49,425 nt of DNA from Hydrurus foetidus. Taxonomy: Eukaryota. Location: positions 1 through 49,425 of the forward strand of contig UYFQ01000689.1 of NCBI GenBank assembly GCA_900617105.1, given 5' to 3'. The first letter of the stretch is position 1. Each line of letters opens with the position of its first letter. The notes beneath the pieces were generated by a model that ran no database searches, was not told the DNA's origin, and saw only the letters and a program-made list of their open reading frames with translations. Below, in pieces: positions 1 through 49,425 of this stretch. The position numbers were made by a program, and so were the translations under genes.

Positions 1-495
1 ACAGAACTTCGAATCAATTCCCGAAGTCGAACTACGTCTACCAAGGACGCAGGTCACGAGTCCATACTTGTATGCGCAGCACAGCATTCTTTTAGCATGC
101 AGTTTTGGGAGTGCTATATCAGCTCTTTAATGATATAAACCTGCTGTCAATACGACTGCATATTATTGTAGACACATTATTTTGAAAATACAGAATACGA
201 ATCCCAGGAGTGATGCGTGCATTTTTCGGCTCTATTACTGAGACATTTGTAACTTTTCCTTTTTTATTTTTCCTGAAACTTTTTGTGTGTTCTAGAAGTT
301 TTGTGTTGCAAGTGGCAGCATAATTAAATTTTAAAACCTACTTTTTTTTCGTTATAAAATTTACTTCCTTATCAATTATCTGCGCTACTACTGAGACAGA
401 ACATATGTAAATTTATTGAAACTATTTGGCATATGTTATTGATGTGCGCGTCATGTGTGTAAACATGAAAATAATTTCTAAAAAGAACAAAAAAT

Positions 496-3400
496 TTATT
501 TATTTGTTAAGAAATTTTTATATGAAGCTGATTTTCTGAAGTTTATCCAACAGTTTTTAGGGTTGAAGCATCACGAAAAAAAGGTGGAAATTTTTTGAGA
601 TAAGCACTTACAAGTTTGCTACTATCAACTGTTTCTTTAAGTGTCAGACACTTCTTTCCAAAATCTTGGACAAATAAGCGCTCTAGCTCATCTAAATTAT
701 CTACTCTTTTGGTGCGTGCACTGGTTGAAGCAACTTGCACTACAGTATTCAAATTGATGTGTGATGTGTTGATAGAATTTCCTTCAACGACAATTGATGA
801 ACAAACTTATAATGGATCACTAGTAGCGTTAGAATTTACAACAGTAGTAGGCGTACTTAATATAGGCGTACTTAAAGGCGTACTTAATTCCTATATAGGC
901 GTACTTAATACTATTTTTTTCTTGGCAACTTCTTTAAAACTTTTCGATGATGATCGAAGTCTTTTTTTGCTTCTACAGAACACATTTACGTTATCTGCCA
1001 TCTCAGTAAATTTTGCCTCTATATCTTCCCACTTAACTTTTCCACTTTTCCTTTGGAAGGCAGCATCATCAACGCAATTCTGAAGTAAAGCTCTTTCATT
1101 CTTTGTAAGGTGAGAATTAATTTGCTCTCCTGACCCTTCTAAATCGTCATTGAATCCTGTAACCTCAACAGTGACTGATTCTTCGATATTTCTAGAATCT
1201 TGATCGTTCAAAGACCCTAGATCTTCCATTGCTACTAAATCTTCAGAAGACACTGAATCCTCAATAGGCCGAGGACTACAGTCTGTAATGATGGATTCCT
1301 CCTGGTTGTCATCGGCAATGCTCATCTTATCCTTCTGAACCTTCAAGAAGATTTTCACGATTTTTCATAAAATTATGAAGTATTGAAGTTAGCTCATTGT
1401 GGTATAAAGTGATTGAGGGAGAGAAGAAAGTGTACCTGCTGGTACACTGAGGCGAGTGAATCAACCATCATCTGCTGCTTTTTTTCGGGAACAAATGGTT
1501 CTGATGAAGTCCAAACTCTTGCAAGACACACTATCTCTAGGGCTTTCTGATACAATTCAGTTTCTGATTTTTCCCGTACGTACGGTAACAAGTCCTGCAA
1601 ATCTGGTGATGATCGTATCACGTGTACTTTCACAGACCACATCTTAACGAATGATGATGAAAACGTGATACAAAAGAAAAAATATCAGTATGGTGTGAAG
1701 ATAATGGTAAGAAAAATATGGAGGTCTGGTAAACCTTGTGTAGATCTTTCTTTGAAATCTTTTTCATGTCAGTATTTTGTATATCTTTGATCTCGCCAGT
1801 CATTTGCATGATAAGAAATTTTAAGTATTTTCGTTCCAGGGCTGTGAAGCCTTCGGCGAACAATCCGATATTGCCATGCTGATTGAGAAACTGTTCGCCA
1901 GTTGGATACTCGTTGATTATACCCTGCAGACAAGAAAATGTACATAAAATAGTGGATAAGAGAAAAACAAAGAAACTTCGATAAATATAAAAAAATAGAA
2001 AAAATAAGTTGTTGACTACCTTCACGCTTAATTGCAACTTTTTGTGATTTATCTTGTGACTTGCAATACTACCCTTGTTTGAATGATCTTTATTACGAAT
2101 TTTCGACCCTAAGCTTGGATTTTTTCTGGGCGGAATAGGGGACGTTAATGCTCCTGACGTTAAGATAATTGGAGCCGTCGACGAACATGCACAATCAGAT
2201 TCTCCAGAGTGCACTGAAATGCATTTATTCTCGATTTTTGCCATGGTGCCTTCGAGCGTATTGGATGAAGACATAGCTTCTTCTATCTCACACATGACTT
2301 GGTTCATAGCATCTGGTGGAACAGTAGACGGTTGCGTAGAGCAGACTTTCTTTCGGAGGGTTAAGCCCTCAGTAAAATCTATTGACCCTTCCCAACTGAA
2401 GTTTAGCTTTGACCCAGCCTTTTCAGTATTAATGAATGGCAACTTTGGCACAGGACTTGAGATTCCTAATTTTTTGCTGAGAACGAAAATTTGGAGTAGC
2501 TCCGGTAAAACAAAACCAGGAAAACTCATCGATGGCCAATTTTCCGAATAATCGACCAACAATTTCATGTTCCTTTCCATGAAATAAATTCGGTATAGCA
2601 TATCTGCTAGTTGCATAGACATCTTTTCAGGCGCGATCCTCCTCGCTTGTCTAATATTGATGTGATTAACGTCAAATCGAGCTGAAGAGATGGTTAGCAA
2701 GATTCGGGTTACTCGTAATTAGTAACTTCACCTCCAAGTGCTTTCGCAGTTATTAGTTCCACGCTGCAAGATGTACTTTCCAGAACGGTGTTGAATGATT
2801 GGAGCCACATACTTTACGATGAATATAATGATAGTGAGCTATGAATACTCAATTATAAAAATACTAGAAAAGATATCGAATAAAATATGTTTACACCTGT
2901 GGAAGAGCGAGACAATTCATGATGTGTTTTTTTTCATTCTCGAAGCATTTTGTTGTTTTATTACTCCACAGAGCGATATCTTCTCTTTCATACTTAAGTT
3001 TCACCGCTTCTATTGCAGATATAATTTTATCTCCCGGCCAGAAAACTCCTGGCGTGCTTGATCCGAAGCATTTTCGAAGGTCAGATGCAAAGAACCCAAG
3101 GAGAGATTTCTTCTCCGATGATACAGTGGTAATAATGCGCTTTGAAATATGGTACACGTCACCAACGATAGTAGGCTCAATAAATCCCCCCTCCTTGAGC
3201 CACATGGCGTCAGTGCAACAGTTGTCCAGTGCAAAAACTGGGTCATGATCCATACCGCCCCATCTTGTGAATCTATCGTGCAACTCAATCGCTTGGGGCA
3301 CTCTTTCTTTGTATCCTGTTCCTGCCGTCCATATGAATGATATTACTTGACCAATGCCATTACACACTGAAAAAAAAGATAACAGATTATAGTGGGATAA

Positions 3401-4734
3401 ATACGAAAAAAAGAATATTTTACGTATTTTTGGAATACAGAATACATCATATGCATGTGAGAATACAGTATGTTAAGTGTTTAGGTAAGAATAGACAGTA
3501 TACGAAAAGTGATTTTGTCGAACTCACCTGCGTGCAAACCCTCAACTGGTGCATGGCAATTGTTCCCAATGTCGTAATGTTTAATTCTGGCAGGTATGTT
3601 GAACGTGTGGTCTGCAGATAAAACCTAAATGTGACAATTTACGAGTTGTTAATCAGATAAAGAATAATGGATCAGATGAAAAAACTGATGCTTTTTTTTA
3701 CCTGGCCGCCAATACTCTTCATAAAACGATCTCCGAAGTCAGCGGGATGAGAAGACGCTGCTAAAAAAAAACGTTGAATCTGCCTCTGACTGGGTCCCCT
3801 GGAGCCACCAAATCCGCCACAGTGAGATGTGAGGGTTGGGAACGGACTGCTACTAATACTCCGCGTAAATCCAAATGCACTCAGTGATGAGATATCTTCT
3901 GTATTCGCAACATGCGCCTCTAAATAGACTCTTGCTTGACTGACCCAAAATGCGGCCCTTTTCTTGTTTATGAAGTTGGCTATTTGACCAGCACCAAGCT
4001 CACTTGTCATCAACGTAAGTATAAGCTCCGCAAGTTCGCTACTGTAAGATGTTTTCAACATAGAAATGACAGGACATCGCCGTAAAATGTAGGGTGGGAC
4101 TCCCATTTTTGATAGGTCAGATATCTCCATGGATGATTTTGTCTTGCGACAACCCGCACACTGAAAAATTGGATAAACAACAAATCCGTTGCTGTTGACC
4201 CCTTCCACACTCTTGTGATCGTATTCTCTGACCGATATTGTGCCTGGAATGTCAACGCCGTCCAAAATTAAAATAGTTCAAAAGCGATAGAGTGAGCTAT
4301 CTCAAAAGGTCCTTGAATCTTGTACCTTCACGTCCACGACAGCTAGAATCCCAGCATACCAGTGATCTGCCATTTGGCATCATTTTTTCTGGCTGCCAAG
4401 TATAAATATCCTGAATCAAGTAATCATCTAAGTTGAGGGATACCACCATCGGATCCCTCAAAAAATATATACAAGGTTTCTTGCTACTTTTCATTGTTGT
4501 CAAACACCGTTTGATGTGGTCTGTCATTAATTTTTTTGCACAATAACAGCTTCTCCCGCACAGTTTGCACCTTTCCTCTGGCTCCTCAACCTCGTCCTCG
4601 CCATCAGCATCCTCAAAAATTTCCTCAGGATCAATTTCAACTTTTCCATTAGAACCAAAGAGTCTGTCGCTGAATTGTCCCACATCATTTTCGGACAATA
4701 GCGTATTTACAACAGAAGCAATGGAGACATCCAT
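496..4734 (-). pseudogene. Spliced DDE transposase of the DxxH class (Mutator-like, unclassified) with C-terminal Myb/SANT-like repeats; 3' part disabled
   Basis: GT-AG exons 4734-4326, 4243-3702, 3624-3528, 3366-2897, 2811-2732 and 2650 onward join in frame. They give VLSADHTF (D1), CNGIGQV, ALDNCC (D2), GDVYH (DxxH) and RGTNNCES (E). The C-terminal frame runs through in-frame TAG (891-893) and TAA (807-809) plus a 1-nt frameshift near 555, restoring ..TLKNCWINFRK..TNK* at 496-498. Element termini were not found. Confidence 0.75.
849..909 (-). repeat. Short coding tandem repeat (AGGCGTACTTAA x4, encoding LSTP x4) inside the transposase tail
   Basis: Four copies of aggcgtacttaa with 0-9 nt spacers; the minus strand reads LSTPI*ELSTPLSTPILSTPTT. 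Confidence 0.85.
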
Positions 4735-4909
4735 TTCCTTCGAAATGACCTGCCACGGTGACTGTACGGTAGTGGAGTGGGTGTTAGGAAATATTCAATT
4801 TACAAAGTAGTGATGACTACTGTAAGGACTGCACAATGCGCTGACACTGCGCTGCACCCCAAAGGGGAAACAGCCTCTAAAACAACCGTCACCGCATGGT
4901 CACTGGCCG

Positions 4910-5262
4910 AGGGGGGGGGGGATTTTCACGAAACTTTTTAGTTTTCGCGAAACTTAAAAGCTCTATAAATTACGGTTTTCATTCAATTTCCGTAGAGTAA
5001 ATCGGTAAAAACGACCTCGAAAAACATTTCGGTGAAACGGAAAATCGAAAAATCGGTAAAACAAAAAATCCGTGACTCAAAAAATCCGTGACACCATAAA
5101 TCGGTAAAATAATTTGGAATATAATAACGAAATCTGTTTTCGTCAGACTGTTTCCGTATTTATAGTGGGTGAATCCGGTTTTAATCTACGGATTTCATCT
5201 AATTTCCGTAAAATTCGTGTATTGTAAAAAGTTTTCTGGTTTGACGAGAGGGGGGAGGGGGG
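4910..5262. repeat. G-run-bounded block of short direct and imperfect inverted repeats upstream of the transposase; probable subterminal region or MITE
   Basis: AATCGGTAAAA x3 and AAAAAATCCGTGAC x2. GAAACTTTTTA and TTACGG..TCCGTAGA.TAAA.CGG (about 4930-5006) recur inverted at about 5175-5237. G-tracts lie at 4911-4921 and 5250-5262. Confidence 0.45.
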
Positions 5263-6626
5263 TACGTGATTATTTTAGACAACACTCCGCCGCCCAGCTG
5301 ATGTACGTATGTATATAGATGGTAGTTGAAGCAACTTCAAACATGAAGAGCGTTGTTGAGACAACGAGTGGCTATAGTAATGAAGGGGTAAGAGCACTAT
5401 TACAGGATTACGCCTCTATCAGAAATATGTACTGAGGAGGAATTCATGACCTCGACAAACTACTCTGGACATCAATCTATCCTATCCTACTCTATCCTAC
5501 CCTATCTTAACATTCGTAATGCCGTGCTCTTCTTCCTCAGCGGAATTTTCGGAGGAGCGAAGTTGAACAAACTAAACAAATTGGTTCCGTTTTATGTTAT
5601 GGTATGATGCAAAGGCCAACCAGAACATGATCAACTTGGAATGTTACAGGTATCAATGCAAGATCCCATCGGATTTGGTTGACTAGTACAGCATCGATCT
5701 ACACCCTATAACGTGCACACTCATGATACAGATTGATGCAAAGTTCCTCTCACTCATGATGCGATAGACAATCGTATCGACTCTTTTGCTCGTGAATTGA
5801 ATTAGTTGAATCCATCGAGAAAGCTGATCTCAAAGTAATCTTGATGTCTGTATTCGCTGCGCCTCATAGTCATACTGTGCACAGTGTGGGGCTCAACTCT
5901 TCAAATATACGTGCGACAAAAAATTTTGAGTAATCGAGCAGACTGAGCTGAAGTAGTTGTTTTTTAAGTGAAAATATTTTCTACTAAATCATGGCGATAT
6001 GGACACTTAAACACGACGTACATTATATTGATCACTAGATTGTCACGGTATTCCATTGCTCCAAGACGGTCAGGTCAATGCTCTGCAATTTCTACACATC
6101 AACACTATGGGGTACGCAGAACCGAACCGTATATCGTGTTTCCTAAAACTGCTCTTCTCTCATCTTACCTCATCCCAAAGGGGAGTATTTGTAATCCAAC
6201 TGGAAGTTTCGTGTACTATCTGAATTGTGTGGCAGGGACAGGCAGCTCGAGACGGATCGAAAGTTTGGATGTCAGTTTCTGATCATGGGGCGGTCCAGTG
6301 TGATAGCTAGGATGGACTTCATACTACCTTGCTGTCATCCCATCCCATCCCATCTCAACTCAACTCAACTCAACTCAACTGAACTCATTGCATTCCACCT
6401 GATTAGCTCTCGGCCATGGGCATCGGCCTGACAGAAAGGCATCGATGTGATCCCTCTTTCCTTCCCTTTTCTTTCCTTTTCCTCATCACTCTCCATGCAC
6501 TATCTGACTATTCCACTGCTTCCTATCGACTTCACCCACCACCATTCTATTCCATTAGCATCCCCACAGGACTTCAGAAGATGTACGGTCTATTCCGTTC
6601 CGTGTACGCGCTACAGGCTACAGTGC

Positions 6627-14333
<7,707 letters not shown>

Positions 14334-14963
14334 GATCGTAACTTTGTTGACCAAGAAACGGCAAAGTTTTCAATAAAGATGACAAATCACAACATTGCCA
14401 ATTTCAGAGACAATTCAAGCCACTGGGCCCAATGCGTTTAGATCGGACGACTGTCCGTCGCGCTTTTCGAATGTCCTAACTTCGACTTCCACTTCACTCC
14501 TCACTTCGACTTTCGACAGCGACTTTGGTTCTGGCTGGTGGGTGGTGGGTTCCGGTTCTTGAGTGACGGAGGTAGGAGTCGAAGTAGTACGTACGTGTAT
14601 CATGTGTTTGCTTTTTGCTTTGGACTTTGGACCGATTTTTCGACCTTTTCCGTATTGAAGCGAAGTATTACGATTCCTGCGATTCATTCACGCGGGCTGC
14701 GTTCGGTAAACCCGAAAAGCTTCATATTTCACCGTATTCTGGAATTTCCTGCAGTGACCTTCATATTCTTAGGAATTGCGTTCGGCAACCCACACTCACC
14801 TTCTGATAAGAACAAAACCTATGGTTTGAGCAAGAACGTCTTTTTGATGAAATCACCAACGTGAAGGTTCATCTGGTGGAAGATTCTTCCGCCGAACACA
14901 AGCACTCAAGATGGCAAAGTTCGACGAGGTATTAATCCTCATTACCTGTTGACAGCTACAGTT

Positions 14964-16060
14964 ATGTCACGACTTTTCATCGTTGAGCCAGCACTCACTC
15001 ATCCTATGTCTGCGACAATTCCAGCTACTTTAGCGTCTTGGACTGACGTCAACAAAAAGGTGTTGATTGATGTCCTGACCAGTTTTTCGGGAGGCAGATT
15101 CGCAAATCTTTCGAACAAGAAGGAGAAATGGATCGCTATCCTAGACACTTTCAACCATAGAACCGGTAAAGCTTGCATACTAGCCGTAGTCTAATTGAGC
15201 ATTTTTCTCAAGGTTGATTGACCTAACATTGTAGGCTTACTTTACAAAAAGAAGATGCTGACTTCGCAGTGTACAGCACTGAAGAAACAACTGTCAATCT
15301 ATCATCACTACGCGCATCAAAGCGGATTCGGCATTGATGCAAAGGGCGTTGTAATTGCTTCCCCAAGCGCTTTAAACGATTACTACGCTGCGAACGCGGG
15401 GTCTATACAGTACGCGAATGGGCCTTTGCTATTTTACGATGACCTTCTCTCGCTTTTTGGACGTAAGTACTATGACATAGTTTTGAAGATTAGGTTACTT
15501 GCTAACGACGTGTTCAAACTCATCAATGATAAGGTGATGTCGCAACTGGTGCCCACGCCAAATCATCCGTTGGAGTGAAGCGAACGATTCTGGATGAGGG
15601 ACCGGTGGATATTGTGACATCCTTGACTGCAGTCCCCGGGCCTCCCGCTCCCGCTGCAGTACCTGTTGTAGCTGTACCATTTACGACCTCGCCATCTACG
15701 ACTGTCGCATCAGCAGTGCCTCCCGTTCCTAAAACTCCCTCTATCTCTGTTGTGACCACCTCGACTGCACCATCTCTTGTACGACCGTACGTACGGAGGG
15801 TTCGTGCTCGGCCTGCGGATCCGATTCCCGAACTCATTCGAGAGATCATACAGTCCCAGGAAAAGTTCAGCAGCCGCATGACCAAGTACGACAAAGTGAT
15901 CCAGATTTTTCAAGAGCGATTCATGTTTGGTCTTGGTACTCATGAGGAGATGAGATTCATCGCTCTCTTCTCAGAGAATCCTTGCATGGTTGATCAATTT
16001 TTTTCCTTCAACGATGCACAGAGGGATATTTTTGTGCAAGCGAAAAAAGTTAACATGTGA
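14964..16060 (+). CDS. Harbinger Myb/SANT-like DNA-binding accessory protein (2 introns)
   Basis: SWTDVNKKVLID..KEKWIAILDTFN..QSGFGID..PLLFYDDLLSLFG..VATG. GT-AG introns 15166-15234 and 15463-15533 join three ORF pieces in frame. The start codon (14964 vs 15006) is uncertain. Confidence 0.85.
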
Positions 16061-16356
16061 ATAGAAGATTGTGTCTTAATTAACTTTAGTGCCTACTTCA
16101 ATTGTCTATCTGAAAAATCTTAGTGTCAGTAAGGTGTGTTATGTTATGTGAGTGAATGACGTCGTGCTTTCGTTAGCGTTTGATAAACCGCTCAATTTAT
16201 GTTTTAGAGGATGTAACTATGAGAAAGTGAACCTTTAAAGATAATTTTTTTGGTGGATAGCGTCCGTCGTCGATACCGAGTAATTACAAATTACCGGTTG
16301 GAATGAATACAAACTATCGAATACAAATTATTTTAAAATGCGGAATATACCTTATA

Positions 16357-17649
16357 TTATGCATTATTTTGTGCCAAGTTCAACAGATATTGGGCCCACA
16401 TTGCTTGAGCAATATCATTTCGCCAGATCTTTAGTGCTTGCATGTTTACACCTCCTTCGTCATCATCTTCATTTTCATCGTCCTCAGCAATTAGATTGTT
16501 TAGGACTTCTACATTATAAAATTCATCTTCATACAATTGATTAATACAGACAAAGTTGTGTATAAGAAAACATGATTGTACAATATCGCATTGGAATTCA
16601 AAATCATAAGGACTCATTTTTTTTAGAATAGGGAATCTGTTTTTTGTTATGCCATACAATCGTTCTATACAATTCCGTAATGAGGAATGTCTTAGATTAA
16701 ACAACTCCTTATAATTCGCAGGACCTACTCCATTGCCTGCAAACTCCACCAAATGGTAGCGCACACCTCGATATGGTGTTAGAACGTACTTGCTTAGGCC
16801 ATACCCAGCATCTCCTAAGTAGTATTTATCGGCTAGCAAAGGTAATCCCTTAGTTTTTGCATCGTCGTATACCCTGCTGTCATGAGCAGAACCCTCCCAT
16901 CCAAATAAAGCATCAGCAAAGGTGAGATCAAAGTTAGCAACGCCTAAAACATTCTGAGAAATGAATTTTTTTCTGTTCCGAAATGGGCCTTGCAATTCCA
17001 CAGGTATAACTGCAGGTATGTGTGTTCCATCAATAGCACCAATACAATTGTCGAAATATGGAGTAAAATTCCCATTGTTAGAAATCTTTGCTGAAACAGG
17101 ATCCCCAACTTTTGCAGGTTTGTACAGTCGATCCTTGATATTGTCCAAGCAAATGCTCACCTCGTGAACAATTTCAGATATTGTTGCACCCGAGTGTTGC
17201 CATCTTTCTGCAGTCTCCCTATTAGTGTGTCCACGGAGAACGTGAATCAAAATCATTAGCTTCTGTCCGCTGCAAATATACATTGAATCGGTCAACCCTC
17301 CAGCAATTAGATTGTCCTTCAGCAGACAGAAAGTCTCTCTGTCCATTCTAGCAACTTGTCGAAATCTGTTGTCATTTTCAGTATTCATGACCTCTCTGTA
17401 ATAAAGGTCACCTGTAAGAACCGAATTATGCTGAATGCGGGGATGACGCCGAGCATGGTAAACACCAGCCAAAACCAGCGCAACAAGCAGCACGACGTTG
17501 ATATTCCCATCAGCATCCATTGCATGTATATTGTTGGAAATTGTGTTCAATAGTTGACATAGGTGTAGCACTTTTTTCATGTCTTCATATTCAAGTTTCC
17601 AATTTTCATGTTTCCGTTCGGTAAAACGGGGGGAACTCGGACCTTTCAT
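16357..17649 (-). CDS. Harbinger DDE transposase (HARBI1-like), intact
   Basis: CIGAIDGTH, FRNRK, GWEGSAHD, YYLGDAGY, TPYRGVRYHL, FNLRHSSLRNCIERLYG. The real start may be the ATG at 17520 (MDADG). Confidence 0.95.
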   Translation of the reverse strand: MKGPSSPRFTERKHENWKLEYEDMKKVLHLCQLLNTISNNIHAMDADGNINVVLLVALVLAGVYHARRHPRIQHNSVLTGDLYYREVMNTENDNRFRQVARMDRETFCLLKDNLIAGGLTDSMYICSGQKLMILIHVLRGHTNRETAERWQHSGATISEIVHEVSICLDNIKDRLYKPAKVGDPVSAKISNNGNFTPYFDNCIGAIDGTHIPAVIPVELQGPFRNRKKFISQNVLGVANFDLTFADALFGWEGSAHDSRVYDDAKTKGLPLLADKYYLGDAGYGLSKYVLTPYRGVRYHLVEFAGNGVGPANYKELFNLRHSSLRNCIERLYGITKNRFPILKKMSPYDFEFQCDIVQSCFLIHNFVCINQLYEDEFYNVEVLNNLIAEDDENEDDDEGGVNMQALKIWRNDIAQAMWAQYLLNLAQNNA

Positions 17650-17832
17650 TTCGACCGAAGTTTCTTTTCGATCCCGGATGAAGCTTTTTCAAATATGAAG
17701 GTCTCCCAATGAAATTTACCGAACGCAGCCGCGGTTTCTTTTATGTTGAACGTCAATGACGTGAAGGGTGTGGGATGTGGAGCATGTTGTGCCTCATTAA
17801 ACTCATATCTTTGGAAATTTCCGACAGTGATT

Positions 17833-19543
17833 ATGAAAGCTTCGGTATCGCGGGGGAGGAGAGGCTACGGCATGATTTTAATCGCTTTTTTTCTGCTATC
17901 CTGTATAGCTCTCTGTGGCGCGAGAAGTGTTGACAGCTCAAGCTATGGACAACTTCGTGACACGGCAACTTACAAAAGTGGTCGCAACAACGCGAAAGTA
18001 ATCTCTACTGCCATTAGGAATAAGAAATTCAATGTACTCGTTAGTGGTGAAAGTGCAGATGTCGTACATCATGGGCATAAAATGTCTTTGACAACTCTAG
18101 TCGTCAACATTGTTGCTGATCTTTGTCCACACGGAATGCTACCCCTTGCATACGGCATCGCTCAGGGTGGGCCGACTGGAATTGTTCCAGCTGTAGCGCT
18201 TGTTGCTGTATTTGGATCGATGAGTGCATATACCATGACTGTTTATGCCAGATTGGCTGAAGAAACGAAGTCAAACTCGATTGCAGAATTGTGGGGAAAA
18301 CTTATCGGTGAAAAGTCCAGATGGCTGGCTGATGCGGCAGTATTTTCTCTGTGCTTCGGCTGCTGTGTTTTTTACTCCGCATTTATTGGTGATATTTTTG
18401 GTGCGCTTTCTGCGGCTGCAGGTGTGACAGGCGTTATAGGCGAGAGAACTACCGTCCTAGGAGCAATTTCTGCGATTTTCCTTCTCCCCCTCTGTTTATT
18501 AGAAGATATTTCTTCGCTGCAATTCTCGTCTGTCCTTGGCGTCCTGGGAATCATGTTTACATTCTTATTTCATGCCATCCGTGTTACGGACGGCACTTAC
18601 ACTCCGACAAGTGGGCTATTCGCGAAGCTTCTTTCCGCGAAGATGCAGCCGAAATGGCCTTCTCCTAAGTACACGATGTACAGCGTGAATAAAGGCACAT
18701 TAGTCCTCGTCAACATGCTTTGCGTAGCATTCCTGGCTCATTACAATGCTATCAACTATTACAAAGAGCTCGAAGGGGCTACAGAAGGGAAGTACAAGGT
18801 CGCCATAGCTGCTGGGTTCGGAACTGCACTCACAGTCTTCGTAGGTGAAGCATATCATCTGAATGCGATCTTTTCCATTTGCCTTTATCATTCGGATGTA
18901 TGAATGAACTTCATCATTGGAATGATTGATCTGTGCTCACTGACCGTGAATATGACCATGTACTTGCATGTCAGGCATGATGTTCATCGGCTACACCATA
19001 TTTGGGTCCACAGCCCAGCCCCTGCTCCTCAACAACTTTCACCGCACAGAAGACGTACTGGCTACCGCTGCTCGATTCGCCACTGGACTCGCTATCACCT
19101 TTGCGTACCCCCTCATGTTTGCCGGTCTCAAGTCATCGATGTACAGTCTGATCGATTCCGCGACTTCCCCTAAGACACCTGCCCCGCTCCCCCTAGTCAA
19201 CGGGAGGAGACAGGCAAAAGTCGTAGCACCTGTTCGCGCTGATAACAAGATGCTGAAGACAGGGTGTGTCGTGGCTGTCTTGTCCATCATCACGTCTATC
19301 GCATTCCAGTGCGGGGAAGAAGACGTCTCCCTCGTACTCGGCATTGTGGGGTCCGTACTGGGGTGCGGAGTGGCGTACGTTCTCCCGGGCGCTTTATCCC
19401 TGAAACACATGCGAGTGCGGAAGGCATTTGGACAGAAAAACGCTTCCTCTGACGTTGTTTTGGCGCATGTGCTGGTTGCGATGGGATTATTCTTCGGGGC
19501 CCTCGGTGTGTGGATCACCTTGTCCACACCCGCACACCATTGA
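17833..19543 (+). CDS. Transmembrane amino-acid transporter (Aa_trans / SLC38-like) with N-terminal signal-like extension; one intron 18845-18974
   Basis: Many TM segments; GMLPLAY, LLPLCLLEDISSLQFSSVLG, AFLAHYNA, GYTIFG..LLNNF, AYPLMF. The GT-AG intron joins ORFs 17743-18903 and 18968-19543 in frame. Alternative ATG at 17743. Confidence 0.9.
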
Positions 19544-20308
19544 ACTGAATTTTATTGAACTGAATTGCACTGAAGTTAACTGTAGCATTTACATACGCAT
19601 GATGAGATACATCGGAAATCAGAAATCCCATTTACAGGCTAGTTCAACAACTTTCGCTGTGATTAGGGCGGAGGGAGTCAGTCTGAATATGTGCTCTCTC
19701 CATCAACAACATGGTTGTTTATTTGATTAACATTTCGAACTGCAATTGTATGTCTATTGTCCTTAGCTGTCAATCACTAAATTGTTGTACCTTTAAAATC
19801 ACTTATCGTCCCCAGCGTATATTTATTTGATCTATATAATGAGTGAACACATCAGCACCGTGAAGCCCGTGTCGGCTATAATAAAAGTATTGACCCGTCC
19901 CGTCCTTTTTGGAACTTTTTTCTGCGGAAACTACTATGTTGTGTTGTATGATGTATGCTGGGACAGATATGCATGGTGTCCTATTTGCAACGATGATGGA
20001 ACAGTGAACTGCCTCTAACAATAACTTCCTGGCATATAGAGCGAATTTGTTCTACCAACGAAACAATCTTAGTGTATACCAATATGTAGGACACATCATG
20101 TAATAACTCCTACGGTATACCGTATACCCTATGGACGAAGAATGAAGAGTTGTGCACATGACCAGACCTTGGACCGTACATACATACCAACTGAACGTGT
20201 AGCTTTTTAACATCCATCGATCCCAGATCGAATCTCAGATTGAGATCAAAGAGAAGATCCTGGAGATAATGAAGTGTTTTGATAGATTCTGGAGAGGTAT
20301 ATCAATTC

Positions 20309-21163
20309 ATGAAAAGTTACGGCGTTTTATTCCTTCTGCTGTGCATCAACCTCACTGCCTACATTTGCGGATTCCAGACTGTTAGAATTTTCAGAATGCC
20401 TGATCCGAGTGGCTACAAGACTCTTGGAAAGCATCAATTGGAATGTGATTCAATTGGTTCAGAGATGATCGATGGATCTACCATACCCGACAGCAGCGAC
20501 ATCAAGCGGATCGAGCCAATCTTTATAGAAGACAATTGTTCTATCAGCTTGGATCACTTCTCCGTACCTGTCCATTATAAAGACACTCTGGACTCACTGC
20601 TGATTCCTCATGGCACTGTCATTTCCCGGATTGACAAACTGGCATTGGATATAATCCAAGATTATAAGGGACAAACAATTCACTTACTGTGCGTTTTGAA
20701 GGGCGGCTCTACTTTTTTTCACGATCTATGCAAAGCGATCTCAAAATACCATGAATCCTCGGGAAATTCGCATGTCCCATACATTTTCGACTTCATACGA
20801 GTGAGCTCATACAGTGGAACAAACAGCACAGGTGAAGTTCGCATAACGGGTTGTGATTTGGAGAAACTTAAAGGAAAGCATGTCTTATTTGTTGAGGACA
20901 TCATAGACACTGGACTCACGATGACGAAGATTTTTGAGTTTATGAAGGAGAGAATTGTCCCTGAGTCAGTTAACGTAGCGAGTCTCTGCGAGAAAAGGAC
21001 GCCTCATAGTTGTGGATTCAAAGCTAAATATGTGGGATTTTCGATACCCGATAAGTTCATCGTGGGATACTGCATGGACTACAACGAGGTGTATCGCGAC
21101 TTGTCCCACATCGCAGTGATAGGGTCTGTGGGTATCGAAAAGTTCAAAGATACGGGTTACTAA
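20309..21163 (+). CDS. HPRT: Hypoxanthine-guanine phosphoribosyltransferase, intronless, with predicted signal + transit peptide
   Basis: LCVLKGG, DFIRVSSY, PRPP-binding VLFVEDIIDTGLT, YVGFSIPDKFIVGYCMDYNEVYRDL. Confidence 0.95.
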   Translation: MKSYGVLFLLLCINLTAYICGFQTVRIFRMPDPSGYKTLGKHQLECDSIGSEMIDGSTIPDSSDIKRIEPIFIEDNCSISLDHFSVPVHYKDTLDSLLIPHGTVISRIDKLALDIIQDYKGQTIHLLCVLKGGSTFFHDLCKAISKYHESSGNSHVPYIFDFIRVSSYSGTNSTGEVRITGCDLEKLKGKHVLFVEDIIDTGLTMTKIFEFMKERIVPESVNVASLCEKRTPHSCGFKAKYVGFSIPDKFIVGYCMDYNEVYRDLSHIAVIGSVGIEKFKDTGY

Positions 21164-21740
21164 TTTGCGTTTCGAAAACATCTGAGGCAGTCAAAGTCGA
21201 CTACAGCTGCATTGTTGCAATTTCTTTCTTCCCGACGTTCGAACTATGTGGTGCACAGACCTATGAGACGCGGCAAAAACACTAATGTCGCCGTGCAAGA
21301 ACATAATTAGTGGAGAATCAGGCCCATCACGTTGCCGCATTGCTGGCTGATACCGCAGCTGCTTCTCAGCATCTGTCTGTGCTTCAGCGCCAAGGAAAAG
21401 GGATCGTTAAACTAAATACAGCGAAAACAACTAAATGTCCTGAAAACACTGTACATAGAGGGCCATGACGCGCAAGATTTCTATGTTCATGCACTTTAAC
21501 GAGTAATCTTGCTCTGCGGAAGTGATCTAGAGCTCGTACAAACAACACCTAGATAGTTTGTGAAGATAACATAATATGATATGCAGTAACCATGGCCAGG
21601 ACTTGACCAAGATGTCGCACTAATGACAATCTGTCGTACCAGTGAGGGGAATTTATACCGATACACAACGTACAGCGACAGAGGGTCCATCATAAATGCA
21701 ATAGATACATTTCAATTATGAATAACATCGAACGAAATTT

Positions 21741-22802
21741 TTATGTCAACTTCGAAGTCACTATGCGCAGAGTATTTGATAACGTAAACATAACCCCCAT
21801 CGTGGATCCGCTTAGCAAACCTATGGAAGTCAATAGGAAATGTGAATGAAGCTGAAAATTACATCAAGCACTTCGTGACGCTTTGACAACTAAATATGAT
21901 GAATTAGAACTGTCAAATCTATCTCACCGTTGGTAAGCATCTTCCTGGGATTTCTTGTGTACATTGATGCCACTGCGCCAGCTATGGCTCCAGCGATGAC
22001 AGAATTAATTACGTCGTCATCGTCGACTTTTCTCAATTTTCTATTGTACATCAACTGTCGTTCATAAGATGATTTGCGCTTTCAACACTAGGGTCGTCCA
22101 CTGGAATACAAATTGATCTTACATTAAATGGCACTTGCTGAAGTAATAAATTCCGCCCCAACAGCCAAATTTTGCGCCATGAACAGCGATATTTGATGAA
22201 AGAAAAGGAAAGAATCTTTTTACTATTCCAGTCTGACTGGTACTGCTGATAGTTGCTGAATAGAAAAAGTGCTGACTGATGAGATGTTTGACAATCTAGA
22301 AACGAGTAAGTTTTGATGCTGCAGAGTGACAAATCATCGCACCTTCAGTAGGAGTGGTCTTATTGAAGAACAAAGCGGAGTAAAGTGAACCTATGAGAAG
22401 ACATTGAACACCAGTCGAAACTCCATATGTAAAACAATCCTTTTTACTCAATTTTTGTGTTGTGCTCTCGCCATAACGGTTATCCCCAGTGCTTCCTGGT
22501 ACTTCGGTCAAAGTGTGATCAGTTGCGCCTTCTGTATCGTTTATGTCTGAGAAGTCTTGATGCCCGTCAAAGTCGAAGTTATTCGCTTCGTCTTTATCAA
22601 GGACAATCACGAGGTGCTATCAGACATAGTTTGATAGAACTCATGACATATGTGCTACATTATCGCTACATTGCAGTGGTAGAAGAGTGCTGATGGAGGG
22701 AGACTTACCTCTCGCCCCATACAAATCGGAGCTGTCACTGCTATCCCAATTAGAGCGCTTTGAACTCTCAGGTTCGGATTGCCAGTTGTTTGGTTCCTTC
22801 AT
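21741..22802 (-). CDS. Tim17/Tim22/Tim23-family mitochondrial inner-membrane translocase subunit (Tim22-like), 5 exons
   Basis: Exons ~22802-22709, ~22600-22343, 22255-22123, 22040-21928 and 21820-21741 splice (GT-AG) into KKDCFTYGVSTGVQCLLIGSLYSALF..HGAKFGCWGGIYYFSKCHLIKLRKVDDDDVINSVIAGAIAGAVASMYTRNPRKMLTNGLLSGSTMG..KLT*. This matches the family pattern C.L..LR..D..N...AG..G. First exon and start uncertain (22802 or 22720). Confidence 0.75.
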
Positions 22803-23064
22803 TAACAAAGTTTGGATAGAGTAGTCGTTGCAGCCTTTCTCCCCGGTGCGTTGCGTTTTGATCTCCAATAGTCTAAACACTCTAAGCTGGACTGCTCACT
22901 GCTCACTCAACAATATAGCGCAGCGTCTAGCATCCTCCCCTGATATCATCTGATCGATCTCCGATCTCGATCTGCTGGTCTGCTGCTGCTCGTGCTGTAA
23001 AATATGCTGTCTTGAAGGGTTACCGGTAACTGTGCGGTATATTCCCGTGTTTTCCGCCACCAAG

Positions 23065-23467
23065 TCTTGGTAAAACCGTTCCTTTAGGGATAACTGATCC
23101 CGGTACTGAACTGGTAGGTTGCTAGTGATTCGTTGAGAATACACCTTGTGAAATGCAAGCCTAGCCAGAGCAGCAGAATAGTCAACTAGTGTAGGTATAA
23201 TGACGTGATGTCATAGAGTCTCTTTTAATAAGAAGTGGTTAGCATGTCAAAACATCCACTTCATCAGCTGTATACTAACTGCTAGTATGCTACTTGGTGT
23301 GATTCATCACTCCAACATTTCATTCCTGATGTGACCGCGGGTTGGTGTATAGTATCAACCAGTCTACAAGGAATCATAAAACGTATGCCTAAGCTACAAC
23401 TATCCGGACTGGATATCGCTCATGATATTATCCCCAAAGGGATTCCTAGTCTACGCATATCCCAACA
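23065..23467 (-). repeat. 3' LTR of the copia element (TG...GA)
   Basis: Direct repeat of 28588-28990; in element sense it begins TGTTGG and ends CCAAGA. Confidence 0.96.
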
Positions 23468-23474
23468 CACCCCT
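23468..23474 (-). other. Polypurine tract (AGGGGTG) abutting the 3' LTR
   Basis: G-rich run immediately 5' of the TG of the 3' LTR in element sense. Confidence 0.7.
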
Positions 23475-23646
23475 AATGTCATCGACATTCAGTCACATGG
23501 TTGTTTAGGTATCATGCAAATTATTTATCATCACATGGTGTTAAAACGTGGTAATTATCATAACTAATATAGGTTTCTGCGTAGTTATCATCATAACCAT
23601 ATAGTCAAAAATCACGGTGACTTTTTGAGTGTGAGATAAAGAGATG

Positions 23647-26600
23647 TTACTTTTGTCCCATTATTTTCTTGAACATTTTGTCGAAAATCGCACCTTGCAA
23701 CGGTTTTGTAAAGTAGTCGGAAGTCATTTCCGCCGTGGGAACATAGACAATGTCCACTGCACCGTTCTTGATATAGTCCGAGATCCAGAATTTCCGGATC
23801 TCGATGAACCTGGTGGTCTCTGCGGTAGACCGACCTTTCGTGAGTAGTGTGATACAGGATTGGTTATCCTGCTCCAATCGCACTGGTTGTGGATCGTATC
23901 CTTGAAGGCGGATGAAGTCTGCGAGCCATAATGGGATGTTCATCCCGTCGGACACCGCGATGATCTCAGCCTCCGTGCTCGACTTGGAATTCAGCTTCTG
24001 GACCTTGGAACTCGTGATGAAAAATCCCACCCCTAATGTGACGCACATTCCTGAGGTTGATTTCATGTTGTCGCGATTCGCAAATGCAGCATCAATTGAT
24101 ACCGTGACTCTTGGTGGGAGGTCAGCTTTGAGTCGTAGGGGTACGTCACGTACGTACTTCGCATAGCTGATGACCCTGTCGAGCTTCTTGTCATCCTCGT
24201 AGGATGGTGCTTTCACTCGTTTTGAGAGTTCGCCCACCACTGTTGTGAGGCTCGGATGTGCACGCGAGCATGTCCATGCAATGGTTGCGGTGTCGGTGTG
24301 ATATATTTCTGCATCCTTGGCACTCAACAGCTCACTGTCAGGGGTTCGATCAAACAGGTGAGGAGCACCTGGTGAGTGCGGAATTCCAGCGGGTTTGGTT
24401 CCGCGGTCTTTGTGAGTCTTCTCTCTTGCAGCAACAATGTCTTGGATCATCCCTGCTTGTGAAACTTTCACGTATCCTGTTTCACTGTAGTCCCAGGTCA
24501 GGCCTAGGTACGATACGATAGGCCCCTGTGTTGTCCTGAATTGGCCGTAAACTTTTAGCAGGATCTGTTCCATGGCGAGGACAGCGTCCTTGTCAACACA
24601 CGTCATCTTTAAGTCGTCGACGTAGACAACAATCGTGAATTGCTTTCCTTTGATGCTCTTGTTAAAGACGCAAAGGTCGCGCGGGTTGGCCGTGAAACCG
24701 TTGGACCGTAGGGTTCCGGCTATTTCCTCATACCACAGTTTGGCAGACTCGATACAGCCATATAGTGCCTTGTTCAGACGTACCAGAATGCTTCCATTGT
24801 GCATTCGGTACGCAGCAAATGACTTGTCTTGTCGTACGATTTCATCCGCCACATCTTTAGTTACCATCATGTGCAGGATTTTATCCGGTTTATCCAGCGG
24901 CATTTTCGCGTTGAGGTACGCGGACCCCACATCACCCACCATAACAAACCGTTTCTCCGCTGCCGCCAGTTGCGCTACGGTGAATATTGCGGCCATGGAA
25001 GCAGTGGGTGATTCGATCTCATCGGGCTTGTAGTCGGTTCGCACTTGCGCGCGCCCATCGACACAGAACCTGGCCTTGACCTTGTCGATCTCTCGGTTAC
25101 CCTCCGAGTTTAGTGTGGGTAGGAACTTCTCCGTGACGTTCATGATCGAACGCAGGATCTTGTTTCGCTGTGGTTGTGTCAGTTGTGACATGTGCACCCC
25201 TGAGAATGTGTCCTTTGCGAGGAGCGATTTGACCTCTGACTCGATGGCGAATGCAGTCTTTTCCGGGAAGAGCTTCAGTCCCCGAGTAACTGACATCATC
25301 GACCAAACATGCGGATTGTCGATTTCTTGTGCTTGAGTTGATACTTCTTCCGCTGTTAAGTTAAGTCGGTCGATTGGTTTCTTCAGTCTGGATGACTTTT
25401 CCCTTGGTTCTATGGGTCGAGGTGTGTACTTACGTACGTTCACCGGTGCACTATCAAAAGCGTTCTCCTCCGGAATCTCTTCAACGGGCTCCGTTGGTTC
25501 CGATATTTCGCCAGAAGTTTCATGTAGGTTTTCTGTGTCTGGAACCGTATCAGTCTCACCCCGAATCTCCATTGGCGATTGTGTCGGTGGGGATTCAAAA
25601 CCGATTGGTGCGGTGGGAATTGACGGCGGAAATGGGTCCTGAATGGGTCCGCGGTCTCCGATTGGTGCCGCTGTCGGTGGTGCTGCACGAGTAATGTTTC
25701 CGACGGCATCATTGTCGACATCATTTGTGATGTCTCGGTCGTGGAATGTGAAGATCGGGTCGATCGAGGTATGCAGCTTGTTCTTTGCCGCCCACCCATT
25801 CACGGTAGTGATAACGATGGGTGGGATCGGCAGTACCACATAGTGGTTCGCATTGATGGTCGCCCGATTGTCCAACCGAAGGAATGCATGTGTTCCTGTG
25901 CCATTCATCTTCGGCTCCAGGTAAAGGCATCCAATCGTGCGCTGGTCCATGCCATTCGACATGGTGCGGTTGGTGACCTGACAGTAGGTGCCGAAAGGTG
26001 GACCGATGTCCATCTTTGTATCAGCCTTTCTCCCGAAGAAGGCCTCAAAGGGAGATATTTTGTCCGTTCGTGTGGACGAAGGGAACAACAGTAGTTTCTT
26101 GGAGCAGCTCAGCACCAAGTGATTCATCATCGCGTCAGCGACTAGGTAGGGTAGGCTGTGTATGGTGGCCCGAATGGTCTCCTTCAGGTGGCGGATCATC
26201 CGCTCCACGATGTGATCATGCTGACCTGGTCCGACGAGAGAGACGGCCACGCCCATTGCATTCATGTCTCCTGCAAGCGCCGCGATCCCTCGTTCATTGT
26301 CGCTGGTGAAGCGGGTGATCTTGATACTGCGGGATCCGATGGTGCCGAACATCCTCCTGATGCTTTGTCTCAGGATTGGCGCTGTGAGATTCTCCACGCA
26401 AGCAACGAGGACAATGCCAAGAGGATGTGTGATGGAAACCAGGAATGGTTGCTTATTGACAAACATGACATCACAATGCATGTGTTGCTCATCAGAATCA
26501 CGGTGACTTTTAAAATCACGGTGACTTTTAAAATCACGGTGACTTTGCAATGCTGGAAATGGTCGGGCTCGAACTGTTCGCCCTTTCAGAGCAGCGATGT

Positions 26601-28560
26601 TGGCACCCCAGATCGCAGTTGCTCGATTAACATCTTCAGGAAGGATGTCGCAGTTGAGGAATGCTCCGGCGTTCAAAGCAGAGATCATCTTGGCGTCGGG
26701 TGGGAATCCAAGGCTTGCTTGTAGCCGTCGGGCATCGAAGCTTCGAGCAACCTCGCGCTTGGAGTACGCTGCCTCATTTGCCGTTGTTGTTGGCAAAGGA
26801 GCTGAGAAAAAAGGTCCTCCTGCCTTATTGAGAGCGATGGCGGGGTTGGCTGACTCTAATCTCGACTTGTTGGAGCTCTCATGTCGAGGCTCTGGTCGTG
26901 ATGCAAGATCGCAAACATAGAGTCCACCTCGATGTTGAAAGCGATAGGTTTGCTTTGCTGTGTGCACCAGGAAAGCATCTTGATCAACATGTCCTCCACG
27001 TTGGAACTCCCAGTTGTGTCCTTGCAAAAGGATATCCGAAGCTGAAATGATGGAGAGCGCCGCCCGATCATCGAAGTGAACGATGCCGATATCACCAAGT
27101 CTGCCGACTTTTGTCACTGTCAAGGATCCATGCAAGCCCTTAAACACAGTTGGCCGACACGTCCAAATCTCTGAGAGAACATCAGCGCTTGTGATGATTG
27201 TGCCGGTGGCACCGGTGTCGAAAATCGCTTCGGTCGATGATGGTTGGATTGAAGTTCGGGTGGCCTGTAGACTGATTCCGTCACCGTCGTCGGGTGGAGA
27301 TCCTTTCAACGCGACATTGCATCTTCGATCATCATCTTCCATTTCTTCATCCTCTTCATCATGCATGTTGTCAAATGATGTATAATATGAGGCGTGACTG
27401 CTCGCCTTGTTTGTCGGCTCTGGATTTTTCTCAAATCGCACCTTTTTCGGCTCGTCTTTCGCCTTGCTCCGGCACTCAGATTTTCGGTGGCCAAACTTGC
27501 CACAGTTGAAACATTCGCCTTCGAACTTTATTTTTGGTTTGTCTTTGTCGGGTTCGGCCTTGGTGTCTTTGCTGGAAGGTTTGTCTTTGTGACCCTTGCC
27601 CTTCCCCAACTGCTTGGCACCCTTTTTTCCTCGATCTTCAGTCTGCTGCTGAGCTCCGAATGCTGAATGTGGCGTTGTCGGAGGGAGGGTTGCATTGATA
27701 TTCTCAATGAATAAAGTCTCAAATCTCGTTGCTCGCAGGATTGCATCGACGAGGGTCGCAGGGTATATGTCTCGATCCGTTTGCTGTTTGGCATTGATCA
27801 GGTACATCTTGTAACCGTGGTATGCCGGAACTGATCCATCGAGCCCATCAATGAAGCGCATTGATTGCTGCTTTGGCTTTGGCTGTTCTTCAACTGGTAT
27901 TCCAGTTGTGGTGAGTCTTTCGAATGTTTTGATAGCACGCCGGCCATAATTCAGAATCACCTCCCCATGTTCCATTTTCAGTCCAAACCACTCACTGAGG
28001 GCTTTCTGACGGTCGAGTTCTTCATTTCCATCTGGCCGTGCCGTGACAAGGCGCTTAATTATATTGAGCAATTCGAGTGGGTCATCTTCCTCGCAGGCTA
28101 TGAAAGCGGCGTCGACGGAGAGTAGCGAGTTGAGCTGTGCTGAGCACATGTCTCGAATGACTGTGTAGCAGTTCTCCTTGTCGATCCTCTGTTGGGTCAT
28201 CAACTTGAGGTATTGATTGTTCCTCCCGCTGAGGAGTCCCATGAAGATCTTGTTTTTGTTTCCTGATGGATCGTTCGCTTCCATGATCGCCTCCAGCTCT
28301 GCCTCAGTGGCCATAGGTGGTAGGTGCTTCCGGTAAGCCGGTGCAACAGTCACTTTCATCGGATCCTGACAGATTGACTTTAGGTCCTGATAGTTGTCCC
28401 TGCAGTACGCCTTCAGCTTAGCTATGATTGAATCCCACTGCTTGTGGCAATCATGGCTGATCTCAACCAATCCTGCGGGTATGATCCTCTTTTCAAGGGA
28501 TCCATTTGCACCCTCATCTTTCCTCGGTGGCGCACCACCTTTGGAACCTTTTTGACTCAT
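23647..28560 (-). CDS. Copia Gag-Pol polyprotein, 1637 aa, uninterrupted
   Basis: CCHC knuckle CFNCGKFGHRKSEC; protease IFDTGAT; integrase HCDVMF / TSDNE / VERMIR; RT KARFCVDG, DVGSAYL, KALYGCIESAKLWY, YVDD; RNase H SIDAAFA, SSTEAE, QDNQS, DYFTKPL. Confidence 0.97.
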   Translation of the reverse strand: MSQKGSKGGAPPRKDEGANGSLEKRIIPAGLVEISHDCHKQWDSIIAKLKAYCRDNYQDLKSICQDPMKVTVAPAYRKHLPPMATEAELEAIMEANDPSGNKNKIFMGLLSGRNNQYLKLMTQQRIDKENCYTVIRDMCSAQLNSLLSVDAAFIACEEDDPLELLNIIKRLVTARPDGNEELDRQKALSEWFGLKMEHGEVILNYGRRAIKTFERLTTTGIPVEEQPKPKQQSMRFIDGLDGSVPAYHGYKMYLINAKQQTDRDIYPATLVDAILRATRFETLFIENINATLPPTTPHSAFGAQQQTEDRGKKGAKQLGKGKGHKDKPSSKDTKAEPDKDKPKIKFEGECFNCGKFGHRKSECRSKAKDEPKKVRFEKNPEPTNKASSHASYYTSFDNMHDEEDEEMEDDDRRCNVALKGSPPDDGDGISLQATRTSIQPSSTEAIFDTGATGTIITSADVLSEIWTCRPTVFKGLHGSLTVTKVGRLGDIGIVHFDDRAALSIISASDILLQGHNWEFQRGGHVDQDAFLVHTAKQTYRFQHRGGLYVCDLASRPEPRHESSNKSRLESANPAIALNKAGGPFFSAPLPTTTANEAAYSKREVARSFDARRLQASLGFPPDAKMISALNAGAFLNCDILPEDVNRATAIWGANIAALKGRTVRARPFPALQSHRDFKSHRDFKSHRDSDEQHMHCDVMFVNKQPFLVSITHPLGIVLVACVENLTAPILRQSIRRMFGTIGSRSIKITRFTSDNERGIAALAGDMNAMGVAVSLVGPGQHDHIVERMIRHLKETIRATIHSLPYLVADAMMNHLVLSCSKKLLLFPSSTRTDKISPFEAFFGRKADTKMDIGPPFGTYCQVTNRTMSNGMDQRTIGCLYLEPKMNGTGTHAFLRLDNRATINANHYVVLPIPPIVITTVNGWAAKNKLHTSIDPIFTFHDRDITNDVDNDAVGNITRAAPPTAAPIGDRGPIQDPFPPSIPTAPIGFESPPTQSPMEIRGETDTVPDTENLHETSGEISEPTEPVEEIPEENAFDSAPVNVRKYTPRPIEPREKSSRLKKPIDRLNLTAEEVSTQAQEIDNPHVWSMMSVTRGLKLFPEKTAFAIESEVKSLLAKDTFSGVHMSQLTQPQRNKILRSIMNVTEKFLPTLNSEGNREIDKVKARFCVDGRAQVRTDYKPDEIESPTASMAAIFTVAQLAAAEKRFVMVGDVGSAYLNAKMPLDKPDKILHMMVTKDVADEIVRQDKSFAAYRMHNGSILVRLNKALYGCIESAKLWYEEIAGTLRSNGFTANPRDLCVFNKSIKGKQFTIVVYVDDLKMTCVDKDAVLAMEQILLKVYGQFRTTQGPIVSYLGLTWDYSETGYVKVSQAGMIQDIVAAREKTHKDRGTKPAGIPHSPGAPHLFDRTPDSELLSAKDAEIYHTDTATIAWTCSRAHPSLTTVVGELSKRVKAPSYEDDKKLDRVISYAKYVRDVPLRLKADLPPRVTVSIDAAFANRDNMKSTSGMCVTLGVGFFITSSKVQKLNSKSSTEAEIIAVSDGMNIPLWLADFIRLQGYDPQPVRLEQDNQSCITLLTKGRSTAETTRFIEIRKFWISDYIKNGAVDIVYVPTAEMTSDYFTKPLQGAIFDKMFKKIMGQK

Positions 28561-28577
28561 GATAAAGTCTTTAAAGG

Positions 28578-28587
28578 CTTCTTATTA
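28578..28587 (-). promoter_or_regulatory. Putative self-priming primer-binding site (sense TAATAAGAAG)
   Basis: Directly follows the 5' LTR, lacks the TGG of a tRNA PBS, and is the exact reverse complement of the LTR-internal 10-mer at 28749-28758. Confidence 0.6.
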
Positions 28588-28990
28588 TCTTGGTAAAACC
28601 GTTCCTTTAGGGATAACTGATCCCGGTACTGAACTGGTAGGTTGCTAGTGATTCGTTGAGAATACACCTTGTGAAATGCAAGCCTAGCCAGAGCAGCAGA
28701 AAAGTCAACTAGTGTAGGTATGATGACGTGATGTCATAGAGTCTCTTTTAATAAGAAGTGGTTAGCATGTCAAATCATCCACTTCATCAGCTGTATACTA
28801 ACTGCTAGTATGCTACTTGGTGTGATTCATCACTCCAACATTTCATTCCTGATGTGACCGCGGGTTGGTGTATAGTATCAACCGGTCTACAAGGAATCAT
28901 AAAACGTATGCCTAAGCTACAACTATCCGGACTGGATATCGCTCATGATATTATCCCCAAAGGGATTCCTAGTCTACGCATATCCCAACA
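28588..28990 (-). repeat. 5' LTR of the copia element (TG...GA)
   Basis: Direct repeat of 23065-23467; the gag ATG lies only 27 nt downstream. Confidence 0.96.
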
Positions 28991-31079
28991 CCAAGCACCA
29001 AGTGCACCAGAACGGCTAATTGGGCACGGCTCCCTCTCAAAAATGGAATTAAAGGAAATCGGTAAAAATGCAGGGAAAGTGTGAATTTTGGCGCATCTCC
29101 TACCCTCGCATCCCCAAACCAGCATTCTCCATTCTCCACGACATTTCGGACAGCAAAGAATGCGATAGAACTCCAGTTGAAAAAGCGTAGAGCCAGTTCC
29201 TCGTAATGCCTATCATAGCAGCTATAGCTGCTACAACTCCCATTGGAAATCGTCATCACCGGAGAAATCAGACATCCCGAGGACTGGTGAAAACAGGAGA
29301 TTTAACCATCTTCAAACCATACAGAGTATCTGTTACATCAGGTAAGGCGCTTCAAACGCTTGATTCTTGCTTGAGCATGTACTCAAATTTAGGCACTTCA
29401 CTTTAATTGGCGAGCGGCGGTGGCAAAAACCTCCAGTCCAACGAAATTTTTTGAAGTCGTTTTCGTCTCTAAAAACAAATCCTCTCTATTTTGCGAATGA
29501 GCAGCCCAACTCTCACAGAACTTTGAGGAGAGCAGTAACTTATATCTGTTAAAGTGCTTGCAAATTTCTAGCGTCATATGTACAGTGCATAAATAGTTAT
29601 TACAGTTACAAGCTTTGAAAAACAACAGCTCGATAGCGCTATCATTTTTGCAAATATCTGGTAAAATATAGCTGAGTTGATCAGATAAGTAACTGCGGAT
29701 GTTACATTATATATGATGCATGAAGCATCTGCGAGATTTAGCCGCATAGAATGAGGAATTGTAATTAACAATATTTTTTCGATGCTAAAAAAAAAGGATG
29801 GTTGTCGGTTACAAACTTGGAGATGTGATTGTTATTTATGATGTGCTCATAAGGGTAAATATTAAAGATGCTAAGAAATCGACAGAGAATGCAGATACAT
29901 CAGGAACAATAAAGAAAAAATGCTTAAAAGAACCCCACTGCCAAGTAATGTGATCCTTCCGACACCTCTCGAGGATACTATTAAAAAACAAATACGAGCC
30001 CATGGACTGCTTGGGCCAGAGCACCGTCAGAATGAGCTGGACGTTTTGAGCCTGAAAGTCAGCGAATTGAATTTATTGCGTGAGGTCGAAAGCGAGATTT
30101 TTGTGCAGGTGAGCATTAACATTGGGCACTTATGAGGGATCATGTGATAGGCAAATACACATTCATTATCATTAAGATCACAACCGATTGAACTTGTGAC
30201 AATACTTATATCATCTTAGAGGTCATTTAAAACTACCCTAAGAAAAGAACTACCTGCCATTGCATCCTTGGTCGCCAAATTCGCTGCCAAATTTCAAGTA
30301 GTGCACCACCTGGAAAAAAAAATCTCGTAGAAATTACGATTGAATTCGTTTCAATCTATTTTGAGTCGTAGCAATTGATTTGCGGTCATTGGTAATGATC
30401 CGCAACGAGTGTTACCTCCAGCCGAGATAGCCGCGCGACAGAATCGTCACTTTTACTGCTCTAAAGATGCTGTCATTTTACTTCCATAAAATGAACTTTC
30501 ACGGATTCATTCTGTCGTTCAAAAAACAAACTTTGATTAGATTCACGTACAGCATATATCTGAAGAGCAGCTGGCAGAAAAGAACTACTGACCATCAAGT
30601 CCGTCATCTCTGCTGAGGTTGGAAAACTTCTCCAAAAACAGGAGGTTGTTGTTGGAGGTGCAGAATAATTCTGCTGAGCTCTAGCAACAAAAAAATATGT
30701 GACCCCGTACAGATCATGGAGTCGCGGTCAGTTTGCGCTACGTTTATACAACGCCGGTGCAGAATTCGCTGAGATATGTGTATCGACTGGTATTGTCGAT
30801 AATCATCGCTCTGCTCAGAATTGGAAATCGTTTAATTCCATTATTCGTGCTCAGGCCAGTCCTTATGCCGCACACAAAACACTTTTACGGTTTCCCTTTT
30901 TTGTAGTCTGAAACATTTTTTGGGCGACAAATCGGTATTGCCCTTATGTGGACTACAAATTATATTTTGGTTTTTTTTCAGTAATTGACCTTATGGTGAT
31001 TACATGAAACATAATTTCATCGAATACATAAACTTCGACTACCCGATAGGAAGACTGTTTTTTTGTTGAGGACCGTTTT

Positions 31080-31208
31080 AGAATAGTTCATGGATCTAGT
31101 GATACGGAATTTGAATCTTCTTATCGTGTATTACAAAAACAACTCGTTGATCATTATGTGTGGAAGTATCAAAATAATCAAATTCAATGGCTTAAAAAGA
31201 AAAAATAG
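31080..31208 (+). pseudogene. C-terminal remnant of a Harbinger-type transposase
   Basis: RIVHGSSDTEFESSYRVLQKQLVDHYVWKYQNNQIQWLKKKK* resembles the L..LV.H...W tail of Harbinger/plant-transposon proteins; the catalytic core is absent. Confidence 0.5.
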
Positions 31209-31456
31209 TTTATCAATCTTACAATGCCTTTCAAATGAATAATACATATTTTTTTTATTTCTTTTAAATAAATACAAGTTTTTTTCAAAAAACTTGTATT
31301 TTCAAAATAAATAAATAAAAAGTTTCAAATTTTGCCAGCGTTATCCCTGTAAATAGAAGGATTTGAACATTCAGTGCAACATCAACGGACTTTCAAAAAA
31401 TAATGATATGTTAAAACGAAAATATGTGATGATAGCAGGTGTGAGAAATTAGGTAT

Positions 31457-32541
31457 TTATTTCCTCCTTTCAGTAGTCCTCTTGAATGAGGCAAATATAT
31501 CCATCGCATCCTCCTCGACATCAGTCATTATCTTCTTCTTCGTCTTGGTAGCAGATTCTTGTGATCATGTGACGCTGCGATGGGTAGCCTGTACAACATT
31601 TGGACTTTTGTTGGGTTATTTTTGGATTTTTTTGAAGGTTTGTAGGCTGTGTGTTGGCATAGGTTGACTGGTTGGGTTGGCTGTAATCTGAAATAATTCT
31701 TTTGTTTCTCCTGCGCTCCTTTTCTTGAGTGATGTTGCTTGTAAGAGATGGTTGGCTCTCGTCTTCGTTGACTCTAAACTTCTTCTTGCTCTGTTGGACT
31801 TGACTAGAGGAGGTAATGTTGAGCTCTTCAAATCTCTGCGTGAATTAATCACAAACGTAAAACAACTGCAGTAGATTAACAGCAATAACACATAGATTTC
31901 AAGATGATAACTTACATGGTTCCTCTTCTTAAGAGCTACAGTCGTCTGAGTCAATTTGACTTGGTTGTTCATGACTTTCCGGTCTTTCTTGCTGTTGAGT
32001 TGGAAGGCAGTAGGTTTCTTAAGATCGCTCTTCATCTTCTCAATTTCGGCTGTACGTTTAGCGGCTCGTTGTGTCTTACGAGAAGGCTCTCTTCTTGAAA
32101 GTGCTTGGGTTTTTTGATCTAGCCTTCGATTCTTCTTGCTCAATATCGTGAAGTTGCTTCCGAGTCTTCAGAAGTATATCCTCTAGCGTCATACCTGATG
32201 GCGGTTGTCCATCGGGTCCCAAATTCTTCACGTAGAGAGTGGTAATCCGGTTGTTCACACATTTCTTAATGGAAAGAAACTTTCTCCAAAGCGTTGATCC
32301 GTTGTGTAAGTCTTTTCTCTGGGACTGTATGATCACAATGACGCGATGATCGAAGGAATGCGTCTTGAGAACACGGTAGATTGTGACGAATGAGGGCGAT
32401 ATGATTCACAAATTGTATCATAATTGCCTCATCGATTTCATGCGACTTCATTTCATTCGAAGGAACCGCCAAACCAGCACGTGTGATGAGCACATTCTGT
32501 CTGGACTTGATGTCATGGAGTAACTCCGAACTTTGTGGCAT
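31457..32541 (-). pseudogene. Frameshifted accessory (probably Myb-like) gene of the second Harbinger
   Basis: Overlapping ORFs 32541-32266, 32336-32076 and 32143-31616 in different frames; TLWRKFLSIKKCVNN..PPSGMTLEDIL followed by a K/R-rich coiled segment; lies within the TIRs, opposite the transposase remnant. Confidence 0.55.
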
Positions 32542-33009
32542 TATTTATTGCTTTTAATGGCAATAATAATTTTATGTTGGAGGCGACATTTGATAGGATC
32601 TAAAACACAAAAAGGACACTTTCTCTGTCGTTGCCTCAAAAAAATGTCGCCAACATATTTTGAATTGTCGTTTTTTAGCGCGATAAGGCCACGTCGCCGA
32701 CAAAAAAAACAAAAAAAGGCTCCAAAATCTGTATTCCAATGGCGGCATAAGGACTGGCCTCAATTTTAACCGTTCGGGTGCACAAGTAGAGTAGCAAGTA
32801 TAGTACCGGTTTTGCGCGCGTACGTTTTTACCGAACGCATACGTTTTTGTTTTGCTTCTCTTCTCGCTTCAGCCCACCAGAGCCCGGAGCTATCCTGTTG
32901 AAACTCTCATCATGAGTCATGAGTGCATCATGCATCAGGAGATAATAGGTTGCACCTCTAGTGATCACGGGATACGAAATTTTTAAAGCAGAGCACTTTG
33001 GTATAAAAC

Positions 33010-33615
33010 ATGTTTGCGGTTCACAACTGGATCTTTTTGTTCCTGACATCCACGGTTTACAATGCCTCTGGAGCGTCTCAGATGTTCAACTTGAACAAAA
33101 TTTGCAGATCTGCAGCAACCATAGGGGCAACAGCTCTACTTGGAAATCCCCTACTATGCTTGGCAGCGTCTAACCCCAACGATATTGTTTGCCAAGTGAG
33201 TCGTCCAGCAACTATATCAACCATATACGGCCAGGGGACAAATTCTGCAATTTACCTCACAGCTAAACAAGATGTCGGCATTTGGCAAGCACAAGTAAGA
33301 AATATGAAGCCACCACCGGTCCTGACGTCGAGAACGGCAGCCCCATTTTCGTTTCCGTTAGAAATAATATTAAACGGTCAGACTGATCTAACACCCGAGG
33401 GTTTGAGTCTACAAAGCCAATGGCAATCGGGAAAGGTCCCTCTCGTTGTGTCTGCTCGCTTGGATGTCGATGGAGTAGCTAACACGCGTAATGCTGAAGA
33501 TCTTATTGGTAAAGCTACCGTCAGCAAAGATGCATCGGGAGTGTGGGGCGGCTGCGTGATTGAATTGGAGGACAGAGGTATTGGAGGCAGAATAGTCACA
33601 AAAACATTGAAGTGA
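33010..33615 (+). CDS. Protein resembling the C-terminal Ig-like domain of cytochrome c biogenesis protein CcmI/CycH, with predicted plastid/thylakoid-lumen targeting
   Basis: AIYLTAK..PPVL..FPLEIIL..DLTPEG..LVVSARLDVDGVANTRNAEDLIG pattern. The N-terminus has a hydrophobic signal, an S/T/basic stretch, then a second hydrophobic segment ending LCLA-A. Confidence 0.7.
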   Translation: MFAVHNWIFLFLTSTVYNASGASQMFNLNKICRSAATIGATALLGNPLLCLAASNPNDIVCQVSRPATISTIYGQGTNSAIYLTAKQDVGIWQAQVRNMKPPPVLTSRTAAPFSFPLEIILNGQTDLTPEGLSLQSQWQSGKVPLVVSARLDVDGVANTRNAEDLIGKATVSKDASGVWGGCVIELEDRGIGGRIVTKTLK

Positions 33616-34992
33616 ATTTGATCCTCCGCGACTATGTTCCTTCAGTACTCTAAAAAGAGAAAAAGTAGCCTTTACCGCTGTAGCGCAAATTTTATCAAAC
33701 GTAATCGGTGAACCATTTGCATGATCAGGAATTCTAATGAGAGTTTCTGAAGTAACTATGTACAGCTATAATAGTTTTATTTGATTTGAAACGAAAAATA
33801 GTTACATATTACTTTGATAGTGCTCTGAAGTCTAAGTGCATCGAAGCTATTGGTAAATTAAGATAAATTTTCCATCTTGGCTTTCAATTCTAGTCACTGG
33901 ATAGTGACAGCACTGTACCGCACAGAGCACAGATTGAGTTGAGTGCCTTTCGGACTACTGTACTGTACCATGCGTTCTCCTCTAAGAAAGGAGCCTTCAA
34001 TACCTGCCATGAAATCACACTCTGAATCGACTGCCATGTCAATCATGTGTGATAGACAGAGAACCCGTCATATCCAAGGAGTTTGAAATTTATTCTAGAA
34101 GTTAGAAACTAATCTTTCTTTCGCCCTCTACTTTTCTTTCATCAGCTGCGACATCCGCTACCACCACGGTGCACTTACCCGCACACAGACCGCCTAATTG
34201 TAGAGGAAAGTTCCTCAACAACCTTCGTGATGTCTCATGTTGACAGTCTTGCATAGTCGGTCCTAACAGCTCTTCGAATCTTGGCTTGTTCAATGCTGTC
34301 AACCTCATCTCTCTCTCAGATGTTCCATCACCACTTCGCAATTCTTTGGTAATATTGGTTGTGAGTCCCAAAAAAGAGTTACGCCGAAAAGAAGTTTGTT
34401 AAGCTTAACTTACTTTACTGTGCACGTCATCGTCAGATCCAGATGCTTCTGGAAAATGAAAATCATCTGCCAGCATGGTAGTCAGCGTATACGTGTATTC
34501 ATGTCATGGAAAGGGGTGCGCTTGCATGTGTTCAACTGACTGTCCATCTGTTCATCTGTATGCGTATACATATGTTCATATTTGTATGTGTGCGTGATTG
34601 TAAGTGCGTGTGTGCGAAGCAATAAGAGCGATAGATGAGTCAGGTCGTGTAGGAGTGAGATGAGATAGATGAATCGACAATTCTTCAATGTTAGCCACTG
34701 ATCAATTTTCCTCAATGAAATCGAATTGCTTTGAACGATTTATCATGTCAGTCGCCCAATGTCGAGGTAACAAGAAATAACGAAGAAGTAAAGTTGGAGT
34801 GGGAGTGAGTGGCACATTGTGACAACGAATAGAATGTAAGGTAAATAGAGTGCAAGTAATCGAGAGGGAGGGAGATCTATGGAGTTCAGAAAAGATGAAG
34901 CGACAGCGACACAGACAGTCGAGCAGGTCAGGTCAGGTCAGGTCAGGTCAGGTCAGGCAGGTAACAAATAGAACAGGGAAACAGCAATTATT

Positions 34993-37900
34993 TCATTTGT
35001 CAGGTATAATGTCAGGCCTCCACAATTTGAGTTTGCTATTGTCTTTATAAGAATTGCTCTTCGAGATAATGTTCCTAGCAGCTTCGTCTTTCTGTCTGCT
35101 GTCCCTTTCCTTCAGCTCTCGAGTGTGCTGCGTTTGTATGGATAACATGCACGCACGTACAGACTCCACACACGCTCCTTGCACGCGACTGCGCAGCTTG
35201 GCGTTGAGCCACTCACTGTTACCTCCTGCCATTTCAATGAAGAATAACACTTTAATCAATGAGTAACAGAGCTAACTCATACATACGTGCGTAAGTAGAT
35301 GAACGATACTTTCCAGCGTCACTCTTCTACATAAAAATGTAAATAAAGTCATCCGCATCACATAACTACAGTCACATATGTATTTACATTCCCAACAGGC
35401 AATCGCACGAATAATAGTGCGTACGTAGGTACCTTGTGTGGGTCCTCCAGGTGTGCCACTGGACAAATTAGAGTTGGACCCTGAATCCGACCCCGTCCAG
35501 ATTCCAGAATGCGTACATGCTGACAGGGCGAGTATCGCCTGTGCCGAGTTAGAGAGGTGCTCTTCTTCTCGTTTCGTCCACACGTAAGCGGACAGGGTGG
35601 CTTTCTTCTTCTTCATCTTCTTATCGAATTCGAACATTCTGAACAGCGACTCTCTAACGCTCTCCGCTCCAGGTGACTTGAGTCGCAGATACATTTCCTT
35701 CCTCTCGCTCTTCAGCATATTGGCGCTGATGGCTAGTCTGGCTTCTATGTGGGGCAGCAGTCTGGAGGGCACCCCAATCACCGTTATTCTCTCCATGCCG
35801 TCCAGACGGAGACTCATGTTGTCGTGATTCACGTCAAAGTTAGCCCCTAGATTGGAGCTCTTCCTCGACCCCATGAGAGGGTTTCGAGACGGACTGGCAT
35901 CTCCCTTACCAGGTGTGCCACTAGCGATGATGTTGGCTGACATCACGCTCTTGTCTCCCTGACTGCCAACAGCAGAAGGAGGTGTAGGGTTCCTGGACCC
36001 AGTCCCGCTCGGATTCTGCTTCTTAGACCGACCGGTTATTAGCTGGGATCGTGCGTACTTACCCCCTAAAGACTCTATCAGTCTTTTCTTCTCTTCTTCG
36101 TAGAGGGCTAAATGGAGATAGGAATCGCCCTCAATCATTAAATAAAATTTGCTGCGATATCCTAGTGGAGTGAATTCTTTTTCCCACAGCAGCAGCACGT
36201 CACTGCGAAGCGCTCTTGCCATCTGTGTTCTGTTCCTCCTCTCCTGCCCCTGCACCATCCAGGCCCTAACTCTGGCCTCCACCTTGATGACTGCCCTCCT
36301 CTTCAGCAGATACACGGCACGCAGCACCCTCCTCCTGAAGGCACTCTGCAATCTAATCACTGCATGTCGGTACCGCACGTACTCCTTCCTCCGTACGGAC
36401 ATTCTCAGAAATCCCTGGACCTTCATCACCATGCCGAGGAAGGTGGCGTTCTTGCTCTTCTTCTTCGCTAATATCCTAGCGCATCTCATGGCGTACAATC
36501 GATACGATCGCTGTATAACTCGTATCGCCTAGCAGCACGAATAGGTAAGACGAAGTCAGGTCGGATAAAAAAGAGATCATTGAAGTCGTCAGATTCTAGA
36601 GGGAGAGATAGAGATGTTTGACAGACGAAACGGGACAGTGTAGGACATTGCGATCTCACCTTCAACTTCACGAGATATCTCCTCCTAGGGCGCAGCATGC
36701 GGAACAAAGACTGCATTTTACAAATGGACTTTAGCAATCTGGTGTTTCTCTCCCTAGCTGCTGCCATGCGGTCCCTCATAGCAGCTGCCCTCCTGCTGCC
36801 CTCCCCCATAGAGCGACTGCTGTCCGTACGACCCAATGTACGTGCCTTCATCTCCATGGTTTCTTGCAGTGCGTTGGAGCTCTGACTCAGCTGTCTGCCC
36901 TTCTCTGGCTTCTGTAGCAGGATCCTCGCTGGTCGGATGGGGCCGAATAGAGCGGGGGAGAGGGCGGGAAACTGCTGGTAGGAGAATGTGATCTCCTCTG
37001 TAGAGCTGGACGAGGAGGAGGAAGAGCCGGGGAGGGTGGGGGTCAGCGGTAAACCCCATCCGGTTGGTTCCGGTGCAGTGAAGCTCTCCGTGATGTCGTT
37101 GCTGGTGGTGTGTGTGTGCGGTGATGTGAGGTGATTTGGTTTGAGGAGTGTAAAGGGTAGCAAATTAGAAAAGTGAGAGTGAGTCTCTCTGTCTGGCAGT
37201 ATTTTAGACATAGGAGGAAGGAAGACTGGCAGACTAGAACTAGCTCTCTGAGTAGGGCTCGCACTACAGCCACTTGTTATGTGGTGACTTTCGAGTAATG
37301 ACAGAGTGGATAAATTAGATTGGAAATGCGATGGTTAAAGAATTCCAAGTGAGTACAACTCTTGAGACACACAGCAGATAAAAGATAAAATACATGTCGG
37401 GATAATGAGTACGGGACTCTGAATGGCAGAGATTCTGTCAGACTACTTGATTTAATGCATACCTTGTGTCGCTCAGAAAAGGTGTGAATGTTTTATACGA
37501 CAAGGCACTTCTGTTTTTCTTCGCTAGGATGCTTTCCTCGAAGAAAGTCACCTCTGCTGATCTTTCTTTGCCCCTTTTGAATGTTTGCGGGCCGGCCCCG
37601 CACTCCTCCTCGAATGAACAAAACATCTGCGTCTCAAGCCTGTGTGTGCATGTGGGTGGACGGGTGCATGTCATGTTATGTTATCATACGATTTCATGTG
37701 ATTTGATTTGATATGGGTTTGTGTGTGATGCGATGCGCTTCTATCGAGTCAGTGCAGTCGAATGGAACAGGACAACAGTGATTAGAAACAGAGCAGGACA
37801 GATCGTTGCCAACAATTAGTTGCCAGACGGTAGCAGTCGAGATCAAGTCAAGTCAGGGCTAATGAGTCAGCGATATCGAGTGGTGGCCATGAAGTCAACA

Positions 37901-40900
37901 TGGTTTGATGCTATCGCAGATGAACGTTTGATGCGTACTAACGCGGTGATGATGAATGAATGTTTGCGAGCACATGCTCGTATGCACGAGTGCTTTCATG
38001 TTTGTGTCTGTGAGTACGCATGCTTGTGTGTGGAGTGCTTTCATGTTTGTGTCTATGAGTACGCATGCTTGTGTGTGGAGTGCTTTCATGTTTGTGTCTG
38101 TGAGTACGCATGCTTATGTGTGGAGTGCTTTCATGTTTGTGTCTGTGAGTACGCATGCTTGTGTGTGGAGTGCTTTCATGTTTGTGTCTGTGAGTACGCA
38201 TGCTTGTGTGTGGAGTGCTTTCATGTTTGTGTCTGTGAGTACGCATGCTTGTGTGTGGAGTGCTTTCATGTTTGTGTCTATGAGTACGCATGCTTGTGTG
38301 TGGAGTGCTTTCATGTTTGTGTCTGTGAGTACGCATGCTTGTGTGTGGAGTGCTTTCATGTTCGTGTCTATGAGTACGCATGCTTGTGTGTGGAGTGCTT
38401 TCATGTTCGTGTCTATGAGTACGCATGCTTGTGTGTGGAGTGCTTTCATGTTTGTGTCTGTGAGTACGCATGCTTGTGTGTGGAGTGCTTTCATGTTCGT
38501 GTCTATGAGTACGCATGCTTGTGTGTGGAGTGCTTTCATGTTTGTGTCTATGAGTACGCATGCTTGTGTGTGGAGTGCTTTCATGTTTGTGTCTATGAGT
38601 ACGCATGCTTGTGTGTGGAGTGCTTTCATGTTTGTGTCTGTGAGTACGCATGCTTGTGTGTGGAGTGCTTTCATGTTTGTGTCTATGAGTACGCATGCTT
38701 GTGTGTGGAGTGCTTTCATGTTTGTGTCTGTGATTACGCATGCTTGTGTGTGGAGTGCTTTCATGTTTGTGTCTGTGAGTACGCATGCTTGTGTGTGGAG
38801 TGCTTTCATGTTTGTGTCTGTGAGTACGCATGCTTGTGTGTGGAGTGCTTTCATGTTTGTGTCTATGAGTACGCATGCTTGTGTGTGGAGTGCTTTCATG
38901 TTTGTGTCTGTGAGTACGCATGCTTGTGTGTGGAGTGCTTTCATGTTTGTGTCTGTGAGTACGCATGCTTGTGTGTGGAGTGCTTTCATGTTTGTGTCTG
39001 TGAGTACGCATGCTTGTGTGTGGAGTGCTTTCATGTTCGTGTCTATGAGTACGCATGCTTGTGTGTGGAGGGTGAGAGGAGCATGTGGGGCATGCGTTGG
39101 TATGTGCATGTGCCAGAATGGGTGCTTACAGTTGTCTTAAGAACGTGTCCTTCTGCCCCTTCAGGAAAGAATCGTGGTCGAAAGGAGGCGTGATCGGGCT
39201 GCAGAATAGGAAAAGATATCGGACAAAAATCATTTCAACTTTCAGAGATGAAATCAATGCAGCGAGATTCAATGACAGAGGAGAGAACAGAATAAAATAT
39301 ATAAAGGATAGATTAGAAATCAAGGGGCTCAAGGGGGAGAATTCAGCGCTACTTCCCTGTATACCCCGCCAAAATCGAAACGTACCTATCAGTCTCTTTT
39401 GTTTTTCTGAATGGATTCACTTTTTTATCCACATCTGGCTCTGTTTTCTTGCTGGACAGACCGAGTTTCAAAAAGGAAATTCTTTTCTTCGGTGCAGGCG
39501 CAGTCTCCGCGATGCTCGAAGATGTTGTGATGCTGCTGTTGCTGTTGCGCTGATTGATGGTGATGATGTTCTCCTTCACGCCCTTGAGGTAGGACTCCTT
39601 TCCGTCCATGTAGGGGATGATCGCTGATGCGATGCCATCGTCCATGGTGTGGCTGCTGCTGCTCCTGCTCAGCCCTCCATGCCCATGTCCGTGACTGCTT
39701 CCATTGGGCACCACAGAGCTGCTGCCAGCACTAGTAGCGGCAGCCGTGTAAGATTCCACGTATTCGGTCAATAGAACAACGAACACGCGTAGAAAAGCAT
39801 TGCGAATTTTAATTGCATCGAAAGCGCCACATATGCTATTCTCTTCGACGGAATTTGCGGTCCAAGAACTCTTGTGCGTGCATGCAAATCTGATAGAATA
39901 GAATACAATGCAATGCAATGCAATGAAATAAGATTAGTGACAGGAAGGAAGGAAAGAAAGAAAGAAACAGATGGATAGTTAGATTGATAGATAGATAGAC
40001 CAATGTATGGTCACCAACACGTAGCTTACCCGAAGGGAGTATTGTTGACTGGATCCAGAATGGAGTGCATGGGAGGAACCACGATGGAACTCGCTAGTAC
40101 GTCGCCTGTTAAAAATGTGAGTGACGAGTAGAAGTGAGAACAAAGAATGAGTGATGAAGGGAAGTAGGGAAGGTGAGGGGAGGAGAGGAGGGGATGTATA
40201 CCGGGTTGTGCGTGTGCGAGTTGGTGCAGTCCATATGCGTTGGATCGTATATTGCTCCCGTCTTTGAATCCTATTCCGCTACCATTAGTGCCTGAGAGAG
40301 AGAGTCGTGAGTCGTCATTGGTTTGGTGGTCGATAAGCATGAGGAAAGATAGAGACGAACGTAATTTAATAGATGAGACTCGGCATCGAGTCACTCGAGA
40401 CGTGTGACTGTCACGTTAGCAATAAAATCTGCACGATGCAATGCAATGCGGCGCAATATTTCACGATACAGCGCAGTGAAATACGATGCATCACACAGCG
40501 ACAGTACAACATCTTACATGATGTGAAGGTTGACCTTGATAGCACATCACAACACGTCACATCACATGACAACGCAACACGACACGACACGGCACCACGA
40601 AATACAGCACATCTCAAAAGAAAACAAAACAGACCAGGTGCCAAGTCGATATGTTTACCTCCGTGTCTCGGATGCGCTAGCTTCCCTCCGTTGGCTTTGC
40701 TGTGTAGCAGCTTCTCCAACACGGACATGTTGATGGGGGACTTCACGTCAGACACTGCCGGCCCGTCCCGCTCCGGACTGACGGACCTGTTAGGGGTGCC
40801 GTCACTGGGACTGCTGTCGGACGGAGGGGAAGATGGCCGACTTGCGTGATCCGATTGAGACAGTGCACTGTTGGACTGAAAGTCGGTGATGGGAGTGAGC

Positions 40901-43900
40901 TGTTCGTGTTGGGGGAACACCACCCCAGCTGTCCTCAACTTCTCCATGTGTCCTCTCTGCTGATAGATGCATCCTCCGAATTCGGTCAGCTTCGCCTTCA
41001 GTTTAGTCCTAATTTGCTTGTTCAGCGGCTCTACAGATCGAGGGAGGGACTCCGTGCTGTACAGCTCGCCGGTAGTGCCCAGATCCACGATATCTTTCTG
41101 TAAGTCAACAAACACTACTGACTGTGGTCTGCGCTCCTTGGGTGTAGTTCTGAGGTACTGGGAGTGTACGCCTATTAAGAAGGGTACGGGTGCGTCCAGT
41201 ATCTCCACCATGTTCAAGGGCATCACTGGAATGTAACAACCTGCGAGGCAAGGGAACGGGAGAATGTTCTGAGCACTCCAATCGTGGAAGGCGCGAAAGA
41301 TAGAAGTGAACGGATAAGAGAATAGTGTGTTCCTGATTCGTCCTGATTTGCGGGGGACAAATTTGTCAGATGCAAATTTGTCCCGGGACAGGACAGATTT
41401 TGCGAAAATAAGTCCTTTTTTTCGATTTTAGGACAAATTTACCCCGAGCTGAGTTTGTCGCAGACTAGTCGGGACAAACCAGGAAATCGCAAGACTTGAC
41501 AAGACAAGTCAGACCAAATATGAGATAACAATGCTCTGCAGTACACATATTTCACGCTGCATCACATAGCATAGCATGTCATGAAACAGTAGAATGTCTG
41601 GTCCACGGTACCTTGCCACACTAGGGGGAAGAGGAAGGAGAGGAACGCCTCTTGCACTGGGGTGAGAAGGGAGAGGTTGTCGGAACAAATGCACACCGTC
41701 AGCTCCGCGCACAAGCACTGGAAGATGATGATGATATTCTCCACTGACAGACAGCTGAATAAAGGGCGATAAGAAAAGTCAGCCATCGGCAGCTTGTTTG
41801 GCGGTGGGCGTGATATCGTCATTTTCACGTTGTTCGGCATGAAGTATCGCACGTCCACCCGCCCACTGGGAGGCAGAGGAACTTCTTTGAGGAAATTTAT
41901 CGCGTATCTCTCTAACGGCATCGGAGCAGAGGACAAACTGATGTGGTAGATGTTCCGCAGAAATCCTGATAGTGAAATGTGAAGATTAGCAAGGGGCGAA
42001 AAAGGCACGCATTATCAGATGAGGAAATAAATGTCAGAGTGCATAGCTATCTTGAGCAGAAAAAGATGAGTTGTACCAGATACGCTTTGTAGAAAGCTGT
42101 TTGACATGATGTAAAGATAGGGGCTGGTGCTGAAACATGGTATGGGATGAAAAGGAATGGGATGCAGTGATTAGTTCATTACTCGCCTGAGAAGCAGCTG
42201 TAGAAGGGGTAGTGCGACACCACTGTGAGGGCCTTGGGCATGTACACTATCGGCCACGTGGGCAACATACTGCTCCCTACGTCATCAGTGCAATAAAATG
42301 AAGTGCAACTATGAATGTAAGAAAAGGGGAAGGAAGTTGCGCTGTTCTAACAGAATATGGCTAATTGGTCAGACATTGACAGTACTAGCTGCCTCCTCGA
42401 AATTGAAAGCTGCAATACTTTTCATTCCTTACTCATTGTTCTCAATTCTCATGCAGTTACTAAGGTGTTGATAGTTGTGACTGCTGGAGAGTTTCACTCC
42501 CTCATCGATTTCAAGATAATGCCATTCATCATCTGTATATTCGAGTGTGATGCTCTATCTTCCAATATGTGCCGTAAGCTAATACTGTCATCTGCAGTGC
42601 ATCACAGCGAGTAGCAAGTCTGTCTGCACGAACTATTCGCATATGTTCTTTTCATTACAATTGAGCGTTTGTACAGCTGTCCGCCAGTCTGTCCCCCACG
42701 CGCCTTCATGTAATTCTCGTCTCATATTACTGCAATAGATCATTCTCGCAGCAGGTGGAAGAAGAAATACACAGAAGAGAGTGACAGAGCATAGAAGAAC
42801 ACTCTCAGCCCATGACGTCATTCAATGAACATTCTGATCCGATCTAACAGGAACATGGAGGGATCTTGGACCCACGTACCGACAGGGTGTCCAAGCATCT
42901 GTGCGAGGTCTTCGGGCTCTACCAGCTCATACACATGCAGCGCTGCACCGTACAGCTTCATGCCTGATGTACCAGTCAGATTTGTGACATCGGTGAGACA
43001 TGGTGAGTAGTAGTTGTACGTGTAGAGGGAGGAGGTGTACAATGGAAGAATGGAGTTGTTCAAAAGAGGTTGGAAAAAGGAAAATTGGAATATAGTAGCA
43101 ATAGGAAGAGAGAGAGGGACAGTGCATCTCTAAACAAGGGTAAGAGGGTAACAGAGCAGTGCAGATAACTAAATTTCAGTGGAGTCATATCAGGACAGTG
43201 ATAATGGTGACTAATAATAAAATCCCATGCCACTCTACCTGATGCATTGGTGAGAACGAATGTGAAGGAATGTGGCGGACAATCTACGGCACTCAGTTTC
43301 AGATCACAAGGAAAGACACACGGAGCCAGGAACTCTGGCAGTTCCATGTCAGAGTAGTCGCTCTCAGGAGGACAGCAGTTTACCACACTTGGCTTGAATG
43401 TGATGTCTTCAGGATTCGCTGGGGAGTCAGAGGAGCCGCCCTGACGGATGATGATAAGAAACACTCATGTGAATAAGATAAGATACTTCCAGGATAGCAG
43501 CATTAAAAGTGCGGTGTAGAATTTCACGGCGTCAAATAAACACACAAATCACCTTGACAAAACTCCTCGTTTGAAAATTCTGGCCATATTGTTTGCATTC
43601 TCCTGCTCCAACGGTGACAAAGAAATCAGCTATTCTTACAGGTAGAGATGTGTCGTCTTTCGAAGAGTTGTTCTTTCCAGTCTTCTTCGACTTCGGTCCC
43701 AGTCGCTGCTGTTGCTGCTGCATAGCAGTATAATTCAACCCATCGGGAAAAGTAAAGTAGAGTACGTCATACTTCGCTGTAATCCATTTCTTGCGCTCCT
43801 CATTTGAACTCGTGGGTACGAGTTTCTTCCAATCTTGAGGCACATATCTTTCCAGAGTATTGTTCACTGCGACATTGCTGATTGACTCCTGCATTTTCTT

Positions 43901-44134
43901 CACATCTTCCTTGCTCCATGAAGCACATTCCTCAAACACCGCAACCTTGATGGATGCTGATTTACCCAAGACCACAATATGCTGTTCGCTACAAGCCTCG
44001 CATATCAACACACCAAATGACAGCGACGCAAATATTCTGTGGTCTCCGAGAGGAACTTTGCAGTCAGCGCACAATCTATTCGGCGCTAATCTAGTGAGCT
44101 TAAGCAGTTCTCTTTGGCCTGCAGACGATGACAT
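34993..44134 (-). CDS. Multi-exon ArfGAP-like zinc finger + uDENN/DENN/dDENN + IQ-motif protein
   Basis: Exon 1: CADC..FASLSFGVLICEAC..LERYVP..RKKWITAKY. DENN: IADFFVTVG, LPEFLAPCVFP, FTFVLTNASG, LYGAAL, VVSHYPFY, PLFSCLSVEN, LFPLVWQG, LDAPVPFLIGVH, IRNAFLRVF, ETQMF, FFEESILAKKNRS. IQ-like: CKMQSLFRM, KVQGFLRM, IRLQSAFRR. The 3' end (34993) is less certain. Confidence 0.85.
37988..39070. repeat. Intronic minisatellite, 24 x 45 bp
   Basis: Unit GAGTGCTTTCATGTTYGTGTCTRTGAGTACGCATGCTTGTGTGTG, head to tail with no spacers; 1083 bp / 45 = 24 copies; lies between DENN-gene exons. Confidence 0.97.
41323..41492. mobile_element. Possible ~170-bp MITE in a DENN-gene intron
   Basis: Imperfect TIRs TTCCTGATTCGTCC / GGACAAACCAGGAA and several internal GGACAAA/TTTGTC motifs in both orientations; no clear TSD. 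Confidence 0.45.
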
Positions 44135-45317
44135 TTCTCGCTCAAAATTGGATTCTCAATAAGTATCACGAAGCTGCCTTTAAAGCAGTACAAGCTACGT
44201 CAACACAAAGTTGCATGCTGAATATCAACCAGAGAGAAGCACCACATTATTCTATAGAACTGGGAACCTAATGACACTGTATCCGATTGAGTAGCCTAAC
44301 TCCTAAGTGGTGACATATTTGTCGCTATCAATTTTGGAAATTCTCCACAGTTTGAATCCAAGTTCCATTCAGATAATTATCCTGAGAATCACGTTATTGA
44401 AGAACTGAGGGCATCTGTGCTTTCCCTTCTCATGTCGTGCAATTTGATTTTAACATCTTTTACCGGACGCTGTTTCAAAAATAGAGGCGACAGAGCGTGC
44501 TCTCGCTCATTCGGCCCTATCCAGAGGGTGCGTAGTTACACGGTACACTCGAGATGGATCGGTTCCGAGATCCCTGATCTTTCAGTATCTCAAATCTGTG
44601 AAAAAATAACGTCAAATGGCCTTCAAAAAGTGGAGATTGTAGATCGTTCTTTGTGGTTTCAATACCAGTTTTTGCGGCGATGAGGGAAATAGGGTCTCCT
44701 AAGCTCTAACTTCCTAATGGACTATGCAAAACAGCCAAGCATTTGAATTTCCCACCAAAAAGGACAAAAATAGAAACAGCTAAAGAGAGAGTTAAAACGT
44801 GAAGATGGTTGCTTAGCCCCTGAGAGCTGTTGTGTTTTATCCCCTCTGAGTATTGCTTTGAAATGGAAACACGCTATTTTGTTCCGTAGAGATTGTTTGC
44901 TGACGAGTCCATCATTATTCTCCCGTTGGCTGTCCCCATCGAGGACGAACCGCGAAACTTCACCTACTTGACAGCAAGCAAGCACGTGTTCATCAGGATT
45001 GACGTCCAACCTCAGCCACGCCTCATCTCTGGACAATGTACGGTTTACGCTAACGGGACTTTGGAGCAACTGTTACCGATAGGCGCGTGCGTTAAGTTTC
45101 CGTCAGCCACCAACTTACCTACTGGCGGAATCGGAGATGATAGAACTATTGAAGGACTCAATTAAGACCAACGTGCGGCACATGCTCAGCAAGCAAGGAG
45201 GGATTGCATACGCCCACTGGATACAGGGGGGTGGGGGTGGAGCAGGCCGAAGACCTTGAAGCTAAACCGCGAGGTACCGCGCAGAGAGTATTCAGAGCTA
45301 TGGATTCTTGGAAGTAG

Positions 45318-48300
45318 TGTGGTGGTACCGGGTATGCCGGGCCTACGGGCCGTACCGAACCTCGTCACCATCCACCCGATCCTTCCGCCTACAGTGCACA
45401 TACATCTCTAGCACAGCTGCCAGCTAGCTGCAGCCGACTCGTAGAAGTTAACCTAGCTTCTAGCATAGCCTGTAACTAACTATCACCTACCACTCTATCG
45501 ACTTCCTCTTCCATCCAGACTACAATAGCGCTATTCGTCCAATATTTCATCTTCTAACTCTCAGTCCATCTACTCGTCCCAACCTGTAGATAAGACTTCT
45601 GAGCTACTGCTCGTCAGCTATAAGCCGACTTCTCTTGCAGCTTCGAGCTCAGAAAACTGTAGTTTAAGTTAGAGAAAGCCAGCATACCTGCTTTCTTGGT
45701 ATCTCTAAGCTTGCGCTCTTCCATTCTTTAAGTTTCCGGTCGAAGTCGAAAGATCTGCTCGGCCGGCTGTTTGAATCACAGATTCATCACCGCAGACATA
45801 AGATTAGTCAAGAGACATCTTTTTGTCGCTGAAGAGCAGCAGCTTATACCTTTAAAGGTACCCAAATTTTCTACCACTCAAAATTTGGCTCTTACGCCAT
45901 TGAACTTTTCAGTTCAAGAGTTGGTTAGAATTCTCTAACGCGTTGTTACTGACGTTACAGTACCCGTTAGCGAACAAGGCAAACCCCTTGCAATTTTTTT
46001 GACAACGGGGGATTGATCTCTGCTGTGTTTAAGCGAGATACATATCTAGTAGCGATATATCCGCCGCCGCACCTCCAACTCCTCCACCTCCTGATGAGGA
46101 AGAGATTGCTCGCCTCGCAGCATTGGCTGCACTCAATGAGTCTTTACCATTGAACAACTCGTTGTTTGCAAACAATTCGCTGACGATGCAACTCCAGAGT
46201 GAGGTGTTCGTGCTCAGACACAACTTCATCGATAAAGCTGATGCCATTGAGTTCTACGAATAGGCTCAATGCAATCCCAACATGAAGTTGACGGACTGTA
46301 TGCAGAAGCAGGCAATCAAACTATTGAACTTCAAAATCTTAGTCGATCCTGAATTCAACATCATAGATGGTCGACAACGTCATGATTGGTTCACCATACT
46401 ATCGGTGACTCAGGTAGCCACTCTTGTAGTGAGGTACTTCTGCCCAAACGGTCTGGGGGAATGTACTTTGGCGGAGAGTTTTAGCCAAATTCCTTTCCAC
46501 TACCAGATCGCTAACCACGATCATGAGAATGCCACTTTCATTCGCTACAAGTAACTTGTGAGCATCTGTGAGAGGTCCAAGGGCCCTCTGACTGCGACTC
46601 AGCATGCTGAGCTCATTCAGATCTTGGAGAAGCGCCTAGCTAAGCTGACACCTCACCACCCAACACGGGGACGTGGTTAAAGACAATGCTACGCATTGGT
46701 CAGGTTCTGGCTGAGGCTAGGTCGATGATGAACCTCATCAAGAGCTACGGCAACCCGGAGGTAGTGTACTCGTTCCCTCCATCAGCTATTCCGCCTGAGG
46801 TTGGTAAGAAAGAGACAGGAAGAGCTAGTGTTAAAGCACCCTCTCCTACTCCACCCGTGACGTCTAGATCACTCACAACGACTGTGCGTACAACTGGCTC
46901 GTACATTCCGACTCAGCACGGACTCGCTGTCCGTGCGTCGAGGGAAGTGCCGTTCGTACCGAACTCACTAGCGTGCCGCTCGTGCGGGTCTAAGTCGCAC
47001 ATGTTGGGCAAGTGCCCCATCCTGTATTACTCCGACTCCAATACAGACTATTCGGCTGATTGGGAGGATTCTACATTGGGGATGGCTCGGGCCGCGGTAG
47101 GGCTCACTGCATGGCAACAACATCTCGTACTCCCCGGATACGAAGATCGCGTTCTGTTACTCCCTAAGGGTTCTAAACCCTACTTGATGTCTAACGACAA
47201 CAAGCGCCCCAAAAACAGCCATGGTGGCGGTAACAACCCCAATGCCTCTGGTGGTTCAGATCGTTCCAACCAGGGACAAGGGGGGTATAACCAAAACCAG
47301 GGGAACCACGGTAACCAGGGAGGTGGTTACCATGGCAACCAAGGAGGGGGTAGAGGTAAGCAGAGGGGAGGATACAACCCCAATGCGAACCAAAACCAGG
47401 GTCGTGGATCCGGTGGCAGGGGAAATCGGTACAACCCCCCACAGGGAAACAACCCTCCCTCCTCTTCCAACTCAGGTCAGGATCAAGGTAAGAACCTTCG
47501 TTTTGATGACGTGGCTGCTGTCTTTGACGATAATAACCATAATCTGATGGAAGTTCATATCGAAGACCAGCCACATGTAATTGTTCGTGAAGAATTTTTG
47601 CGTGACCCATCTATCCTTCCTTCTCACCACCTCAACGTAACTGTTATCGTGCAGGATAAAGCAAAGACAGGCCCAGCGAAAGAGCTACGGGCCGTGGGGA
47701 AAGCCGTGCTAGACACCGCGAATTATTCGGAGGATTTTGTTTCTTTTACGATGTTAGAAAAACTTAATGCTACTCACCTATGTTACCCCGCTCCTACAGC
47801 TATCACTGTTTGCAGCGGCCTTGATGGTCAATGCTATTTAAATAACGAAGTTTGCGATTTAGAAATCCTTTTTCATTCTTACGATGGCGAATGCCAGAGC
47901 ATCAGCTTACCCATGAGGGTGAACAGGAAAATTGAAATTGAAATTTTGTTTAGCCGTAAAACGGTAAAGAAATACGATTTTTGATCCTTAACTCCGTTTG
48001 CTTTCGGCATCTCGCCAGAACTAAGCGCGGAGAATGAGAAGAAAAGCGATGCGCGCAAACGTGGCTTCGATAAGAAGGAAGCTTTGTTGAAACTTGATCC
48101 CATGTATCAACATAAGTATACGCGTCGTATGATAGCGTTGGGTGCCGAACCTGATATAGCCGAAGTCGAGTCTATTACGCCTCACTATGATAAGCTAAAG
48201 TATCCAGGCGGTAAACCATCCTCTAAAAAGAGGGAAACATATGGATTACAAGAGTATCTATATAAGAAGAGCGTATTGCTTGGTCAATCTTCTTCGAAGA

Positions 48301-49425
48301 GCAACGTCTCTTGTGTCCATTCAATGTCGACATGTAACGATACCCAAATGGATATTGAGGGAGTCGCGACCCAAAATTCCTGTGGTGATGTAAGTTGTGA
48401 GCGACTGAATAGTGTCACTACTATTCTCGCAAAACGTACGGGTGATACACCGCACCTAGGTGGCGACCAGATTCCCACCCTTACACATACCTTTGGAGAT
48501 TCTGATACCCCCGACTATGTCACTGAGCCTTTATGGCCCAGTGGTGTCGCACTCTCAGTTGACGAGATTGACGATGGCAAGATAGACACGTTCGCACCCT
48601 TCTTAGCTGAGAAACCTAGTCAAGATGACTTGCCCAAGGGGCCAGAGGATTTCCTCAACGAGATTACCTTTGAGGGAGATGAAAGCTTTCAGAGGAAGTT
48701 CTGATGTTCAGACATTTTAGTGATCAGCCAGCTGAGAAACCAGCGCCACTTAAACCTTTTGAGATTAACATCCCACTTGAGTTGTGGGAAAACCGTACGC
48801 CGGTAACGTCCCCAGTCATCGACAAAGAGGTTCTTATATCTCGATGAGATGCTCGTCGTAGAGCGGATGCTGCTTATTACAGTCATCCTGTAATCGTAAC
48901 TACGTCACCCGGCCACTCTTACTAAGCGCCTGACTCCCGCCTCTTTTCCCCTACCGAATATCAAACATCTTTTTGAGAGGATCGGTAATAAAAAACCGGA
49001 TATTTTGGTGTGATGGATTTAACCGCGGGTTACCATCAGGCACCGTTACACCCCTCACATTGCATTTCACGACATTCATATGCTTTGCGGGGATCTTTCA
49101 GTTTACGAGACTGCCCTCCTGTCGTGCCCCTCTTACTTCAAGAGCAGATGTAACGGCGGTCCTCTTATCATCTATCATTGTTGCGAGATGTACCTCGACG
49201 ATTGTATAGTATATGGCAAGGGTGAAGCGGAGTTTCCTAAAAACTTGAACAAAGTCTTTGAAAGATTCAGACTTAAGGGTCTTCGACTCAAAGCCAAAAA
49301 ATGCCGCTTTGGTTTACCTCGTATTGAATACGTTGGCAGAGTGGTTGACAAAGATGATTTATCAATGCCAAAAGAGAAAATAGAAACAGTGCTGAACTTT
49401 TCCCTACCTAAGAACTTAACACTGT
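45318..49425 (+). mobile_element. Decayed Ty3/gypsy LTR retrotransposon, truncated by the window end
   Basis: Gag-like frame with stops (about 45800-46680); CCHC CRSCGSKSHMLGKC; protease AVLDTA; RT fragments YSHPVIV, MDLTAGYHQ, GIFQFTRLP, YLDDCIVYG, LKAKKCRFG..IEYVGR, in PR-RT order with stops and frameshifts. The left boundary (TGTGGT at 45318, possible LTR to ..ACTACA 45524) is a guess because the second LTR is outside the window. Confidence 0.85.

Follow-up and report, generated by a model that had tools for sequence, protein, structure and literature searches.

Self-priming of reverse transcription has been demonstrated for the Ty3/gypsy element Tf1 and predicted in one plant copia lineage. 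Copia elements that use half-tRNAs (Osser, Bryco and Bianca) have a primer-binding site (PBS) complementary to the 5' half of a tRNA that is cut in its anticodon stem. The Tf1 transcript anneals to the PBS through its first 11 bases and is cut by RNase H between bases 11 and 12 (PMC7175516); two further duplexes, those of the so-called 'pretzel', are also needed (PMC10085805). The copia element described here resembles Tf1 and Tf2 of Schizosaccharomyces pombe, Tj1 and the Tf1/sushi group of Ty3/gypsy chromoviruses in that a short PBS adjoining the 5' LTR complements the first 10-11 nt of the element's own RNA, as predicted in our case, with no tRNA site (PMC7175516, PMC4600332, PMC10085805). 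It differs from them by its copia domain order and RVT_2-type reverse transcriptase (RT), which are not those of gypsy elements, and by an LTR that ends in GA, whereas the fission-yeast elements always end in CA (PMC10085805). The mechanism itself was established in Tf1 and is a prediction for the element described here.

Within copia, Neumann et al. (2019) predict self-priming for the plant TAR lineage and recall that it had been proposed earlier for Houba and Osr-1 (PMC6317226). Self-priming copia elements are consequently not new as such, and the original prediction, which knew of no described case, needs correcting in this respect. The TAR elements (Houba, Osr-1) were recognised by a site of at least 10 nt, 0-5 nt past the 5' LTR and complementary to the LTR (PMC6317226), and the site that we describe is of this kind; the host of our element, however, belongs to a different kingdom. 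CoDi elements (CoDiI and CoDiII, or CoDi A-D in GyDB) are likewise stramenopile copia elements of 5-8 kb and include families without TG...CA termini (PMC2806351, section 18). They are the copia elements of diatoms, whereas our host looks chrysophyte, and we found no mention of priming in the CoDi descriptions of PMC2806351 and PMC2774666. Fungal GalEa elements with the Conserved Hairpin Site are also copia elements without a tRNA PBS (PMC5445492). Their site is a conserved palindrome that pairs downstream and for which the authors found no LTR complement (PMC5445492), in contrast to ours, which varies freely between families and pairs with the LTR.

An intact copia element with non-canonical LTR ends

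The window, that is the whole stretch of 49,425 nucleotides analysed here, carries on its minus strand an intact Ty1/copia element running from 28990 to 23065 (all element features below are on this strand). Its 5' LTR (28588..28990) and 3' LTR (23065..23467) are each 403 nt long and differ at 4 positions (~1%), and the element is flanked by a 5-nt target-site duplication, CTTGG (upstream copy, 28991..28995; downstream copy, 23060..23064). Judged from the four LTR mismatches and this duplication, the insertion is recent. A single gag-pol ORF of 1637 aa (23647..28560) encodes, in copia order, Gag, a CCHC knuckle (aa 349-364), a protease with the motif DTG, an integrase, an RT that matches RVT_2 (E 2.6e-17, aa 1158-1385) and carries YVDD, and RNase H. 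A G-rich polypurine tract (PPT), AGGGGTG (23468..23474), precedes the 3' LTR and is common to many relatives. The element has these features of Ty1/copia: LTRs, target-site duplication and PPT, the order gag-PR-INT-RT-RH and a copia-type RT.

The D..D..E motifs of the integrase could be read off an alignment, and the HHCC pattern was not found in the polyprotein. The polyprotein also gave no rve or gag_pre-integrase Pfam match; two ordinary copia proteins scanned alongside have both. The lack of these matches sets the clade to which the element belongs apart from ordinary copia elements. In the region encoding the integrase we observed a 15-nt motif repeated three times with 18-nt spacing (26496-26546), an in-frame gain of about 9 residues compared with the related polyprotein P0002, and the same motif occurs once more in the 3' untranslated part just past the stop codon (23610-23624).

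The termini TG...CA, which are usual but not universal in copia, are absent, and both LTRs read TG...GA. Flanks of other insertions in public contigs join at 28586-28588, which supports the placement of the 5' LTR end. No variant changing the terminal GA to CA is listed among the contigs of public runs, which show presence and not absence. These two observations together suggest that the GA end is a trait of the family. Across 42 dereplicated families (the window's element and 41 relatives, see below) the LTR 3' end is CA in 39, GA in 2 and CG in 1. In two distant relatives, L029 and L042, the LTR end is also non-CA (GA and CG, respectively) and lies directly 5' of the self-complementary site.

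Complementarity between the LTR and the post-LTR site

The original prediction described a 5' LTR ending in CCAAGA and followed at once by a 10-mer (28587-28578) without TGG, a gag ATG 27 nt past the LTR and an exact complement of the 10-mer in both LTRs. Each of these points was confirmed in the sequence: the ATG lies at 28560 and the complement at 28758-28749 in the 5' LTR and at 23235-23226 in the 3' LTR, with no further copy anywhere else in the window. We refer to the 10-mer adjoining the LTR as the predicted PBS, or site (28578..28587), and to its 10-nt complement as the arm, the predicted self-primer (28749..28758). The polarity fits priming, the 3' base of the arm pairing with the base that adjoins the LTR end. 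When the LTR was shuffled with its dinucleotides preserved, a match of at least 10 nt was obtained at offset 0 in 3 of 5000 shuffles and at offsets 0-5 in 8 of 5000. Among the 5111 internal 10-mers, only the site itself and one other are perfectly complementary to a stretch of the LTR.

The helix is weak, with a duplex energy of -8.4 kcal/mol. In folds starting at 28759 its mean probability was 0.85-0.97 at eight of ten lengths and 0.02 and 0.24 at the other two; it was 0.01-0.05 in three folds ending at 28501, and the helix appears in the minimum free energy structure of a 205-nt fold. A 6-bp candidate for a pretzel duplex is present between the LTR end and the leader. Flanking duplexes like those of Tf1 did not exceed permuted controls (115/2000 and 246/2000; by energy 2689/5000) in a search that could miss short or shifted helices.

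Among the contigs of public runs no variant is listed in the arm region (28740-28764), and the nearby positions 28739, 28765, 28767 and 28775 do vary. The sole variant listed in the site, at 28583, occurs at low depth (one contig in each of two runs) and keeps a G-U pair. No Rfam match was found between 28400 and 29100. None of the listed runs with the element is recorded as RNA. The one run that we guessed to be RNA provided contigs only, spanning 23065-23453 (nearly the whole LTR), and such contigs cannot show a start.

Conservation of the layout in distant relatives

Relatives were picked by protein homology alone, blind to the primer site, with a profile of 21 polyproteins. Of 138 confirmed metagenome loci the best 80 were taken, and 4 loci in genome contigs brought the set to 84. 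Fifty-seven of the 84 were testable, most of them single-LTR collapsed assemblies, and 27 were left out because the sequence between the stop codon after RNase H and the gag start codon could not be read. These relatives are distant (best-segment identity 23-41%), and the close clade P0002-P0026 lies outside the tested set. The closest locus, L081 (52%), comes without its 5' end, and its source assembly holds the same piece only. L081 to L084 are eukaryote-type retroelement contigs filed in bacterial metagenome-assembled genomes and are probably mis-binned. Viral contigs gave 103 pattern matches and no relatives.

In a position-agnostic search, the longest perfect inverted pair of a locus fell at the LTR end in most testable loci. 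A locus was scored positive if the pair was at least 10 nt long and started between -1 and +2 from an LTR-end-like motif, the list of motifs having been fixed after inspection of earlier scan results. Out of the 57 testable loci, 47 were positive, and three more (L040, L041 and L057, with 14 nt each) became so after repair of the region. The remaining seven comprise two loci without any match (L011 and L060), two with only 7 Watson-Crick pairs (L035 and L037) and three near misses: one of the 12 pairs of L012 is a G-U, L047 has a single mismatch over 15 positions, and L014 pairs over 10 nt but at offset +2. Covariation between the post-LTR 10-mer and an LTR-internal complement, proposed earlier as a check of the prediction, is seen: the layout recurs in 50 of 57 loci, and the 42 families have 39 different 10-mers. 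The feature is real and lineage-wide.

None of these 39 first 10-mers starts with TGG, and their G+C content is 13%. Each of the 42 families matches its own LTR over 10-33 nt, and only 15 of 1722 cross-family comparisons gave a match of at least 10 nt. The helix starts 0-2 nt from the LTR end in all 42 scored families, a position partly imposed by the rule, and G-U pairs account for 2 of 549 pairs in a search that favoured Watson-Crick matches. One family, L003, stands out by an arm-site duplex of 33 perfect pairs at the junction between LTR and PBS, versus 10-17 in all the others. The LTR ends could also be located without the helix: of the 17 relatives in which a PPT-TG start can be seen, 13 carry the 4-nt terminal inverted repeat exactly 5' of the site (background 1.2%), and ends deduced from two LTR copies agree within 1 nt in L029, L074 and L077. 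The probability of the helix in cis was at least 0.5 in 41 of 42 families folded to 5 nt past the site, and in 38 of 42 folded to 30 nt past it.

The arm begins at an initiator-like motif

The sequence CCACTTC is present at the start of the arm as originally described, and it includes an initiator-like YCAHW motif (CCACT, 28757..28761). YCAHW marks where the arm starts in 30 of 42 families (background 3.0%), and in 35 of 42 the perfect match stops either at the A of a CA or one base after it (background 11.4%). A helix ending at CA or YCAHW is what would be expected of an RNA that begins at the arm start. The original prediction placed this start at A28759. The initiator-like motif is indeed there, but the exact first base may instead be C28758, given that the initiator-like motif of diatoms is written TCAH(+1)W (PMC4686930) and that pairing begins exactly at C28758. 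The A of the motif is itself paired in only 15 of 35 families (29% expected, p about 0.05), so that A28759 stays a candidate.

A TATA-like sequence, TATACA, was also part of the prediction and is present at 28797-28792. A role as TATA box is unsupported, because TATACA does not fit TATAWA and because none of the 37 families with enough upstream sequence has TATAWA between -45 and -15. Oomycete promoters are likewise without TATA boxes (PMC3599244). A scan for bacterial promoters, a method not applicable here, found nothing.

A self-priming model and its alternatives

We consider that the copia element of the window likely primes reverse transcription with the 5' end of its own RNA and not with a tRNA, at a probability of about 0.78. 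What the original prediction drew from the layout is reinforced by the covariation and by the initiator-like motif at the arm start, with the corrections given above on the start base, the TATA box and the described copia elements. In the model that we propose, Pol II would initiate at C28758 or, alternatively, at A28759, and the leading 10-11 nt of the transcript would anneal to the site, which lies about 170 nt further downstream. If Tf1 is taken as a guide, the RNase H of the element would cut after A28749 to leave a 3'-OH, and RT would extend this primer through U5-R, giving a strong-stop DNA of about 161 nt. Transfer to the 3' R copy would allow the lost 5' bases to be recovered, and the site would be written anew when plus-strand synthesis copies the retained primer. 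Such copying could keep site and arm perfectly matched while both drift, and regeneration of the site in this way could also account for the strict Watson-Crick match (2 G-U in 549 pairs, with the bias of the search).

The primer might derive from the element by a route other than cis folding of the 5' end, as the 5' end of a co-packaged second RNA, the arm copy in the 3' R or a small RNA excised from the LTR. Because both LTRs contain the arm, sequence alone cannot separate cis from trans; the failure to detect supporting flanking duplexes and the loss of the cis helix at some fold lengths also agree with such a route. We nevertheless find it unlikely, as the pairing stops sharply at the initiator-like motif (CA in 35 of 42 families), a boundary for which the 3' R copy, lying downstream of U3 in the RNA, would have no need, and as the cis helix reaches a probability of at least 0.5 in 41 of 42 (site+5) and 38 of 42 (site+30) families. 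Still less probable is a purely structural pairing, serving packaging, translation control or RNA circularisation, with minus-strand priming by another route as suggested for the PBS-less fungal GalEa elements. Those elements do possess a conserved hairpin to which no role has been assigned (PMC5445492), and the 33-nt duplex of L003 is longer than a primer needs. A structural role would, however, account less well for a helix that starts 0-2 nt from the LTR end in 42 of 42 families (partly by the rule) and has the polarity of priming, and the scarcity of G-U pairs (2 of 549, in a search favouring Watson-Crick matches) fits templated regeneration better than ordinary structural selection.

It is very improbable that a host tRNA or half-tRNA anneals to the site, with the LTR match arising by coincidence or as a secondary effect. 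Priming by half-tRNAs is frequent among copia lineages (PMC6317226), the fungal element FunCo1 uses an A-rich site that corresponds to an internal stretch of tRNA-Lys (PMC5445492), and 12 of the 42 sites could be threaded onto an anticodon arm in a loose nine-register test. An ARAGORN scan of the window and of 56 of the 84 loci returned no tRNA for comparison. The site of the window is not among the 12 threadable ones, whose anticodons would be many and unrelated and would include the stop-codon readers TTA and CTA. Moreover no site out of 42 starts with TGG, and the 39 distinct 10-mers, with 13% G+C, vary together with the LTRs of their families, a pattern that a conserved tRNA could not generate. 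We give hardly any credit to the idea that the match in the window is a chance coincidence in AT-rich DNA. It is only 10 nt long and 80% A+T, and the position-agnostic scan returned some 10-nt inverted pair in 8 of 40 shuffles of the region, but anchoring at the LTR end was reproduced by only 3 of 5000 shuffles and the layout recurs in 50 of 57 testable relatives.

Phylogeny, host and significance

Trees were built with FastTree on 111 rows and, as a quick run on 33 hand-picked rows, with IQ-TREE, both from sets without a named CoDi or TAR reference. The element of the window nests in a clade of 106 of 111 rows (FastTree) or 28 of 33 (IQ-TREE), separated with a support of 100 from five ordinary copia rows, and in both trees the loci positive by the rule are spread throughout this clade. 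No named CoDi or TAR protein was among the listed matches. For the RT-RH region the closest Atlas clusters (0.97) are eukaryotic, and their commonest phylum is Bacillariophyta, with only 3-4 members of known phylum. For a neighbouring host gene (20309-21163) the best named relatives are from Ochromonas and Spumella (60-61% identity), and judged from this one gene the host is probably a chrysophyte. The sequencing runs that contain the element are mostly freshwater or sediment metagenomes.

We found no published report of self-priming in a stramenopile copia element, in a search with little coverage of subscription papers. What appears to be new here is a separate, stramenopile clade of probably self-priming copia elements, with a chrysophyte-like host and a TG...GA LTR. 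Self-priming probably arose independently in this clade. A broader proposal, to which we would give even odds, is that a deep stramenopile copia clade with chrysophyte-like and diatom-like hosts invented tRNA-free self-priming independently of Tf1/sushi and TAR, by means of a bare AU-rich helix of 10-17 bp that is set by the host initiator, does without the flanking helices of Tf1 and accepts LTR ends other than CA.

One more case, probably independent, in an abundant algal copia clade would, if true, make the escape from host tRNA an easy and repeated step in the evolution of LTR elements. It would also bear on the proposal that hairpin priming is older than tRNA priming (PMC3601003), and account for the failure of PBS-based annotation in elements of this kind. 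In algae with poorly mapped promoters the PBS could serve as a pointer to the exact transcription start, and the element of the window, being intact, young and encoded by a single ORF, would be suited to direct tests of primer release by a copia RNase H.

Other features of the window

Another repeated sequence lies just upstream of the 5' LTR (about 29097-29300 and beyond), with many diverged contigs in all four runs. A 430-aa ORF on the minus strand (16357-17649) encodes a DDE_Tnp_4 (PIF/Harbinger-like) transposase, and a tandem array of 45-nt units, open in several frames, occupies 37853-39187. On the plus strand, a second retroelement with the look of Ty3/gypsy (46686-49425) runs off the window end; it has a zinc-knuckle and protease-like ORF (46686-47984), and its RT motifs YHQ and YLDD are split over frames near 48900-49400.
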